Shown here: positions 1-64,000 of the stretch, one piece after another | Layout of the letters: each line of letters opens with the position of its first letter | Position numbering within the stretch: the first letter of the stretch is position 1 | DNA from: Candidatus Saccharimonadales bacterium | GTDB lineage: Bacteria > Patescibacteriota > Saccharimonadia > Saccharimonadales > DATKHC01 | NCBI GenBank assembly: GCA_038317055.1 | Contig: JBBQBA010000001.1 | Span: 88,153 to 152,152 of the forward strand | DNA length: 64,000 nt | Direction: 5' to 3' | Notes under the pieces: generated by a model | What the model was told of the DNA's origin: nothing | The model's input: the letters and a program-made list of their open reading frames with translations, nothing else | Databases searched by the model: none | Position numbers and translations under genes: made by a program

Positions 1-143
1 GGAATAGAGCAAGCTGCACGAGCGGATGACGGGAATTTTAAAATCACAAAAGAAGTAACTAACATAATTACTACAATTGAAATAATGTAATGTCGCTTAA
101 GCTTGGGGGTTTTAATAATCATTATTTTTGTATCTTTATTCAT
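1..143 (-). CDS. Partial CDS (N-terminus only, continues past window start): hypothetical membrane-anchored/secreted protein
   Basis: Own reading of minus strand: ATG at 143..141, then MNKDTKIMIIKTPKLKRHYIISIVVIMLVTSFVILKFPSSARAACS..., open to position 1. Basic N-terminus plus one hydrophobic helix. Absent from the ORF track because it is truncated. Confidence 0.3.
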   Translation of the reverse strand, partial: MNKDTKIMIIKTPKLKRHYIISIVVIMLVTSFVILKFPSSARAACSI

Positions 144-305
144 GCGGATAATTATATTAATCTATTATGCACATTATTTTTAATTATAACCAGTAACATT
201 ATACACCCGTAGAAGATATTTATAGTTTTACAGATCTTGATATTCTAATATATGGTCGAAAATCGTGTTTTTTATCAGATATTAATCATGATCATACGTC
301 TTAAA

Positions 306-391
306 TTGGTGGGGATGAGAGGACTTGAACCTCCACGAGCTAAGCTCACTAGTACCTGAAACTAGCGTGTATACCAATTTCACCACATCCC
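306..391 (-). tRNA. tRNA-Leu (anticodon CAG), type II with long variable arm, CCA encoded
   Basis: Reverse complement folds as a cloverleaf. Acceptor GGGGATG/CATCCCC; anticodon stem CTAGT/ACTAG with loop TTCAGGT; variable arm GAGC-TTA-GCTC; T-arm GAGGTTCAAGTCCTC; 3' ACCA. Confidence 0.85.
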
Positions 392-421
392 CAAAATAAA
401 GAACTTATTAAAGTATAACTC

Positions 422-2203
422 TTAGTTAGTTGTTCTGACTTCTCTAATTTCCCAATTATTTACATTTGAGTATCTATCGGTTCCGTTATTAAGCATTGTG
501 GGTGTGAATCCATATAACTGTCCCCTCGTAATATATAGATATCTAGGTTGATATAGTGCAACCGCAGGAGCAGCTGTTTGCCATGCTTGTAAGAATGGTT
601 GATATTTAGCAGCTCGAAGTGCTGTGCCAATCCTAGTTCTACCTTCTTCAAGAGCCTTATCTGCGGCAGTGTCTTTATATACTGACAAGTTTAATCCTGG
701 TACTGCGTTTGTTTGAGCCTGAGTACTATCCCAATAAGCAAAAACATCAGGATCAACGCCTATCGATATACCGTAAAGTAATGAGTCATAGGCTCGACTA
801 TTAATTATTGTTTGTAGATCAGTTGGTTGTTGGGGCAATATTTGGACATCCGCACCAATTGCTCTCCACTGAGATTTAAGTGAAGCTGATACCAAATTAA
901 ACTCACTATTATCAGCAGTGTAAAGATTAAACTTTAAGGGAGCACCATTTTTATATCTAAATCCATTTTTACCCAGAACCCAACCAGCTGTAGTAAGTGT
1001 ATTATTTGCTGCTACAACATTAGTAGATAATTGAAGAGTCTTAGGATCATATCCTATCTGAAATGGAAGAAGAGGTGATTTAGCAGCTATTACCGGATAG
1101 TCTAACCCACTAATAATGCTACTCTCATCAATAGATTGCACTAATGCCTGTCTAACCTTCATATCATTCAAAACTGGTTGTGAAGTATTAAAGAACACCA
1201 TCACCTCAGCGGTCAATGGAATATTGTAGTTGTATACGCTATTATTCTTATTGAGTTTATCGGGTACAGTTGTAAGACCGGCCATTCCATTTAACACCCC
1301 GTTATTAAAACTGCTAACCATCTGAGATTGATTATTGAAAGCATTTATTACAAATCGATCAAGAGTTGGTCTTCCTTCATAATATTGATGATTGGCATTC
1401 ATTCCAATCTGCTGCATATAAGCTGACGCAGTACTTCCCGTGACATCAACTTCAGACAATTTAAATGGTCCAGATCCAATTGGGTTTAATGTATCAAACG
1501 TAGAATCACGCATCTGAACAGGGTTAACATTACCCAAAATATGTTTAGGAATTATTCCATTTATCATGGTGTAGGGAAACGAACTTAGGGGTTCTTGAAG
1601 TGTGAATTGAATGGTATTAGAATTCATAGCCACAACTTTTACACCCTTCCAATCATTGAATAATGGTGAACCTACATCTGGATTTTCAATGGATTGGTAA
1701 GTAAAAACAACATCCTGAGCGTTTAGGGGCTTTCCGTCCTGCCATTTCAAGTTATCTTTTAGTATAACCGTGTATACAAGGCCTCTTGTGTCACTAACAT
1801 AAGATTGAGCTAGATCGCCAACTAACTTATTAGATTGATTGTATTTAAAAAGTCCAGGAAAAATTAACCTTGAAACAGAATGATCAACGTCGGTATTTGC
1901 AAAGAGTGGATTAGCATTTGTGAAAGTGCCAACAATGCCTTCATTGTAAGTTCCACCGCTAGTTGGTTTTAGTTTTTGATAATAAGAACTAAGCCCATGA
2001 GTTTGAGCAATTGTAATGCTAGTTAATAAAATAAATAGCAATAACCAACTTACGATAAATCTTCGGACTCCAACTATTCTATTCAATCGCCTGAAGAAAT
2101 GTTTATCAAGATTCTCTTCGGCTTGTTGAGAATAATCTTCAACTTGACGTCTTTTAACTCTGTACTTGCGACGCCAACGAAGTTTCGTTGTTCTATTTAT
2201 CAT
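422..2203 (-). CDS. ABC transporter substrate-binding protein, family 5 (peptide/nickel type), N-terminally membrane-anchored
   Basis: 593 aa. Length and sequence character are typical of OppA/DppA-like SBP_bac_5 proteins. Basic N-terminus followed by a TM helix (FIVSWLLLFILLTSITIAQ). Confidence 0.75.
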   Translation of the reverse strand: MINRTTKLRWRRKYRVKRRQVEDYSQQAEENLDKHFFRRLNRIVGVRRFIVSWLLLFILLTSITIAQTHGLSSYYQKLKPTSGGTYNEGIVGTFTNANPLFANTDVDHSVSRLIFPGLFKYNQSNKLVGDLAQSYVSDTRGLVYTVILKDNLKWQDGKPLNAQDVVFTYQSIENPDVGSPLFNDWKGVKVVAMNSNTIQFTLQEPLSSFPYTMINGIIPKHILGNVNPVQMRDSTFDTLNPIGSGPFKLSEVDVTGSTASAYMQQIGMNANHQYYEGRPTLDRFVINAFNNQSQMVSSFNNGVLNGMAGLTTVPDKLNKNNSVYNYNIPLTAEVMVFFNTSQPVLNDMKVRQALVQSIDESSIISGLDYPVIAAKSPLLPFQIGYDPKTLQLSTNVVAANNTLTTAGWVLGKNGFRYKNGAPLKFNLYTADNSEFNLVSASLKSQWRAIGADVQILPQQPTDLQTIINSRAYDSLLYGISIGVDPDVFAYWDSTQAQTNAVPGLNLSVYKDTAADKALEEGRTRIGTALRAAKYQPFLQAWQTAAPAVALYQPRYLYITRGQLYGFTPTMLNNGTDRYSNVNNWEIREVRTTN

Positions 2204-2215
2204 TAGCCACCTAAA

Positions 2216-2440
2216 CTAAGCTATTACACTAATAACCAAAGATCCCACAAAAATGCCTGCGAAAATAATCGTTAACCAAAAAATGGTCTTGTCTGAACCG
2301 CGCCTAGAAGTATTAATTTCACCACTAGAACCTAACCCTGCACCTAGGGTTGCTCCACGTGTCTGCAACATGATTAGCAATGTCATTATTATCATCGCTC
2401 CTAAGGCTACATAATCATATATACTTATTGTTGTACTCAT
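2216..2440 (-). CDS. secG: Preprotein translocase subunit SecG
   Basis: About 74 aa counted from the internal Met (MSTTISIYDYVALGAMIIMTLLIMLQTRGATLGAGLGSSGE...). Two TM helices and a Gly-rich loop are typical of SecG. The ORF-track start at 2518 would overlap the upstream gene, so the ATG at 2440 is preferred. Confidence 0.7.
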   Translation of the reverse strand: MSTTISIYDYVALGAMIIMTLLIMLQTRGATLGAGLGSSGEINTSRRGSDKTIFWLTIIFAGIFVGSLVISVIA

Positions 2441-2442
2441 AG

Positions 2443-2808
2443 TTATATCCTGTCCAAAATAGTTGACACTAAGTAGTTTACCAAGCCAATGACCATACCA
2501 GCAAGTAATGCAGCCCAAAATGACGATATTTGTAGTGCTGGATATATTGCACTAACAAGAGTTAACATCAAACCATTTATAACAATAATGAACAATCCCA
2601 GGGTAAAAAGTATCGCGGGAAGTGATAATAATACAATAATCGGCTTAACTATTGTGTTTACCAATGCCAAAATTAATCCAGCAATAATAATTACTGTAAT
2701 TTGATTGTTATAATTTATTCTTCCACCTAAGAGTGCTGATGCTATCCAGATACCTAGACCACATACAACCCAAGAAATAATAAACCGTAATATCGGTCCT
2801 CGCTTCAT
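2443..2808 (-). CDS. Small 4-TM membrane protein, phage holin family 4 / DUF360 (YvlD-like)
   Basis: 121 aa. The pattern LRFIISWVV...LGIWIASALLGG...VNTIVKPIIVLLSLPAILFTLGLF resembles DUF360 proteins. Confidence 0.6.
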   Translation of the reverse strand: MKRGPILRFIISWVVCGLGIWIASALLGGRINYNNQITVIIIAGLILALVNTIVKPIIVLLSLPAILFTLGLFIIVINGLMLTLVSAIYPALQISSFWAALLAGMVIGLVNYLVSTILDRI

Positions 2809-2823
2809 TGCATTAATTGTAAG

Positions 2824-4047
2824 TTAGTTAAATGAAGAGGGCAAGTTAGCGCTTAAGATTTTATGACCAGTTTTAGTAATTAATACGTCGTCTTCAAGCC
2901 TCACGCCTATTCCTTCTTCATGAATATAAATACCTGGCTCAACAGTTAATATCATATTTTCTTGGAATATAGTATCAAAATCTCCGATGTCATGAGTATC
3001 TAAACCTAAAAAATGAGACGTTAAGTGAGGATAATATTGCCTTACTGAATCTTTGTCTATAGTAGTAATTAGACCTAGTTCTCGTAACTTTTCACCCATA
3101 AAATGTTCAATTTGAGACTCGTACTCTTGATAAACTACCCCAGGTTTTAGTAACGAATAAGCAAACTGCTGGACCTCATATACACTATCAAATACCTGCT
3201 TCTGTCGTTTAGACATTTTCCCAGATATAGCAAAAGTTCTAGTTATATCAGCTGAATAATGATTAATCTCGGCACCAATATCTAGTAATATTAATTCTCC
3301 GTCAATAAGCTCAGAGTCACCCCGATCATAATGAATGGCTGTAGAATTCTTACCTGTTGAAACTCCATTTGCAAATGCTGGCTTTGAGTTATTCTTCCTA
3401 AATTCAGATAATATTACCGCTTCGACTTCATATTCATAACTATATTTTTTAACATTCTTTTGGATCTTTTTAATAGTTTCTGTAGTTATCTTAATTGCTT
3501 GGTTAAGAGATTCGATTTCTTCAGGTTGTTTAATTAGTCTAAGTTTCGTTATATGTTCTCTTAGATCAAGTAGCGATAAATCTGAATTTATTTCTTTTAT
3601 TTTATTAGTTAAGTGTGCTCTGGCAGGATTAGTATAAAAACCAAAATGCTCAGCAAAAGCTGGAGGAACTGAAAGCAAAGCAACATGTTTTGATCTTTTT
3701 AATTTTGAACTAAGTCTTCGCCAGCCTTCTTGATTATCCAAAATTTCCTTTATGCCTGACTGCTGAGATATAAGCTCTAAATCCAATTTTCCATCTGATA
3801 CATCAGTAAAATGTGGCCGGATAGGTAAGATTAAGTACTCTTTAGTTCTGTCCATTACAAGAATAATGTCGGGCTCATTTATACCCGTTAGGTACCAAAA
3901 GCTACTATCTTGTTTGAAAGGATAACTAATATCGCTATTTTGTTGTAGTAATCCGCTAGCTGTTAAGACAATTGGAGCAGTCCCTTTAAAAAGTGAGCGT
4001 AAGTTGGCCCGGTTATTAATAAAAAAATTTGGTTTTATTGATTCCAT
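2824..4047 (-). CDS. Xaa-Pro aminopeptidase / M24B family metallopeptidase
   Basis: 407 aa. Pita-bread fold metal-ligand motifs are present: LLDIGAEINHYSADITRT, HFLGLDTHD, LTVEPGIY, GVRLEDDV. Confidence 0.8.
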   Translation of the reverse strand: MESIKPNFFINNRANLRSLFKGTAPIVLTASGLLQQNSDISYPFKQDSSFWYLTGINEPDIILVMDRTKEYLILPIRPHFTDVSDGKLDLELISQQSGIKEILDNQEGWRRLSSKLKRSKHVALLSVPPAFAEHFGFYTNPARAHLTNKIKEINSDLSLLDLREHITKLRLIKQPEEIESLNQAIKITTETIKKIQKNVKKYSYEYEVEAVILSEFRKNNSKPAFANGVSTGKNSTAIHYDRGDSELIDGELILLDIGAEINHYSADITRTFAISGKMSKRQKQVFDSVYEVQQFAYSLLKPGVVYQEYESQIEHFMGEKLRELGLITTIDKDSVRQYYPHLTSHFLGLDTHDIGDFDTIFQENMILTVEPGIYIHEEGIGVRLEDDVLITKTGHKILSANLPSSFN

Positions 4048-4054
4048 AAATTAC

Positions 4055-5545
4055 CTATTTAGTACTTAAGTACTGTTTAATTACGGTTGCTTTACTATAT
4101 CCAATTAATTTTTGAATATCCGTTTTATTGGCTTTAGTTATTCCGTCCACACTACCAAACTCCTTTAATAATACTTTTTTAGTGGTTGGTCCAACTCCTG
4201 GAATATTATCTAAAATACTATTTTTTTGCGACTTTATCTTTAATACAGTGTGGTAGCTTACTGCAAATCTATGAGATTCGTCACGAATTCTCTGAAGCAA
4301 TTTAATTATTGGGGAATCTTTCGGTAATAGAATTGCACTAAAGTTGCCAATATCTGCAATAATCGCTCGATGGGTCTTAAGTATATCCCGATTAACAGAA
4401 AGTTTAGAGCCAATATTATCTACTATAATTTCCTCTTCTCTTTTTGCAAGACCTATCATTGGAATACTCACGCCTAATATATCTCTCGCTTTAATGGCTG
4501 AACTAAGCTGACCTTTACCTCCATCAATTAATATTAGGTCGGGCTTAGGCCATGATTTTTGATTTTTTTCAGATAAACGTCTAGATAGGGTTTCTTCCAT
4601 ATGACCAAAATCATTGTTACCAGGTAACCTCATTTTAAACTTACGGTATGAAACTTTGTCGGGTATCCCATTGATAAAAACAACCATGCTAGCCGTATTA
4701 TTAGTTCCTTGCATATGACTAATATCGTAGCCTTCAATTCTCCGTGGAATATTATTAAGACCCAAAATATCCGCAAGACCAGCTAGACCTTGATCTTTAC
4801 TCATTTCTAAATTTTCTTTGTCCGAAAAAATTATTCTATTAGATAAGCTTTTAAGAGATGTGAGTTGGTTACGATAACTCGCCGCTGCCTCATAATCTTT
4901 TTTTCTAGACGCTTGGTTCATTGATTTCTCAATGTCCTTAATCAATGCTGTACGCTCACCTTTTATATAACGTATTAATTGTCGAAGATTTGCTCGATAG
5001 TCACCAATGGTAGTTTTGTTCTCCTCAATACCCGGACAAAGTCCAAGATGATATTGAAGACAAACCCTTTTTGGAATTACTCCCATATGGGTTGAGTAGG
5101 GAAATATCCTTCTTAGATATTTAAGAGATAATTTTAGAGTTTGAGAGCTATTATATGGGCCATAGTAATCTGCTTTGTCATCCAGCGGTCGCCTTGTAAG
5201 TGTTACGGAGGGATAGTTTGCTTTGTAGTCTATTCGAATATATGTAAGACTTTTATCGTCCCGTAATAAAATATTATATTTTGGTAAATAACGTCTAACT
5301 AGTTCAGCTTCTAGAAATAACGCATCAATTTCAGTTTCAACTTCAATCCAGTCAATATCCGTAATCTCACTAACAAGTAGTGTAGTTTTGGGATCCATAT
5401 TCCTACTTTTTTGAAAGTATTGCCTAACTCTATTTCTAAGAACAGCCGCTTTGCCAATATAGATTACCTTGCCGTGCTTATCTTTGTGAAAATAAACACC
5501 CGGTGCTTTTGGTAATTGATCTAATTTTTCAGATAATTTATCCAT
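4055..5545 (-). CDS. uvrC: Excinuclease ABC subunit C (UvrC), compact 496-aa form
   Basis: N-terminal GIY-YIG (PGVYFHKDKHGKVIYIGKA...LRNRVRQY), a UVR-like helix (YEAAASYRNQLTSL), an endonuclease domain and a C-terminal HhH (PGVGPTTKKVLLKEFGSV). Confidence 0.9.
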   Translation of the reverse strand: MDKLSEKLDQLPKAPGVYFHKDKHGKVIYIGKAAVLRNRVRQYFQKSRNMDPKTTLLVSEITDIDWIEVETEIDALFLEAELVRRYLPKYNILLRDDKSLTYIRIDYKANYPSVTLTRRPLDDKADYYGPYNSSQTLKLSLKYLRRIFPYSTHMGVIPKRVCLQYHLGLCPGIEENKTTIGDYRANLRQLIRYIKGERTALIKDIEKSMNQASRKKDYEAAASYRNQLTSLKSLSNRIIFSDKENLEMSKDQGLAGLADILGLNNIPRRIEGYDISHMQGTNNTASMVVFINGIPDKVSYRKFKMRLPGNNDFGHMEETLSRRLSEKNQKSWPKPDLILIDGGKGQLSSAIKARDILGVSIPMIGLAKREEEIIVDNIGSKLSVNRDILKTHRAIIADIGNFSAILLPKDSPIIKLLQRIRDESHRFAVSYHTVLKIKSQKNSILDNIPGVGPTTKKVLLKEFGSVDGITKANKTDIQKLIGYSKATVIKQYLSTK

Positions 5546-5571
5546 GCATTCGCCTTGGATTTAACTAGTGA

Positions 5572-6225
5572 TTATTCTTCCTCAGTTGGAGCTGTCTTTT
5601 CGCCAGTAGATTCTTCACCATCTGCTTCACCCTCAACTTCTTCTTCAGTGCTTTCTTCAGATACTTGAGCAGGTGTTTCCTCGACTGAAATAATCAATGA
5701 TTCAGGATCAGTAATTAGTGTTACGTTTGCGGGTATTACCAAATCAGCAACTGTTAGTTTGTCTCCAATTTCTACAAGGCTCTCAGTATTTAGTTTCAAT
5801 TCATCAGGTAAATCTCTAGGGAGTGCTTCAGATTCAACGTGAGAAAGGTGAGTAATCACCATGAGTCCAGTTTTCTCTGCTGGAATTTCTCCGACAAAAC
5901 TAATAGGAACCTCGGTTTGAACTTTTTCATCTTGACGAATTGCCTGAAAAACTACATGTTCTACTCGATGCTTAACAGGATCGTAATGTACGTCTTTAAT
6001 AATTGCAGTGTTTTTCTTTGATCCTACCATTAGTTCAACTGGGTGGTGCTTGCCAGCATTAGCATATACTTTTGCGATAGACTGATATTCGCCCATAACA
6101 TGTGTTGAGGGCTTTCCGTGGTCATGAATTACAGCAGGGACTAAACCTTGCTTTCTTAGTTGATTAAGGCCTTTGCCTAAAACTTCGCGTTCTTGCAATG
6201 CTAATGAAATATCTTTGTCGCTCAT
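5572..6225 (-). CDS. rplY: 50S ribosomal protein L25 / general stress protein Ctc, with acidic C-terminal tail
   Basis: 217 aa. The N-terminus (REVLGKGLNQLRKQGLVPAVIH...) and two-domain Ctc layout match the family. The tail is Glu-rich. Confidence 0.85.
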   Translation of the reverse strand: MSDKDISLALQEREVLGKGLNQLRKQGLVPAVIHDHGKPSTHVMGEYQSIAKVYANAGKHHPVELMVGSKKNTAIIKDVHYDPVKHRVEHVVFQAIRQDEKVQTEVPISFVGEIPAEKTGLMVITHLSHVESEALPRDLPDELKLNTESLVEIGDKLTVADLVIPANVTLITDPESLIISVEETPAQVSEESTEEEVEGEADGEESTGEKTAPTEEE

Positions 6226-6355
6226 AAATTCCTTCTCATTATTCCGTAAACTAGAGTTATATTATACCCTATAATCTGTCAGTTCGCTGGACTTTAATAA
6301 TTCTTTGGCTTAAATCTCTAGACTCCAAACTATAAACCAAGTAACCTTATAAATA

Positions 6356-7021
6356 ATGTTTGACGTTAATCATGTAATCCAACACAGTGGGCATATAGTA
6401 AGTTTGTTACTTATCGCAGCCATAATATTTACAGAGTCCGGAATACCATTTGGTTTTTTCTTCCCTGGTGACACGTTATTATTTACTGCCGGATTTTTCG
6501 CAGCCCAACACTACTTACCAATTTCTGGACTTATATTAGTAGTTATTATTGCAAAAATAGCTGGTAGCACAGTTGGATATTTTATAGGCCTACAAGCAGG
6601 TAAAAAAATGTTCAATAAAAAAGGCAGTTTTTTCTTTAGAAAGGACTACCTTAATAGTGCGGAATCTTTTTATGAAAAACATGGCGGTAAAACTGTTATG
6701 TTAGGTCAATTTATTCCAGTAGTTAGAACTTTTGCACCAATAGTTGCAGGTGCTAGTAAAATGAATCCTAAAAAATTCTTTATCTTTAATGTATTGGGCG
6801 CAATACTTTGGGGACTGTTATTGCCTTTACTAGGTTTTTGGTTAGGTCATAAAATTCATAATATAGACAAGTATCTACTTCCGGTAATAATTATTGCTAC
6901 GGTATTTTCATTTACGCCAGCAGCTTGGCATCTATTTGGCAAAAAAGAACGCAGACAACAATTAATTAATTCATATAAGGTCAAAAAAGCCGCTAAAAAT
7001 TCCAAAAAAGCCGCTAATTAA
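6356..7021 (+). CDS. DedA family membrane protein
   Basis: 221 aa. Contains ESGIPFGFFFPGDTLLFTAGFFA and GQFIPVVRTFAPIVAGASKM, which are characteristic DedA/SNARE-associated motifs. Confidence 0.8.
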   Translation: MFDVNHVIQHSGHIVSLLLIAAIIFTESGIPFGFFFPGDTLLFTAGFFAAQHYLPISGLILVVIIAKIAGSTVGYFIGLQAGKKMFNKKGSFFFRKDYLNSAESFYEKHGGKTVMLGQFIPVVRTFAPIVAGASKMNPKKFFIFNVLGAILWGLLLPLLGFWLGHKIHNIDKYLLPVIIIATVFSFTPAAWHLFGKKERRQQLINSYKVKKAAKNSKKAAN

Positions 7022-7044
7022 ATTTATTAATTAGACAATCTAGA

Positions 7045-8253
7045 TCATGGAATAACGTAGTTTTGAACTACTGATACGAAGGGGTCTGTAGGATAAAACT
7101 CCCAAGGACATGTTCCCAACCAACTTGCTTGAGTAGGTTCATATTCCCAAAAACCTACTCCCCCTGCTCCACCTTTAATATAAGCATCTGTTTTAGCTTT
7201 TAGGAACGTAACTCGATCAGCATAGGTCAACGAAATAGTAGGTACATCCGTACATGTCGGTCCAGATTTAACTCCAGTCTCACCAACATAAAACGGTTTG
7301 TTAATTTGTTGAGAAACTAGCTTAGCAGTTGTAAAATTCGATGAAACTATAGCTCCATGTTCATAATCGTATGAGTAATCATGAACACTAATTGCATCAA
7401 TATTTGGAATATTTAATGCTTTTACAAACTCATTATAAGTACCGACTGCGCCGGGGTAATTTGTACCAACACCTATAAGATGATTTGTATCTATAGCCCT
7501 GATTGCATCAGACGTACCTTCAAAATATGCTTGCATAACTGCTTCGGTTGGACGATCACCCACATTACCTGGTTCATTTGCTACTTCCCACATCATAATG
7601 CTCGGGTTATTTTTGAACATTGGGACTATAGTATTTACCCAACTTAAATATTTTCCTTGCCAACCAGTTTGATAGAACGCAAGCATCTTACCTTTCTGGT
7701 TACCACTTATTGCTCCGTCTGTTTCACCACACGAAGCATCATCATCACCTAAAGTTAGTATAAGATGTTGATGGTATTTAGCGGCTTCTGTAAGTACCGT
7801 GTTTACACCACTCGTGCCATAAGTCTGAAATGCCCAAATGCGTGTTACTCCATTTGACGGCAATCTGGCGAAATAAGCATCAAGTTGGGCTGGTGTTGTT
7901 ACTCCGTTATAACAAGTATCCGCTGCACCATAAAAATTAAAACCAATGTATTGGAATACTTTACCAGCCAACATAAAATTTGTTCCAGAAGTTGTGATAA
8001 AACCGCTTGAGTTTGATGTGCCGAAGCGAGTAGCTATACCATCAGAAGCTCCTGTGTCTGAATAATTGATCGCACTGCCTGCTAGAGTACCCTTATTTGC
8101 TGAAATAGTTACGAATGGAGATGCAGCATGAGAACTAAAGTAATAATGAACACCTAGGAAAGCTATAATAAAAACTACAGATATAGTAATGATTTTGCTA
8201 AATAATAAATTTTTATTTTTTAATAATTGTTTAGTAGATTTTTTACCTAGCAT
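7045..8253 (-). CDS. Secreted glycoside hydrolase family 5 (mannanase/cellulase-like)
   Basis: 402 aa with an N-terminal TM/signal segment. Has the GH5 acid/base signature WEVANEPG and a later candidate nucleophile region FYVGETG. Confidence 0.7.
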   Translation of the reverse strand: MLGKKSTKQLLKNKNLLFSKIITISVVFIIAFLGVHYYFSSHAASPFVTISANKGTLAGSAINYSDTGASDGIATRFGTSNSSGFITTSGTNFMLAGKVFQYIGFNFYGAADTCYNGVTTPAQLDAYFARLPSNGVTRIWAFQTYGTSGVNTVLTEAAKYHQHLILTLGDDDASCGETDGAISGNQKGKMLAFYQTGWQGKYLSWVNTIVPMFKNNPSIMMWEVANEPGNVGDRPTEAVMQAYFEGTSDAIRAIDTNHLIGVGTNYPGAVGTYNEFVKALNIPNIDAISVHDYSYDYEHGAIVSSNFTTAKLVSQQINKPFYVGETGVKSGPTCTDVPTISLTYADRVTFLKAKTDAYIKGGAGGVGFWEYEPTQASWLGTCPWEFYPTDPFVSVVQNYVIP

Positions 8254-8287
8254 ACGTTTATATTAACAGGCATATCCTGTACGGTAC

Positions 8288-11110
8288 TTATTTTTTAAGC
8301 ATTTGCTTTAAATAATGGCCAGTGTAGCTATCTTTAGAGTCGGCAATTTTCTCAGGTGTACCTGTAGCGATTATTTGACCACCACCATCACCACCCTCTG
8401 GCCCCATGTCAATTACATAGTCTGCATTTTTAATCACATCTAGATTATGTTCAATTATGATCATACTGTTACCAGTATCAACAAGTGCATGTAGAACACT
8501 AAGTAACTTGTTAACATCGTCCATGTGAAGACCTGTTGTTGGTTCATCTAATATATACAATGTACGGCCAGTTGGACGGCGCGAAAGTTCAGTAGCAAGT
8601 TTAACTCTTTGTGCCTCACCTCCTGATAGTGTAGTGGCTGATTGCCCAAGACAAATATAACCCAAACCTACATCAACTAGTGTTTGAAGTTTACGTGCAA
8701 TTGATGGAATATTTTGGAAAAATTCTAATGCTGCTTCGGTTGTTAGACTAAGCACATCACTAATATTTTTACCTTTATAATGAATCTCTAAAGCTTCACG
8801 GTTATATCTTTTGCCATGACAAACTTCACATGGGACGTATACATCAGGAAGAAAGTGCATTTCAATCTTAATAATCCCATCACCGCTACAATTCTCACAC
8901 CGTCCACCGCGAACATTAAAACTAAATCTACCAGGCATATAACCCCTAAGTTTTGCTTCGGGTGTTCCGGCGAATAATTCTCTTATTGGCGTAAACAAAC
9001 CCGTGTAAGTTGCAGGATTACTACGAGGTGTTCGTCCGATAGGGGATTGGTCAATAATAATTGCTTTGTCTAGATTTTTTATACCATGTATTTCATCATG
9101 TTTACCAGGAACCGCATTGCTACGCATTAGTCTAGCTGATAATTCTTTTGCTAAAATGTCATTTATTAAAGACGATTTGCCAGAACCAGACACGCCACTA
9201 ACAACAACCAACATACCAAGTGGAATATCAGCATCAATATTCTTTAGATTATTTTCTCGAGCTCCTTTAATAGTAAGCGTGTTACCGTTTCCCCTACGTC
9301 TTTTTTTAGGTACAGCTATAGATTTCTCTCCGCGTAGATATTGGCCGGTAATGCTATCTTTTACTTTCATAACATCTGCGGGTTTACCTTCAGCAACTAC
9401 GTTTCCACCATGAATTCCAGCATAAGGACCAATGTCTAGCAAATAATCTGAAGTTCGTATAGTTTCTTCATCGTGTTCTACGACTAGTACCGTATTGCCA
9501 ATATCTCTTAGGTGTTTTAAGGTAGCTACCAATCTATTATTATCCCTCTGATGTAAACCAATACTAGGTTCATCAAGTACATACAGCACACCCATTAAAC
9601 CTGAGCCAATTTGCGTGGCTAATCTTATTCGTTGAGCTTCACCACCTGAGAGTGTTACTGCGCTTCTAGCAAGATCTAAATAATTTAATCCAACATCTTT
9701 CATGAACCTTAATCTTGCAAGTATCTCTTTTAGAATTTGTTTAGCTATTTTTGTTTCTATTTCGTTAAAATGTAGTCCTTCGAAAAAACTTATAGCATTA
9801 TCGACTGAGTATTCACAAATATCCATGATTGATTTATCTTTAACTGTTACCGCAAGTACTTCTGGTTTTAATCTTTTACCTCCACAAACACTACACGGTT
9901 TTTCACGCATAAACCTTTCTATATCGCGGCGGATGAAATCACTGTCAGTTTCACGGTGTCTACGTTCAATATTTGGAATTACACCCTCATAAGCTGTTTG
10001 AAAAGTTCGGCCAAGACCTAAGCTAACTTTATATGTCTCTTTTCCGGTACCGTAAAGTATTTTATTTAAATCTTCTGGTTTTAAGTCGGCTGTTGGTACT
10101 TGTAGAGAGAAATGATATCGATCAGCTACTGCCTGCATTTTTTTGGTATACCAGGCATCCATATTAATTCTGTTGAATGGTCTAATTGCACCTTCAGCTA
10201 TTGTTAATCTACCGTTTGGAATTATCATATCAGGGTCAGCTTCTAACCTTGAGCCTAGTCCAGTACACACCGGACAAGCACCTTGTGGATTATTGAAACT
10301 AAATGTTCTTGGCTCTAGTTCTGGAATATTTACATCCGGATGATCAACGCAAGCATACATTAAGCTATAATCGAATTCCTCTGACGAATCTACATTTACA
10401 ACTTTTAATTGTCCTGATGCAATGTCTAACGCTTGTTCAATTGATTGTGCTAATCGTGATCGACTTTCGTCGTTATTAACAATTCGATCAACAACCATTT
10501 CAATTTTATGTTTATAGTTCTTGTCTAATTCCGGAAATTCATCAAGAGAATAAACTACTCCATCAACTCGAGCTCTTGCATATCCAGCTCTCGAATACTG
10601 TTCAGGGATATGTTCGAATGCTCCTTTTTTCTCAGCAACAATCGGCGCAAGTATCATTAGTTTTGCATCTTTTGGTAATGAACTAACCTTATCAATAATA
10701 TCTGCGTTTGTTTGTCGTGTAACTGGTTTACCACAAATTGGACAATGTGGTATACCAATACGTGCATACAAAAGTCTTAAATAATCATAAATTTCTGTAA
10801 CTGTTGCTACAGTACTTCTTGGATTTCGACTAGTCGATTTTTGATCGATAGAAATAGCTGGACTAAGTCCGTCTATTTGGTCAACATCTGGTTTTTCCAT
10901 TAAGCCTAAAAACTGCCGAGCATAAGAACTCAAAGATTCAACATAACGTCGTTGACCTTCTGCGTAAATAGTATCGAAAGCTAAGCTAGATTTTCCCGAA
11001 CCAGAAAGTCCAGTAATAACCACGAGTTTATTTCTCGGTATAGTAACATCAATATTCTTGAGGTTATGTTCACGAGCTCCTTTAACTATAATATTGTCAT
11101 TTTCGTTCAT
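8288..11110 (-). CDS. uvrA: Excinuclease ABC subunit A (UvrA)
   Basis: 940 aa. Two ABC modules ([24 protein letters not shown]), LSGGEAQR signatures twice, and zinc modules ([22 protein letters not shown]...CEVCHGKRY). Confidence 0.97.
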
Positions 11111-11160
11111 AGAGTCGGTACATTATACAAAAAAACAGAGATAAATTCTAGAGTATAGAG

Positions 11161-12795
11161 TTAATAATATTTGTAATTGTCTTCATCATTTACTAATTTT
11201 GTTAAAATTCTGGTTTCTGCAGAATGAAGATCGGATCGAGCATTAATCACTTTCATTAGAGTCATTGCTTCATTTTTTCCAGTAATTGGCACTATGCCAA
11301 ATCTTTGCCTTATTTTATTTGCGTTTGAGGGTATATTTGGAGCGCCAGACGGTAGAACTTTTATTTTTCGGCCAATAACTGATTCTACTATTTCGTTAAC
11401 TTTATTCTTCCCAAAATACATATGCATCATATCAATTACACTTTCAGCGACGTCTTCAAACCGAACCTTAGTACTTCTTCTATCCAAATAACCCCTTCCA
11501 CGAGTCATAGCTTTATATGGTGCATTCATAAAATATACTTCTAATTTTTGATAATCATCAGCTTCGTAAACACATTTATTTACTAATTGCGAAAAAATAT
11601 TTGCTCTGGAAATTTTTAAATATGCAATATTTTCGATTTGTCTTGCTCTTTCACGGGTAATATTAAGTTTCGAAGCAAGTTCCTGTAAAGTTAACTTTTC
11701 GCCATTGTAATCATTTAAGGCTAGGCGCGCTAAAACTATTTCATATTCTCTTTCAGTTAATAGTTTTTCCCATATTTTTAATGTTTCAGATTGGTCTAAC
11801 AAACTTTCTACGTTCGATAACCGGCCTTGGTTAGAATTGTCAGGTACTATATCAGCAAGTACTCCATCTCCATAAACACCTATTGGCATATCTAGTGACA
11901 CAGTACTTAATAACATAGCACTACGAAGACTACTTAAAACATCTATAGAGATATCCATTTCATCTGCAATCTCTTTTTCAGTGGGAGATGATTGACCATG
12001 TCTCATGGCTTCATCCATTAATCTTTCTTCAACGTGTAATAATAGACGACCCTTTTCGGCTTCGTGTACCGGTAATCTAATCATATGGCTAGAATTGTCA
12101 CGAGCCCTACCTATTGTCTGTCTTATCCACCAAGTTGCATAAGTACTAAATTTAAATCCTTTTTCTGGATCAAATTTATCAACTGCATGACCAAGCCCAA
12201 TATTACCTTCTTGAATATTATCCAATAATCCCATATTAGAATTTCTGGGGTATTTTTTGGCAATTGAAATAACCAATCTAAGGTTAGCTTCCATAAAATA
12301 TATCTTTGCAGCATCGCCTTCCCTAACAGTTCGTTGTAATTGTCGCTTTACTATAGGATCTATCGTATTTAGATCAGTTGATTCAAGTGTTTTACTAGCT
12401 TCAAGTCCACTTTGTACTAGCCTACCTAATCGCACTTCACCTTCTTTATCTAATAGGGGAACCCTGCTTGCGTCTTTAAAATAATAACCAATCAAATCAG
12501 TTTCACCTGGAGTTGTTTCTTCTTTTGTGAAAGCACCAATATATTCATTTCCTCTAACTTCAGCTGGTTTTGATTTATTTTGTTTTGTTACTAATTTAGC
12601 TACTTCAGGTTCATCACCTAATTCTTCTGGGGTATCTGTTAATTCAGAATGAGTTATTTCAACTATTTCGCCGACAGTACACTCTCCTATGCTCCGTTCT
12701 AATGCACCATCAGAATCATCATTTTCATCATCAAAAACTAATTCAACTACATCAAATTGATCTACGGGCATACGAATTTCTTCTAAACTAGACAT
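11161..12795 (-). CDS. rpoD: RNA polymerase sigma-70 family factor (RpoD-like) with an acidic N-terminus and a 147-aa C-terminal extension
   Basis: Region 2 (NLRLVISIAKKY...FSTYATWWIRQTIGRA), region 3, and region 4.2 HTH (LTLQELASKLNITRERARQIENIAYLKI) are present. 147 further residues follow region 4.2. Confidence 0.85.
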   Translation of the reverse strand: MSSLEEIRMPVDQFDVVELVFDDENDDSDGALERSIGECTVGEIVEITHSELTDTPEELGDEPEVAKLVTKQNKSKPAEVRGNEYIGAFTKEETTPGETDLIGYYFKDASRVPLLDKEGEVRLGRLVQSGLEASKTLESTDLNTIDPIVKRQLQRTVREGDAAKIYFMEANLRLVISIAKKYPRNSNMGLLDNIQEGNIGLGHAVDKFDPEKGFKFSTYATWWIRQTIGRARDNSSHMIRLPVHEAEKGRLLLHVEERLMDEAMRHGQSSPTEKEIADEMDISIDVLSSLRSAMLLSTVSLDMPIGVYGDGVLADIVPDNSNQGRLSNVESLLDQSETLKIWEKLLTEREYEIVLARLALNDYNGEKLTLQELASKLNITRERARQIENIAYLKISRANIFSQLVNKCVYEADDYQKLEVYFMNAPYKAMTRGRGYLDRRSTKVRFEDVAESVIDMMHMYFGKNKVNEIVESVIGRKIKVLPSGAPNIPSNANKIRQRFGIVPITGKNEAMTLMKVINARSDLHSAETRILTKLVNDEDNYKYY

Positions 12796-12979
12796 ATTTT
12801 TATAAATACCCCACTAGGAATTGATTAAAGTTTATAGTCAAATACATTGTATAAGTAAGAGATATTAATATAATCCGGAATTGTTACTTATGCAACTATA
12901 TTATAATCCTGTGTATAAGTATTGTGAATACTTAATATTTCAATTAGAATATATAGTGTTAATCTAAAAACAAAAAAGT

Positions 12980-14068
12980 ATGAAAATCAAACTTAAATCT
13001 TATATTACTGGCATTCTGTTGGTTTTTGGAATTCTGCTTGTAACACCAGTCGGAGCGGTTTTTGCTGCTGGACCATTTACTTGTACATGGACAGGCGCTG
13101 GTGATGGAACTAGTTTTAGTGATGCTACTAATTGGTCTGGTTGTAATAGTGCTGCTCCGGTACCCGCCGATAACGATATATTAATATTCGACAATAGTTC
13201 GCTATCGCTTGATCAGAATCTAACTAATGACCTAACGAGTTTAAGTGTTAGTAGCATTGTATTCCAAGGTACTGGCGCTAATGTGTTTGATATTAGTGGT
13301 AATGATTTCACAAGTACTGGTGGAATTACCGATAATACTTCTCAGGCTACACAAGAGATAATAGAGAATAATATTGCAATTAACGGGAACCAAACTGCAA
13401 CTATAAATACGGGTAATTCAATTGATCTGAGTGGAGTTCTCACCGGATCCGGTAATCTAATGGTAACTGGTGGAGGTGAATTAGACTTAGACAGCAGTAG
13501 TCCAGCCTATACAGGAAGTTTAAGTACTGGAAATGGAGATATTAACCTATTTGTATCCGGAACACCATTTACACTTGGTGGTAATGTAACTATTACAAAC
13601 GGCGGAAGTTTGGAACTTAGCGATTCAGCAGGAAGTGGAACAGTTAATTTAGATTTCCCGCTGTTCGTAAGTGGTAATGGAGATGGAACCAACGCAGCAA
13701 TAAGTCTTCCGCAAACCACAACAGGTGACATTTTAGTATTAATCAAAACCATTACACTTGGTTCAAACGTTCAAGTATCTGGAATAAGTGATGCCACATT
13801 AGAAATAACCGGACCACTTACCGGATCTTTTACCATATCAACATTATCAATTAATGGTCAAAGTCCAACATTAATAATTAACTCATCAAGTAATACCTCG
13901 CTTACACCAAATGGTACAACCGCGGCCGTTGGTACTCCAGATACCGGCGCAGGTTTAACGACTGCCGAAAGTGGATTAGTATTTTTAGGTACAACTATTA
14001 CAGCTGCAGGTATATATATAATTTATCGTAGGTACAATAAAACAATTTCACTTCGTCACAGGGCATAG
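12980..14068 (+). CDS. Secreted surface protein with beta-strand repeats and a C-terminal cell-wall sorting signal (TPDTG + hydrophobic segment + RRYNK)
   Basis: Signal peptide (ILLVFGILLVTPVGAVFA). Repeats of GSGNLMVTGGGELDL / YTGSLSTGNGDINL type resemble autotransporter-associated beta-strand repeats. The C-terminus reads VGTPDTGAGLTTAESGLVFLGTTITAAGIYIIYRRYNK. Confidence 0.6.
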   Translation: MKIKLKSYITGILLVFGILLVTPVGAVFAAGPFTCTWTGAGDGTSFSDATNWSGCNSAAPVPADNDILIFDNSSLSLDQNLTNDLTSLSVSSIVFQGTGANVFDISGNDFTSTGGITDNTSQATQEIIENNIAINGNQTATINTGNSIDLSGVLTGSGNLMVTGGGELDLDSSSPAYTGSLSTGNGDINLFVSGTPFTLGGNVTITNGGSLELSDSAGSGTVNLDFPLFVSGNGDGTNAAISLPQTTTGDILVLIKTITLGSNVQVSGISDATLEITGPLTGSFTISTLSINGQSPTLIINSSSNTSLTPNGTTAAVGTPDTGAGLTTAESGLVFLGTTITAAGIYIIYRRYNKTISLRHRA

Positions 14069-14074
14069 ATTATT

Positions 14075-15115
14075 ATGGCAAATAGCGGTCACGCAACCTT
14101 TAATAACCCCGCTCTAACAAGTACAATTCAAAGAGAGTTAAGATCTCTTAATTATAATAAGCGACCTGTAAAGCGAACAAAACCTCGTTTAATTGACGCT
14201 GGGTATACACCAAGTATCCCAAATAAACATATTCCAATATTTTCTGAAATTTTTGTAGACGAATTTAAACAAATTCCGCTAGTGACTGATACAAAAATCA
14301 TTCAAAACCAACCACAAATTTTAGAAGAAGATGAAAATATTTTAAACTCAATAATATACAACGATGACACTCCCAGCTCTGCAACAATTAAAAAAGAATC
14401 AGCTAGAAAATCTAAAACCTTAAAAGTTCGAAAATCAAAGAGTAAAACCCAATTGTCACTACTTTTTCTTGCAGGATTATTATTTATTGGTGGTAGCATA
14501 ATTGCTTTTATGGGATTGAAACTAGATCATACCGCCCAAGTTCAAGCTGCTAATTTAACTAATCAGGCAAATCAACAAGCAAACAATAATAGCAGTTCAA
14601 CTAAGCCCTCAACAGCTCTAAGCACAATAAAACCTACCGACTCAAGTTTATCCAGCTATGTTGTAGCACCAAACCTACCTCGTTACCTAAAAATACCCAG
14701 CTTATCCGTTAATAGTAGGGTATTGTCGGTCGGAGTTAACTCGAAGGGGGCAATTGGTACACCAAATAACGTTTTTGATACTGCATGGTACAACGAATCT
14801 GCTCAACCCGGAAAAACTGGTGCAATGCTAATTGATGGTCATATTTCTAGTTGGACTTCACATGGTGTTTTTTATGGATTAAATATTCTTAAGCCGGGTG
14901 ACAATATGCAGATTGTGAGAGGAGACGGTGTTGTTTTTAATTATATAGTAATAAAAACCCAAACTTATTCAGCTGATAATGTTGACATGAAAGCCGCTTT
15001 AGCCCCATTACTACCGGGTACAAATGGCTTAAACTTGATCTCATGTAGTGGTGATGTATCAAAAGGAACCAGTGAGTTTAACCAACGAATTGTCGTATTT
15101 ACTAAACAGGTATGA
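14075..15115 (+). CDS. Sortase family transpeptidase (class F-like) with long N-terminal region and TM anchor
   Basis: The C-terminal ~150 aa carry the catalytic triad context: His (GAMLIDGHISSW), Cys (LNLISCSG, a TLxTC-like motif) and Arg (NQRIVVF). TM helix LSLLFLAGLLFIGGSIIAFMGL. Confidence 0.7.
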   Translation: MANSGHATFNNPALTSTIQRELRSLNYNKRPVKRTKPRLIDAGYTPSIPNKHIPIFSEIFVDEFKQIPLVTDTKIIQNQPQILEEDENILNSIIYNDDTPSSATIKKESARKSKTLKVRKSKSKTQLSLLFLAGLLFIGGSIIAFMGLKLDHTAQVQAANLTNQANQQANNNSSSTKPSTALSTIKPTDSSLSSYVVAPNLPRYLKIPSLSVNSRVLSVGVNSKGAIGTPNNVFDTAWYNESAQPGKTGAMLIDGHISSWTSHGVFYGLNILKPGDNMQIVRGDGVVFNYIVIKTQTYSADNVDMKAALAPLLPGTNGLNLISCSGDVSKGTSEFNQRIVVFTKQV

Positions 15116-15131
15116 CTATTAGGAGAATGAA

Positions 15132-15614
15132 ATGAAACGAATCAAAAATAACCAATCCGGATTCTCACACGATCTAGTTATAATTGCTATAGTAACTGTT
15201 TTATCAATTGGTGGAGTTGGATATTTAGTTGCAAGTCATGCAGCTACTTGTGACACAAGTGTATCCGGATCTGTATCGAGCTCGGTTTCAGGTTCAAGCT
15301 GCGGATCAAGCCCAGCTTCTTCGGTCGTAACTCCAACTACCGTATCTCCATCAAGGTCATCTTCAAATAGCTCATCAAGTTCATCTTCAAATAGTCAAAC
15401 AGCCAAAATATTACCTGTCGTACCCGCTGTTCCTGCAAACACATCACCACAAACGCCAACACAATCATCTACTACGGGAGATAATACAATTAAAGTAAGT
15501 GTTACAAAAACCCCTTCTGTCAAAAATGTGACGGTAAATACAAAACCGGTACACAAGAATATTTTTCGTAGAAGCATTGACTCAATAGGCCACTTCTTTC
15601 ATTCAATATTCTAA
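15132..15614 (+). CDS. Ser/Thr-rich secreted protein with degenerate prepilin-like N-terminus
   Basis: 160 aa. MKRIKNNQSGFSHDLVIIAIVTVLSIGG resembles a class III (type IV pilin) signal. The rest is a low-complexity S/T/P-rich region. Confidence 0.45.
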   Translation: MKRIKNNQSGFSHDLVIIAIVTVLSIGGVGYLVASHAATCDTSVSGSVSSSVSGSSCGSSPASSVVTPTTVSPSRSSSNSSSSSSSNSQTAKILPVVPAVPANTSPQTPTQSSTTGDNTIKVSVTKTPSVKNVTVNTKPVHKNIFRRSIDSIGHFFHSIF

Positions 15615-16813
15615 TGTTTATAAAAAATCATTTAGGTCAATGGTTTTATAAACTAACTGTTGCTTTAGTAATTTGCTTACCTTTTCTAGTACCATTTGCC
15701 GATAATAGAAATACAGATCTGCAGGGCATAATAATATTAATAATAGGTTTGTCCAGTTGGTTGACGATTTTATTAAAAAAAGAATATAAATTAAAAAATT
15801 ATAGTCAGCTTGAGTTAATTTTATTAGCTACTTTTATCTTATTTTGTATTATAAGTTTAATTCTCAATAATCATGTTGGATATGATATTTTAGGAGCTCC
15901 ATATATTCGACTTGGTAGTGCAGCATTAATTTCGTGCGTTGGATGTGGAATCGTACTAAGTAATGTTCCAATCAAAAAAATCATCACTTATATATATTTG
16001 GTAATAACTGCAGCTGCACTGATTTCTATACCTTATGAATTGTTTAGATTTGGATCATTACTTAGAATTGGAGGAATCTTTTCTCAGGCAGATATTTTTG
16101 CAGTTTTTCTTGGGTGCGGCATCTTAATTGGTATAACATTGTTGAAATTATATCCCCATTTGAAAATTTATTTATATTTAACCGAAATATACTTTTTCAT
16201 ACTTCTAATACTTACTCAAACAAGAGTAGTTTTATACCTGGTAGTATTAATGTGTATTTATTTATTCTTCCAAAGTTGTCTATATAAAAAATGGTCAATA
16301 CTTAAAATATTAATTGTAATAACTGGATTCGTATTATTAATTATCGGCGCAAAAATATTATTACCTCCAAGAACTACTAACATATCGTACGCAGGAAAAA
16401 GTGTCAGCTATCGTTATTCACTTCAAAAATATGCAGTTAAATCAGTCGAACAAAAACCAATATATGGATTTGGTCCGGGTAATTTAGCGGACGCGTTAGC
16501 TTGTAAAAAATTAACTGCCGCCAGTTTAGAAGAAACTTGCCAGAACCATTTCTTCTTTAATAGTAGCCATAATATTTTCATAGACAGGTTCCTAGCTTTA
16601 GGTTTAATCGGTGGGCTATCCTATCTAATACTTGTTGCGTATGAAATAACTAGAGGCTTAAGATTAAAATCGCGAATTAGTATTTTAGGTATGTGTGGAT
16701 TATTAATTTCGCTGTACTATCTTACTAATGTTACTAGCATCTATCTTGAATTACTGCTTTGGGTGATAATAATGCAAATTGCCATTAAGTCAAAAAAATC
16801 TAATACTCAGTAG
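15614..16813 (+). CDS. Polytopic membrane protein, O-antigen ligase/Wzy-like family
   Basis: 399 aa with about 10 TM helices. A large loop containing GFGPGNLADAL, followed by terminal TM helices, is an architecture typical of Wzy_C/O-antigen ligase-like proteins. Its start overlaps the upstream stop. Confidence 0.55.
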   Translation: MFIKNHLGQWFYKLTVALVICLPFLVPFADNRNTDLQGIIILIIGLSSWLTILLKKEYKLKNYSQLELILLATFILFCIISLILNNHVGYDILGAPYIRLGSAALISCVGCGIVLSNVPIKKIITYIYLVITAAALISIPYELFRFGSLLRIGGIFSQADIFAVFLGCGILIGITLLKLYPHLKIYLYLTEIYFFILLILTQTRVVLYLVVLMCIYLFFQSCLYKKWSILKILIVITGFVLLIIGAKILLPPRTTNISYAGKSVSYRYSLQKYAVKSVEQKPIYGFGPGNLADALACKKLTAASLEETCQNHFFFNSSHNIFIDRFLALGLIGGLSYLILVAYEITRGLRLKSRISILGMCGLLISLYYLTNVTSIYLELLLWVIIMQIAIKSKKSNTQ

Positions 16814-18239
16814 TTGGTATAATACTTTCACCATAGAGTTTAAGCTCATCAATTAAAAATGATTTATCTTTATTAGTATCGGGACTTTTACCAAGTTCAA
16901 CTAATTGATCAAAGTAAATTTTCATTTTACTAAACTCATTACCTCCAAGTAATTGTTCGGTTCGATATTTATCCCAAACAGCAATTTCTTCTGAAGTCAA
17001 AAGTTTGGGATAATTTCTAGCCTTATAAAGTGGTAATAATTTATTTAGTCTTTTATCAGAGAAAGTTGATGAATTTTCAACTAAATCAGAAGGATTAGTG
17101 TTTCTAACTTTTTCCATCTTTCGCTTATCTCCGTCACCGAAAAATCCATCATATAATTGAGCATCAACTAGTTTATTGGAATTAGAATATTTAGCTTCTT
17201 GGGTAGCATCAAGTATTACTAATGCCTCTAATAACTTTTTACTAAAATTAATTTTAACTTTTTCAAGTTTTTTATAATTCGTTTCTATTTGGTTCTTATT
17301 AAGTCCTATTCTTTTTTCACTGTCTTCATCCAAAACACTAAGTGGAGCAATTGCTGGACATCGATTAAACAAGATATCTTTTATGGGTAACCTTGGCTGA
17401 TCACGGTCTTCTGGACGCCATGCTTTTACTAATTCTTCAACGGATAAATTAACATAATTGTCGATGTTATAACGTAAATCAAATACTAATACTGCCTGTC
17501 TTTTGGGATGACTTACTAATTTAGAAACCACTGTAGTTTTTTCATATTCGGAATCGAATTTACCAGAAGTATATACAAAAGGTATATCATTATTAATTAA
17601 ACTTTCGATATTCTTTTTACTAGTCATTATGTTTAATAAATAGCTGAATAACTTTGGTTGGCTTTCATTAATTAATTTTGCCAAATCAATTAGCGCTATA
17701 ACATCTGCAAGTGCATCATGAGCACCAGTATGAGAAATACCGTTGGCTTTTGTTAATTCTTCTAATCTATTAGATGGTTTAGAGTCGACTATAGGCCATT
17801 TTATTCCGTCTGGTCTTAATGCTCTAGTCATTCGAACTACATCAAGCAGGTCCCACTTACCTCTTCCATCCCGCCATTGCCATTCATATGCGTCATAAAA
17901 ATTCCTGTAATGAAGGTACCTTATAAATTCATCATCAAAACGAACTGAATTATATCCTACAAAGATAGTGTCTCTTTCGACTATCTCTTTATGAAAAATT
18001 TTCAAAAACTCTGCTTCAGTCACTCCGTCTGTTATAGTCTGTTGCGGTGTAATTCCAGTGACCATAATTGCTCTTGGATCTGGTAAAATATCTGGTGCTA
18101 GTTTAATTAAGATATTTTGTGGTTCTCCGATTAATTTCATATCAAGAGATGTTCTCTGTCCAGCAAACTGCATTATTCTAGATTCGCTAGAACTAAGACC
18201 TGTAGTCTCAAGGTCATAAAAATATAATGTTTTAGACAT
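16800..18239 (-). CDS. sbcB: Exodeoxyribonuclease I (SbcB)
   Basis: 479 aa. DnaQ-like Exo motifs: FYDLETTGL, GYNSVRFDDEF, HDALADV. The C-terminal SH3-like and helical domains fit the length of ExoI. Confidence 0.85.
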   Translation of the reverse strand: MSKTLYFYDLETTGLSSSESRIMQFAGQRTSLDMKLIGEPQNILIKLAPDILPDPRAIMVTGITPQQTITDGVTEAEFLKIFHKEIVERDTIFVGYNSVRFDDEFIRYLHYRNFYDAYEWQWRDGRGKWDLLDVVRMTRALRPDGIKWPIVDSKPSNRLEELTKANGISHTGAHDALADVIALIDLAKLINESQPKLFSYLLNIMTSKKNIESLINNDIPFVYTSGKFDSEYEKTTVVSKLVSHPKRQAVLVFDLRYNIDNYVNLSVEELVKAWRPEDRDQPRLPIKDILFNRCPAIAPLSVLDEDSEKRIGLNKNQIETNYKKLEKVKINFSKKLLEALVILDATQEAKYSNSNKLVDAQLYDGFFGDGDKRKMEKVRNTNPSDLVENSSTFSDKRLNKLLPLYKARNYPKLLTSEEIAVWDKYRTEQLLGGNEFSKMKIYFDQLVELGKSPDTNKDKSFLIDELKLYGESIIPTTEY

Positions 18240-18242
18240 TAA

Positions 18243-19523
18243 CTAAACCTCTACGCTGCCGTGATTACCGATTTTAACTTTTGCACCAGGTTTAACTTTA
18301 AGCCTATTTAATTCATGAATAATACCCATCTTCTTCATAATATCCAGTAGACGCTGAATAGAATGTTCATTTTCGAAATCTGTTCGTGATGCAAATTTTT
18401 CTATTTTATGACCAGAAACTAGATAGCCACCAGAGCTTTTGGTTACTCTCCAACTATCATTTGCATCCTTTAGTCTAATAACAGGTAATCCATCGCCAGC
18501 TTTCTTGGCTAATTTCTTAAGTTGTTTGGCTCGTTCTTTAACAACTATTTTGTGTAATTCTTGTAAAAATTCTTTGGTATTTTGTTTAGAACTAGCTGAT
18601 ATTGAAACGATCTTAATGTTTTTTGGCACTATTTTTCTTAATTCTTCAATTTTCTCTTTTATTTTAGATTTGTCATATCCATCAATTTTATTGAGCACTA
18701 CTATTTCTGGGCGCTTTGTTAAATCAATCTGGTATGCTGATAATTCTTTTTCAATTATTTCATAAGTATTTGAAACATCTTCATTGTATATATCAATCAT
18801 ATGAACTAGTACTAATGTTCGTTCTACGTGACGAAGAAAATCTATACCAAGCCCTTTACCTGTACTTGCACCTTCGATTAATCCAGGGATATCTGCCATA
18901 AGTAGACTATCGTTATCGTTTATATCAACTACTCCCAAATTAGGTATAAGTGTGGTAAATGGATAGTTTGCAATTTCAGGTCTAGCATTACTTAAGCTTC
19001 CAAGAAGTGTAGATTTTCCAGCATTTGGCATACCTATTAGTCCTACATCAGCTATCATTTTCAATTCTAAATATATTTTTATTTCCTCTGTCTTTTCACC
19101 TTTTTCAGCGAACTTTGGAGCTTGTCTGGTTGAAGAAACAAAATGAGCATTACCAAAACCTCCGCGGCCGCCATTACTTATAATTACCTTTTGGCTATTA
19201 CCGGTAAGATCTACTAATACTTTATTTTTCTCGTCAAGCAGTAATGTTCCTACAGGAACTTTTATTATTAAGTCTTTTCCTGACCTTCCGTGTTTACGTC
19301 TTTTATCGCCGGGATTACCCGGTTCTGCTTCTAAGCTTCTGTTATGACGAAATGCAACTAAGGTATTTTCATTCCAGCTAGCTTCAAAAATTACATTTCC
19401 ACCATTACCACCATCACCACCATCAGGACCACCTCGGTCCACATATTTCTCGTGCCGAAAACTAAGGTGGCCATCGCCACCATTTCCAGCTTTAATAATA
19501 ATCTGAGCTTTATCTACAAACAT
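18243..19523 (-). CDS. obg: GTPase Obg/CgtA
   Basis: MFVDKAQIIIKAGNGGDGHLSFRHEKY..., a Gly-rich Obg fold, G1 GMPNAGKST, G3 DIPGLIEGA, G4 NKID, and a C-terminal OCT-like domain. Confidence 0.95.
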   Translation of the reverse strand: MFVDKAQIIIKAGNGGDGHLSFRHEKYVDRGGPDGGDGGNGGNVIFEASWNENTLVAFRHNRSLEAEPGNPGDKRRKHGRSGKDLIIKVPVGTLLLDEKNKVLVDLTGNSQKVIISNGGRGGFGNAHFVSSTRQAPKFAEKGEKTEEIKIYLELKMIADVGLIGMPNAGKSTLLGSLSNARPEIANYPFTTLIPNLGVVDINDNDSLLMADIPGLIEGASTGKGLGIDFLRHVERTLVLVHMIDIYNEDVSNTYEIIEKELSAYQIDLTKRPEIVVLNKIDGYDKSKIKEKIEELRKIVPKNIKIVSISASSKQNTKEFLQELHKIVVKERAKQLKKLAKKAGDGLPVIRLKDANDSWRVTKSSGGYLVSGHKIEKFASRTDFENEHSIQRLLDIMKKMGIIHELNRLKVKPGAKVKIGNHGSVEV

Positions 19524-19554
19524 AACTTATAACTATACTATAAAATGTGTCTTA

Positions 19555-20565
19555 CTAGTGAGTAATGTAGTTAGGGAATGTTGAGGCTGAGACCCAGCCA
19601 CCACCGACTCTACCGAATCCACCACCATCGCCATAGTTGTTCATGTCTTTAATATATACAGAAGATCCATCAGGTGAAACACCGGATACGATCGCAACAT
19701 GTCCCTGTCCACCTGCTGCATATGGTGTCTGTGCTATAGATCCAATTGCTGGTAATGGTGACACAGTCCAACCAGATAAAGATGCATAAGTTGACCATGA
19801 ACTTGCATTTCCCCAGTTACTTGGAACGGCAATCTGACTTGCAACATACCATGTACAATAACCGTAATCATAACCGTTTGCTCCATAGGTTGGAGAATAG
19901 CCGTATGCATAATTAGCACTTCTGCTACCACTATTTCCAGACAATGTGGCTATAGCAGCATTACTTCCATTTGGTATAACTATCCGCTCGCCAGTCTGAA
20001 GACCAGATATCTCAGCATCGTTAAATGAGGTTATATCTATTGAATTAGAGTTATATTTCTGAGCTAAGGATGCAACTGTATCGCCTGATTTAACAGTATA
20101 TATAATTCCATTTACAGGAGGTATGTATAGGGTTTGACCAGGAGATAAAGAATTACCCACAAGCGCATTTGACCATAGGATACTGTTAGATGTAACACCA
20201 TATTTAACAGCTAATGAAGAAACTGTATCACCTGGTTGAGTCACGTATTTTACGATATCTTCGCGTGACTTTGCAACCGTACCGGTTGCAATTACAGTGG
20301 GTTTATTAATAACCTGGTTGTCCGAAGGTACAACGTTAATACTTGCAGTCTCTGAGTCAGCTAAGTTTGTTACCGATGTAGTTTCGTATATTCCCGTCAT
20401 TTTTGCTACTTGAACAGCAATTTGAGCTGAGCTAAGTTGATCGAGCGGATTTGCCTGCAGGGTGCTATTTGTTGAGCCACCATTATTAGCCACAACCGCT
20501 TGGTTACTTACCTGGGCAGAACTACTATTATGAACAGTGAAAGCTATAACGCTAAAAAGCACCAA
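19555..20565 (-). CDS. Secreted peptidoglycan hydrolase: two LysM domains plus a C-terminal CHAP domain (true start probably upstream)
   Basis: LysM repeats (YVTQPGDTVSSLAVKYGV..., YTVKSGDTVASLAQKYN...). CHAP Cys context (YGYCTWYVA) and His (GHVAIV). The reading frame stays open to 20703 and encodes a basic stretch plus TM helix. Confidence 0.8.
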   Translation of the reverse strand: MVLFSVIAFTVHNSSSAQVSNQAVVANNGGSTNSTLQANPLDQLSSAQIAVQVAKMTGIYETTSVTNLADSETASINVVPSDNQVINKPTVIATGTVAKSREDIVKYVTQPGDTVSSLAVKYGVTSNSILWSNALVGNSLSPGQTLYIPPVNGIIYTVKSGDTVASLAQKYNSNSIDITSFNDAEISGLQTGERIVIPNGSNAAIATLSGNSGSRSANYAYGYSPTYGANGYDYGYCTWYVASQIAVPSNWGNASSWSTYASLSGWTVSPLPAIGSIAQTPYAAGGQGHVAIVSGVSPDGSSVYIKDMNNYGDGGGFGRVGGGWVSASTFPNYITH

Positions 20566-20844
20566 TAAATTGGCAGCTAGAATAGAATTCCTAACAGCCT
20601 TTTTCTTTAGCTTTCTAGATGCACGGGTGAATAGTCGTTTACGTGTAGCCGTAGTCTCTAAGCGAAGCTTTTGAGTAACTACAGAAGTGGTTGCACGAAT
20701 ACTTTACTCCAGTGTTTAGATTAATATTCAAAACGCAAAAATAGCTTATATTTAAGCTATTAGTAATTTAAAAAATTACTCGTACTAGTATAGCATTATT
20801 GACACTTAAAAACAAGCGTTTTAGCACAATCCCACCCCTGTTAA

Positions 20845-21921
20845 CTATTCAGAACTACACAGTTTTTGGCAATATTGTTGAGTTTGAGCGTTATGTTGAG
20901 CTAAAGTAGTCGAATAATAGGTAATTCCGTTATCTCCAGTTACAAAATAAAGGTAGTTAGTATTAGCTGGATGTGCGACTGCAACCAGTGAACTTTGGGT
21001 AACATTACTGATAGGACCTGCCGGCAAACCTGGATTAATTCTCGTGTTATATGGAGAATCATAACTTAGGGATGGTGATTGACCAGCTTCTATAGAACCA
21101 TAAAATGCTGTTACATCTGAACCCAAATTCATCCCATTGTGTAGCCTACTTATAAATACCTGGGCAACTTTAGCACGATCAAGAGTATTACTAACTTCCT
21201 GTTCAACCATAGAAGCAAGCGTGACACCCTGATAAATAGTCAGTCCCTGTTTATTCATACCATTTACAATGTCTAGATTTAGTTTATTTTGCATTTCTGT
21301 TAGCGAGTCAGTAATTATCGAAGAAACTTTTGTTGTTGAATCTTTCGCAAAAGAATCGGGATATAGAAATCCTTCTAAAGTGGCTGTTGCTGGCAAATTT
21401 GCTAACATTGGGTAGCTAGTTGTGTACTGCCCAGGCGCAAGAGCCGCAATAACGTCAGCTTTAGAAAATCCATCATTTATAAGTGCAGCTTCAATTTGAT
21501 CAATTCGTTGTCCGGGTAATATTACAACCAGGTTACCAGATGCTTTACCTTGGGATAATTGAGTTACAATATCTTTAATACTTTGATTCGGATGTAATAT
21601 GTAGGTACCAGCTTCTAGACTAGTACGAGCATAGTTGTCATTTCTTACATACCACTCAAACGCCCATGCCGCTCTAATAACGCCAGCTTGTTTTAAGGTT
21701 CCAGCAATTTTTGGTAGCGATGAACCGCTTGGAATTGTGACCAATATTGCTTGATTAGAACCATTCACAGGTCCAAGATACTTCTCGTAAACCCTTCTAA
21801 TATAAAAACTAGATAATACTAGACCAACTACGATAATACATAGAACCACAAAGAATATTCTTAATCTTTTTTTTCTAGGAGAATGATGTTTATAGTGTTT
21901 TTTAGTTTTTTTAGTCATCAA
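20845..21921 (-). CDS. mltG: Endolytic murein transglycosylase MltG (YceG-like)
   Basis: 358 aa. N-terminal TM helix, a YceG domain, and terminal motifs (SPYNTRINPGLPAGPISN...YLYFV). Confidence 0.85.
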   Translation of the reverse strand: MMTKKTKKHYKHHSPRKKRLRIFFVVLCIIVVGLVLSSFYIRRVYEKYLGPVNGSNQAILVTIPSGSSLPKIAGTLKQAGVIRAAWAFEWYVRNDNYARTSLEAGTYILHPNQSIKDIVTQLSQGKASGNLVVILPGQRIDQIEAALINDGFSKADVIAALAPGQYTTSYPMLANLPATATLEGFLYPDSFAKDSTTKVSSIITDSLTEMQNKLNLDIVNGMNKQGLTIYQGVTLASMVEQEVSNTLDRAKVAQVFISRLHNGMNLGSDVTAFYGSIEAGQSPSLSYDSPYNTRINPGLPAGPISNVTQSSLVAVAHPANTNYLYFVTGDNGITYYSTTLAQHNAQTQQYCQKLCSSE

Positions 21922-22336
21922 TTACCTCAGGGTGGTTAGTCATAAAATCATCTAAAATATAACATGCCGCTAAACTGTCAATGTCTTCTTTATTATAATC
22001 TTTCTTGCTTTCTTCTAATGTTTCTTTTGCTCTAACTGAAGACAAAGCTTCATCTTCAAAATACATCGGAATATTAATCAAATCTTGGACACCATCTGAA
22101 AACTTTCTAACATATTGCGTTTGATCCGTTTCTTTTCCGTCAAGATTTCTAGGTAAACCAATTACTAAAATACCTATCGATTCTTCTTTTATTATTCTTT
22201 GAATATCGTCTAGGGTTTGATCTGAATGTATAAGGGTCTTAAAAGGACTAGAGAGTCTAGCAATAGAATTAGCTAGAGCTACACCCACCCTGCGTTCACC
22301 AACGTCCAGTGCAAGCATATTAAGGTTGGCTGCCAT
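21911..22336 (-). CDS. ruvX: Holliday junction resolvase-like / pre-16S rRNA nuclease RuvX (YqgF)
   Basis: 141 aa. LALDVGERRVGVALAN..., GLPRNLDG and DERLSS-like (DEALSS) motifs. Confidence 0.85.
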   Translation of the reverse strand: MAANLNMLALDVGERRVGVALANSIARLSSPFKTLIHSDQTLDDIQRIIKEESIGILVIGLPRNLDGKETDQTQYVRKFSDGVQDLINIPMYFEDEALSSVRAKETLEESKKDYNKEDIDSLAACYILDDFMTNHPEVIDD

Positions 22337-24074
22337 TTGCTTTTTCTATTACTACAGTTATTTTCTTAACATTCTTTGGAGTTTGAGTAACCCAAAAGGG
22401 GCTATATTTAATAGTTACATTTGTAACACCGGGTATTTGTGAAATCGTGCTTTTAATATCACCGCTTTTTTGGCCTGCAGATTGGGTTGTAATAGTCGCG
22501 GCATCTAATTTCGGGCCAACTGTAGCTGATGCTTGCATTGTTACTTGTGCAGATGCAGGTGTCGTTGATACTACTGTGAAGTTTGCGGTTGAAACACCAG
22601 TACCTAGAATAGATTGACTAGATGGATCTATTTGCTTATTCACGTTGTTTTTTACAAGTGTATTTAAATCACTCTGTTTTGCACCGTACATTGAATAAGT
22701 TACTGATTGAGTTACAGTAATTGAGTTAGCTTGAGCACCTAGTGGTGCACTTGGGGTGTTTATAGGAGCACCAGCAACATAGGTTTGAACTAAAGGCATA
22801 TATCCGGCAGAACTTAAACTAGATTCTAATTGCTGTTTTATTTGACCTGCATTAGGTGCAGCTATTTGACCTTGGGCAGAGGATATATCTGCAGCAGCAA
22901 CAACTTGTACGTTATTGCTAGATCCACCAGCCATTGCTGTTCCACTCATCTTGAAACCATTAATATCTCCATCAGAACTTGTGTAACTAGCAGAATCTGA
23001 GTTGTATGTATTTCCAACAGCAGCAGCAGCAACTGGTATACTTACAGTTTTGGTATTTAAACAATTATTTTTGAAAACTACACATCCAGGAAGAGTTTCG
23101 ACACTTGTACTACTATAGCTTTGGCCATTGCCGCTATTTACAAAGACTGTTCCTGAGGGAATATTCGTATCCGATGAACTTCCACCGTTAGTAACTGTTA
23201 CTGAGCCAGTAGCTGCAGTGCCGATTGTCTTTGTACCAGTTGTGTTTACCGAAGTTGATGTAGCAGTTTTTACTGAAGTCTGAAACTTAGCTGGCACAAC
23301 CATTTTAACCGGATCAAGATTTCCGTCTGCTTGCGAAAGCGTTAAGGATAAGTTGCTATTTACTGCCGATGTATTTGTTTGGACAATAATTTTAGCTTTT
23401 GGAAGAACTCTAAACCCTATTATATAAAACAGAATTAATAGAACAAAGATTCCAGCACCAATTAATAAGTTTCTTCGAAATTTATTAAAATCTGGCACTT
23501 TAGTTGGCTTACCGTTAAGGCCTTTAGCCTTTTTATCCTTCTTTGATTTTTTATCTTTTGAAGGTTTCGCATCTTTATCAATTTCACTAAGTCCCATTGG
23601 GTCGGCCGGTGTGTCATTATCTATTTGAATTGTATCTTCTGGCTCATTTCTTTTAGAAGCCACCGCACCAACAGCTGCCAAACCAGCTAATTCACCAATT
23701 GGCTTTTTCGAATCGAGTGGTATCTCGTCTTCTTCGTCATCAGTTCCATCTTCAAGATTTACTGGACCTTCATCTAAATCATCAATATTTGGATTAGGCG
23801 GAATTTCTGGTTTTGCTTGAAGACTTTTAGCAACATGCATACCAACAGCACCAGCTAGTGGCAGTAGTCCAGCTTCTGAAGTAACAAGAATTACACTTTT
23901 CTTTGCTTGTACAGATTTCTTCTTTAACAATTTCATGTTTACGACACTTTGAAAAACAGTTGCTCGCTTAGGCAAAACTAACGCAACAACTTTAGATTTG
24001 GAAGTGTTTACCTTGTCGATGACATTTGTAATTTCATCTTCAACATCAACGTAAATTACATCTTTATTGTTCAT
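22320..24074 (-). CDS. Hypothetical bitopic membrane protein (cytoplasmic N-domain, acidic/Lys-rich linker, TM, large S/T-rich extracytoplasmic domain)
   Basis: 584 aa with a TM helix at LLIGAGIFVLLILFYIIGF. The start overlaps the ftsA-like stop by 4 nt. No family recognised. Confidence 0.5.
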   Translation of the reverse strand: MNNKDVIYVDVEDEITNVIDKVNTSKSKVVALVLPKRATVFQSVVNMKLLKKKSVQAKKSVILVTSEAGLLPLAGAVGMHVAKSLQAKPEIPPNPNIDDLDEGPVNLEDGTDDEEDEIPLDSKKPIGELAGLAAVGAVASKRNEPEDTIQIDNDTPADPMGLSEIDKDAKPSKDKKSKKDKKAKGLNGKPTKVPDFNKFRRNLLIGAGIFVLLILFYIIGFRVLPKAKIIVQTNTSAVNSNLSLTLSQADGNLDPVKMVVPAKFQTSVKTATSTSVNTTGTKTIGTAATGSVTVTNGGSSSDTNIPSGTVFVNSGNGQSYSSTSVETLPGCVVFKNNCLNTKTVSIPVAAAAVGNTYNSDSASYTSSDGDINGFKMSGTAMAGGSSNNVQVVAAADISSAQGQIAAPNAGQIKQQLESSLSSAGYMPLVQTYVAGAPINTPSAPLGAQANSITVTQSVTYSMYGAKQSDLNTLVKNNVNKQIDPSSQSILGTGVSTANFTVVSTTPASAQVTMQASATVGPKLDAATITTQSAGQKSGDIKSTISQIPGVTNVTIKYSPFWVTQTPKNVKKITVVIEKANGSQP

Positions 24075-25366
24075 TTACGTAACATCCTATCTAATCTTTG
24101 CCTAACGGAACCTGCGTCTTTGCTGTTTTGTTGGAACATTGTATCAACTCCAACTCGTAATAAACCCATTGCTGTAATGTAGGTATGATCATTAACGGCG
24201 CCAGTTGCATCTGTTATTCCAATTACTTGATCGGGGTGAATATGTTGAACTTTGGGTTTTTTAGTAAATGGTAGTTCTTTATACCACTCGCTTCCTTCTA
24301 GTCTGTCCATGACTATGTCAAGACTTGAACCACCACCACAAAGAAGAAGCAAATTAGGTAGATGATCCAGTTTGTTAAACTCAGCTAGAGCAAGTTCAAC
24401 ACCACTTTCCCAAACATCGGTAGTTTTTAACAAAGAGCTTTCAACACTTTTTTCATACTTACTTGGTACAGTACCAACCGATAGTCCTAATTTTAATTTT
24501 TCAGCTTCTTCAAAATTAACATCAACTTCTCTTTCAATTCCTTTTGTAAAAGCTCTTCCACCAATTCCAAACATTTTCGTACCCTGAACACCACCCTCAT
24601 TTATTACAGCTATATCCGTAGTTCCACCACCAATATCCATTAAAATAGCGCTAATATTTGCATTTGGGTCATCACCAATTACTGATCTTGCGACTGCAAA
24701 TGGTTCAGCGGCAACAGCAAGTAAATCAAGATCTAATTCTTGAGCTGTTCGCTCTAATGCACCAATATGAATTAGTGGAGCAAATGCAGTGTAGAGTTGA
24801 ACTAATACTTCTTTACCCTGAAAACCAACTGGGTTTGTGACGTAATAACCATCAATATCAATACTCACTAATGCGCTGTTTACTAGTCTAATTTCTACCG
24901 ATTTACCACCTAGTTCCCAGGCTAATTGTTGTTTTGCTTTTTGTTCTGCTCTTTCTTGAACTAATGTAACAATTTGTTCAATCTCCGTAATATCAAGCGG
25001 TTTGTTTGGATTTTTACGAGTACATCTAACTGTTGTAGTTGTACCTTTAACGAGCTCACCGGCAATACCCAAAACAGCTGTTCTGGCACTTACACCAGCT
25101 TGTTGTTCAGCTTGATTTAGAGCATCGTCACAGTTTGATACAACTGAAGCAATATCCGAAATTGCTCCTGCTTGCATGTCTTGAAGTGACTGATGTGATC
25201 TACCGACACCAATAATTTGGACTTTGTTATCCGGATCAACTTTTGCTACCAGGGCCTTAACAAACTCAGTACCAATGTCTAGAGCAACAATGTACTGTTC
25301 GTCTTTTTTCCCTCCAGGTTTTTTAGAAGAAATTGTGTTAGATATATGTTTAAATTTCCCAAGCAT
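24071..25366 (-). CDS. ftsA: Actin-like ATPase, FtsA-like cell division protein
   Basis: 431 aa. Phosphate-1 (VALDIGTEFVKALV), phosphate-2/adenosine motifs (MDIGGGTTDIAV, LCGGGS). Length is typical of FtsA. Confidence 0.7.
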   Translation of the reverse strand: MLGKFKHISNTISSKKPGGKKDEQYIVALDIGTEFVKALVAKVDPDNKVQIIGVGRSHQSLQDMQAGAISDIASVVSNCDDALNQAEQQAGVSARTAVLGIAGELVKGTTTTVRCTRKNPNKPLDITEIEQIVTLVQERAEQKAKQQLAWELGGKSVEIRLVNSALVSIDIDGYYVTNPVGFQGKEVLVQLYTAFAPLIHIGALERTAQELDLDLLAVAAEPFAVARSVIGDDPNANISAILMDIGGGTTDIAVINEGGVQGTKMFGIGGRAFTKGIEREVDVNFEEAEKLKLGLSVGTVPSKYEKSVESSLLKTTDVWESGVELALAEFNKLDHLPNLLLLCGGGSSLDIVMDRLEGSEWYKELPFTKKPKVQHIHPDQVIGITDATGAVNDHTYITAMGLLRVGVDTMFQQNSKDAGSVRQRLDRMLRK

Positions 25367-25406
25367 AATCGTGTTTCAGTATATCATAAAAACAGATATA
25401 GAAGTC

Positions 25407-27302
25407 TTATTTTAGCACGGCTTTTATGCGTCGTATACCAGCACTTGATGACTCTTCTTTGATTATCTTAAACTTCTTGCCATCCTCTGAAAGTTGAGCA
25501 GTGTGCTCTACATGTGGCCCACCACAAATTTCTAAACTAAATGGTTTATCCTGGCCATCTGCTTGCATTCTATAAATTTTAACTTCGTCACCATATCTAT
25601 CACCAAATGCACCAAGTACGTGAAGATCTTCAATCGCCTCTTTTGTAGGATGTTCTTCCCAAGTAACAACTAAGTCATTGTCTATTTGCTTGTTAACAAT
25701 GTCTTCAACCTGCTCTATCTGTTCTGGTGTAAGTTTCACTGGCTGGCTAAAATCAAATCTTAGTCGTTCTTCTGTGATATTACTGCCATGTTGAATGACA
25801 TGATCACCAAGTACATCCCTCAGAGCTTGATACATTAAGTGAGTTGCGGTGTGATATTTCTTGTGTTGCTCAGTTTGACCGCCAAGACCACCCTTAAATT
25901 CACCTTTAGTTGCTGTGCGTGAGCGAGCTCGTTGTTCCTGCATTAAAGTCTCAAAGTCTTTATCAGCATCTTTAGTGATTTCAATATTTTGTTTGAAAGC
26001 TTCTTCTTTAGATAACTCAACTGGGAAACCATAGGTGTCGTACAACATAAACATATGACTACCAGCCATAGCCTTATCTTCTGCGGTTAACATTTTATTG
26101 AATTCATTTAGACCTTTTCTTAGAGTCTGACGAAATACTTTTTCTTCCTTAACTAAAATCTCAATAACTTTATCTCTATTTTCTGCCACTTCCGGAAGAT
26201 CATCTTGATAAATATCTGCTATAACCGGAACAACTTGTTCGAGGAAATTTTGTTCAATACCAAGCTCAAATGCAAATCTTATTGCACGACGTAGAAGTCG
26301 GCGCATAACATAGCCTTGTTCCTTATTGCTTGGGATAATTCCGTCAACTGCTAGGAATGTAGCTCCACGTAAATGATCAGCAATAACTCGCATACTAGTA
26401 GTGTTACTATCGTATTTTTTACCAGATATTTTCTCGAGTTTTTGAATAATCGGCCAAATTATGTCTATTCTAAAAATATCAGGTTCGCCGATAGACGCTG
26501 CCGCAATTCGCTCTAAACCCGATCCATGATCAATATTTGGTTTTTCAAGTTTCTCAAAACCAGTCTCAGTTTTTCGATAACCCATAAATACATTATTTCC
26601 AATTTCGAAAAATCTCGGTGAATCATTGGCTGGATGCGCTTTACCCCACTTTGTTTCGTCATGATATTCTTCTCCAAAGTCATAAAACATTTCCGAGTCA
26701 GGTCCACATGGATCATTAATAATTGTGTTTTCCTCGTCTCCATTTCGGCTCCACCAATTTTCTTTACCGTCATATAAAAAGATTCGGCCATCGCCCATTC
26801 CAATTTTGTCAGCGTTCGCAGCAGAACCTAGTTCTACTACCTTCGCATCAATTCCGCGTTTTTTAAATTCATCCTGCCATAGAGTTATTGCTTCATCATC
26901 TCTAGGTATCCCATATTTTTCATTTCCTATATAACAAGATACGTAGATCTTTTGCGGATCTAGTCCGACAACATCAAACATAAATTCTGATATCCATTGA
27001 ATTTGTTCAGTTTTAAAGTAATCACCCAAACTCCAGTTACCAAGCATTTCAAACATAGTTGTATGTTTATCGTCGCCAATATCTTCAATGTCTTGGGCTC
27101 TAAAACAAACTTGGCTGTCTACTAGTTTTGATCCTTTGGGGTGTTTTTCACCTAATAAATAGTTAATCATTGGCTGCATGCCACTACCTGTAAATAATGT
27201 TGTAGGATCGTTTTGTGGTAATAACGAAGCTCGTGGAATAACCGCATGTTCACGATCTTTGAAATAATCTAAATAGGCTCGACGAATTTCTTGAGTAGTC
27301 AT
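25407..27302 (-). CDS. alaS: Alanine--tRNA ligase, compact form (catalytic, tRNA-recognition and editing domains; no C-Ala domain)
   Basis: 631 aa. N-terminal class II core (FTGSGMQP..., DIEDIGDDKHTTMFEMLGNWSLGDYFK). Editing-site motifs HTATHLMYQALR and CGGPHV. Confidence 0.9.
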   Translation of the reverse strand: MTTQEIRRAYLDYFKDREHAVIPRASLLPQNDPTTLFTGSGMQPMINYLLGEKHPKGSKLVDSQVCFRAQDIEDIGDDKHTTMFEMLGNWSLGDYFKTEQIQWISEFMFDVVGLDPQKIYVSCYIGNEKYGIPRDDEAITLWQDEFKKRGIDAKVVELGSAANADKIGMGDGRIFLYDGKENWWSRNGDEENTIINDPCGPDSEMFYDFGEEYHDETKWGKAHPANDSPRFFEIGNNVFMGYRKTETGFEKLEKPNIDHGSGLERIAAASIGEPDIFRIDIIWPIIQKLEKISGKKYDSNTTSMRVIADHLRGATFLAVDGIIPSNKEQGYVMRRLLRRAIRFAFELGIEQNFLEQVVPVIADIYQDDLPEVAENRDKVIEILVKEEKVFRQTLRKGLNEFNKMLTAEDKAMAGSHMFMLYDTYGFPVELSKEEAFKQNIEITKDADKDFETLMQEQRARSRTATKGEFKGGLGGQTEQHKKYHTATHLMYQALRDVLGDHVIQHGSNITEERLRFDFSQPVKLTPEQIEQVEDIVNKQIDNDLVVTWEEHPTKEAIEDLHVLGAFGDRYGDEVKIYRMQADGQDKPFSLEICGGPHVEHTAQLSEDGKKFKIIKEESSSAGIRRIKAVLK

Positions 27303-27316
27303 TTAGATAAATTGTA

Positions 27317-28363
27317 TCAGACTACTATGCCACCACCGAGTACAAGTTCACCGTCATATATGACAGCGGATTGTCCAGAAGTAACAGCTCTGACATCATC
27401 TCTGAGTGATAATTGCCAAGTTTTATTGTTTTTTTGACTAACTGACTCTAGTGGAATTAACTTTGCACGGTAGCGTGTTCTTACACTCATGCCCTTAAAA
27501 TCAGTAGGTTTATCTCCAATCCAATGCATATTTGAAAGTTTTAATTCTTTACTCCAAAGCCGTTTGTCCTGAAGATCGGACGACACATAAACTTCATTCT
27601 TTTTCATATCTTTACCAACAACATAGTATGGTAGACCACCACCGACACCTAGCCCCTGTCGTTGACCGATAGTATAATAGAGCGCACCTTCATGTTCACC
27701 AATATCATTTCCGTGCTGATCGATAATTCTTCCCGGACTAGTCTTAACGTATTGACTTAAAAACTCTTTTATACCGACTTGGCCAACAAAACATATTCCT
27801 TGTGAATCCTTCTTTTCAGCAGTAACGAGACCCATAGACTTGGCCATTTTTCGAATCTCTGGTTTTTCATAATTCCCGATTGGCAATATGGTTTTATCTA
27901 GTGCAGATTTTTTAACTCTATAAAGAAAATAGCTTTGGTCTTTATTTTTATCGATACCGATAAGTAATTTACCATTTTCAACTCGGCTATAATGACCAGT
28001 TGCAATAAAATCTGCGCCTTCTTCAATAGCTGTATCCAAAAATAGTTTAAATTTAACCTCTTGATTACACATTATATCTGGATTAGGAGTTCTCCCAGTT
28101 TCATATTCATCAATCATGTATTGAACTACTTTGTGTCTGTATTCTTTTTCGAAATCATACATTTTAAATTTGATACCGAGCTGAACAGCAACTCTTTTAG
28201 CGTCTTGATAATCTTCCTTCCATGGACAATGATGACCAGGTAAATCTTTACTCCAATTTTTCATATATACTCCAGTTACGTTATAGCCTTGCTTAACTAG
28301 CAAAGCTGCCGTAACCGAACTATCGACACCACCACTCATCCCAACGAAAACATTTTTAGACAT
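27317..28363 (-). CDS. mnmA: tRNA 2-thiouridine(34) synthase MnmA
   Basis: 348 aa. PP-loop VGMSGGVDSSV, NPDIMCN, and DSQGICFVG catalytic Cys motifs. Ends with a TGA stop. Confidence 0.95.
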   Translation of the reverse strand: MSKNVFVGMSGGVDSSVTAALLVKQGYNVTGVYMKNWSKDLPGHHCPWKEDYQDAKRVAVQLGIKFKMYDFEKEYRHKVVQYMIDEYETGRTPNPDIMCNQEVKFKLFLDTAIEEGADFIATGHYSRVENGKLLIGIDKNKDQSYFLYRVKKSALDKTILPIGNYEKPEIRKMAKSMGLVTAEKKDSQGICFVGQVGIKEFLSQYVKTSPGRIIDQHGNDIGEHEGALYYTIGQRQGLGVGGGLPYYVVGKDMKKNEVYVSSDLQDKRLWSKELKLSNMHWIGDKPTDFKGMSVRTRYRAKLIPLESVSQKNNKTWQLSLRDDVRAVTSGQSAVIYDGELVLGGGIVV

Positions 28364-28402
28364 ATATATTATATTTTAGCAAATTATGGGATTAATGCCT
28401 AT

Positions 28403-29341
28403 TTACAAATCTTCCCCGCGCTGTAACTTCTTCCTGATCTCCGCCATACGATGTCGTGAACCCAAGAAAAATGACGAAATAAATGCAAAGAAAATTATAA
28501 ATAGAATAATGTATAAGGTTTGGTTAGTCAGCTTTATTCCTTTATTCGGTGCTGTCGTCGAAGCATTTAATTTACTCGAAGATGATTGACCAGCCGATCC
28601 ATTAGCGACTGCTACTAATTGTAGATACGACACATTGCCTTGGGTATCGGTAACTTTAATTAGTATCGAGTAAGTACCAGCCGAACTGTAGGTATGTTTA
28701 ATATTTAATGTTCCAGCACTTGCTTGGCTTAATAAATCGGTTGGTTTACCATCTCCCCAATCAACACTAATCGCATAAGGTGGTGCACCACCACTAATTG
28801 CTATCGGCCAACTTAATACAGATCCAGGACTAGCTCCTAGTTTGGCAAAGTTGCTTGTAAGAGTAATTCCTGGGCTTGAGCCAACATTGGGATTATTAAA
28901 AGTTACTGTTACGGTATTTGAATCAGGACCTTGTTGATCCAACGCATCATAATCTCGAACAATTAGCGTATTGGTCCCGTTGAATAAAGCCGTAGTTATT
29001 TTGAAGCTTCCATTACTACACTGAGCAGATCCAACAAATACTCCATTATCATATAATTTTAAAAGCAAGCTACCTTGACATATTCCCTGGACGGTTATTG
29101 GTAGAGTTGTGAATACCTGACCATTTGAAGGTGTACTAATTGTTGCTGCCGTACTCGGCGGAGGCGATTTAATCGTTCCTGATAAACCAACACCGGTACT
29201 TTGGGGATTAACTGGCGGAGGCGGAGTATAAGCATGTACTGGTGAAGTTGAAATTAGATAGATAAAAACCGACAATAAGAAGAAAGTTAATATCTTTAGC
29301 TGCCAGGGTATTAACCCATATAAATTATTTACAGTTTTCAT
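28403..29341 (-). CDS. Surface protein: signal peptide, Ig-like region, PKD domain, C-terminal TM anchor
   Basis: 312 aa. PKD signature ISVDWGDGKPTD...HTYSSAGTYSILIKVTDTQGN. C-terminal helix LYIILFIIFFAFISSFFLG followed by a basic tail. Confidence 0.6.
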   Translation of the reverse strand: MKTVNNLYGLIPWQLKILTFFLLSVFIYLISTSPVHAYTPPPPVNPQSTGVGLSGTIKSPPPSTAATISTPSNGQVFTTLPITVQGICQGSLLLKLYDNGVFVGSAQCSNGSFKITTALFNGTNTLIVRDYDALDQQGPDSNTVTVTFNNPNVGSSPGITLTSNFAKLGASPGSVLSWPIAISGGAPPYAISVDWGDGKPTDLLSQASAGTLNIKHTYSSAGTYSILIKVTDTQGNVSYLQLVAVANGSAGQSSSSKLNASTTAPNKGIKLTNQTLYIILFIIFFAFISSFFLGSRHRMAEIRKKLQRGEDL

Positions 29342-29417
29342 GCTTATTCTTTTTAGTCTAAAGCCTTAAGATAAGCTTACGCAAGTATATTTAAATAAGC
29401 TTGATTAATTTATGAAG

Positions 29418-30410
29418 TTATCTGACTCTTCTAAATTTTCGTGATCGCACTTTGTGGATGGTGTAATAGATTAGCGCAATAATAATTACAAGTAGTGCAA
29501 GAATTGCAATCTGTAACCAAACAGGAATATACCAAAAAGTTACTTTAGATACTATTAAATTACCACCTGATGTTCCGTAACTTATTGATGCAATAATCGT
29601 ATAGTGACCAATGTAGTTATGTTTAGGTAGGTTTTGAACAAACTTTCTAGTACTCCCAGGCAAGATACTTTTTCTCGGTTGACGGTTATTAAATTGAGTT
29701 ACTGATACAATTTTTCCGAACATATCTTTAACTTCGATCGATCCAAATGGTTGAGCATATATATTTCCAGTAACACTTAGTCTTAATAATGCTGATACTT
29801 GGCCGTTCGTGAAAAAAGTTGAAGGGTTTCCGCTTGCATCGGCTGCCGATAGTTGAACGAGACTAACCGCAGAAGTTAAATTGCCAGGTACAGTTATTAA
29901 AAATAATGTTCCAACACTTGCTGTAAGTCCGACATTAGCAGATCCTGTCGAACTAATAGTTGGAATAAAACGGATTGCTCCGTAATAACCTCCCGATAAT
30001 GCATCTTTGGAAACTGTTATAGGTACATTTACTATTACGCTTTGATTAGGAGGGATTGTAGTTTTTTGAACATTGCCAACTATAGATTTAAAGTTATTTG
30101 CAGGTATAGGAGTATTGCTATTTAGTACAAGTCTTGGTGTTCCGGTTTCGTCAGCACTTGCTACAAAATCATTTACTATTGGATTTGCAACAATTGCGTT
30201 GGCAGTTGGGTTAGCCACTGTTATAGGAATAGTTTGGCTAGTACCTTTGGCTACAGTTATCTCAGTTAATACCGGTGAAATCGAAAAACCATTTGGAGAA
30301 CCACCAATAGTTGCCGCTCGGGCAAGAGGACCATTTAGTCCAGCTGAAACAATACCCAGAAAAGCTACTATTGTTACAAATAAGCCTCTACGCATGGTCC
30401 TAATTAACAC
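29418..30410 (-). CDS. Cell-surface protein with DUF916/DUF3324-like (CscA-like) architecture: signal peptide, two beta-rich domains, C-terminal TM anchor
   Basis: 330 aa. N-terminal FSISPVLTEITVAKGTSQTIPITVANPT..., mid GGYYGAIRF, C-terminal helix WLQIAILALLVIIIALIYYTI + KVRSRKFRRVR. The assignment rests on architecture and motif resemblance only. Confidence 0.45.
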   Translation of the reverse strand: MLIRTMRRGLFVTIVAFLGIVSAGLNGPLARAATIGGSPNGFSISPVLTEITVAKGTSQTIPITVANPTANAIVANPIVNDFVASADETGTPRLVLNSNTPIPANNFKSIVGNVQKTTIPPNQSVIVNVPITVSKDALSGGYYGAIRFIPTISSTGSANVGLTASVGTLFLITVPGNLTSAVSLVQLSAADASGNPSTFFTNGQVSALLRLSVTGNIYAQPFGSIEVKDMFGKIVSVTQFNNRQPRKSILPGSTRKFVQNLPKHNYIGHYTIIASISYGTSGGNLIVSKVTFWYIPVWLQIAILALLVIIIALIYYTIHKVRSRKFRRVR

Positions 30411-30461
30411 TTATACCTCATATAAAACTATTAAATACAATGAATAAGCCTAGCATAGCAA

Positions 30462-31529
30462 TTAAAAATTGGCTAAGCAAATGAATATTATAGTAGTGGC
30501 ATAGACTCCTGCAGGTTGTCCGGATGGTACATTTACAAGATAGGATGCTGTGTATTCGGAATAATCAGAAGCATTGGCTGAAGACGCTATAGTGTCGCCA
30601 TTATTAAAAGTATAAAAATTTGATGTTCCATACCTGGATGTCGGTGTTCCAACACCATTTCCCACCTCTGATCCACCCACTTGGGGAATTGAGTTTGGGA
30701 CTAGATTTAGACCAAATTGTGGATTTCCGACTTTCGACGGGTTAGGGTTAGTGAGATTTGGAATTACATAATTACCGGAGGTCATAGTGTTACCGGAGAC
30801 CGTGATGTTGTAACCGTTTATTGCGTTTGTTGCAACAACAAACTGTGAAGTAGCGTCGCTAGTTGTATTGGAAGATAAATTCCCAAAATCAATTTGATCA
30901 CCTTGTGCACTACCACAATTTAGGTTAGTGACAGTAACGCCACCACAAAAAATCAAATACGGTGGAACTATGCTGCTTATATTAAGTTCAGAATTAATTT
31001 GAATTGCGATACCGCCATATTCAATGTTTGGTCCAGTACCATCCGTTGAACTAAATGTCTGAATTCGAACATAATATTGGCCCGGTGAAGTCGGATTAGT
31101 AATATTATCTAGTGTATATGTACTTGGACTTGAGTTTGGAATTGGTGCTGATGGATTAGTTAATAGAATTTGCCCACCAGAATTATCTGCCATGGTATAA
31201 CCAGGATTTCCTGTCTCGTTTGTATCTTCAACTGTTGCCGCTGAGACATCCATACCAGACGGAAAGGTACATGGAATACTTTGAAGTGGTGAATTATCAC
31301 AAAATTGAATTAGTATTGAACCGACATTTGTTGATGTATCTGAAAACGTAAAGCCAATTGTATGTTTAGCGACTACTCCAGCAGAGGAATTATTTAATTC
31401 ATCATAACGATTCAATACTTCTACACCCGCGTGTACGTCGGAAGTATTAAGACCAATTATTAGTACAACAGGTATTAATATAGCGGCTATAAAGAAATGT
31501 ACTTTTTGATAAGTAAGGTGTTTATACAT
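30462..31529 (-). CDS. Secreted protein, paralogous in its C-terminal half to the 265-aa neighbour (putative surface-fibre/complex subunit)
   Basis: 355 aa with a signal peptide. Shares PQFGLNLVPNS with the neighbour's EQFGMNLVKDT, and has a terminal beta-strand motif (PAGVYATTIIFICLANF vs PDGQYVFNDNLVVTAGY). Confidence 0.5.
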   Translation of the reverse strand: MYKHLTYQKVHFFIAAILIPVVLIIGLNTSDVHAGVEVLNRYDELNNSSAGVVAKHTIGFTFSDTSTNVGSILIQFCDNSPLQSIPCTFPSGMDVSAATVEDTNETGNPGYTMADNSGGQILLTNPSAPIPNSSPSTYTLDNITNPTSPGQYYVRIQTFSSTDGTGPNIEYGGIAIQINSELNISSIVPPYLIFCGGVTVTNLNCGSAQGDQIDFGNLSSNTTSDATSQFVVATNAINGYNITVSGNTMTSGNYVIPNLTNPNPSKVGNPQFGLNLVPNSIPQVGGSEVGNGVGTPTSRYGTSNFYTFNNGDTIASSANASDYSEYTASYLVNVPSGQPAGVYATTIIFICLANF

Positions 31530-31549
31530 GCAAGTTCATCCTTAGCAGG

Positions 31550-32347
31550 CTAATAACCTGCGGTGACAACCAAGTTATCATTAAAAACATACTGACCATC
31601 AGGCGTTGCGTTACTTATATTAAATATGTAGGATAAAACATAAATTGTTGAACTAGTGCTTTTTAGAGATTTTGCGATGATATCTCCATTAGTATATGAA
31701 TATTTATTAGTGGTTGCATAGTTTCCAAAAGCCGCACCATATGCGATATCGTTAGTCGGGTGTACGTTCGGATAAACTGTATTTTGCAAAGGATCAGCAC
31801 TAACAGGTGATGCTGTCGTAAGTGAAGCTGGTATGGTGTCTTTAACTAAATTCATACCGAATTGCTCTACCCCGACAGTTGGTGAAGTCGGTGTTGAATT
31901 AGTAGCAAAAGCATGGAACGGAGTAGTAATACTGGTAGGTGGAACTGAATTGGTTTGCACAATGTATCCAGAGGAATCCCAAGCTCTAACATAAAAGGTA
32001 CCAGTTCCGGTGGCAGTTGAGGCCGTACTAAGCACTCCAAGATTTAGATTAGCAGAAGTTACGACCGCTTCAAGAAATGGTGCAGCGGTAGTATCAAATC
32101 CAGCATGAGCTTGATAATTAGCACTTGTATAATTGCCCACCCCAGTTTCACCAATAGATACTTGAGCTTTATAGTTTGCGCTAGTACACGTCCCCGTAGG
32201 ATTACATCCACCTGATCCAAAAAACACCTGATTCGCGGAATAATTGGTAGATGTATATGTTGGAGTACCACCTGTAGCGAAAACCGGAATTGGAGTAATT
32301 AACGGTATAACTAAAAGAATGTACAGCAGTTTTATTTTTCTCAACAT
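31550..32347 (-). CDS. Secreted protein with three N-terminal TSxNYxA repeats (putative surface-fibre/complex subunit)
   Basis: 265 aa with signal peptide LLYILLVIPLITPIPVFA. Repeats are TSTNYSANQVFFGSGG / TSANYKAQVSIGETG / TSANYQAHAGFD. Ends in ...LVVTAGY. Confidence 0.5.
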   Translation of the reverse strand: MLRKIKLLYILLVIPLITPIPVFATGGTPTYTSTNYSANQVFFGSGGCNPTGTCTSANYKAQVSIGETGVGNYTSANYQAHAGFDTTAAPFLEAVVTSANLNLGVLSTASTATGTGTFYVRAWDSSGYIVQTNSVPPTSITTPFHAFATNSTPTSPTVGVEQFGMNLVKDTIPASLTTASPVSADPLQNTVYPNVHPTNDIAYGAAFGNYATTNKYSYTNGDIIAKSLKSTSSTIYVLSYIFNISNATPDGQYVFNDNLVVTAGY

Positions 32348-32465
32348 ATTCTAAGTGATATTTTGCATTAATTCTGGTCAAAAGACAATCTGTTTATGCT
32401 TCTTGCGAACTACTGTATTATTAAAACTTAAGCATATTGGTAATAATATATGTACGTAATAGAAT

Positions 32466-33509
32466 ATGAAGCCGCCAGTGAGTGAAGAAAAACCAAAAGA
32501 ACCGAACCCAACTTCAGCAAATGCTGTTATCTCTTCTAGTCCAGATTCTGATTCTGGTGAAAATAGTCTAGAAGATGCTCAAAGTAAGGATAATAGTTCT
32601 AGTACACCGACTAATGGGCAAAGTAATGAAACAGTACCAGAAAATGTAACTCCTACTAAAAAAGGATTTTTAAGTAAACTTTTAGTTATATATAAGAAGG
32701 TAGATATATATTTTCTTATTTTTATACTATTACTTGTTGTAGCTAGTATAATTGCCTACATTTCTATTCAAAAAAACCAGAATGCAAAAATTCCAAATAT
32801 ATCTTCACAATCACTAGATCAGGGTGCTTTAAAACAATTAAGCGGTAACGATACTCAGGTCGGTGGAACAAATCAGACATTAAATATTCAATCTAGTACT
32901 GTATTTAGTAATAATGTTCTTGCAAAAGGTAATCTTCAGGTTGCAGGTACACTAAAAATAGCAGGAGCATTAGTTTTGCCGGGTATAACAGTAACTGGTA
33001 TCTCAAGTTTAGGTCAGATAAATGCTGACACTCTAACCCTAACTGGTTCGGAAACCGTAAAAGGTCAATTAACCGCTAACCAAGGTTTGACTGTAAATGG
33101 CATCTCTTCGTTCGGTGGTGCAATAAATGCTCCGTCAATTAGTGTTTCAACTCTAGCGGTAAATGGTGACATAACATTCTCGCATCATATTTACGCAAAT
33201 GGCAGCATACCAAGAGTTGCTTCTGTCAGTGCTATAGGTTCAGGTGGAACGGTTTCACTTAGCGGTTCAGATAACGCAGGGAATGTAAATATAAATACTG
33301 GTTCTGGTGCGAGTGCGGGTTGTCTAGCGAATATTACTTTTTCCCAAAACTACACAGTAACTCCTTATATTCAGATCACACCAGTTGGCCAAGCGGCTGG
33401 TAATAACATTGGTTACTACATTACTCGTTCAACATCTGGTTTTAGTATTTGCGCAAACGCTCCACCATCAAACGCAGCAATGAGTTTTGATTACACGGTA
33501 ATTGGTTAG
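32466..33509 (+). CDS. Hypothetical membrane-anchored protein with low-complexity N-terminus and repetitive beta-helix-like ectodomain
   Basis: 347 aa. TM helix IYFLIFILLLVVASIIAYISI, then quasi-repeats (GNLQVAGTLKIAGALVLPGITVTGISSLGQINADTLTLTGSETVKGQLTANQGLTVNGISSFGG...). Confidence 0.45.
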   Translation: MKPPVSEEKPKEPNPTSANAVISSSPDSDSGENSLEDAQSKDNSSSTPTNGQSNETVPENVTPTKKGFLSKLLVIYKKVDIYFLIFILLLVVASIIAYISIQKNQNAKIPNISSQSLDQGALKQLSGNDTQVGGTNQTLNIQSSTVFSNNVLAKGNLQVAGTLKIAGALVLPGITVTGISSLGQINADTLTLTGSETVKGQLTANQGLTVNGISSFGGAINAPSISVSTLAVNGDITFSHHIYANGSIPRVASVSAIGSGGTVSLSGSDNAGNVNINTGSGASAGCLANITFSQNYTVTPYIQITPVGQAAGNNIGYYITRSTSGFSICANAPPSNAAMSFDYTVIG

Positions 33510-33799
33510 ACGTCTAAGAAAACAATTACCTGATTAGCTTTTACGTGCATTATAGCTTTAGAGTTTTTTATTAGGTGTTCACCCTGATTATCACGAACAT
33601 TTATTTCACCAGCATTTAATATAGTAATGAAATTATGGTGACCAGCTAAAACGTCAAACAATCCTGTATCATTTGTTGCCGTAACGCTATTAGCGACGCC
33701 ATCGTAATAGTTTTTAAATGGTGCGTAGATCTTAACGTAGATTTGTTCATTCTCAAGTTTAGGAATTTCTGTTTTTTTATCTTGGTCAGTTGCTTCCAT
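33506..33799 (-). CDS. atpC: F-type ATPase epsilon subunit, beta-sandwich only (no C-terminal helical hairpin)
   Basis: 97 aa, positioned after atpD. GLFDVLAGHHNFITIL... resembles the epsilon motif G.+GILPGH.P. The sequence stops at the end of the beta domain. Confidence 0.65.
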   Translation of the reverse strand: MEATDQDKKTEIPKLENEQIYVKIYAPFKNYYDGVANSVTATNDTGLFDVLAGHHNFITILNAGEINVRDNQGEHLIKNSKAIMHVKANQVIVFLDV

Positions 33800-33811
33800 A
33801 ATAGTTCTTTA

Positions 33812-35969
<2,158 letters not shown>

Positions 35970-35973
<4 letters not shown>

Positions 35974-37475
35974 GTCTTTTTTGCCTCGACCTTCGATTCA
36001 ACATTAAATTGCCCAATTAGTTCCTTAATAGCAATTTCATAACTCGGTTCATCTTTAACTTTAGCAACATAATCGGGAACAATTTTCTTAAGCTTAACTG
36101 GGTCAACGAATGCATCTGGATCTATTCTCATAACTAAATCAAGCATCATTTGTTGTTGTAAAACAGGATAAGTTTGAGTCGCACCTTGAGTTAATAATTC
36201 GTTTATTAACTTACCCTTGGCTAATTGATCTTTTGTTTCCTTGGTCATTTCTGAACCAAAATGAGAATATTCTTCTGCCTGACGATAATCTGCTAAAAAT
36301 TTAAGTATTTGTGAACCGAGTTGTTTTTGAGGTTTGGTTTGTCCAGCATTACCAATACGTGTAACAGATAATCCTAAATTAATAGCCGGACGTATACTGC
36401 GTCTAAAAATACTCATGTCGAGAATCCACTGACCGTCAGTAATTGACATAATATTTGTAGGAAGATAAGCAGTAATATCACCATCGTTAGCCAGCACAAT
36501 TGGTATAGATGTTAGGTGCTTTTTATTAATTCTTAATCTACCAGCCCGTTCAAGTAATGATGAATGAGCAAAGAACATGTCTCCCGGATATGAATCTCGA
36601 CCTGGGTTAGTACCTGCAATCAAGGATATTTCGCGAAGAACCAGTGCATGGGCAGATAAATCGTCGTAAATTATAACTGTATCGATATTACATTTTTGCC
36701 AAAGATACTCTGCCATAGAACAAGCAACATATGGAGCCAAATAACTCATAACCAAAGATTCAAAAACTGTACTTACAACAATGATAGCTTTTTCTAAACT
36801 TTTAGTTTCTTCTAGTCTGGCAAGTAGGGTATTAACATCACTTCTTTTCTTTGCAATCAAAACATAAACTACAATTTGATCAGTATTTTTTTGATTAATT
36901 GTTAGTTGAGTTAGCAGTGTACTTTTACCCGACTTACTATCACCAAGTAAGGCCATACGTTGACCACGTACTATCGGAAAAAGAGAATCTATTGCTAATA
37001 CACCGGACTCTAGTCTTTCTGTTAACAGTTCTCTTTCAATCAACGGAGGTGCTTGGTTGAAAATTGGCCAAGTCATATCTGCTGCAATTGGACCCTTACC
37101 ATCAAGTGGCTCACCAGTGGCAGATATTACCCGACCAACGTAGTCTTTTCCTACTTTGCAAACGAATTCCAGATGTTGAACAACAGCTAAGTCGCCTACT
37201 GATGGCAGTATTTTTCCCAAATATAAAATTAATGCATAGTCAGGATATATTTGGTGAACGAATCCTTTTTCTCCGTTATCAAATACGATTAACGCATGAA
37301 TATTTACGGGTTCAAGACCTTTTACTTTGATTAAGAAATGGTCAATAGAAATTACTTCACCAATTGGCATTCCAGATCTAACAAGTTGCTCAAAGTGTTT
37401 ATTACCAGTACCTAATGTATTTTTATCAGGTTCTGCTGTTTGCTTTGACTGGTCTACGGGCAGTGCTTGACTCAT
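35970..37475 (-). CDS. atpA: F-type ATPase alpha subunit (divergent P-loop GDSKSGKST)
   Basis: 501 aa. GQRMALLGDSKSGKSTL, IIYDDLSAHA, PGRDSYPGDMFFAHSSLLERAG and ITDGQWILD all parallel canonical alpha motifs. Confidence 0.9.
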
Positions 37476-37987
37476 GGATCTACACCCTTACGTAGTTCTT
37501 TAATCAAAATGTCAGTACGTTTGTTTAGATGTTGCCTAAGACTAAAATCAAAGAATTTATTATTAGTTCTCATGACAAATCCTGCTCCGATACTGGGCTG
37601 TAATCCAATTTGTAGAATCATAATTTCGCTAATATTTATCCTCAACCATCCAACTATTTTTTCGAGGAATTTCTGATTTGGTACCGCACTAAAGCTGAGG
37701 TGAATTACCGGTGATTTAGTCCTGATTGTCATAAGAATAAATTTTAATCTTTGTCTGTCGACTTCTTGTAGAAGATTAAGATTATTTACTTGAAGTATTT
37801 CGTCCATTCCTGGTGATGTTCTTGGTAGAGACAGTGTTTCGCCTGATTTTCTTACTTTTACTTGCAAAAAGAATTCTTCGATTTTCTCAAGATCGTATAA
37901 CAGTCTCGATACGTCACTTTGGGTTACAACAGTAATTGGGAGTTTAAAATCCCTTTTTGTATTAAGCTCCATCGATAATGTCCTCAA
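37472..37987 (-). CDS. atpH: F-type ATPase delta (OSCP) subunit
   Basis: 171 aa at the position expected for delta. C-terminal LQPSIGAGFVMRTNNKFFDFSLRQHLNK parallels the OSCP motif (dpsLiGG..v..gd...D.S....L). Confidence 0.6.
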   Translation of the reverse strand: MRTLSMELNTKRDFKLPITVVTQSDVSRLLYDLEKIEEFFLQVKVRKSGETLSLPRTSPGMDEILQVNNLNLLQEVDRQRLKFILMTIRTKSPVIHLSFSAVPNQKFLEKIVGWLRINISEIMILQIGLQPSIGAGFVMRTNNKFFDFSLRQHLNKRTDILIKELRKGVDP

Positions 37988-38600
37988 TTATGGCTTTTTT
38001 ATTCGATTCGAGGTTACTCAATATAAAATCTAATTGGTCATTCAAATCAATCTGATTCCCGATTGCCTCAAGAACATAATGGTTTATTACCTGCGCCATG
38101 TTCTCCTCAAAACTACCCAGTAACCGTTTTTTGTCTTTAGCTAACTGATCCATGACTTGGTGAGATAAGAGTTGTCTTTGTTGTTCAATTGCATCCTGGG
38201 TCTTATTGATTGATTCAATCGCTAAGTTTTTCGCATCAGTTATTGATTGTTCGTATTTAGAAAATTCTTCTTGAAGCTTGGCCGTTATTTCCTGCTTCAT
38301 GTATTGATTCAATTGCGAAGTAGTAAGCTGCAGATCTTGTTGCAAGAACATAGCATTATCGCTAATTATTTTTTCGAAATGGAGCCGACCTCTATTTCTT
38401 AGTTCTTCTCTAAATTCAGTATTAAAAATCTCCTTAACAGCTTCTTCTGCCGGAGCATTATATGGATCAACCGTGCTCTTAGTTTTATTGTGCGTGTGCT
38501 TATCACCGGAGTTGAGTTTAATAATTAGCAGCAATAAAACAGTAACTACGGCTGATAGTCCGATAATTATTCCTACTAATTCAATGTTCATTATGCCCAC
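37962..38600 (-). CDS. atpF: F-type ATPase b subunit-like peripheral stalk protein
   Basis: 212 aa. One N-terminal TM helix (LVGIIIGLSAVVTVLLLLII), then a long charged coiled-coil. Positioned upstream of delta. Confidence 0.55.
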   Translation of the reverse strand: MGIMNIELVGIIIGLSAVVTVLLLLIIKLNSGDKHTHNKTKSTVDPYNAPAEEAVKEIFNTEFREELRNRGRLHFEKIISDNAMFLQQDLQLTTSQLNQYMKQEITAKLQEEFSKYEQSITDAKNLAIESINKTQDAIEQQRQLLSHQVMDQLAKDKKRLLGSFEENMAQVINHYVLEAIGNQIDLNDQLDFILSNLESNKKAIIEDIIDGA

Positions 38601-38609
38601 CCATCATAG

Positions 38610-39482
38610 TCACACTTTCAGGAGTAAATATACTCCAAATACCGATGATATAAAAATTATTAACGCTAATAAAACTACTTGAATAAAACCTTTTGTAATG
38701 GCTTTTTTGGATAATGGATTTCGACCAATGGATATTAAGCTACTCCGCGCAGCACCATATAACATAGTTCCAGCCATGATTGATGCAATCGCAATAACTG
38801 AAACACCCAACCATATACGCCATGCAGTTACACTTTTTCCGGTAATTGTTCTACTGAATTGTTCCAATACTCGTGGAACTCCGCTATTGCTAGATACAAG
38901 AAGAGGGTTATGACCAATTGATATATTCGAACTAACTAACCCAATATGAACTGTTACGGTGCCACTAGAAGTTTTAATTTTTTCGGTGCTAATTATTGGA
39001 CTACTGTTATTAAAACTAGCGAGTGCTTGTGCTATCACAATCGGCGCAGAAGAATTAGTCTTCATAGCTATTCCATCTAGAGAAGAAACAGTTAAATAGT
39101 TCCCGGCTGATATTGGACCATTTTGATCACTAACCAAAACATTATAATGTCCATTATTAGCTACAAATACTGCACTTCCAGTTTTTGTACTATCTTGGAT
39201 TGCAATTGCTGCATTAGCTGAATTAACAATAATACCAAAAGTGCCATAAATATTATCTTGACTTGCTGGAATAACGGATGTTGCATCTCCTTTTGCAAGT
39301 TGAACTATCATGCCGTTTTGTAGATTAGCAGAAGTAGAGTAACTTTGAATGAATGTATTTGGAACCGGAAACGTAGGAGATGCAGCAGAGGAATGATGAA
39401 CGGTCAGCAAAAAAACAATTAGCAACGTAAAAGTAGCTAACAGATACAATACTCTTGAACTACTTTGTTTTGTTTTTTGCAT
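38610..39482 (-). CDS. Hypothetical secreted protein with C-terminal two-helix hairpin resembling an ATPase c subunit (no ion-binding carboxylate)
   Basis: 290 aa. Signal peptide, ~190-aa ectodomain, then ...IASIMAGTMLYGAARSSLISIGRNPLSKKAITKGFIQVVLLALIIFISSVFGVYLLLKV (compare the c-subunit loop G.ARQPE). It is the first gene of the atp operon. Confidence 0.45.
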   Translation of the reverse strand: MQKTKQSSSRVLYLLATFTLLIVFLLTVHHSSAASPTFPVPNTFIQSYSTSANLQNGMIVQLAKGDATSVIPASQDNIYGTFGIIVNSANAAIAIQDSTKTGSAVFVANNGHYNVLVSDQNGPISAGNYLTVSSLDGIAMKTNSSAPIVIAQALASFNNSSPIISTEKIKTSSGTVTVHIGLVSSNISIGHNPLLVSSNSGVPRVLEQFSRTITGKSVTAWRIWLGVSVIAIASIMAGTMLYGAARSSLISIGRNPLSKKAITKGFIQVVLLALIIFISSVFGVYLLLKV

Positions 39483-39545
39483 TTTTAATTTTTAGTTACA
39501 ATCTGTAAATATTATAACCTAACTGCTTACGCCAACAAAGGGTTA

Positions 39546-40688
39546 TTATAAGATTTTCAAGAGTGAATCAACCACGTAATTTATATCAGTCTTAGTCGTA
39601 GTTTTACCCATTGAAAATCTTAAGCTAGCTCGTGCATCATTTTCGTCTATACCAATTGCTATCAAAGTTGGTGATATATCATCTAAACTGGCACTACATG
39701 CAGATCCTGAAGCACAAATAATACCCATCTCATCAAGTTTCATAAGTAATATTTCATTGTCTTGACCCATAAAGGTTAGGTGAATGTTATTTGGTAGTCT
39801 TTTTGATCTCGAACCATTAATTTTTACTGTTGAAATATTTTTTGTAATTTTATCAATAAAATAATCTTGTAGTTGTTTCATTCTATTTGACTCTTCAATA
39901 CGATTTTCTTGAACTAAAGCTAAAGCCTGAGCGAAACCTACTATATTCGCTGGATTTTCAGTACCGCTTCGCAAGCCTCTTTCCTGACCTCCACCTAGTA
40001 TTTGAGGAGATAATTCAATGTGCCTGTTAACGTATAAAGCACCGAATTGTTTAGGACCATAAATTTTTCCACTATTTAAAGTCATTAGGTCGACACCGAG
40101 TCTTGACACATGAAGATCCAAATATGAGGGAGTTTGACATGCATCTGTGTGCAAAAGTAGAGGTAAGCTATTATTACTGTTTCTGCGATTTTTTCGTAAT
40201 TTTGATATTATTCTAGATATCTTAAGAAGTGGTTCAATTGTACCTATTTCATTATTTGCATACATTATACTAATTAGTACTGTATTGTTGTCGATTAATG
40301 ACTCTAATTTTTTTAAGTCAATTTGACCATCTGGCAATACCTGGGCAATTTTATGATTATATTTCTCGGCCGGTTTTAATACTGATTCATGCTCTATTGC
40401 ACCTACAACTAAATTAGCTTCAGGGTATAGTTCCATTACACCATTTATAGCTAAGTTATTTGCTTCAGTGCCGCCTGCTGTAAAGACTATTTCATTTGAT
40501 TTACAACCTAGCCAATGTGCAATACCTGCTCTAGCATTATCGATGTCTTTAGATACTGCTTTTGCACTTAAATAGTTTGCTGATGGGTTATAGAACTTAT
40601 CGCTAAAGTATGGATCCATAGCTAGTTTAACCCTGCTATCAACTGGTGTAGCAGCCGCATGATCCATATATACAATTTTCTTGATCAT
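39546..40688 (-). CDS. Cysteine desulfurase (NifS/IscS class V aminotransferase)
   Basis: MIKKIVYMDHAAATPVD..., FTAGGTEANN, a PLP-Lys region SGKIYGPKQFGALYV, and the active-site loop SGSACSA. The start is moved to 40688 to avoid overlapping the upstream ORF. Confidence 0.85.
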   Translation of the reverse strand: MIKKIVYMDHAAATPVDSRVKLAMDPYFSDKFYNPSANYLSAKAVSKDIDNARAGIAHWLGCKSNEIVFTAGGTEANNLAINGVMELYPEANLVVGAIEHESVLKPAEKYNHKIAQVLPDGQIDLKKLESLIDNNTVLISIMYANNEIGTIEPLLKISRIISKLRKNRRNSNNSLPLLLHTDACQTPSYLDLHVSRLGVDLMTLNSGKIYGPKQFGALYVNRHIELSPQILGGGQERGLRSGTENPANIVGFAQALALVQENRIEESNRMKQLQDYFIDKITKNISTVKINGSRSKRLPNNIHLTFMGQDNEILLMKLDEMGIICASGSACSASLDDISPTLIAIGIDENDARASLRFSMGKTTTKTDINYVVDSLLKIL

Positions 40689-40695
40689 AAGACCA

Positions 40696-41070
40696 TTAAG
40701 AAACTTGTGTATATAATTCAGTTCTAATTCGTTGGTTGTATATTTGAGCAGCTTTGTATAGATTAACTGCTTCTTCTCTGCCAAGTGGGTAGAATTCGCC
40801 GTTTTGAACTTTCATGATTTTATCAGGGTATATTTCGTACCTAGTTGTACTGTGATGAAGTTTGCTGTTTTCATCATTCCATTCTTCATACCAAACCCAA
40901 GTTCGGTCATCCAAACAAAAGAACTCTCGTGTATGGCCCTTTGGTACTGGACCGAAGAGTTTACCACCTATCTTAGCTTCTCTTCGTATTAATTTACGGT
41001 TAGTCGGTGGATTACCATTTATCTGTTTTGAGATTGCAAATATACTATTAAACTTCATCGAATTGTCCAC
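40696..41070 (-). CDS. Hypothetical protein
   Basis: 124-aa ORF in operon context. No family recognised. Confidence 0.35.
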   Translation of the reverse strand: MDNSMKFNSIFAISKQINGNPPTNRKLIRREAKIGGKLFGPVPKGHTREFFCLDDRTWVWYEEWNDENSKLHHSTTRYEIYPDKIMKVQNGEFYPLGREEAVNLYKAAQIYNQRIRTELYTQVS

Positions 41071-41380
41071 TATTATTCTGTCTTTTAGCCTTTTCGATAA
41101 GATCTTGGACGTATGAAACTACTGGATCTATACTTTCAATTTCTGGCTGACTCTCTGGCGTTAAAGCTTGAGCTTCTAATGACTGAGGGAAAGTATTAAT
41201 AGTTGGTTCAAATTCTGTTGATTGTTCAGTTCTGTAGTTTTCTACAGGACCCTCATTAACAATAAGTTCACTAAAGCCTAAGAAATCTAGTGCAGCACCA
41301 ATAAACATTAAAGATCTAGCGACAGTATCTACTCTGTTACTAGCTTCAATCTTGGACCCGAATTCTCCGCTTTTAGGCAT
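41048..41380 (-). CDS. Hypothetical protein
   Basis: 110-aa ORF whose start overlaps the tatD stop by 8 nt. No family recognised. Confidence 0.35.
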   Translation of the reverse strand: MPKSGEFGSKIEASNRVDTVARSLMFIGAALDFLGFSELIVNEGPVENYRTEQSTEFEPTINTFPQSLEAQALTPESQPEIESIDPVVSYVQDLIEKAKRQNNSGQFDEV

Positions 41381-42155
41381 TCTGTTCCTCTAAGTTAAAA
41401 AGTTTATTTGCATTCCCACTTGTGCTTGTTGCTAGGTCATCCAGCTCATTACCTCGTAATTTCGCTAAAAACTTGGCAGTGTCTCGCACATGTTTAGGTT
41501 GGCAAATTGTACCACGAAATGGTACTGGTGTCAAGTAGGGCGCATCTGTTTCTAGTACTAATTTATCACTAGGAACTTTCTCGGCCGCATTCAATTGTAT
41601 GGCATTTTTAGAAAAAGTCATAATTCCATTTAACCCTATGTAGAGGCCTCGCCTTACTACCTCATCTAAAACCTTAGAATCAGCCGTAAAACTATGAATA
41701 ACCCCCCTTAGACCCTTAAAATTGTCGAAAATGGGCCAAAAATCATCGAAAGCGTCCCTTACATGGAAAATAAGCGGTAAATTATGCTTTTGGGCTAAAT
41801 TTAACTGAAATTCAAGTATTTCTCTCTGATCAGTCTTATCTGAATGATCATAGTAGTAATCTAGCCCACATTCGCCTAGAGCAACTACCTTATTCTTGGT
41901 TGTAAGCTCCTCAAATGCCAACAAAGCTTCATGATTACCCCTGTAATGTCTAGATTCATGTGGGTGTATACCGATACTTGCCCAGGTGTTTGGGTTATTA
42001 CCTACAAATTTTACAGCTAACTGGCTATCTTCTAGATCCTGGCCTACGCATATAAGTTTTGTTACTCCGTCAGCAATAGCGTCTTTTATAACGTCTTTGG
42101 GATCAAGAGGATAGTCAGTTGAGTGGATATGACAATGTGTATCAACAAATTGCAT
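41373..42155 (-). CDS. tatD: TatD family metal-dependent hydrolase/DNase
   Basis: 260 aa. FVDTHCHI, GECGLDYY, IHVRDA, GVIHSF and ETDAPYL motifs. Confidence 0.9.
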   Translation of the reverse strand: MQFVDTHCHIHSTDYPLDPKDVIKDAIADGVTKLICVGQDLEDSQLAVKFVGNNPNTWASIGIHPHESRHYRGNHEALLAFEELTTKNKVVALGECGLDYYYDHSDKTDQREILEFQLNLAQKHNLPLIFHVRDAFDDFWPIFDNFKGLRGVIHSFTADSKVLDEVVRRGLYIGLNGIMTFSKNAIQLNAAEKVPSDKLVLETDAPYLTPVPFRGTICQPKHVRDTAKFLAKLRGNELDDLATSTSGNANKLFNLEEQNA

Positions 42156-42163
42156 ATATATTC

Positions 42164-43606
42164 CTATGCGTTTGCTTCTTCTACTCTAGGAAACAGTGTG
42201 GTTTCAGGTACGGAAAGAGTATTACCTGAGAAAATATTCTCAATCTTGTCTGATGTTTCAGGTAAAAAAGGTTTTAAAAAAACTGAAATATTTCTTATTT
42301 GAGCAACTTGGTTATCCAAAACTTCTTTAAGATGCTCTTTTTTTCCTTCTTTATTTAGTAGCCAGGGTTTTTCATCTTCTATATATTGATTCAAGTTCTT
42401 AACTTTTGTCCAAATAATGTCTAGAGCTCTATCAAATTTACAATCTGTTATTGCCTGTTCTAAAAGTTCTTTGGTTTGAGTATCTTCAGTAGAATCTACT
42501 AGAGCATTGTCCATATAGTTTCGAACCATCACTAGCGTTCGCTGAACAGCGTTACCTAGTTCATTTCCAAGCTCATTTTGATAAGCTTCATGAAATTTTC
42601 CCCATGTAAAATCTCCGTCGTTATAGCTTGGAATATGTCTTAAAACAAAGTACCTAAATGCATCCACCCCATATTTCTCAATAACTTCACCCGGTAATAC
42701 ATAGTTCCCGAGCGATTTACTCATTTTACTACCATCAATGTTAATAAAACCATGAACATATAGTTTATCTGGCAAGGGAAGTTTAAGTGAGAGTAAAATT
42801 CCCGGCCAAATTGCCGCATGGAATCTAAGAATATCCTTTCCTAAAACTTGGTAATTTGCTGGCCAGAATTTCTTAAAGTCATCACCATCTGGATAACTTA
42901 AAACAGTTATATAATTTAGCAGCGCTTCAAACCAAACATACATTACTTGAGTTTCATCTCCGGGTACATCAATTCCCCAGGCAATCTTTTCTTTTGGTCG
43001 ACTTATACTGATGTCTTCAAGACCATCTTTAATTACTTGGACTATTTCATTTTTACGAGTTTTGGGAATAATTTTTAATTTATCCGATTCAATTACCTCT
43101 AGTATCTTGTCGCTATAGCTACTTAATTTAAAAAAATAGTTTTCTTCTTCGATCTTTTCATAAGGTCTATTGTGAGCTGGACATGTACCATTATTTGCTT
43201 TAACGGTTGCTTCAGTAAAAAAAGCTTCGTCTCCGGTACAATACCAGCCAATGTATTTACTTTTATAGATATCGTCTTTAAGTTTTGCCCAAATTTCTTG
43301 TGCTCTTTTCTCATGATTTGGATCAGTTGTTCTGATAAATCGATCGTTAGATATATTGAGTTGTTTTGCTAAATCACTAAACTGCTTGCTTATTTTATCA
43401 GTGAATTCTTTAGTACTAATTGCTTCAGATGCGGCAATCTCGGCAATTTTTCCACCATGTTCATCTGTTCCGGTACTAAACAGTGTATCCTTGCCCTGTA
43501 CTCTAGCGTATCTAGCGAGAACATCGGCCATTATTAACTCCATTGCATGGCCTAAATGTGGCATGCCATTTACGTATGGAAGTGAAGTTGTAACATAAAA
43601 ATTCAT
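42164..43606 (-). CDS. metG: Methionine--tRNA ligase (short form)
   Basis: 480 aa. HIGH-type motif PYVNGMPHLGHA and KMSKS motif (SKMSKSLGN). Confidence 0.93.
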   Translation of the reverse strand: MNFYVTTSLPYVNGMPHLGHAMELIMADVLARYARVQGKDTLFSTGTDEHGGKIAEIAASEAISTKEFTDKISKQFSDLAKQLNISNDRFIRTTDPNHEKRAQEIWAKLKDDIYKSKYIGWYCTGDEAFFTEATVKANNGTCPAHNRPYEKIEEENYFFKLSSYSDKILEVIESDKLKIIPKTRKNEIVQVIKDGLEDISISRPKEKIAWGIDVPGDETQVMYVWFEALLNYITVLSYPDGDDFKKFWPANYQVLGKDILRFHAAIWPGILLSLKLPLPDKLYVHGFINIDGSKMSKSLGNYVLPGEVIEKYGVDAFRYFVLRHIPSYNDGDFTWGKFHEAYQNELGNELGNAVQRTLVMVRNYMDNALVDSTEDTQTKELLEQAITDCKFDRALDIIWTKVKNLNQYIEDEKPWLLNKEGKKEHLKEVLDNQVAQIRNISVFLKPFLPETSDKIENIFSGNTLSVPETTLFPRVEEANA

Positions 43607-43616
43607 AATTGTACTC

Positions 43617-43701
43617 TGGTGCGCGGGGCGGGACTCGAACCCGCAACCCTTTCGGGGACAGATTTTAAGTCTGTTGTGTAAACCAATTCCACCACCCGCG
43701 C
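43617..43701 (-). tRNA. tRNA-Leu (anticodon UAA), type II, CCA encoded
   Basis: Reverse complement: acceptor GCGCGGG/CCCGCGC; anticodon stem ACAGA/TCTGT with loop CTTAAAA; long variable arm; T-arm GCGGGTTCGAGTCCCGC; ACCA. Confidence 0.85.
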
Positions 43702-43738
43702 ATTACTATATGTTCATTATATATTGAACTTTTAATAT

Positions 43739-43813
43739 TGGAGGCACCTACCGGATTCGAACCGGTGTAAAAAGTTTTGCAGACTTCCACGTAACCACTC
43801 CGTCAAGGCGCCA
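43739..43813 (-). tRNA. tRNA-Cys (anticodon GCA), CCA encoded
   Basis: Reverse complement: acceptor GGCGCCT/AGGTGCC; anticodon loop CTGCAAA; T-arm ACCGGTTCGAATCCGGT; discriminator U then CCA. Confidence 0.85.
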
Positions 43814-43881
43814 TGTAATATCTTGACTATTATATGCTAAAACTACCCCTTAAGTATATATTTAGCCCCTGTTTCATAGAA

Positions 43882-45114
43882 TCAATTTAGACAACTTCCG
43901 GTTGATGCTCTGATCTGGCTATTTTTAACATTGTTTACTTCTGAAGCGTAGCTGCTTGCAGATACAAAATAACTTAAATTACCATCCGCATCACCACTAA
44001 AAGATTGGTCGTCTGTTGAATTCTGGAAATAAATAAAAGAAAGGTGTCCAAGAACCGAACCATCACTTAATATTAATGGTCCACCCGAATCTCCGTGGTT
44101 ACTAGGTGCCAATACTTGGTAAAAGGGTGTGTTTCCACCGATATTAACATCAGCTGAAACTGTAACCTGTAAATTGGAGAAAGTATCATATTTAATAATA
44201 GGACCGACCCCATCTGTAAGGGGTCCTCCTTCTTTATAGCCAAGTAATGTAGTTTGAGTACCAATTGGTTGAAGATCGGTATTGATTTTAAGTGCAGTGT
44301 CTGGCAAATCAGGTACATAAATAACCGCGAGATCCTTTTTTGTATCATAAAGTGTTACTGTACCGACATAACTATGATTTCTATCGCTTATCTTAATTAA
44401 GCCTGCACCAGCTACAACGTGAGCAGCCGTTACGACAACATGATTATGTGCAACGTAACCAGAACCATAATGAAGCTCACCGCAACCAGACCACTCTATT
44501 AGAACTACCGAGTTATTAACTTTTCTAATTGCATTAGCAAAAGGACCCTGAGTTGGAAGATCGTAGGCTGTCGTCGATGTTCCGGGACTATGCACAGTTA
44601 ACTTTGTTGTCCCCTGAAACGGTACAGTGTGGTTTGGATCAATTAAAAAGAAAGCATTTGAAATCTTTATTCCTGCTATTGTGTGTTCGTTGATAAAAGC
44701 TAAAATTCTTGATTCGAGGACTGCATTTTGTGCGTTAACAGATGAGTTATTTAGCACATATGATGCTCCAAAACATATAAATATTATTCCACCAATAAGG
44801 CCTACAAATATTCCTAAATACCTATCTGGTTTTTGAAGCTTTGTGCCTAAAGTCTTTATTCTCAACCTATTACCAAGAAATTCTCCAAGAACAAAAAAAC
44901 CCACACCAAAGGCAAGACTTATTACAATTTCGAGGATTTTAATTTTTGTTGATGGGTGAAAAGATTTACCTAAAATTAAACTCAATCTTACTCCAATTGA
45001 TAATCCAACTAGACCAAATACAAAAGAGAATATTTGTAAAATAGCTCCTCGGTAATAGCTAAAATATATACTGCAAAATAGTAACAGGATTATTAATGCG
45101 TCTAGTAAGCTCAT
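43882..45114 (-). CDS. CvpA-family membrane domain fused to a trypsin-like (S1) serine protease (MarP-like architecture)
   Basis: 410 aa. Four N-terminal TM helices (MSLLDALIILLLF...). The C-terminal protease has His (VVTAAHVV), Asp (KKDLAVIYV) and Ser (NHGDSGGPL). Confidence 0.75.
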   Translation of the reverse strand: MSLLDALIILLLFCSIYFSYYRGAILQIFSFVFGLVGLSIGVRLSLILGKSFHPSTKIKILEIVISLAFGVGFFVLGEFLGNRLRIKTLGTKLQKPDRYLGIFVGLIGGIIFICFGASYVLNNSSVNAQNAVLESRILAFINEHTIAGIKISNAFFLIDPNHTVPFQGTTKLTVHSPGTSTTAYDLPTQGPFANAIRKVNNSVVLIEWSGCGELHYGSGYVAHNHVVVTAAHVVAGAGLIKISDRNHSYVGTVTLYDTKKDLAVIYVPDLPDTALKINTDLQPIGTQTTLLGYKEGGPLTDGVGPIIKYDTFSNLQVTVSADVNIGGNTPFYQVLAPSNHGDSGGPLILSDGSVLGHLSFIYFQNSTDDQSFSGDADGNLSYFVSASSYASEVNNVKNSQIRASTGSCLN

Positions 45115-45216
45115 TTTATTTAAATATCAATCTGGAAGTAAGCTGATTTTTTGTCTGTATATTATCTTCCTGGAGTCATTATATGCGTTAACTATCTGAT
45201 ATCAAATTAGTCATAC

Positions 45217-45996
45217 TTACTTTGTGAAAACTTCCCTTACCTTGGGACGAGTCAAATATATTACAAGGGCACCATGAGCAATGATTTCAATAGATGTTAC
45301 GAGGTAGGCTATGTCATAAGTTTTTCCGAGAGTCTTTTGCTGTTTTTTGATTGATGCTTCAGCTGCGTTTACTTCAGATTCTTGCTGCAAAGTTAAATTA
45401 GGTCGGCTTTGAAGAGATTGTAGGGAAGATTGTGCTCGTGCAGCATCCCGCTGAGCTAGATTGAAGATTAAAATAAGTCCAACTATATAGATTACGGAAA
45501 GAACTATTGTAAGCAGTGATATTATTATCATTATTTTTCTAATTATTTCTTTCCTAAGAAGTAAGCCTGCCGCCAATAATAAATCGATTAAGTAAAACAG
45601 ACTTTGAATTAAAGACGTATTCGTGTTGAAGAAATTAATAATAAAACCAACTACCAAAACTGCAACTATTATATAAATTCCAATTGGTGTCTTAGTTTTT
45701 TCTTCTTTCAACTGTGAACCCGTTATACCGACTAAATTCTGAGTGGCATCAGCTGTTTCCGATGGATTATCAATAGGGGTGTTTATTGGTTGAGGTTGAG
45801 GAGTCTGTGGTAGATTAATTGGAGTAGGCTGCGTTGGAGGGTTTGCGGCTATTTCAGCAGATTTCATTTCATCAACAAATGCAGCTGACGGCTGAATAAC
45901 TGTATTCATCCCACTTTCTGGGTGTTCAGTTGGCTGACTTATTGCTTGATTGTCGGGAATTTTTTGTATTTTTGGTTGGTTGTTTGGATCATCCAT
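45217..45996 (-). CDS. Hypothetical membrane protein with Pro/Gln-rich N-terminus
   Basis: 259 aa with about 4 TM helices. No family recognised. Confidence 0.4.
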   Translation of the reverse strand: MDDPNNQPKIQKIPDNQAISQPTEHPESGMNTVIQPSAAFVDEMKSAEIAANPPTQPTPINLPQTPQPQPINTPIDNPSETADATQNLVGITGSQLKEEKTKTPIGIYIIVAVLVVGFIINFFNTNTSLIQSLFYLIDLLLAAGLLLRKEIIRKIMIIISLLTIVLSVIYIVGLILIFNLAQRDAARAQSSLQSLQSRPNLTLQQESEVNAAEASIKKQQKTLGKTYDIAYLVTSIEIIAHGALVIYLTRPKVREVFTK

Positions 45997-46099
45997 TCTG
46001 TCATAACAATAAACAGTTATTTTGATTTATGCAATCAATAACTAATCAAATTTTATGGGGTGATAATTTTTATGCCTATAATTAATAGTGGAGCTAGGT

Positions 46100-46435
46100 T
46101 TACATACCTGGCATTGGCAAAACTTCTAATAGGTCTATTGTTGCACCATCGCGCTTCAAGTGAGGGTGGGTCTTAAGTAACCCTACTATCGCATCTTTTT
46201 CACCTTCTATCATCGAATATCCTGAAACATTACTGACACTGTCACCTACTCCACTGTTTGATACCAGGCTGACACCCTGTAGGGGCATTCCGAAATCAAA
46301 TTTAGTCATTTTATCTGCCTCTGTTTTCCATTGCATCCATTCATCCATACTAGCTTTCATTTCTTCTGGAGTAGCGTTTGCCATTAAATCTGAAGCTGAT
46401 TTAGTTGAATTATATAAAATTACATATTTAGACAT
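46100..46435 (-). CDS. Small YCII-related-like protein (hypothetical)
   Basis: 111 aa. The MSKYVILY... start and the C-terminal ...GYSMIEGEKDAIVGLLKTHPHL...IDLLEV pattern resemble the YCII/DGPF dimeric alpha-beta barrel family. Confidence 0.4.
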   Translation of the reverse strand: MSKYVILYNSTKSASDLMANATPEEMKASMDEWMQWKTEADKMTKFDFGMPLQGVSLVSNSGVGDSVSNVSGYSMIEGEKDAIVGLLKTHPHLKRDGATIDLLEVLPMPGM

Positions 46436-46567
46436 TATAATCTCCTTTTAACTTAATGATTACATTGTATTCCTGCTCACCTTATCTGACTATACTATTC
46501 CCACTTTTGATCTTTCTGGTATTATTTCTGAGATTTTTACACCCTTTTATTATCAAAAATATAGAAA

Positions 46568-47119
46568 CTACGAATACTTTATTCGAGGCTTTACGAGCAC
46601 CGAACTAGTCTTAACATCAACTTCACTAATTTCATAATCGGGCATTTCAAGTGCTGCAGCATTAAACACAGCAATCCTTCCGGCAAGTCTTCTCCTGTTT
46701 GAATTGTTTCGACTTAACCTATCAGCTAACCATGGTCGTTTATTTACATCGATTGCGAAAGCCGCAAACCTTAATAATCCGTTTTGATGTTGAACAACTA
46801 TAGCTCCTTCTTCCATGATTTCACCGTCGTTTGCAATTTCAGATTTAGAGGTTGGTGAAATTCGGATGTTATCTGATTCTATATCAATTGCCGAATGATC
46901 AAAAGCCACAATAGAACTACCAACGTCGATTAGTCCTGCTCCTTTTGAATTGGGAATATAGCCATTCGCTAACATAACTCCAGGTGGAGTATCAAGAGTT
47001 TTAGCTTTTTCCGCTGTGTCCGTTAATACTCCCATTTCAACAGCTACTGGGTAAGTTAAATACGGGCGTTCAGGTTCACTAGAAGACATAAACCCAAATC
47101 GTTCTAGGTATTTAATCAT
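46568..47119 (-). CDS. Hypothetical protein
   Basis: 183-aa ORF. No family recognised. Confidence 0.4.
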   Translation of the reverse strand: MIKYLERFGFMSSSEPERPYLTYPVAVEMGVLTDTAEKAKTLDTPPGVMLANGYIPNSKGAGLIDVGSSIVAFDHSAIDIESDNIRISPTSKSEIANDGEIMEEGAIVVQHQNGLLRFAAFAIDVNKRPWLADRLSRNNSNRRRLAGRIAVFNAAALEMPDYEISEVDVKTSSVLVKPRIKYS

Positions 47120-47424
47120 ACTTAATCTCCTCTCTCAATCTACGAAAATTAACACAGCAATCAAGCCGTAGGTTTATAGTAAATCCACTTAGGACATATT
47201 GATGTATGAATATTCACAGTTCCATTTAATATTTAAATAATAAATATTATAACTAAAATAGATAATGGTTATAAAATGCTAAAGTTAAACTATAATTAAG
47301 AAATAAAGTACGCGGAATAATGAAAAAGAAGTTTGATAGTGGTGGTAAATACCATGAAGCGTGTGTGGATGTTTAAGTTCAATATTAAGTTTTAGAATTA
47401 AAAAAGTAATTATTTTTAGTTATT

Positions 47425-47748
47425 TTATTTATCGATATTTTTATTAATAAAATTGTGCATCGCATAGAACTTTTTCTCATGAATTTTTTGTAGCCTTCTG
47501 TGGTCTACTTCCGTGAAGTGTTTATGGCATGTCTTAAAGTGGGTACCAGCCACATCGTGATGAGATAAACGAAAACAAGATACACATTTATGATTTTTGT
47601 ACCAAGTTATAATAACTCCAATAATAACAAGCTCACCTAAATCCGAACCAAAACCAGACCAAAAATTATACCATTGACTCCCAGTGGGAGCTATATGAAC
47701 TCCAGTAACGTTTAGACACCAGTGCCAGATTTCAGTCAATTCATTCAT
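47425..47748 (-). CDS. Hypothetical small membrane protein with Cys/His-rich C-terminus (phage-like)
   Basis: 107 aa. ...SQWYNFWSGFGSDLGELVIIGVIITWYKNHKCVSCFRLSHHDVAGTHFKTCHKHF... From memory it resembles small proteins seen in actinophage/prophage regions. This is unverified. Confidence 0.4.
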   Translation of the reverse strand: MNELTEIWHWCLNVTGVHIAPTGSQWYNFWSGFGSDLGELVIIGVIITWYKNHKCVSCFRLSHHDVAGTHFKTCHKHFTEVDHRRLQKIHEKKFYAMHNFINKNIDK

Positions 47749-47899
47749 AAATTATTTTAATTTCTTCACTTGCACTAAGCATAATATTGAAAAATCAAAA
47801 AAGCAACAAAAAGACAACTTACTTCAGTGGTCATAGTCTTATTCTTTGTGAAATTATAGAGTAAAAACGATTTTCTTAAAGTTCTTAACGTATAGTAGT

Positions 47900-48091
47900 T
47901 TAGTAAGCTTTTGTTGCGCCGTCTTCTACTGCTTTTTCCGCATTGTCTTTAGACATCATTGCACAAACAGTTGTTCCGCATTTTTCGTGCTTACCCTTTG
48001 CCATGAAACCACCTTTTTTTGTTTGAACTATCTCTGGTGAAGTCAAATCAACACCTTTTTCCTTACATTTAACGCAATATCCTGTAATCAT
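47900..48091 (-). CDS. Small zinc-ribbon protein (DUF5679-like)
   Basis: 63 aa. GYCVKCKEKG...KCGTTVC, giving two Cys pairs. Confidence 0.45.
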   Translation of the reverse strand: MITGYCVKCKEKGVDLTSPEIVQTKKGGFMAKGKHEKCGTTVCAMMSKDNAEKAVEDGATKAY

Positions 48092-48198
48092 TTCTGTCTC
48101 CTATTAAGTTGGTTATTATTATACATCTTTTTTCCAATTAAGGATTATAAATGAAAATACAAAGTTTCCATAGTGTTTATGCTTAGTTACGTAAATTT

Positions 48199-48213
48199 GT
48201 AAAAGTTTACACC
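48199..48213. repeat. Palindromic motif copy 1: GTAAA-AG-TTTAC(ACC), in the divergent spacer between the 47900..48091 (-) and 48330..48761 (+) genes
   Basis: Exact 14-mer GTAAAAGTTTACAC shared with 48850 and 49679. GTAAA/TTTAC form an inverted repeat. Confidence 0.7.
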
Positions 48214-48329
48214 CCAATTGGGAATGAAATATTTGGATGGATAAAAATATTGAAGTAGCATTACTGTGAGAATTCGTTATCAACCTTATAAATGGGAGTT
48301 ACACTGCCAAGTTTTGATATAGTTCTCTT

Positions 48330-48761
48330 ATGAAGATAGATACTCTAACAAAACACGCAATAAAACATACGGTACATTGTTTAATCGGTTGTGGAATAGG
48401 TGAAATTCTTGGTATGCTAATAGCTTCGTTTCTCGGTTGGAATAGACTTGGAAGAATTTCACTAGCTACCATTTTAGCTTTTATATGTGGATATTCACTG
48501 ACCTATTATGGTGTAAGAAAGCAGGTTAAAACATCAAAAGAGGCAATAAAGTTAACTGTTGCTACCGATACGGTATCAATAACAACTATGGAGCTTGTAG
48601 ATAATACAATAGAACTTATTATTCCCAATGCTCTCCTTGTATCAGCTACTCAATTTCGGTTCTGGTGGGGTCTAGCTCTTTCACTTTCCATAGCATTTAT
48701 TATTACTGTACCTGTTAATAGATATATGATGAGCAGAAATTCTCAAAAACACCAACATTAG
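48330..48761 (+). CDS. DUF4396-like membrane protein
   Basis: 143 aa with 4 TM helices. The N-terminal HTVHCLIGCGIGEILG motif is characteristic of DUF4396. Confidence 0.55.
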   Translation: MKIDTLTKHAIKHTVHCLIGCGIGEILGMLIASFLGWNRLGRISLATILAFICGYSLTYYGVRKQVKTSKEAIKLTVATDTVSITTMELVDNTIELIIPNALLVSATQFRFWWGLALSLSIAFIITVPVNRYMMSRNSQKHQH

Positions 48762-48849
48762 TGTCAGTATTGTAAAAGATTCGAAAGTAAACTAAACATA
48801 TCAGTGGTTGATAAATTACAGATACTATTAATTAGTTTTGCCAAGGTGA

Positions 48850-48863
48850 GTAAAAGTTTACAC
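48850..48863. repeat. Palindromic motif copy 2: GTAAA-AG-TTTAC(AC), in a convergent spacer
   Basis: Exact 14-mer match. The flanks (ccaaggtga upstream, ttatc.ct.at...ttagtta downstream) resemble those of copy 3. Confidence 0.7.
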
Positions 48864-48964
48864 TTTATCTCTATAAAGCGGATTAGTTAATCGAAAGCTA
48901 TAAATCTAACTACAATATAGTATTTTCCCAATTCTTTAATCGCAAGTACTATGTTATATCAGTT

Positions 48965-49561
48965 TTAGTTAAGATTCTTAATAGAGTTATCTTGGTTGAA
49001 ACATTGAACTGGTCCGCCGTTTGCTGGTGCCTTAAAAGCCGCTATTACTAGGTCTGTTGGAACTTTATTATTTGTAAGGTCATCACAACTTAACAGAAAT
49101 TGGGTTCTAGATATGTACTTCCAAGTACCGTTTAATTTAACAACTAAGTTAACCGAACCCCCGTCGCATCCAGCTCGAGCTATTACAAAAGTACCGTTTT
49201 CTGTAAATATTGGTTTATCAACAGTAACACCTTGGCTCGGAGAGTTTTGATTACAGTCACTTGTGGGTGATGTCACGTAACCTGGTGCTGAATTATCCCA
49301 AGCTACAAGAACTGCTTTCTGTATATCTGTTGGTGTAGAACTCCAAGAACTATAAGTTACAACACCATTTACTGTGGCTGTTGGTGTAGTAGTCGCTGGT
49401 TTAGTAACGGTCTTTGTAACAGTTACAGCAGCTACAGGAGCAGCCTTATGATGATTCTTATAAACCATCCATCCTACAACTCCAATAAGACCAACTATAA
49501 CTATTACCATCACTAACTCAACAGCAGAGAAGCCATCGTCATTATTCTTTAGTTTTAACAT
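48965..49561 (-). CDS. Type IV pilin-like protein (prepilin-type N-terminal cleavage/methylation signal)
   Basis: 198 aa. MLKLKNNDDG|FSAVELVMVIVIVGLIGVVGWMV has Gly at -1, Phe at +1, Glu at +5 and a hydrophobic helix. The C-terminal domain contains Cys pairs. Confidence 0.65.
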   Translation of the reverse strand: MLKLKNNDDGFSAVELVMVIVIVGLIGVVGWMVYKNHHKAAPVAAVTVTKTVTKPATTTPTATVNGVVTYSSWSSTPTDIQKAVLVAWDNSAPGYVTSPTSDCNQNSPSQGVTVDKPIFTENGTFVIARAGCDGGSVNLVVKLNGTWKYISRTQFLLSCDDLTNNKVPTDLVIAAFKAPANGGPVQCFNQDNSIKNLN

Positions 49562-49678
49562 CGTGAGATTTCCTATATTAGATATTTAGTTTAAGCATAA
49601 GCTCTGTTATTAATAATAGCAATAAAAATGACCTCAAAATACTAAGGTAAAAGTGCTAATCCTTGGTGAAACATGTGG

Positions 49679-49693
49679 GTAAAAGTTTACACC
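49679..49693. repeat. Palindromic motif copy 3: GTAAA-AG-TTTAC(ACC), ~118 nt upstream of the pilin-like gene start
   Basis: Exact 15-mer shared with copy 1. Two further colinear blocks are shared with copy 1: AAAATATTG at +44/45 and AGTTACACT at +97/98. Confidence 0.7.
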
Positions 49694-49797
49694 TTATCAC
49701 TGATGAGTTAGTTAGGTGGAGGAAAATATTGTAGAATCCATATCAGGAATACCCGCAACTCAACAAAGAAATGGAAGTTACACTTAGCTAAATAAGA

Positions 49798-51006
49798 TTA
49801 TCTTGTGATGCTAGCAAGATATTCAGAAGCTTGTTGTTTACGATTAAAAATAACAATATCTTTATCCATGGATGTTGCCTTTTCAATAACAGCTTTTTTT
49901 CTAGGTGGAAATACTTTAAATATATAAGGAATAAAATAAGGAAGGTTTAATTCTGTACTATTGCTTCCAAGTCTTTGCTCTTTATCAGACTGAATTCGTC
50001 TATGTCGAGCTAAATGGGATAAGATTGTTGCAAACCTAGTGAAATCGAATGCAAAAACAATATCAGCTCTTTCGATTCTATATTCAGGATCTTTCGTAAA
50101 AGCATTACCGTCTATTACCCATTCTTCTTTGTCAGCCTCTTGATGTATATGGGCATTTATGTCTTCTCGATTATCTCGGCCAACTTGTTCCATCAGTTTA
50201 TCAAGGTGTATTACAGGAATATCAAATACCTCACCTAATCCTTCAGCAAAGGTACTTTTACCACTAGCTGTGTCTCCAAAAACCATAGCTCTCATTAAAA
50301 TATGATAACATAATAGCATGGTTTTTACAAGACTTATCCTCTGTAATAACTGAGTCATAGTCCTAATGCTTGGTGCCGCGGGCAATACGTGGCTAAAACC
50401 GTAGACATGTACATCTTCCCAGACGTTATCACAGCGTCCACAGGTGTATTTTAATGTTAAAACCTCATACTCGTTACTCTTGATATGGGTTAGTCTTTCG
50501 CTGTTGCATAAAGGGCAGCGTGTAGGTTCAACTATCCACTCCTCGCCGTCATCATAAAGGGCAGTCTTAGTTTTGCAGCCGTTGCAGCTAAACATGAATA
50601 GCACACGGTTATCTTTGCCTTTGCTGCCATGCCATAGGTCTTTACTAACAATTCTTAGGTCTAGGCTTGAACACTTACGGCATTTAGCTTTTGATGGCGG
50701 CTCAGCAGTAGCGAGTATATGTTCTTTGGTCTTATCCTCAACCATCATTTTCTCAATCCAAGCCTCTTTCTTATTGAAGCGTTCGGCGGCAGCAAAGAAC
50801 GCTGCCATTTCCTGCACAACATCAATCCATAGACCTTTAACTTCCTGCATCTTGGCGCTTTCTTCAGGAGTTAGTTTTGCGTCCTCAATGTCTTTGTCGG
50901 TCAATTTAAGCTTGAGGTGGTGCAAAAAACGACACTGTTCTACGGTGCTTTTGTCATAGATGTCTTCATAATACTCACGCAGTTTTAAATAGGTCATCAC
51001 GAACAA
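49798..51006 (-). CDS. Composite ORF: N-terminal helical + double zinc-ribbon region fused in frame to a complete P-loop kinase-like module (adenylate kinase / topology-modulation FlaR-like)
   Basis: 402 aa. Four CxxC pairs (CRKC, CNGC, CPLC, CGRC). From internal Met238 (nt 50295) MRAMVFGDTASGKSTFAEGL... reads like the N-terminus of a stand-alone ~166-aa P-loop kinase. The track start is TTG; an ATG lies at 50997. Confidence 0.55.
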   Translation of the reverse strand: MFVMTYLKLREYYEDIYDKSTVEQCRFLHHLKLKLTDKDIEDAKLTPEESAKMQEVKGLWIDVVQEMAAFFAAAERFNKKEAWIEKMMVEDKTKEHILATAEPPSKAKCRKCSSLDLRIVSKDLWHGSKGKDNRVLFMFSCNGCKTKTALYDDGEEWIVEPTRCPLCNSERLTHIKSNEYEVLTLKYTCGRCDNVWEDVHVYGFSHVLPAAPSIRTMTQLLQRISLVKTMLLCYHILMRAMVFGDTASGKSTFAEGLGEVFDIPVIHLDKLMEQVGRDNREDINAHIHQEADKEEWVIDGNAFTKDPEYRIERADIVFAFDFTRFATILSHLARHRRIQSDKEQRLGSNSTELNLPYFIPYIFKVFPPRKKAVIEKATSMDKDIVIFNRKQQASEYLASITR

Positions 51007-52491
51007 TTATAAATGGTCCAAGTACTTGTGAATCTTGACCATTGCTAGGGTATCAAGGCAGCAGTATTTCAATAAGTCTTCGTAAGTCTTATCTGCTTGC
51101 ACTTTATCTGCTACGCCTGTTACTGCGTCATACCAACGGATTGAGGCAACTAGTCCATTCTGTATCCCCATCTCTTTATAGGAGAACTCTGGTATTAGAA
51201 CTGGCAATACATACTTAATGGAACTACTACCTTTGAAGTTGTGGTGAACAAAATGCTGTTTACTGAATACGTCCATCAAATCAAAAATCCTGTCGTTCAC
51301 TCCATCTAAGAAATCTGCATATTCAGAGTACGCTTTACCCATTTCAGTATTGCGTCCTTTTTCAAATACTTTATACCAAACAATCACACTTCCTGTATCG
51401 CCAATATGCCCCTTTAGGCTCTCCAATAGTTCCGGCATTGGTGGATTCATGCTATCACACCCAAGATAATCAAAATGCTCTAGCTCGCCATTAGGTTCAT
51501 GTAGAACATGTAACGAATACTGGAAAGGTATCTGCTGAAATGGGGTGCAGCCGTTAAACATTGGCAATGCTGAAGAGACTGTTTCGTAATCTAGAAAGTA
51601 TAAAGGGTACTCAAGCTCACTCAACAGTTCTTTGATAGCTGGCTTGTTGATAATAGGCTCTCTACTCTTAGCTACTTTGACTTGATTCTGTTGTGCAGTG
51701 CTAAGTTTAATGTCATCTGGTACATCGTGGACATTGTGTATATCGTCATCTATAAGTAACGCTAGGCTCTTGCTACCAATACGAGAAATATTAAACACAG
51801 AGTATTCGGGTATATCTGGGTTCAAATAGTGAAATGTCGGACAGTGGCCAGATTTAGTTTTAAACCTACAACTACACTTCGTAGGCTCATCAGCCTGTTT
51901 TAGCATTTCAATAGCGTCGTAGGCTTGCTGACGTATAGTTGGCAGTATCTTCTCTACGTTTTCAGTTACATCGGTCTGTGTAAGTAAGTCTGCCGGTTCA
52001 ACAACTTTTCTACGAATGTAAGTTTTGTCTAAGTGTACAACGCTAACTTTACCAATTTTATAACCAGCGTCTTCAAATGCTACACGCTGAAATGCAAGGT
52101 CATAGATATGCTCTTTTTTGACGGAGTTAGTAGATTTTACCTCGTATAAAGTCCATGTTTGAGTAGCATCATCAAACTCAATAATATCCGCCATTGCGAG
52201 TAGTTCTTTGTCTGTGTAAACCGTTGCTTGAAAAATTGCTTTTGCACCGTTTTCTACAAGTATCTCTGTTTCGTTGCGAGCTTTTTTACCATGCGAATCA
52301 ACTAATACAGCACTTGGGAATAAGCCACGTGCGTAGCGTTCTACTTCATTACCTTGCTCTAATCTTCGGTTGATGGCTTCCTCATCATCAACTGGCACGA
52401 CTTCTTTTTTATACTTCCAAAGCCATAAATAACTTGGGCATATCTCGTACTTCAAAAAGTCCGACTTTGATAAGTAGACAGACTGGCTCAT
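51007..52491 (-). CDS. DUF2779-like protein: N-terminal PD-(D/E)XK (Cas4/RecB-like, Cys-cluster) nuclease fold plus C-terminal DnaQ/RNase H-like domain
   Basis: 494 aa. LSKSDFLKYEICPSYLWL..., DIIEF...LYEVKS, Cys cluster KCSCRF...HCP, then YFLDYETVSSALPMF...QQIPFQYSLHVL, which is typical of DUF2779. The start codon overlaps the res stop (TAATG). Confidence 0.65.
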   Translation of the reverse strand: MSQSVYLSKSDFLKYEICPSYLWLWKYKKEVVPVDDEEAINRRLEQGNEVERYARGLFPSAVLVDSHGKKARNETEILVENGAKAIFQATVYTDKELLAMADIIEFDDATQTWTLYEVKSTNSVKKEHIYDLAFQRVAFEDAGYKIGKVSVVHLDKTYIRRKVVEPADLLTQTDVTENVEKILPTIRQQAYDAIEMLKQADEPTKCSCRFKTKSGHCPTFHYLNPDIPEYSVFNISRIGSKSLALLIDDDIHNVHDVPDDIKLSTAQQNQVKVAKSREPIINKPAIKELLSELEYPLYFLDYETVSSALPMFNGCTPFQQIPFQYSLHVLHEPNGELEHFDYLGCDSMNPPMPELLESLKGHIGDTGSVIVWYKVFEKGRNTEMGKAYSEYADFLDGVNDRIFDLMDVFSKQHFVHHNFKGSSSIKYVLPVLIPEFSYKEMGIQNGLVASIRWYDAVTGVADKVQADKTYEDLLKYCCLDTLAMVKIHKYLDHL

Positions 52492-55181
52492 TACTTATCT
52501 CCGAATACTCTCACGACCTCATCAAAGCTATTTAGCCTGTCTTTATTCCACTCTTCCTGCTTGATGTAGAGAGCTTTGTATACCACTTTGCTTTGGCGGT
52601 CATTCACGTCTTCGCACCAGCTTTGTAGTCGTTTGAACTTGAGTTTATCGTCTTCTTCCTCGCGACCTTTTGTTTCAATTATGTAAACTGTTTTGCCATC
52701 TGTTTTTACAAAAAAGTCGGGGTAGTAGTTGGCAATGAAGCCCTCAGAGTTTTTATATTCAATCCTCAAAGCACTGGCTTCTTTGTTCTGGAAGTTCTTT
52801 GAAAATGATACAACATCGTCACAATCCTCAAGAAAGCCAGCAAAAATTAGCTCAAAGTCACTATCGCCAACTATTTTGTTAAAGACTGATTTCTTTGGGA
52901 TTACAAAGCCTTTATCATTTACTACGAATGGTCGGGACTCGCTTATTTTAATGTAGTTCTTTATCTCAGTATCGCCACTGTCTTGAACTGTTAGCTCATT
53001 GATTGCTTTTTTGAATGAGTCTTTGATTAGGTGTATATACTCCACTTCCGATAAGTTTCTGAGCATATTCAAATCAGATAACTCTACTACTTGGTCAAAC
53101 ATATATTGATGTACAAACTCCCGAACCTTCCCGAATAGAATGTCATAGCAACCAAACAGTCTTAACTCTCGCATGATTGCTTGTGCGAAAAAGCCAATTA
53201 CACTCTGATAGTCAGGGTTAATTTCACCATTCAGAACAGTTGTGTGGTGCGTGACTTCACCAACTACGTCTTTGAAAACAATTTCTCTTTTTTCTTGCTC
53301 AGTAAAAGTCTTGATGGTTACTTTTTTATTGCCGAATTTTGATACGTCTAGGCTGGCTAAGTTCTTGTATTCCCGTTGTATGCGTGGGGTCATTATAGGG
53401 ATTTCGATGTCTAATTTTTCAATATCCTTTTTGGGATTATCGTTATCCACTTCAACAACCATTGGTGCTATTGGTTTAGCCCCAATACCCATAGCTTTCT
53501 TTTCTAAGATGACGCCCTCACCCTTTATTGATTCAACAAACTCCATAAATGCTGGCGTACCAATTACACTTACATATTCAGCGACATCATCTCTACCAAA
53601 GAACATTCTCCGTAAGCCACGACCCAACGTCTGCTCTGGTAGAATCTTTGAATCCGAAGCGTAAGGTCTAAGCCCGACAATTGTGGTGACATTCTTTACG
53701 TCCCAGCCCTCTTTTAACATCATCACAGAAATAATAACTTTAAATGGACTTTCCCAGCTATCAATATCATTGGCTTGCTTGCGTAGAACCTCTAGGTCGT
53801 CTTTATTTTTGCCTGAAACGCTTTCAGAAATCTCACCACTTTTATTCGTATGAATAGTAAGCACTGAGTCTCGTAGGTCAGCAAAACTGGTCTTAATATA
53901 CTCGGCTACCTCGTCACAGTTTTTTGTGTCATCGGTCATAATAAACAAGATTGACTTTTTACCCATTGGCTTGAGAGCGTCATAAGTCTTTCGCCATTCT
54001 TCAATACCTAGATTGATAAAGTCACGATACTTTTCGCTAAACATTGAGCTTTGGTTTTCGTGAAGTTTGCCTCTGCTTGCTGCGTCAGGCACGACTGGGT
54101 TTTTTACAATCTTTTGATGTATTGCTTCTACTAGCGGATAGTCGGAAATGGTCTGAACAAAGATAGAGCCGTCTCGCTTCTTTGGCGTTGCAGTAACATC
54201 AAGTTGCAGTGATAACCCAGTCCCTTTTTGTTTTAACTGATTATCAATATCCTGTATGGACTTTGCCCAAGCTAACTTATCGTCCCATATATGGTGCGCC
54301 TCATCGTTTATCACAATCAATTCGTCAATATCTCTGACAATCATGCCTAGGTCTACTGTTGAATCGTTTGTTTTTGTAACGGGCTTATCCCCTAAGAAGT
54401 AGGTGGCAGAATCTTCATCGTCTGCACTTGCGTCCTTAACATCTGATTCAAATACACGATGAATGTTGGTAAGGAATATATTACCCGTGTCAGAAATGTT
54501 ATGGAGTTCATCTTGCAAATGAAGTGTTAGCTGGAAGTCATCTTGCCAGTTTTGTCCATGAAAGCCATTATCTGGCAATACGGGGTCTTGATGAAATATC
54601 TGTAGCCCCTCAAAGTCATTCTTGATACGCTCAAAAACAATGACGTTTGGAGTAATAAGTAGAAAATTTTTGGATAGTTTAGAGCCTTCTTCGTATTTTT
54701 TATGGAAGTAAGCCCATGCCAGAACTAGGCTCATTACTTTTGTCTTACCAGCACCAGTTGCCATTTTAATTACAAAACGCAACCATTCCTCGGTAAACAT
54801 TCCAGCACTTAAAACCCCTGTTGTGTTATAGCGTATGAGGTCGTACTTATCTTTTACTTTAGCAACTTCATACAGCCAAACAACAGTCTCCAATGCTTCG
54901 CGCTGTGCGAAATAGTACCTAAAATTATACGAACTACCGTCTGCGTTATACATCATGTGGTCTTCTTTGAACCACCAGTTGAGTAAAGCTACGGAAGTAG
55001 CACTCGCTCCCTCGTAATTTAGTAATCGCCATTCTTTAACCTTTTTACGCAAGTCAGCAACCAGTGGTGGCAAGAGCTTTTCATGACCTTTATCTCTAAT
55101 GTCTTCATCGGCAGGAAACCAACGAATGCTTGGGTCTAGAATGGTATAGGGGTCAGTGGGAAAGTCTTTATGGAGAGCCAT
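52491..55181 (-). CDS. res: Type III restriction enzyme Res subunit (SF2 DEAH helicase + C-terminal PD-(D/E)XK endonuclease)
   Basis: 896 aa. Walker A ATGAGKTKV, DEAH box VINDEAHHIW, motif VI QTLGRGLRR, and a C-terminal nuclease motif YYPDFFVKT...YIIETKG. Confidence 0.85.
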   Translation of the reverse strand: MALHKDFPTDPYTILDPSIRWFPADEDIRDKGHEKLLPPLVADLRKKVKEWRLLNYEGASATSVALLNWWFKEDHMMYNADGSSYNFRYYFAQREALETVVWLYEVAKVKDKYDLIRYNTTGVLSAGMFTEEWLRFVIKMATGAGKTKVMSLVLAWAYFHKKYEEGSKLSKNFLLITPNVIVFERIKNDFEGLQIFHQDPVLPDNGFHGQNWQDDFQLTLHLQDELHNISDTGNIFLTNIHRVFESDVKDASADDEDSATYFLGDKPVTKTNDSTVDLGMIVRDIDELIVINDEAHHIWDDKLAWAKSIQDIDNQLKQKGTGLSLQLDVTATPKKRDGSIFVQTISDYPLVEAIHQKIVKNPVVPDAASRGKLHENQSSMFSEKYRDFINLGIEEWRKTYDALKPMGKKSILFIMTDDTKNCDEVAEYIKTSFADLRDSVLTIHTNKSGEISESVSGKNKDDLEVLRKQANDIDSWESPFKVIISVMMLKEGWDVKNVTTIVGLRPYASDSKILPEQTLGRGLRRMFFGRDDVAEYVSVIGTPAFMEFVESIKGEGVILEKKAMGIGAKPIAPMVVEVDNDNPKKDIEKLDIEIPIMTPRIQREYKNLASLDVSKFGNKKVTIKTFTEQEKREIVFKDVVGEVTHHTTVLNGEINPDYQSVIGFFAQAIMRELRLFGCYDILFGKVREFVHQYMFDQVVELSDLNMLRNLSEVEYIHLIKDSFKKAINELTVQDSGDTEIKNYIKISESRPFVVNDKGFVIPKKSVFNKIVGDSDFELIFAGFLEDCDDVVSFSKNFQNKEASALRIEYKNSEGFIANYYPDFFVKTDGKTVYIIETKGREEEDDKLKFKRLQSWCEDVNDRQSKVVYKALYIKQEEWNKDRLNSFDEVVRVFGDK

Positions 55182-55182
55182 A

Positions 55183-57372
55183 CTATACTTCTACCTCAAT
55201 AACACGAGTCGTATCGTTGCCAAAAATATCCACTACTTTAATTGCTACTTTATATTTACCACGAGGTACTTCTTTCGCAGCCGAGGTAAGTTCCAATTCT
55301 CGGTTTTTCTTGGTTCTAAAACTTTGCCACTCATTATCAAAGATATAGTCTCCCGTCCAAACTTCTTTTTCTTCACCGTTCTCAGTGACTTTTATTATTT
55401 CTTTACGACTCGCAAAGTCAAAGTCTACTGCCCAATAATCAATCCAGTCACTCCATTTTTTTGTTAGAATTTCCTGCGAAATAATCCCGCTATCTTTATC
55501 TTTAGATACTTTGACTACCTGACCATTTTCTACTATTACCTTAGCGCCCCCCGCACGCAGTGCTTCGGCAATTTCACCAGAATCATCTTGATTATAGAAA
55601 ACTGAGAAGTCAGTCAACACAATAGAGATTTCTTTTTTGTTTACAGCACCTTTGACTGATGGCTTTGCTTCAATAAATGCGACATCGTAGAACTTTACGT
55701 GTCCACGTTCTACGGCCTTTTTATCAAATACTTCTCGTGGGATTATCTTAAATACAATATCAATACCTTGGCTGGCATACTCTTGAAAGTCCAAGCCCAT
55801 CTCATAATCAAAGCCTAGAATGTCTACCTTGGTTATACCCTTGTCTATGCATTCAGCAACAATGTCCTGAACTTGCTTTGAAGATACTGGCGTACTAATC
55901 GGACCGACAGCAACTAGCCTATCTCTTTTTTTTCCCACCATGTTCACAAACGACTCAATGGGTTCTGCTTTGTATGCTGTAATTATCATTTTTACAAACT
56001 GCTGCTCTTTTCTAGTAGCTTGCTGGGCCATTTCTTCTGTACGTAGGTTGTCATTAATGTTTAGGAAATTCTCTCGTTCATACCTACCCACGTTAAGTAT
56101 TTCAAATGCTCGGAAGTTTACGCCCTCCTTTTTCAACTTTCTTTGTATATCAATCATTCTTTTCCTTGATGTATGTACGCCGAACTTGCCTAAATCCGAA
56201 CCAATCCATTTTCTGTTAAGTTTCTCTGCTACAGCCATGGTTGTACCTGAACCGCAAAAGAAATCAGCAACAAGGTCGCCTTCGTTTGTCGAGCCCTTAA
56301 TAATTCTGGCTAAAAGCTCCTCTGGCTTTTGAGTAGGGTACTGTGAATGCTCATCAAAGTGGGACTTGAGTGGCGATATATCCGTCCACCAATCATTCAT
56401 CGGCGCACCGCCACCAGCGTTTCTATCTAGCCAGACCTCATCAAGGTCACGAACTCCTTTGAGGCCTGCAAATACCCCTGGGTTTGTCTCCTTAAGACTC
56501 CTATAAGTAATTTGACCATTTTCATCAAAATATTTAGAAAACCGTTCAATCGTACTATCGGCTAGACTTTTTCTCTGCACATTAAAAATTTTATTATTAG
56601 ACTTTTGGTATAAAAATATGACGTCATGTTTCCGTTTGAAGTAAGGCACAGCCCTTCCTCCAATATCTTCATAAGTCCAAATAATCTCATTTACAAAGTT
56701 ATCTTTCCCCAAAACCTCATCGAGCACTAGTCTCATATAGCCGCTCACTCGATAGTCGCAATGCACGTAAATACTTCCGTCGTCTGAAAGTAAAGTGTGC
56801 ATTAACTTCAGGCGTTCATAAATCATTGCAATAAAGCTGTCAGCGCCCTTGCCCCAAGTATCTCGGTAGGCTATCTCTTCGATGACAGACGGTTTCTTTG
56901 TAAATGTTTCTTCGTCGTTACCGTCACCGATTTTTAGTTGCATTGAAAAATCTGCACCAACATCAAAAGGCGGGTCAATGTAAATCAGCTTTAGACCGCC
57001 TTGTGCCTCTATCTCTTTGCGTAAAGGTCCATTCGCCAACGATGATAATATGAGTTTGTTATCTCCCCATATCAGCTTATTAGTCCAACCAGTTAGTTGC
57101 CTGCCACTATCATCAAAAAGTGAGCCTTGAGCGCCGAATTTTGCGTCACTACGTGGCTCATCAATCTGTTCAATAACCTGGAATGGTAGAACTGTATTTG
57201 TAACTTCGTTTGTCTTTCCATTCCATAACAATTCTACTTCTCTTGCGTCATCAAAAAGTATAAAACGATATTTTTCGGGTAGAGGTTTACCAGCTTCTAG
57301 GTATTTAATCACATCTCTTTTTTCATTATCGCTCAAAATCATGAGTTTATCATACCACTTGATGACCGACAC
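55183..57372 (-). CDS. mod: Site-specific DNA methyltransferase, beta-class N6A/N4C (Type III Mod-like), with ~350-aa C-terminal extension
   Basis: 729 aa. Motif IV IYIDPPFDVG precedes motif I DFFCGSGTT (beta-class order). The N-terminus ...LPEKYRFILFDD..VELLWNGK is typical of Mod-like enzymes. The stop lies 1 nt from the res start. Confidence 0.88.
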   Translation of the reverse strand: MSVIKWYDKLMILSDNEKRDVIKYLEAGKPLPEKYRFILFDDAREVELLWNGKTNEVTNTVLPFQVIEQIDEPRSDAKFGAQGSLFDDSGRQLTGWTNKLIWGDNKLILSSLANGPLRKEIEAQGGLKLIYIDPPFDVGADFSMQLKIGDGNDEETFTKKPSVIEEIAYRDTWGKGADSFIAMIYERLKLMHTLLSDDGSIYVHCDYRVSGYMRLVLDEVLGKDNFVNEIIWTYEDIGGRAVPYFKRKHDVIFLYQKSNNKIFNVQRKSLADSTIERFSKYFDENGQITYRSLKETNPGVFAGLKGVRDLDEVWLDRNAGGGAPMNDWWTDISPLKSHFDEHSQYPTQKPEELLARIIKGSTNEGDLVADFFCGSGTTMAVAEKLNRKWIGSDLGKFGVHTSRKRMIDIQRKLKKEGVNFRAFEILNVGRYERENFLNINDNLRTEEMAQQATRKEQQFVKMIITAYKAEPIESFVNMVGKKRDRLVAVGPISTPVSSKQVQDIVAECIDKGITKVDILGFDYEMGLDFQEYASQGIDIVFKIIPREVFDKKAVERGHVKFYDVAFIEAKPSVKGAVNKKEISIVLTDFSVFYNQDDSGEIAEALRAGGAKVIVENGQVVKVSKDKDSGIISQEILTKKWSDWIDYWAVDFDFASRKEIIKVTENGEEKEVWTGDYIFDNEWQSFRTKKNRELELTSAAKEVPRGKYKVAIKVVDIFGNDTTRVIEVEV

Positions 57373-57494
57373 CTCTCGGCATTTAAGCTCTTTTCGCCTT
57401 CATAAAGGCTTCTTTGACAGCTTTTAGTACTATTAGCACATATTATTCCACTACGGTCTATTCATTAGCTTAATAAGCGGTCATAATATTAAGC

Positions 57495-57620
57495 ATGAAT
57501 AATCAACAAGTCCAAAAACAAAAAGTAGGTCGTCCTACAGTTGTTAATGAAAACACTATCCGAAAATTAGAGGCTGCAATAAGTAGTGGGTTCTCGGTCA
57601 CTACAGCAAAAGCTACTTAG
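57495..57620 (+). pseudogene. Decayed helix-turn-helix gene remnant (terminase-small-subunit/transposase-type HTH)
   Basis: Own reading: MNNQQVQKQKVGRPTVVNENTIRKLEAAISSGFSVTTAKAT*ISTL*R*. The stops fall where an HTH of the pattern A..aGIS..TLYRW would have G/Y/W. Confidence 0.4.
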
Positions 57621-57702
57621 ATTTCTACTTTATAACGTTGAGTTATATGACAAAACATTGACTTATACTGTAAACGACCCCTATAAGACATTTACCCAGT
57701 TA

Positions 57703-57726
57703 AACAAAAAAGCCTCCGGAGAGGCT
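57703..57726 (-). terminator. Rho-independent terminator downstream of the tRNA-Phe/tRNA-Gly pair
   Basis: Perfect hairpin AGCCTC-CGGA-GAGGCT (57711..57726), followed on the minus strand by TTTTTTGTTT. Confidence 0.65.
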
Positions 57727-57738
57727 GATTTAACAAAT

Positions 57739-57815
57739 TGGTGCGGGTCAGGGGACTCTAACCCCTGGCCTCGTCCTTGGCAAGGACGCGCTCTAAACAA
57801 CTGAGCTAGACCCGC
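57739..57815 (-). tRNA. tRNA-Gly (anticodon GCC), CCA encoded
   Basis: Reverse complement: acceptor GCGGGTC/GACCCGC; D-arm GCTCAGTTGTTTAGAGC; anticodon stem CGTCC/GGACG with loop TTGCCAA; T-arm AGGGGTTAGAGTCCCCT; ACCA. Confidence 0.85.
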
Positions 57816-57830
57816 ATAATATAAAAATCT

Positions 57831-57906
57831 TGGTGGCTCCTCCCAGACTCGAACTGGGGACACAAGGCTCTTCAAGCCTCTGCTCTACCAACTGAGCTAA
57901 AGAGCC
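57831..57906 (-). tRNA. tRNA-Phe (anticodon GAA), CCA encoded
   Basis: Reverse complement: acceptor GGCTCTT/AGGAGCC; D-arm GCTCAGTTGGTAGAGC; anticodon loop TTGAAGA; T-arm CCCAGTTCGAGTCTGGG; ACCA. Confidence 0.85.
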
Positions 57907-58166
57907 ACAACTTGACATATTTTACGGCAAATAACAGATAAGCACAAGATGATGAAGGTTAATTATCGTAATTCTATTATCGAAAACAAGTAAAAAACTT
58001 TATAAAAATCTTACAGATTATCAAAATAATTATGTTAAATTTTTGAACTGTTATTTTGTTGATTTTATTACAGTTGTTAGTTATTGACTGAAAATTATTG
58101 TGGGAGTAAAGTACTATTTACTATCGTGAGGTAGTAGTTAATAGCAGCAATGTTACTAACGGGAAA

Positions 58167-58193
58167 GGAGTCCTTCACCGGACTTCTTTTTTT
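58167..58193 (+). terminator. Intrinsic terminator hairpin with plus-strand polarity (possibly bidirectional; abuts the trehalase stop codon)
   Basis: GGAGTCC-ttcacc-GGACTTC forms a 7-bp stem with one G.U pair, followed by seven T on the plus strand. On the minus strand only TTTCCC follows the stem. Confidence 0.55.
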
Positions 58194-59568
58194 ATGCTTT
58201 TATTTCCTGTTTGACGTCAATAAAATCTTGGCATAGTTTTTCAAATACTGCATTAGTCCATCCAAAACCAGTTTGTGAAGGATATAATCCTTTTGCGGGT
58301 GGTTTAATAGGAGATACTACATTATATTTTTCAAGAAAAACTCCATGTGTATCATACCAATCTAGATTCGTCTTTAACCACTTAAGACTAATTCGTTTAG
58401 CGTCTTCATGATAGCCATATCGTTCTAGGCCTTTTATAACAATGTAGTGAAGTGGTGCCCAGCCATTTGGATATGCCCATTGAGTTGGAATATTACCTGG
58501 CGTTAGTTTATTTAATTGTTGAGATTCTGTAGTAGTCAGTCCACCTTTTTGCTCAAACCGACGAAGCGCTTTTACAAGTACTTTAGCTTTCTCTTGATCA
58601 ACAAGTCCTGCCCACATTGGATAAAATGCAGCCAATGAACCAACAGTGCCTCTTTTTTCTTTAACGAAATTGTAGTCGTAGTACATTCCGCGAAGAGTGC
58701 TCCACATTAGTTTATCCATTTCATGTTTGCGGTGCCTAGCAGAGCTTTCCCACTGCGCAGCTATTTTCTTTTTATTTATTAAATTGTAGAAGCGTGCAAA
58801 ATCCATTTCGTATTTATATAGAAGGCTGTTTAGATCTACCGGCAAATAATCTAGACACTTTCTATTAAACCTTGTAGTCATATCCCATCCACTCTCAGCT
58901 TCAGCAAGATCATTTATATAATTGGTATCGTAATAACGAGAAAGACCATGATAAACCTGTCGTATATTTGGCTTAAAAGTACCCATCCAAACATTGTTAT
59001 ATTCGTCTTCAGCAACTTCCATCATTCCTTTTAGCCAATTTAAATCTAAGTCATAAGCATCATAAACATCAAAAATAAAACTAGTCATAAAAGGTGGTTG
59101 TGATCGTCCAGTTAAATATGTTCTTGAAGCATTGGGTACAATTTTAAATCGTTTATAAAGTGAAACTATATCTTCTAAAATACCCATCACAATTGGCTTA
59201 TGTTCATGATCCAACATGCCCTGAATCATAAAATAGCTATCCCAATAATAAAGTTCATTAAAATCAAACTCATGTCCTTTTTCATAAGCGGGCACTAAAT
59301 ACGGGTGAGGTAGACCAATTAGATTATCGTCATCCTTAGGATGATAACGCTCTAACTTTTCCCAATAATTACCAATATATTCGCGAGCAGCTGTTACATC
59401 TTTAAGAGAAATTCTTTGATGGCCAAATAATATTACAGTTAAATTACTAGCTAGACCGCTAGAAAGCGAAGTTGAAACGTTTGTCGCCAACTTTTTTGTC
59501 TTATGAAACATCTTTCTCAGACTAGGACAACTAACATATAAGGTCAAGCGGCTTTTAGATATATCCAA
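58192..59568 (-). CDS. treA: Alpha,alpha-trehalase (glycoside hydrolase family 37)
   Basis: 458 aa. GH37 motifs RSQPPFMTSFI, ESGWDMTTRF, VDLNSLLYKYE, GFGWTNAVF. The true start may be an internal Met (MFHKTKK...). Confidence 0.85.
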   Translation of the reverse strand: MDISKSRLTLYVSCPSLRKMFHKTKKLATNVSTSLSSGLASNLTVILFGHQRISLKDVTAAREYIGNYWEKLERYHPKDDDNLIGLPHPYLVPAYEKGHEFDFNELYYWDSYFMIQGMLDHEHKPIVMGILEDIVSLYKRFKIVPNASRTYLTGRSQPPFMTSFIFDVYDAYDLDLNWLKGMMEVAEDEYNNVWMGTFKPNIRQVYHGLSRYYDTNYINDLAEAESGWDMTTRFNRKCLDYLPVDLNSLLYKYEMDFARFYNLINKKKIAAQWESSARHRKHEMDKLMWSTLRGMYYDYNFVKEKRGTVGSLAAFYPMWAGLVDQEKAKVLVKALRRFEQKGGLTTTESQQLNKLTPGNIPTQWAYPNGWAPLHYIVIKGLERYGYHEDAKRISLKWLKTNLDWYDTHGVFLEKYNVVSPIKPPAKGLYPSQTGFGWTNAVFEKLCQDFIDVKQEIKA

Positions 59569-59582
59569 TCAATTATAAAAAA

Positions 59583-60296
59583 TTAGCAGCTAATATCAAG
59601 ATCCAGCTTACCAATATATTGGGTAAGCTGTGTTTTTCCACCCGTAAAATTAAAGCCATTACATTGTTTTACGGCAACATCATAATAATTACTATTTGAT
59701 GCAACCCAATTTGGCAGATTGTTTTTCCAATCATTAGTTAGTATTTTCCAACCTGGAGGAAATGCATAATATCCTAGCGATGATGGATTAACTGCTGAAT
59801 TAATTCCATCCTTTTCACCGATTAGACTTAGTTGATTAATTACTGGGCTAGTTGACCAAGAATTTATTGATTCAACATCCAACCACCAATTATTAGAAAC
59901 TACACCACGACTTAAAGCATAGTTAGTTGCATATCGTCCAGCATTAAAGCCATAGTTGTATGCTAAGCAACCAGTATTGTCCGAACTACAATCCAATGGT
60001 GAGTACTGAAATAACAAATCTCTAGGTTTACCTGGAAAACCAGTATTCACATAAAGTGATAAATTTTGTTTATATAAAGATGATTCTGCTCCTATACAAG
60101 GATTGGGATGGAAACTAAGTCCACCATTAACGCCAACTATCCCAAAACTAGCAGGATCGAATTTTAGATTAGCACAATTAGGCCAGGAAATATCTTGACC
60201 AACAGATTTCATCGGATAGCTTAGCGCATCAGCATTACCTACTGAAATTAATAGAAAACCAACAACAAATATCAATATAAGTTTTTTAAAAATCAT
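59583..60296 (-). CDS. Secreted hypothetical protein (weak GH25/DUF1906-like glycosidase resemblance)
   Basis: 237 aa with a signal peptide. GQDISWPNC...FGIVGVNGG is reminiscent of the GxDxSxxQ start of GH25-like folds. Support is weak. Confidence 0.35.
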   Translation of the reverse strand: MIFKKLILIFVVGFLLISVGNADALSYPMKSVGQDISWPNCANLKFDPASFGIVGVNGGLSFHPNPCIGAESSLYKQNLSLYVNTGFPGKPRDLLFQYSPLDCSSDNTGCLAYNYGFNAGRYATNYALSRGVVSNNWWLDVESINSWSTSPVINQLSLIGEKDGINSAVNPSSLGYYAFPPGWKILTNDWKNNLPNWVASNSNYYDVAVKQCNGFNFTGGKTQLTQYIGKLDLDISC

Positions 60297-60832
60297 GAAT
60301 TTCGATTAGTGTTATTAGTTCTCTTAGCATTAATCCCCAAGTACATGACTAGTCTGCCAAGTTTAATTTTGCTAGCAGCAGTTTCTGCATCTAGATGTAG
60401 TGTATCTCTGTTAGGGTATTCTGCATGCACCCAAAAAAGTGAAATTAGATCAGGGGAGAACAAATTTTCATCCGTACGATTAAGTTCTAAGACTCTGTAG
60501 GCAGATATCCTATCAATTAAAAGTAGAAGTTCATTTCTTCTAATTGAATTGTTTAATAATTCATTGTCTACACGAATTATAGTCCTAATTAGTCCCTTTT
60601 CAGCTAAATCTCTTCCATCTTCTTCAGGAGATTGATCTTCAGAATAGTCAAAGCTAATTTTACCTATACCTCCATATGTAATATTGAACCGATCAACTGC
60701 AGCTGAAATATCACCAAACCTCTCAAATCCCATTAGTTCAGGGAATAATTCTCGATGAGTACCCTGCGTATGAGTTTGATTGGTCAAAAACTCTTTTCTA
60801 AACTTCGGTTCTTCTGAATAGTCTAAATGCAT
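60293..60832 (-). CDS. Hypothetical cytoplasmic protein
   Basis: 179-aa ORF with a 4-nt overlap on the downstream gene. No family recognised. Confidence 0.4.
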   Translation of the reverse strand: MHLDYSEEPKFRKEFLTNQTHTQGTHRELFPELMGFERFGDISAAVDRFNITYGGIGKISFDYSEDQSPEEDGRDLAEKGLIRTIIRVDNELLNNSIRRNELLLLIDRISAYRVLELNRTDENLFSPDLISLFWVHAEYPNRDTLHLDAETAASKIKLGRLVMYLGINAKRTNNTNRNS

Positions 60833-60889
60833 AATTGTTATATATTATACAATATTTAACTAGATGTGTCTCTTACTCACGAGAGTAGC

Positions 60890-61615
60890 TTAGGACTCAA
60901 TGATCACTGTTGTTCCGATACTACTCCAATTATATAGCCATTGACCTGCAGCGACAGAGGTTTCTATACAACCGTGAGATGCGTCACTAGAATATGCGCT
61001 TATATTTCCAAAATCAGTTGGTGCTCTCCAAGAAGCATCATGTATTCCAAATACACCGTATTGATTACTCAAAAAAGGCATCCAAAATGAAACAGGATCA
61101 TCCCAACTTCCCTTTGAATCAGAGCCTCTTAGATGTAGATTAGTATATTTACCATATATATGAAAAGTACCAATTGGTGATGCATCTTCTACTATATTCA
61201 TATCCCCAGTAATAACAGCTGTGTCATATGTAAGCTGATTTCCGGTACAAGCCCACAGATGTCTTTGACTAATACTAGTAATGATTACTTGGTTTAACGT
61301 ATTTGTACTGCAAGTTGTAGCGACAGTTGCTACAGCAGGAGCCGGTGTAACTGGACTTGGAGTTACTACCGCTACAACGGGTTTAGGTGTAATAATTTTG
61401 TGTACTTTAGGCTTAACAATGGGTTTAACACTACTTACGTGAAAATATGCATAGGCTGGCACACTAAACAATATTAGTAAGATTGATACTATGCCAATTA
61501 TTTTACCAATTGAATATTTGCGTTTAGATTGTATTTGCTTAGACTTAGTAGAAGAATAGTTCTTACGGAAATCAGAATAGTTTCGGTGAATTACATTTCT
61601 TTGCGGCTTTTTCAT
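60890..61615 (-). CDS. L,D-transpeptidase (YkuD domain), membrane-anchored
   Basis: 241 aa. TM helix IIGIVSILLILFSVPAYAYF, a Pro/Val-rich linker, and the catalytic motif GIHDASW...SHGCIE (H-x-SHGC). Confidence 0.75.
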   Translation of the reverse strand: MKKPQRNVIHRNYSDFRKNYSSTKSKQIQSKRKYSIGKIIGIVSILLILFSVPAYAYFHVSSVKPIVKPKVHKIITPKPVVAVVTPSPVTPAPAVATVATTCSTNTLNQVIITSISQRHLWACTGNQLTYDTAVITGDMNIVEDASPIGTFHIYGKYTNLHLRGSDSKGSWDDPVSFWMPFLSNQYGVFGIHDASWRAPTDFGNISAYSSDASHGCIETSVAAGQWLYNWSSIGTTVIIES

Positions 61616-61677
61616 AATTATATTATACCTCTAGAGCTACATTTAATCTTGAACAGTCCTTAAATTTGTAACTTCCA

Positions 61678-62460
61678 TCATGTTTCAATATCTCTTTTTG
61701 TAAAGAAAATATAACTAACAATTATGAAAACCAGGGCGATGTATCCAAAAGTTTCTAGGCTATGGTAATTAAAATAATCTGTAGTTGAGTAATAGTGGAA
61801 TAAAGAACCTTTTTCTAAAATAGTCAAACTATGTACAGATACCACAAGTGAAGTAAGTAGATAACCAATAAATGCATATGCACAACTTAGTCCCAGTACA
61901 ATTCCTCGAATTCCAAAGATTGCATTTAGCATAAAAGTAACTAATCCGAACGTAATACCAATCGCTGCACTTTGTGCAACAAGTTCAGCAACTCTAGCAA
62001 CCGAATAATAATCGTGAATAATGGCAAGTGCTATAAAAGTCCCTATAAAAAGTCCAGCTGATGCAACCATAATAATAAAAATACCTGCGAACAATTTAGA
62101 AAACATAATCTTTGATCGAGTAAGTGGTAAGCTTACCTGGGTTTCTAAAATTCCTTTTCTTTCCTCACCTACAGTAAGATTGTTAAATACGATAATACTT
62201 AAAATTATAGTTAGAAGGGGAGCCCGCAAACCAAATACTTCACCTCTGATGTATCCTCCAATTGAGCTAAAAACACTACCACTACCTGCAATATGTTGTA
62301 CCGCAGCAGGCAAACTATTAAATACCTGGGCAATATTTGAACCTTTAAAGGCAGGGAAAAATACGGTTGTTATTAGTGCCGTCGCTAAAAAGGCCACAAA
62401 CCACCAGAACATCCACCATCTTTTTTGATACAGTGTTTTACCAAACATTGATCTAGTCAT
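61678..62460 (-). CDS. ABC-2 type transporter permease
   Basis: 260 aa with 6 TM helices. Its start overlaps the stop of the upstream ABC ATPase by 8 nt. Confidence 0.65.
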   Translation of the reverse strand: MTRSMFGKTLYQKRWWMFWWFVAFLATALITTVFFPAFKGSNIAQVFNSLPAAVQHIAGSGSVFSSIGGYIRGEVFGLRAPLLTIILSIIVFNNLTVGEERKGILETQVSLPLTRSKIMFSKLFAGIFIIMVASAGLFIGTFIALAIIHDYYSVARVAELVAQSAAIGITFGLVTFMLNAIFGIRGIVLGLSCAYAFIGYLLTSLVVSVHSLTILEKGSLFHYYSTTDYFNYHSLETFGYIALVFIIVSYIFFTKRDIET

Positions 62461-63385
62461 TGTATCGCTCCGAATTGTTATTATAGTAATGCAGGAAAAC
62501 TTCTTCTAAGTCAGGTTCTTCGATCATAATGTCAGTAATATTTTGAGCAGCAAAGAATTTAAGCAATTTTTTAACATCGCCGTTATACGAATAGATAAGC
62601 TTACCTTTAGATTTTTTTAGTAAGTTTAGGTTGGATAGTGTTTTTGCTTTTAATTCAATTTGTTTCGTGGAAGCTGAATCCGAAGATACTACAACTCGTT
62701 TAGTTAATTTATCTTTTGAATCATCAAGGTTCTGGACACCGACAATTGAGCCATCCTTAATAAAAGCTACTCTGTCACATAATTGCTGAACTTCACTTAA
62801 TACATGTGAAGACATGAGCACAGTGCCGCCTCGTTTTTTAAAATCTAGCACCATCTTTGAAAATGCAGTTTGCATAATTGGGTCAAAACCACTAGTAGGC
62901 TCATCAAAAATAAGTAGTTCTGGTTTATGCATTATTGCAGCTATTAAGCCAATTTTTTGCTTATTGCCTCTCGAATAGTTTCGTATTTTGTCTTTCAGGT
63001 CAATTTCGAATAGATCCGCAAGGTCTTTAACTCTGTCTTTGTGACCACCACCATAAATGTGGTTAACGAAATTTAAATATTTTTTACCAGTGAGATCTTC
63101 TTCATACTCCATATCGCCAGCCAGATAACCAATACGTTTGTGAATTTTTTTAGTCTTTTTACTAGAAAAACCAAATACTTTTACGGTTCCCTCGGTTGGA
63201 TGGAGTACATTCAAAATTATTCTGATCGTGGTTGTCTTTCCTGCTCCGTTTGGACCAAGGAAACCGAACACTTCACCACGTTTAACTTCAAGATCGAGAC
63301 CATCTATGACTTTGTCTCGTCCAAACTTCTTAACTAAATTAGCAATTTCAATTACATTTTCATTTTTGTTTTTTGGCATAACCAA
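62453..63385 (-). CDS. ABC transporter ATP-binding protein
   Basis: 310 aa. Walker A GPNGAGKTT, signature YSRGNKQKIGL, Walker B LLIFDEPTSGFD, H-loop SSHVL. Confidence 0.9.
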   Translation of the reverse strand: MVMPKNKNENVIEIANLVKKFGRDKVIDGLDLEVKRGEVFGFLGPNGAGKTTTIRIILNVLHPTEGTVKVFGFSSKKTKKIHKRIGYLAGDMEYEEDLTGKKYLNFVNHIYGGGHKDRVKDLADLFEIDLKDKIRNYSRGNKQKIGLIAAIMHKPELLIFDEPTSGFDPIMQTAFSKMVLDFKKRGGTVLMSSHVLSEVQQLCDRVAFIKDGSIVGVQNLDDSKDKLTKRVVVSSDSASTKQIELKAKTLSNLNLLKKSKGKLIYSYNGDVKKLLKFFAAQNITDIMIEEPDLEEVFLHYYNNNSERYND

Positions 63386-63434
63386 TCATTATTATATACT
63401 ATTATGTTTATTTAAACGCTTTTGCTTAAATCCT

Positions 63435-63818
63435 TTACTTCTCTAGTAGATCTTTGAGTGGGCCCATGTAGTACTTTTTCCAACCATCTTCTATATCTTC
63501 TGCATCTTCACCTGGAACTTTTTCATGAAGTAAATCAACTTCAGTTTTACCATTTTTTTCAATAAGTTTAAAAGTAAGTATTGACGGCTTATCCCAATTT
63601 TCTCCGCCATACCAATTCTGTCTTAACAGTTTATTCTTAATCACTTCTGTATTTTTTCCATACATCCAGTTATTCCATAGGCTAAATTCAAAACCGACTT
63701 CATCACTCATCCTAGCTGGACCACCACCCCATTTATTAATAGTTTTTGGATTAGTAAGTGCATCCCAGACTTTTTCAACTGGTGCATCGATTATATAGAT
63801 TTGTTTAATAGTTTTCAT
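63435..63818 (-). CDS. SRPBCC superfamily protein (AHSA1/Aha1-like)
   Basis: 127 aa. IIDAPVEKVWDALTNPKTINKW... and the length are typical of Aha1-domain SRPBCC proteins. Confidence 0.65.
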   Translation of the reverse strand: MKTIKQIYIIDAPVEKVWDALTNPKTINKWGGGPARMSDEVGFEFSLWNNWMYGKNTEVIKNKLLRQNWYGGENWDKPSILTFKLIEKNGKTEVDLLHEKVPGEDAEDIEDGWKKYYMGPLKDLLEK

Positions 63819-63849
63819 TAAATCCTACGATTATTAAATTATGATTATT

Positions 63850-64000
63850 TTACGAAACTACAGTTGGAGGAGTATTTGGTGGAACTGTTGGAGGTGAGAT
63901 TGGTGGTGTAGTTGGCGGTGAAGGTGGGGGTGAAGTCACGTTCGGTGATGAAGTTGTGTTTGCTGCACTTGATGTAATTGTTATGTCAGTAGTTCCTTTA
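63850..64000 (-). CDS. Partial CDS (C-terminus only): Pro/Thr-rich tail of an unknown protein
   Basis: Own reading of minus strand: ...TSPPPSPPTTPPISPPTVPPNTPPTVVS then TAA at 63852..63850. It continues beyond the window end. Confidence 0.3.
   Translation of the reverse strand, partial: KGTTDITITSSAANTTSSPNVTSPPPSPPTTPPISPPTVPPNTPPTVVS

What the first reader, a model, noticed from the sequence alone, without database searches (positions are those of the whole stretch)
28403..32347. Four-gene secreted-protein cluster with Csc/WxL-locus-like architecture in a reduced genome
Seen in sequence: four consecutive minus-strand genes all start with signal peptides.
- The 265-aa and 355-aa proteins are paralogous in their C-terminal halves. 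They share (E/P)QFG(M/L)NLV and a terminal strand with (D/A)G.Y followed by alternating hydrophobics to the very C-terminus.
- The 330-aa protein has two beta-rich domains and a C-terminal TM helix plus basic tail, as in DUF916/DUF3324 (CscA) proteins.
- The 312-aa protein has a PKD domain and the same C-terminal anchor type.

Established knowledge: in Firmicutes, Csc/WxL loci combine DUF916/DUF3324 anchors with several small secreted subunits that assemble into surface complexes. Terminal G.Y beta-strands are typical of Ig-like fibre subunits.

Inference: this is a surface complex or fibre locus, plausibly relevant to host attachment if the organism is an epibiont. The homology is unverified and could instead represent a novel family.
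Basis: partly seen in the sequence, partly recalled or inferred. Interest (0 to 1): 0.6.

Follow-up and report, generated by a model that had tools for sequence, protein, structure and literature searches.

The report
Minimal Pam pilus operon of Saccharibacteria
These four genes are a stripped-down copy of the recently described "Pam" surface-fibre system of ultrasmall CPR bacteria, and its membrane-anchored assembly protein turns out to be related to the WxL-interacting proteins of Gram-positive gut bacteria.

Summary
There are four consecutive minus-strand genes (28403-32347), and all four products have signal peptides. The 265-aa and 355-aa proteins are paralogous in their C-terminal halves. 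The 330-aa and 312-aa proteins end in a membrane helix plus a basic tail.

The locus is a Pam pilus operon (NCBIfam; bioRxiv 10.64898/2026.03.03.709456):
- 312 aa: PamR, passing the equivalog cutoff.
- 355 aa and 265 aa: both carry the Pam pilin C-terminal domain. The 265-aa protein is PamT-like but below the equivalog cutoff.
- 330 aa: the membrane-anchored two-Ig-domain protein called a chaperone in that preprint.

Gene order is conserved in more than 30 metagenomic loci: ATP synthase, a divergent 347-aa gene, pamT, pilin(s), chaperone, pamR, mnmA. The window has the smallest version, with one pilin and one chaperone. One related contig shares that version.

The family matches Pfam WxLIP_PGBD in 54 of 55 members. 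It aligns to Firmicutes WxLIP at 96-99.5% hhalign probability. Its model's best solved-structure matches are E. faecium WxLIP crystal structures, followed by fimbrial chaperones. DUF3324, WxL and LPXTG signatures are absent, so it is not a Csc/WxL cluster.

It is a new member of a known kind. The WxLIP link is not mentioned in the preprint.

The parts
31550..32347 (-). PamT-like subunit (265 aa), the first gene of the operon. It has a signal peptide, a roughly 60-aa N-terminal module with three S-x-N-Y repeats, and a Pam pilin C-terminal domain. It is the putative distal cap.
   Evidence: NCBIfam NF058579 PamT scores 207.3 bits, below the cutoff of 240, while NF058581 scores 102.3 bits against a cutoff of 55. 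It is paralogous to the 355-aa protein. It occupies the same position in 21 related loci.
30462..31529 (-). Two-domain Pam pilin (355 aa), the only subunit here that has both a donor (linker) strand and an acceptor domain.
   Evidence: NF058581 scores 156.8 bits. The AlphaFold2 model has mean pLDDT 87.8. The family has at least 468 members of about 350 aa. The gene always lies directly upstream of the chaperone gene. Its best match in the two-chaperone loci is the pilin in the PamE position, at 175-184 bits.
30990..31427 (-). N-terminal beta-sandwich domain of the pilin (residues about 35-180), with the invariant pair C77/C87.
   Evidence: Strands are assigned by DSSP on the model. Invariant columns come from the family alignment. 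A weak Pfam DUF2808 hit falls here.
30930..30968 (-). Linker or donor strand of the pilin, VPPYLIFCGGVTV (residues 188-200).
   Evidence: V188, P189, P190, C195 and C205 are invariant in 56 sequences. A strand is modelled at 192-197, directly after a low-confidence hinge at 183-187. This corresponds to the donated linker described for PamA and PamB.
30465..30917 (-). C-terminal Ig-like acceptor domain of the pilin (residues about 205-355), ending in the invariant F355.
   Evidence: The NF058581 match covers residues 209-355. Q271, F272, G273, N275, Y343 and F355 are invariant.
29418..30410 (-). Membrane-anchored two-Ig-domain chaperone-like protein of the PamC/PamD family, related to WxLIP/DUF916 (330 aa from GTG, probably 325 aa from the ATG at 30395).
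   Evidence: Pfam PF06030 scores 24.5 bits, and 54 of 55 family members hit it. The model has pLDDT 88. The top Foldseek PDB hits are 9i1y and 9i25 (WxLIP), followed by the chaperones CfaA, CsuC and EcpB. hhalign against Firmicutes WxLIP gives 99.5% full length and 96.3% without the signal peptide and membrane helix.
29910..29936 (-). Candidate chaperone donor strand NVGLTASVG (residues 159-167), with alternating hydrophobic residues. It lies in the low-confidence segment between the two domains.
   Evidence: The motif is nearly invariant. It was picked as one of the two most conserved peptide patterns of the family. Mean pLDDT is 59-73 here. The assignment as donor strand is an inference.
28403..29341 (-). 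PamR (312 aa): signal peptide, a conserved N-terminal strand, Ig/PKD-type domains, and a C-terminal membrane helix with a basic tail. It is the putative terminator and membrane anchor.
   Evidence: NCBIfam NF058578 equivalog scores 355.8 bits against a cutoff of 300. Pfam PKD scores 23.7 against 23.5. The gene follows the chaperone gene in all loci with enough flank.
29153..29209 (-). N-terminal strand of mature PamR, NPQSTGVGLSGTIKSPPPS (residues 45-63), flanked by proline runs.
   Evidence: The family consensus is NPQ.G.VGLEGTI..PPP, with 70-90% column identity in 50 sequences. The preprint predicts that an N-terminal PamR strand inserts into the last pilin.
32466..33509 (+). Conserved, divergently transcribed neighbour (347 aa): disordered N-terminus, a membrane helix, beta-helix-like repeats and a conserved C-terminal domain. 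It is probably the 'tail fibre-like protein' of the preprint. Whether it belongs to the system is unproven.
   Evidence: It occupies the same position and orientation in 19 related loci. There is a weak Pfam Bactofilin hit at 19.3 bits and no PHROG hit. The preprint mentions the neighbour.
32443..32470 (-). Promoter-like site (TTCATA, 16 nt, TATTAT) about 95 nt upstream of the first gene. This is weak evidence only.
   Evidence: The consensus scan found it, but the number of sites in the region is not above the shuffled expectation.

Best explanation
The four genes form a minimal operon of the Pam pilus system of Saccharimonadia (CPR/Patescibacteria).

Proposed mechanism:
1. All four products are exported through Sec.
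2. The 330-aa protein stays in the membrane through its C-terminal helix. It acts as a chaperone, with a conserved strand (candidate NVGLTASVG) filling the open groove of the strand-deficient Ig-like C-terminal domain of a newly exported subunit.
3. The 265-aa PamT-like protein starts the fibre as the distal cap.
4. Copies of the 355-aa pilin are added one by one. The conserved linker strand (VPPYLIFC...) of one subunit replaces the chaperone strand in the C-terminal domain of its neighbour. This is donor-strand exchange.
5. PamR ends growth by inserting its conserved N-terminal strand (VGLSGTI). Its C-terminal helix holds the fibre to the membrane.
6. No usher, sortase or ATPase is involved.

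The fibre probably makes first contact with the host bacterium.

Shown here: the family identity of three proteins, the fold and homology of the fourth, the domain layout and conserved strands, and the conserved gene order.
Shown elsewhere, for PamA and PamB of Mycosynbacter amalyticus only: filament structure and donor-strand exchange by cryo-EM.
Inferred: the chaperone, cap and terminator roles, polymerisation of this particular pilin, and host binding.
For: - NCBIfam: PamR equivalog 355.8 bits against a cutoff of 300. The Pam pilin C-terminal domain model scores 156.8 and 102.3 bits against 55. PamT scores 207.3 bits over its full length.
- The preprint describes the same component set and the same neighbourhood of ATP synthase genes plus a tail-fibre-like gene.
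- The pilin model shows an N-terminal beta-sandwich, a hinge, a strand at 192-197 and a C-terminal domain. The linker residues and the end of the C-terminal domain are invariant.
- The chaperone model has two Ig-like domains and a membrane helix. Its Foldseek PDB hits are WxLIP 9i1y (E 1.3e-10) and 9i25, the latter deposited as WxLIP bound to long WxL, followed by the chaperones CfaA, CsuC and EcpB.
- hhalign against Firmicutes WxLIP gives probability 99.5% (E 3e-21) full length and 96.3% (E 2e-9) without the signal peptide and membrane helix.
- Published AlphaFold2 work predicts that a WxLIP strand completes the WxL beta-sandwich.
- The N-terminal strand of PamR is conserved.
- Gene order is conserved in more than 30 loci, and the same four-gene form occurs in L153.
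Against: - The experimentally resolved shaft pilins, PamA-type (about 490-550 aa) and PamB-type, and a second chaperone are absent from the window. The only two-domain pilin matches the PamE position, which the preprint models as a basal adaptor. A long fibre is therefore not guaranteed.
- PamT is below its equivalog cutoff.
- No NCBIfam model hit the 330-aa protein, and no Pfam PapD-type chaperone model appeared among its hits at E<=1.
- Whole-chain Foldseek of the pilin returns only generic two-Ig adhesins at TM about 0.2.
- No solved structure matches by sequence.
- The chaperone, cap and terminator roles rest on AlphaFold predictions in a preprint, without genetics.
- No complex prediction could be run here.
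- Only 64 kb of the genome was seen.
Confidence: 0.8

Rival explanations
1. The locus forms a non-filamentous, Csc/WxL-type surface complex. The WxLIP-like 330-aa protein simply holds the two subunits at the cell surface by strand insertion. At most a short stub of cap, adaptor and anchor forms, rather than a polymer. This would fit the loss of the PamA-type and PamB-type shaft pilins.
For: - The chaperone is homologous to WxLIP, which the literature interprets as a WxL-anchoring scaffold.
- The window and L153 lack every extra pilin that other loci carry.
- The retained pilin is the PamE-position type.
Against: - The 355-aa pilin keeps the invariant linker strand and acceptor domain needed for self-polymerisation.
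- It is the one pilin present in every locus.
- The Pam pilin C-terminal domain model was built on filament-forming proteins.
Confidence: 0.13
2. The locus is a variant of a classical pilus pathway, either chaperone-usher or sortase-dependent, whose missing parts lie elsewhere in the genome.
For: - The chaperone model resembles CfaA, CsuC and EcpB.
- The pilin hits include CfaE-CfaB and PapG at low rank.
Against: - No ORF of usher size lies in or beside the locus, and related loci carry only pilin-sized genes between pamT and pamR.
- The weak PapC_C hit in the 347-aa neighbour scores 16 bits against a cutoff of 27.
- None of the four proteins ends in an LPXTG motif (sequence).
- The chaperone is membrane-anchored.
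- The donor strand is internal, not an N-terminal extension.
Confidence: 0.03
3. The four genes are unrelated secreted or envelope proteins that are adjacent by chance, with no joint function.
For: No expression or interaction data exist for this organism.
Against: - Order and orientation are conserved in more than 30 loci down to about 35% identity.
- Two of the genes are paralogous.
- The family models were defined on a pilus operon.
Confidence: 0.02

Closest known systems
Pam pilus system of Candidatus Mycosynbacter amalyticus (PamA, B, C, D, E, T, R; bioRxiv 10.64898/2026.03.03.709456; NCBIfam NF058578, NF058579, NF058581)
   Same: - PamR passes the equivalog model.
- The Pam pilin C-terminal domain is present in two proteins.
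- The pilin has the same layout: N-terminal beta-sandwich, conserved linker strand, C-terminal domain.
- The chaperone-like protein has two Ig-like domains and a C-terminal membrane helix.
- The neighbourhood is the same: ATP synthase genes and a tail-fibre-like gene.
- The operon order runs T, pilin(s), chaperone, R.
   Different: - This locus has four genes instead of seven. It has no PamA-size pilin, no second pilin-chaperone pair and a single chaperone.
- In metagenomic loci with two chaperones, the window's chaperone is closer to the one in the PamC position (179-196 bits) than to the one in the PamD position (87-105 bits). Its pilin is closest to the PamE-position pilin.
- The PamT-like protein carries an extra N-terminal S-x-N-Y repeat module and falls below the equivalog cutoff.
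- The M. amalyticus sequences themselves could not be retrieved for direct comparison.
Csc/WxL clusters of Firmicutes: WxLIP (CscA; DUF916 + DUF3324 + membrane helix), a short and a long WxL protein (CscB, CscC) and an LPXTG protein (CscD). Hassan et al. 2023, PMC10599100; PDB 9i1y and 9i25.
   Same: - The 330-aa protein is homologous to WxLIP, by sequence in the first domain and by structure over both domains plus the membrane helix.
- The four-part logic is the same: one membrane-anchored two-Ig protein, one short and one long subunit sharing a C-terminal domain, and one small anchored protein.
- In both systems a strand from the two-Ig protein is predicted to complete the beta-sandwich of the subunit.
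   Different: - No WxL domain was detected (Pfam, and hhalign probability below 5%).
- No DUF3324 signature was detected.
- The anchor is a membrane helix, not LPXTG.
- Pam subunits polymerise through an internal linker strand, whereas WxL proteins are not known to polymerise.
- The host phylum is different.
Chaperone-usher pili of Gram-negative bacteria (Pap/Fim, class 5 CFA/I, archaic Csu, Ecp)
   Same: - Subunits are strand-deficient Ig-like domains joined by donor-strand exchange.
- The chaperone has two Ig-like domains. Foldseek hits to CfaA, CsuC and EcpB have E values from 5e-9 to 2e-6.
- The subunits end in a conserved aromatic residue.
   Different: - There is no usher and no outer membrane.
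- The chaperone is tethered to the membrane.
- The donor strand is an inter-domain linker rather than an N-terminal extension.
- Each pilin has an extra N-terminal domain, and the fibre is linear rather than coiled.
- No Pfam fimbrial or PapD model is hit.
RbmA (Vibrio cholerae biofilm matrix protein), the fold reference for PamR
   Same: It consists of tandem FnIII/Ig-like domains. The preprint reports this similarity for PamR.
   Different: - PamR adds an N-terminal strand, a PKD-type motif and a C-terminal membrane helix.
- PamR was not modelled here.
- RbmA appeared only among the hits of the chaperone model.

Membership tests
Pam pilus system (CPR) | PamR: match to the NCBIfam equivalog NF058578 at or above its cutoff | tested here: met
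   355.8 bits against a cutoff of 300, covering residues 18-308.
Pam pilus system (CPR) | Pilin(s) carrying the Pam pilin C-terminal domain (NF058581) | tested here: met
   The 355-aa protein scores 156.8 bits and the 265-aa protein 102.3 bits, against a cutoff of 55.
Pam pilus system (CPR) | PamT: match to the NCBIfam equivalog NF058579 at or above its cutoff | tested here: not met
   207.3 bits against a cutoff of 240, although the alignment is full length. The protein is therefore called 'PamT-like'.
Pam pilus system (CPR) | Two-domain pilin: N-terminal beta-sandwich, conserved linker (donor) strand and strand-deficient C-terminal Ig-like domain | tested here: met
   The AlphaFold2 model has pLDDT 87.8, with a hinge at 183-187 and a strand at 192-197. 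V188, P189, P190, C195 and C205 are invariant.
Pam pilus system (CPR) | Chaperone-like protein with two Ig-like domains, PapD/FimC-like, with a C-terminal membrane helix (PamC/PamD) | tested here: met
   Fold hits to the fimbrial chaperones CfaA, CsuC and EcpB are. A direct comparison with the PamC and PamD sequences was not possible.
Pam pilus system (CPR) | Conserved neighbourhood: ATP synthase genes and a tail-fibre-like gene beside the operon | tested here: met
   The window has atpD and atpC at 33506-35119 and the 347-aa gene. The same layout is seen in L001, L093, L104-L147, L151 and L153.
Pam pilus system (CPR) | Major shaft pilins of the PamA and PamB types | tested here: not met
   The window has no further Pam-domain ORF, and only 20 bp separate the two subunit genes. 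Other loci carry 1-5 extra pilins. The rest of the genome was not seen.
Pam pilus system (CPR) | Filament assembled by donor-strand exchange | not testable with these tools
   This needs multimer prediction or cryo-EM. It has been shown only for PamA and PamB of M. amalyticus.
Csc/WxL cluster (Firmicutes) | WxLIP N-terminal domain (DUF916, Pfam PF06030) at the gathering threshold | tested here: not met
   This protein scores 24.5 bits against 27.3. However, 54 of 55 family members hit at E<=0.01, with a best E of 9e-12.
Csc/WxL cluster (Firmicutes) | Profile-level and structural homology of the two-Ig protein to WxLIP | tested here: met
   hhalign gives 99.5% full length, 96.3% for the core and 96.9% for domain 1. 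The top Foldseek hits are 9i1y_A and 9i25_C. A bona fide Enterococcus WxLIP matches those two entries at about 5e-43, which confirms them as WxLIP.
Csc/WxL cluster (Firmicutes) | WxLIP second domain (DUF3324, Pfam PF11797) | tested here: not met
   0 of 55 members hit it. hhalign of domain 2 alone is not significant. Control WxLIPs hit it at 5e-45 and 4e-51.
Csc/WxL cluster (Firmicutes) | At least two WxL-domain proteins (Pfam PF13731) in the cluster | tested here: not met
   No hit appeared at E<=1. hhalign of the Pam C-terminal domain against the WxL domain gives probability 0.4-4.5%. Control WxL proteins hit at 1e-65 to 4e-70. The two folds could not be compared structurally.
Csc/WxL cluster (Firmicutes) | Small LPXTG-anchored protein (CscD) | tested here: not met
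   No LPXTG motif is present. PamR ends in a membrane helix and a basic tail.
Chaperone-usher pili | Outer-membrane usher gene in the operon | tested here: not met
   No ORF of usher size lies in or next to the locus. The PapC_C hit in the 347-aa protein scores only 16.3 bits against 27.
Chaperone-usher pili | Match of the chaperone or the subunits to Pfam PapD-type chaperone or fimbrial subunit models | tested here: not met
   No such family appeared among the Pfam hits at E<=1 for any of the four proteins. The similarity is at the fold level only.
Sortase-dependent Gram-positive pili | LPXTG sorting signals on the pilins and a pilin-specific sortase in the locus | tested here: not met
   The pilins end in ...CLANF and ...TAGY. 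There is no sortase-size gene in the operon.

The most novel reading that the evidence does not exclude
Pam pili of CPR bacteria and the Csc/WxL clusters of Firmicutes may be two branches of one ancient, usher-less, monoderm assembly pathway. In this pathway a membrane-tethered two-Ig-domain protein (PamC/D or WxLIP) complements strand-deficient subunits.

Under this reading:
- WxL proteins would be donor-strand-complemented, and possibly polymerising, subunits.
- The short strand found after the signal peptide in small WxL proteins (Y.SNG.I.F, followed by a proline-rich spacer) would act as the donor strand.
- A similar strand in CscD-like LPXTG proteins (.VG[IL][TS]F) would play the terminator and anchor role assigned to the N-terminal strand of PamR.

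The homology of the two-Ig protein is well supported here. The homology of the subunits is not shown.
Probability: 0.3. Interest if true: 0.75.

Novelty: new member of a known kind. Interest (0 to 1): 0.45.

Why it matters
- Pam pili were described only in 2026. They are thought to be how some ultrasmall parasitic bacteria first touch their hosts.
- This locus shows how small the system can get: one cap, one pilin, one chaperone and one anchor. It also identifies the pilin type that is never lost. That makes it a simple target for reconstitution and for genetics in cultivable Saccharibacteria.
- The assembly protein belongs to the same superfamily as WxLIP/DUF916. This connects an unexplained but widespread and virulence-linked gene cluster of enterococci, listeriae and lactobacilli to a system with a solved filament structure. 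It gives the WxL field a concrete, testable mechanism.

Tried and rejected
- Sequence searches of all four proteins and of two family profiles against PDB chains found nothing meaningful.
- Whole-chain Foldseek of the pilin model against the PDB gave only generic two-Ig adhesins at TM about 0.2. It could neither support nor exclude similarity to the WxL chain of 9i25.
- hhalign of the Pam C-terminal domain against the WxL domain was not significant, even with a broadened 158-domain profile.
- I noticed a shared C-terminal motif (VP..G.Y.T.L.[WFY]) and considered it evidence for homology. I rejected it because the cross-family HMM hits go to the chaperones and WxLIPs instead. The motif is therefore a generic Ig G-strand pattern.
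- PHROGs gave nothing for the 347-aa neighbour.
- The promoter and terminator scan was not above chance.
- Rfam found only tRNAs in the window.
- The Southlakia Tn-seq paper mentions neither DUF916 nor WxL.
- Chaperone-usher and sortase pilus readings were rejected for lack of an usher, a sortase or LPXTG motifs.

Full report
**1. Observation**

- 31550-32347: 265 aa
- 30462-31529: 355 aa
- 29418-30410: 330 aa from a GTG. The public copy of this protein is 325 aa, which implies the ATG at 30395.
- 28403-29341: 312 aa

The gaps between them are 20, 51 and 76 bp.

Each N-terminus reads as a Sec signal peptide. The 330-aa and 312-aa proteins end in a hydrophobic helix followed by a basic tail.

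The C-terminal halves of the 265-aa and 355-aa proteins are paralogous. BLASTP gives 28% identity over 153 aa with E 2e-9. The quoted motifs are present. No other paralogue lies in the window.

**2. What the locus is**

NCBIfam gives a direct identification.

| Protein | Model | Score (bits) | Cutoff (bits) |
|---|---|---|---|
| 312 aa | NF058578, 'pilus system RbmA-like protein PamR' (equivalog) | 355.8 | 300 |
| 355 aa | NF058581, 'Pam pilus system pilin subunit' (C-terminal domain) | 156.8 | 55 |
| 265 aa | NF058581 | 102.3 | 55 |
| 265 aa | NF058579, PamT (equivalog), aligned full length | 207.3 | 240 |

These models derive from a 2026 preprint (bioRxiv 10.64898/2026.03.03.709456). That work solved filaments of Candidatus Mycosynbacter amalyticus by cryo-EM.
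[quoted passage not shown] They are joined by donor-strand exchange through the linker.
- From AlphaFold predictions, the authors proposed membrane-anchored PapD/FimC-like chaperones (PamC, PamD), a further pilin (PamE), a cap (PamT) and an RbmA-like terminator and anchor (PamR).
- They note that ATP synthase genes and a 'tail fibre-like' gene are conserved neighbours.

The window has exactly that neighbourhood. atpC and atpD lie at 33506-35119, and a divergent 347-aa gene lies at 32466-33509.

**3. The pilin**

The 355-aa family is large, with at least 468 clusters, almost all about 350 aa long.

An AlphaFold2 model built from 56 sequences has mean pLDDT 87.8. It shows four elements in order:
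- an N-terminal beta-sandwich at residues 39-179;
- a low-confidence hinge at 183-187;
- a strand at 192-197;
- a C-terminal beta domain at 224-353.

The invariant columns cluster in the linker (V188, P189, P190, C195, C205) and in the C-terminal domain (Q271, F272, G273, N275, Y343, F355). This matches the preprint's statement that the donated linker and its binding site are the most conserved regions.

**4.

- Pfam gives this protein a sub-threshold hit to WxLIP_PGBD (DUF916, PF06030), at 24.5 bits against 27.3.
- 54 of 55 family members hit that model at E<=0.01, with a best E of 9e-12. Some public records already call them DUF916 or WxL-interacting proteins.
- The model has pLDDT 88. It has two beta-sandwich domains and a C-terminal helix at 297-327.
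- The best Foldseek matches in the PDB are 9i1y_A ('WxLIP from Enterococcus faecium', E 1.3e-10) and 9i25_C ('WxLIP ... bound to long WxL'). The fimbrial chaperones CfaA, CsuC and EcpB follow, and RbmA also appears.

To test homology properly, I fetched 68 Firmicutes loci through the published WxLIP motif NQIDKxxxYFDLK. Controls confirmed them as genuine WxL clusters: PF06030 plus PF11797, PF13731 and an LPXTG protein. One of these WxLIPs matches 9i25_C and 9i1y_A at about 5e-43.

hhalign of the Pam chaperone family against these WxLIPs gave the following results.

| Region compared | Probability | E-value |
|---|---|---|
| Full length | 99.5% | 2.9e-21 |
| Without signal peptide and membrane helix | 96.3% | 1.7e-9 |
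| Domain 1 alone | 96.9% | 1.7e-10 |
| Domain 2 alone | not significant | - |

No member hits DUF3324. The first domain is therefore homologous to DUF916. The overall two-domain-plus-helix architecture matches WxLIP structurally. The second domain is not recognisably DUF3324.

The preprint does not mention WxL, DUF916 or Csc. No paper in the searched library links them.

Hassan et al. 2023 (PMC10599100) predicted that a WxLIP strand completes the WxL beta-sandwich. This is the same logic the preprint proposes for the Pam chaperones.

**5. Are the subunits WxL proteins?**

This is not shown.
- Pfam WxL is not hit.
- hhalign of the Pam C-terminal domain against the WxL domain gives probabilities of 0.4-4.5%, even with a 158-domain profile.
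- A tempting shared C-terminal motif proved generic. The cross-family HMM hits go to the chaperones and WxLIPs rather than to the subunits.
- A structural comparison with the WxL chain of 9i25 could not be made. Only whole-chain Foldseek was available, and it returned generic two-Ig adhesins. The other libraries were offline.

**6. Conservation and what is special here**

A metagenome scan with the chaperone profile gave 80 loci. In every locus with enough flank, the order is: atpD, atpC, the 347-aa homologue on the opposite strand, pamT, one to five extra pilins of about 380-550 aa, the pilin of about 355 aa, the chaperone, pamR, mnmA and often alaS.

The window has no extra pilin. Only 20 bp separate the two subunit genes. 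The four-gene form is not an artefact, because a related 56-kb contig (L153) has the same arrangement. A closer relative (L151) has one extra 420-aa pilin.

Loci with two chaperones (L124, L135, L141) mirror the M. amalyticus order inferred from the accession numbers: T, A, E, D, R, B, C. In these loci:
- the window's pilin is closest to the E-position pilin (175-184 bits);
- the window's chaperone is closer to the C-position chaperone (179-196 bits) than to the D-position one (87-105 bits).

This orthology is positional inference. The M. amalyticus sequences could not be retrieved.

**7. Conserved strands and mechanism**

Three conserved strands with alternating hydrophobic residues are candidates for occupying the same acceptor groove:
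- the pilin linker VPPYLIFCGGVTV;
- the chaperone motif NVGLTASVG at 159-167, which is nearly invariant, was chosen as one of the two most conserved peptides of the family, and sits in a low-confidence inter-domain segment;
- the mature PamR N-terminus NPQSTGVGLSGTIKSPPPS, with family consensus NPQ.G.VGLEGTI..PPP.

From these I infer the following sequence of events:
1. Sec exports the subunits.
2. The membrane-tethered chaperone caps the pilin groove.
3. The PamT-like subunit caps the distal end.
4. The pilin linker drives donor-strand exchange.
5. The PamR strand terminates growth, and its helix anchors the fibre.

Only the general principle is experimentally shown, and only for PamA and PamB. 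The remaining steps are inference.

**8. Rivals**

- Because the shaft pilins PamA and PamB are absent, the product could be a short cap-adaptor-anchor stub or a WxL-like surface complex rather than a long fibre (confidence about 0.13). Against this, the retained pilin has everything needed to self-polymerise, and it is the universally kept pilin.
- Classical chaperone-usher or sortase pili are excluded by the lack of an usher, a sortase or LPXTG motifs.
- Chance adjacency is excluded by the conserved gene order.

**9. Novelty and score**

The locus is a new, minimal member of a system that is already described and already modelled in NCBIfam. The finding itself is therefore of moderate interest.

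The part not in the literature I could search is the homology of the Pam chaperone family to WxLIP/DUF916. It also suggests that the enigmatic WxL clusters work by strand complementation.

In the Firmicutes loci, small WxL proteins and CscD-like LPXTG proteins begin with a short strand followed by a proline-rich spacer. This pattern resembles a donor strand. It is a lead, not a result.

Noticed in passing
window 32466-33509 (+): A divergently transcribed 347-aa gene encodes a protein with a disordered, acidic, Ser-rich N-terminus, one membrane helix (about residues 79-101), beta-helix-like repeats (weak Pfam Bactofilin hit, 19 bits) and a conserved C-terminal domain (YYI.RST..FSIC, FDY). It keeps the same position and orientation in 19 related loci. 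It is probably the preprint's 'tail fibre-like protein'. Its role is unknown.
   Followed up: partly
window 32093-32260 (-), residues 30-85 of the 265-aa protein: The PamT-like protein has a conserved N-terminal module of about 60 aa, with three S-x-N-Y-x-A repeats and a Cys pair. The module is missing from the shorter (185 aa) PamT of the two-chaperone loci. It could be a tip or adhesin element.
   Followed up: partly
window 30395-30410 (-): The 330-aa ORF starts at a GTG. The public database copy (P0001) is 325 aa, which implies that the ATG five codons downstream is the real start.
   Followed up: no
L003-L070 (Firmicutes WxL loci), e.g. L005 5720-7274, L048 4750-5097, L003 7219-7770: Small WxL proteins begin, after the signal peptide, with a short strand (Y.SNG.I.F) followed by a proline-rich spacer. 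CscD-like LPXTG proteins begin with a similar strand (.VG[IL][TS]F). The N-terminus of the L003 LPXTG protein weakly hits the start of the Pfam WxL model. This looks like an N-terminal donor strand and parallels the N-terminal strand of PamR.
   Followed up: partly
L124, L135, L141 (metagenome loci): Some loci carry a second pilin-chaperone pair downstream of pamR, mirroring the seven-gene M. amalyticus layout. The window's chaperone is closer to this second (PamC-position) chaperone than to the one next to the PamE-type pilin.
   Followed up: partly
L153 6001-9107 and L151 4719-9143: Among the closest relatives (56-60% identity), one has the same four-gene operon as the window and another has an extra 420-aa pilin. 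Pilin gene number therefore changes on short evolutionary scales.
   Followed up: partly
Firmicutes and CPR locus ORF sets: The Pam pilin C-terminal-domain HMM scores best on Firmicutes WxLIPs (E 0.004-0.14). The WxL HMM scores best on Pam chaperones (E 0.02-0.3). Neither scores best on the other system's subunits. The cause is either a generic Ig strand motif or shared ancestry of the chaperone and subunit domains.
   Followed up: no
window 22320-25366 (-): A 584-aa ORF with no Pfam hit overlaps by 4 bp the end of an FtsA/PilM-like gene (24071-25366). The FtsA/PilM-like gene recurs in the same position, downstream of alaS, in L151 and L153.
   Followed up: no
one search hit list: A few chaperone homologues in NCBI sit in MAGs labelled Candidatus Binatia or Verrucomicrobiae. 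These are probably mis-binned Saccharimonadia contigs.
   Followed up: no
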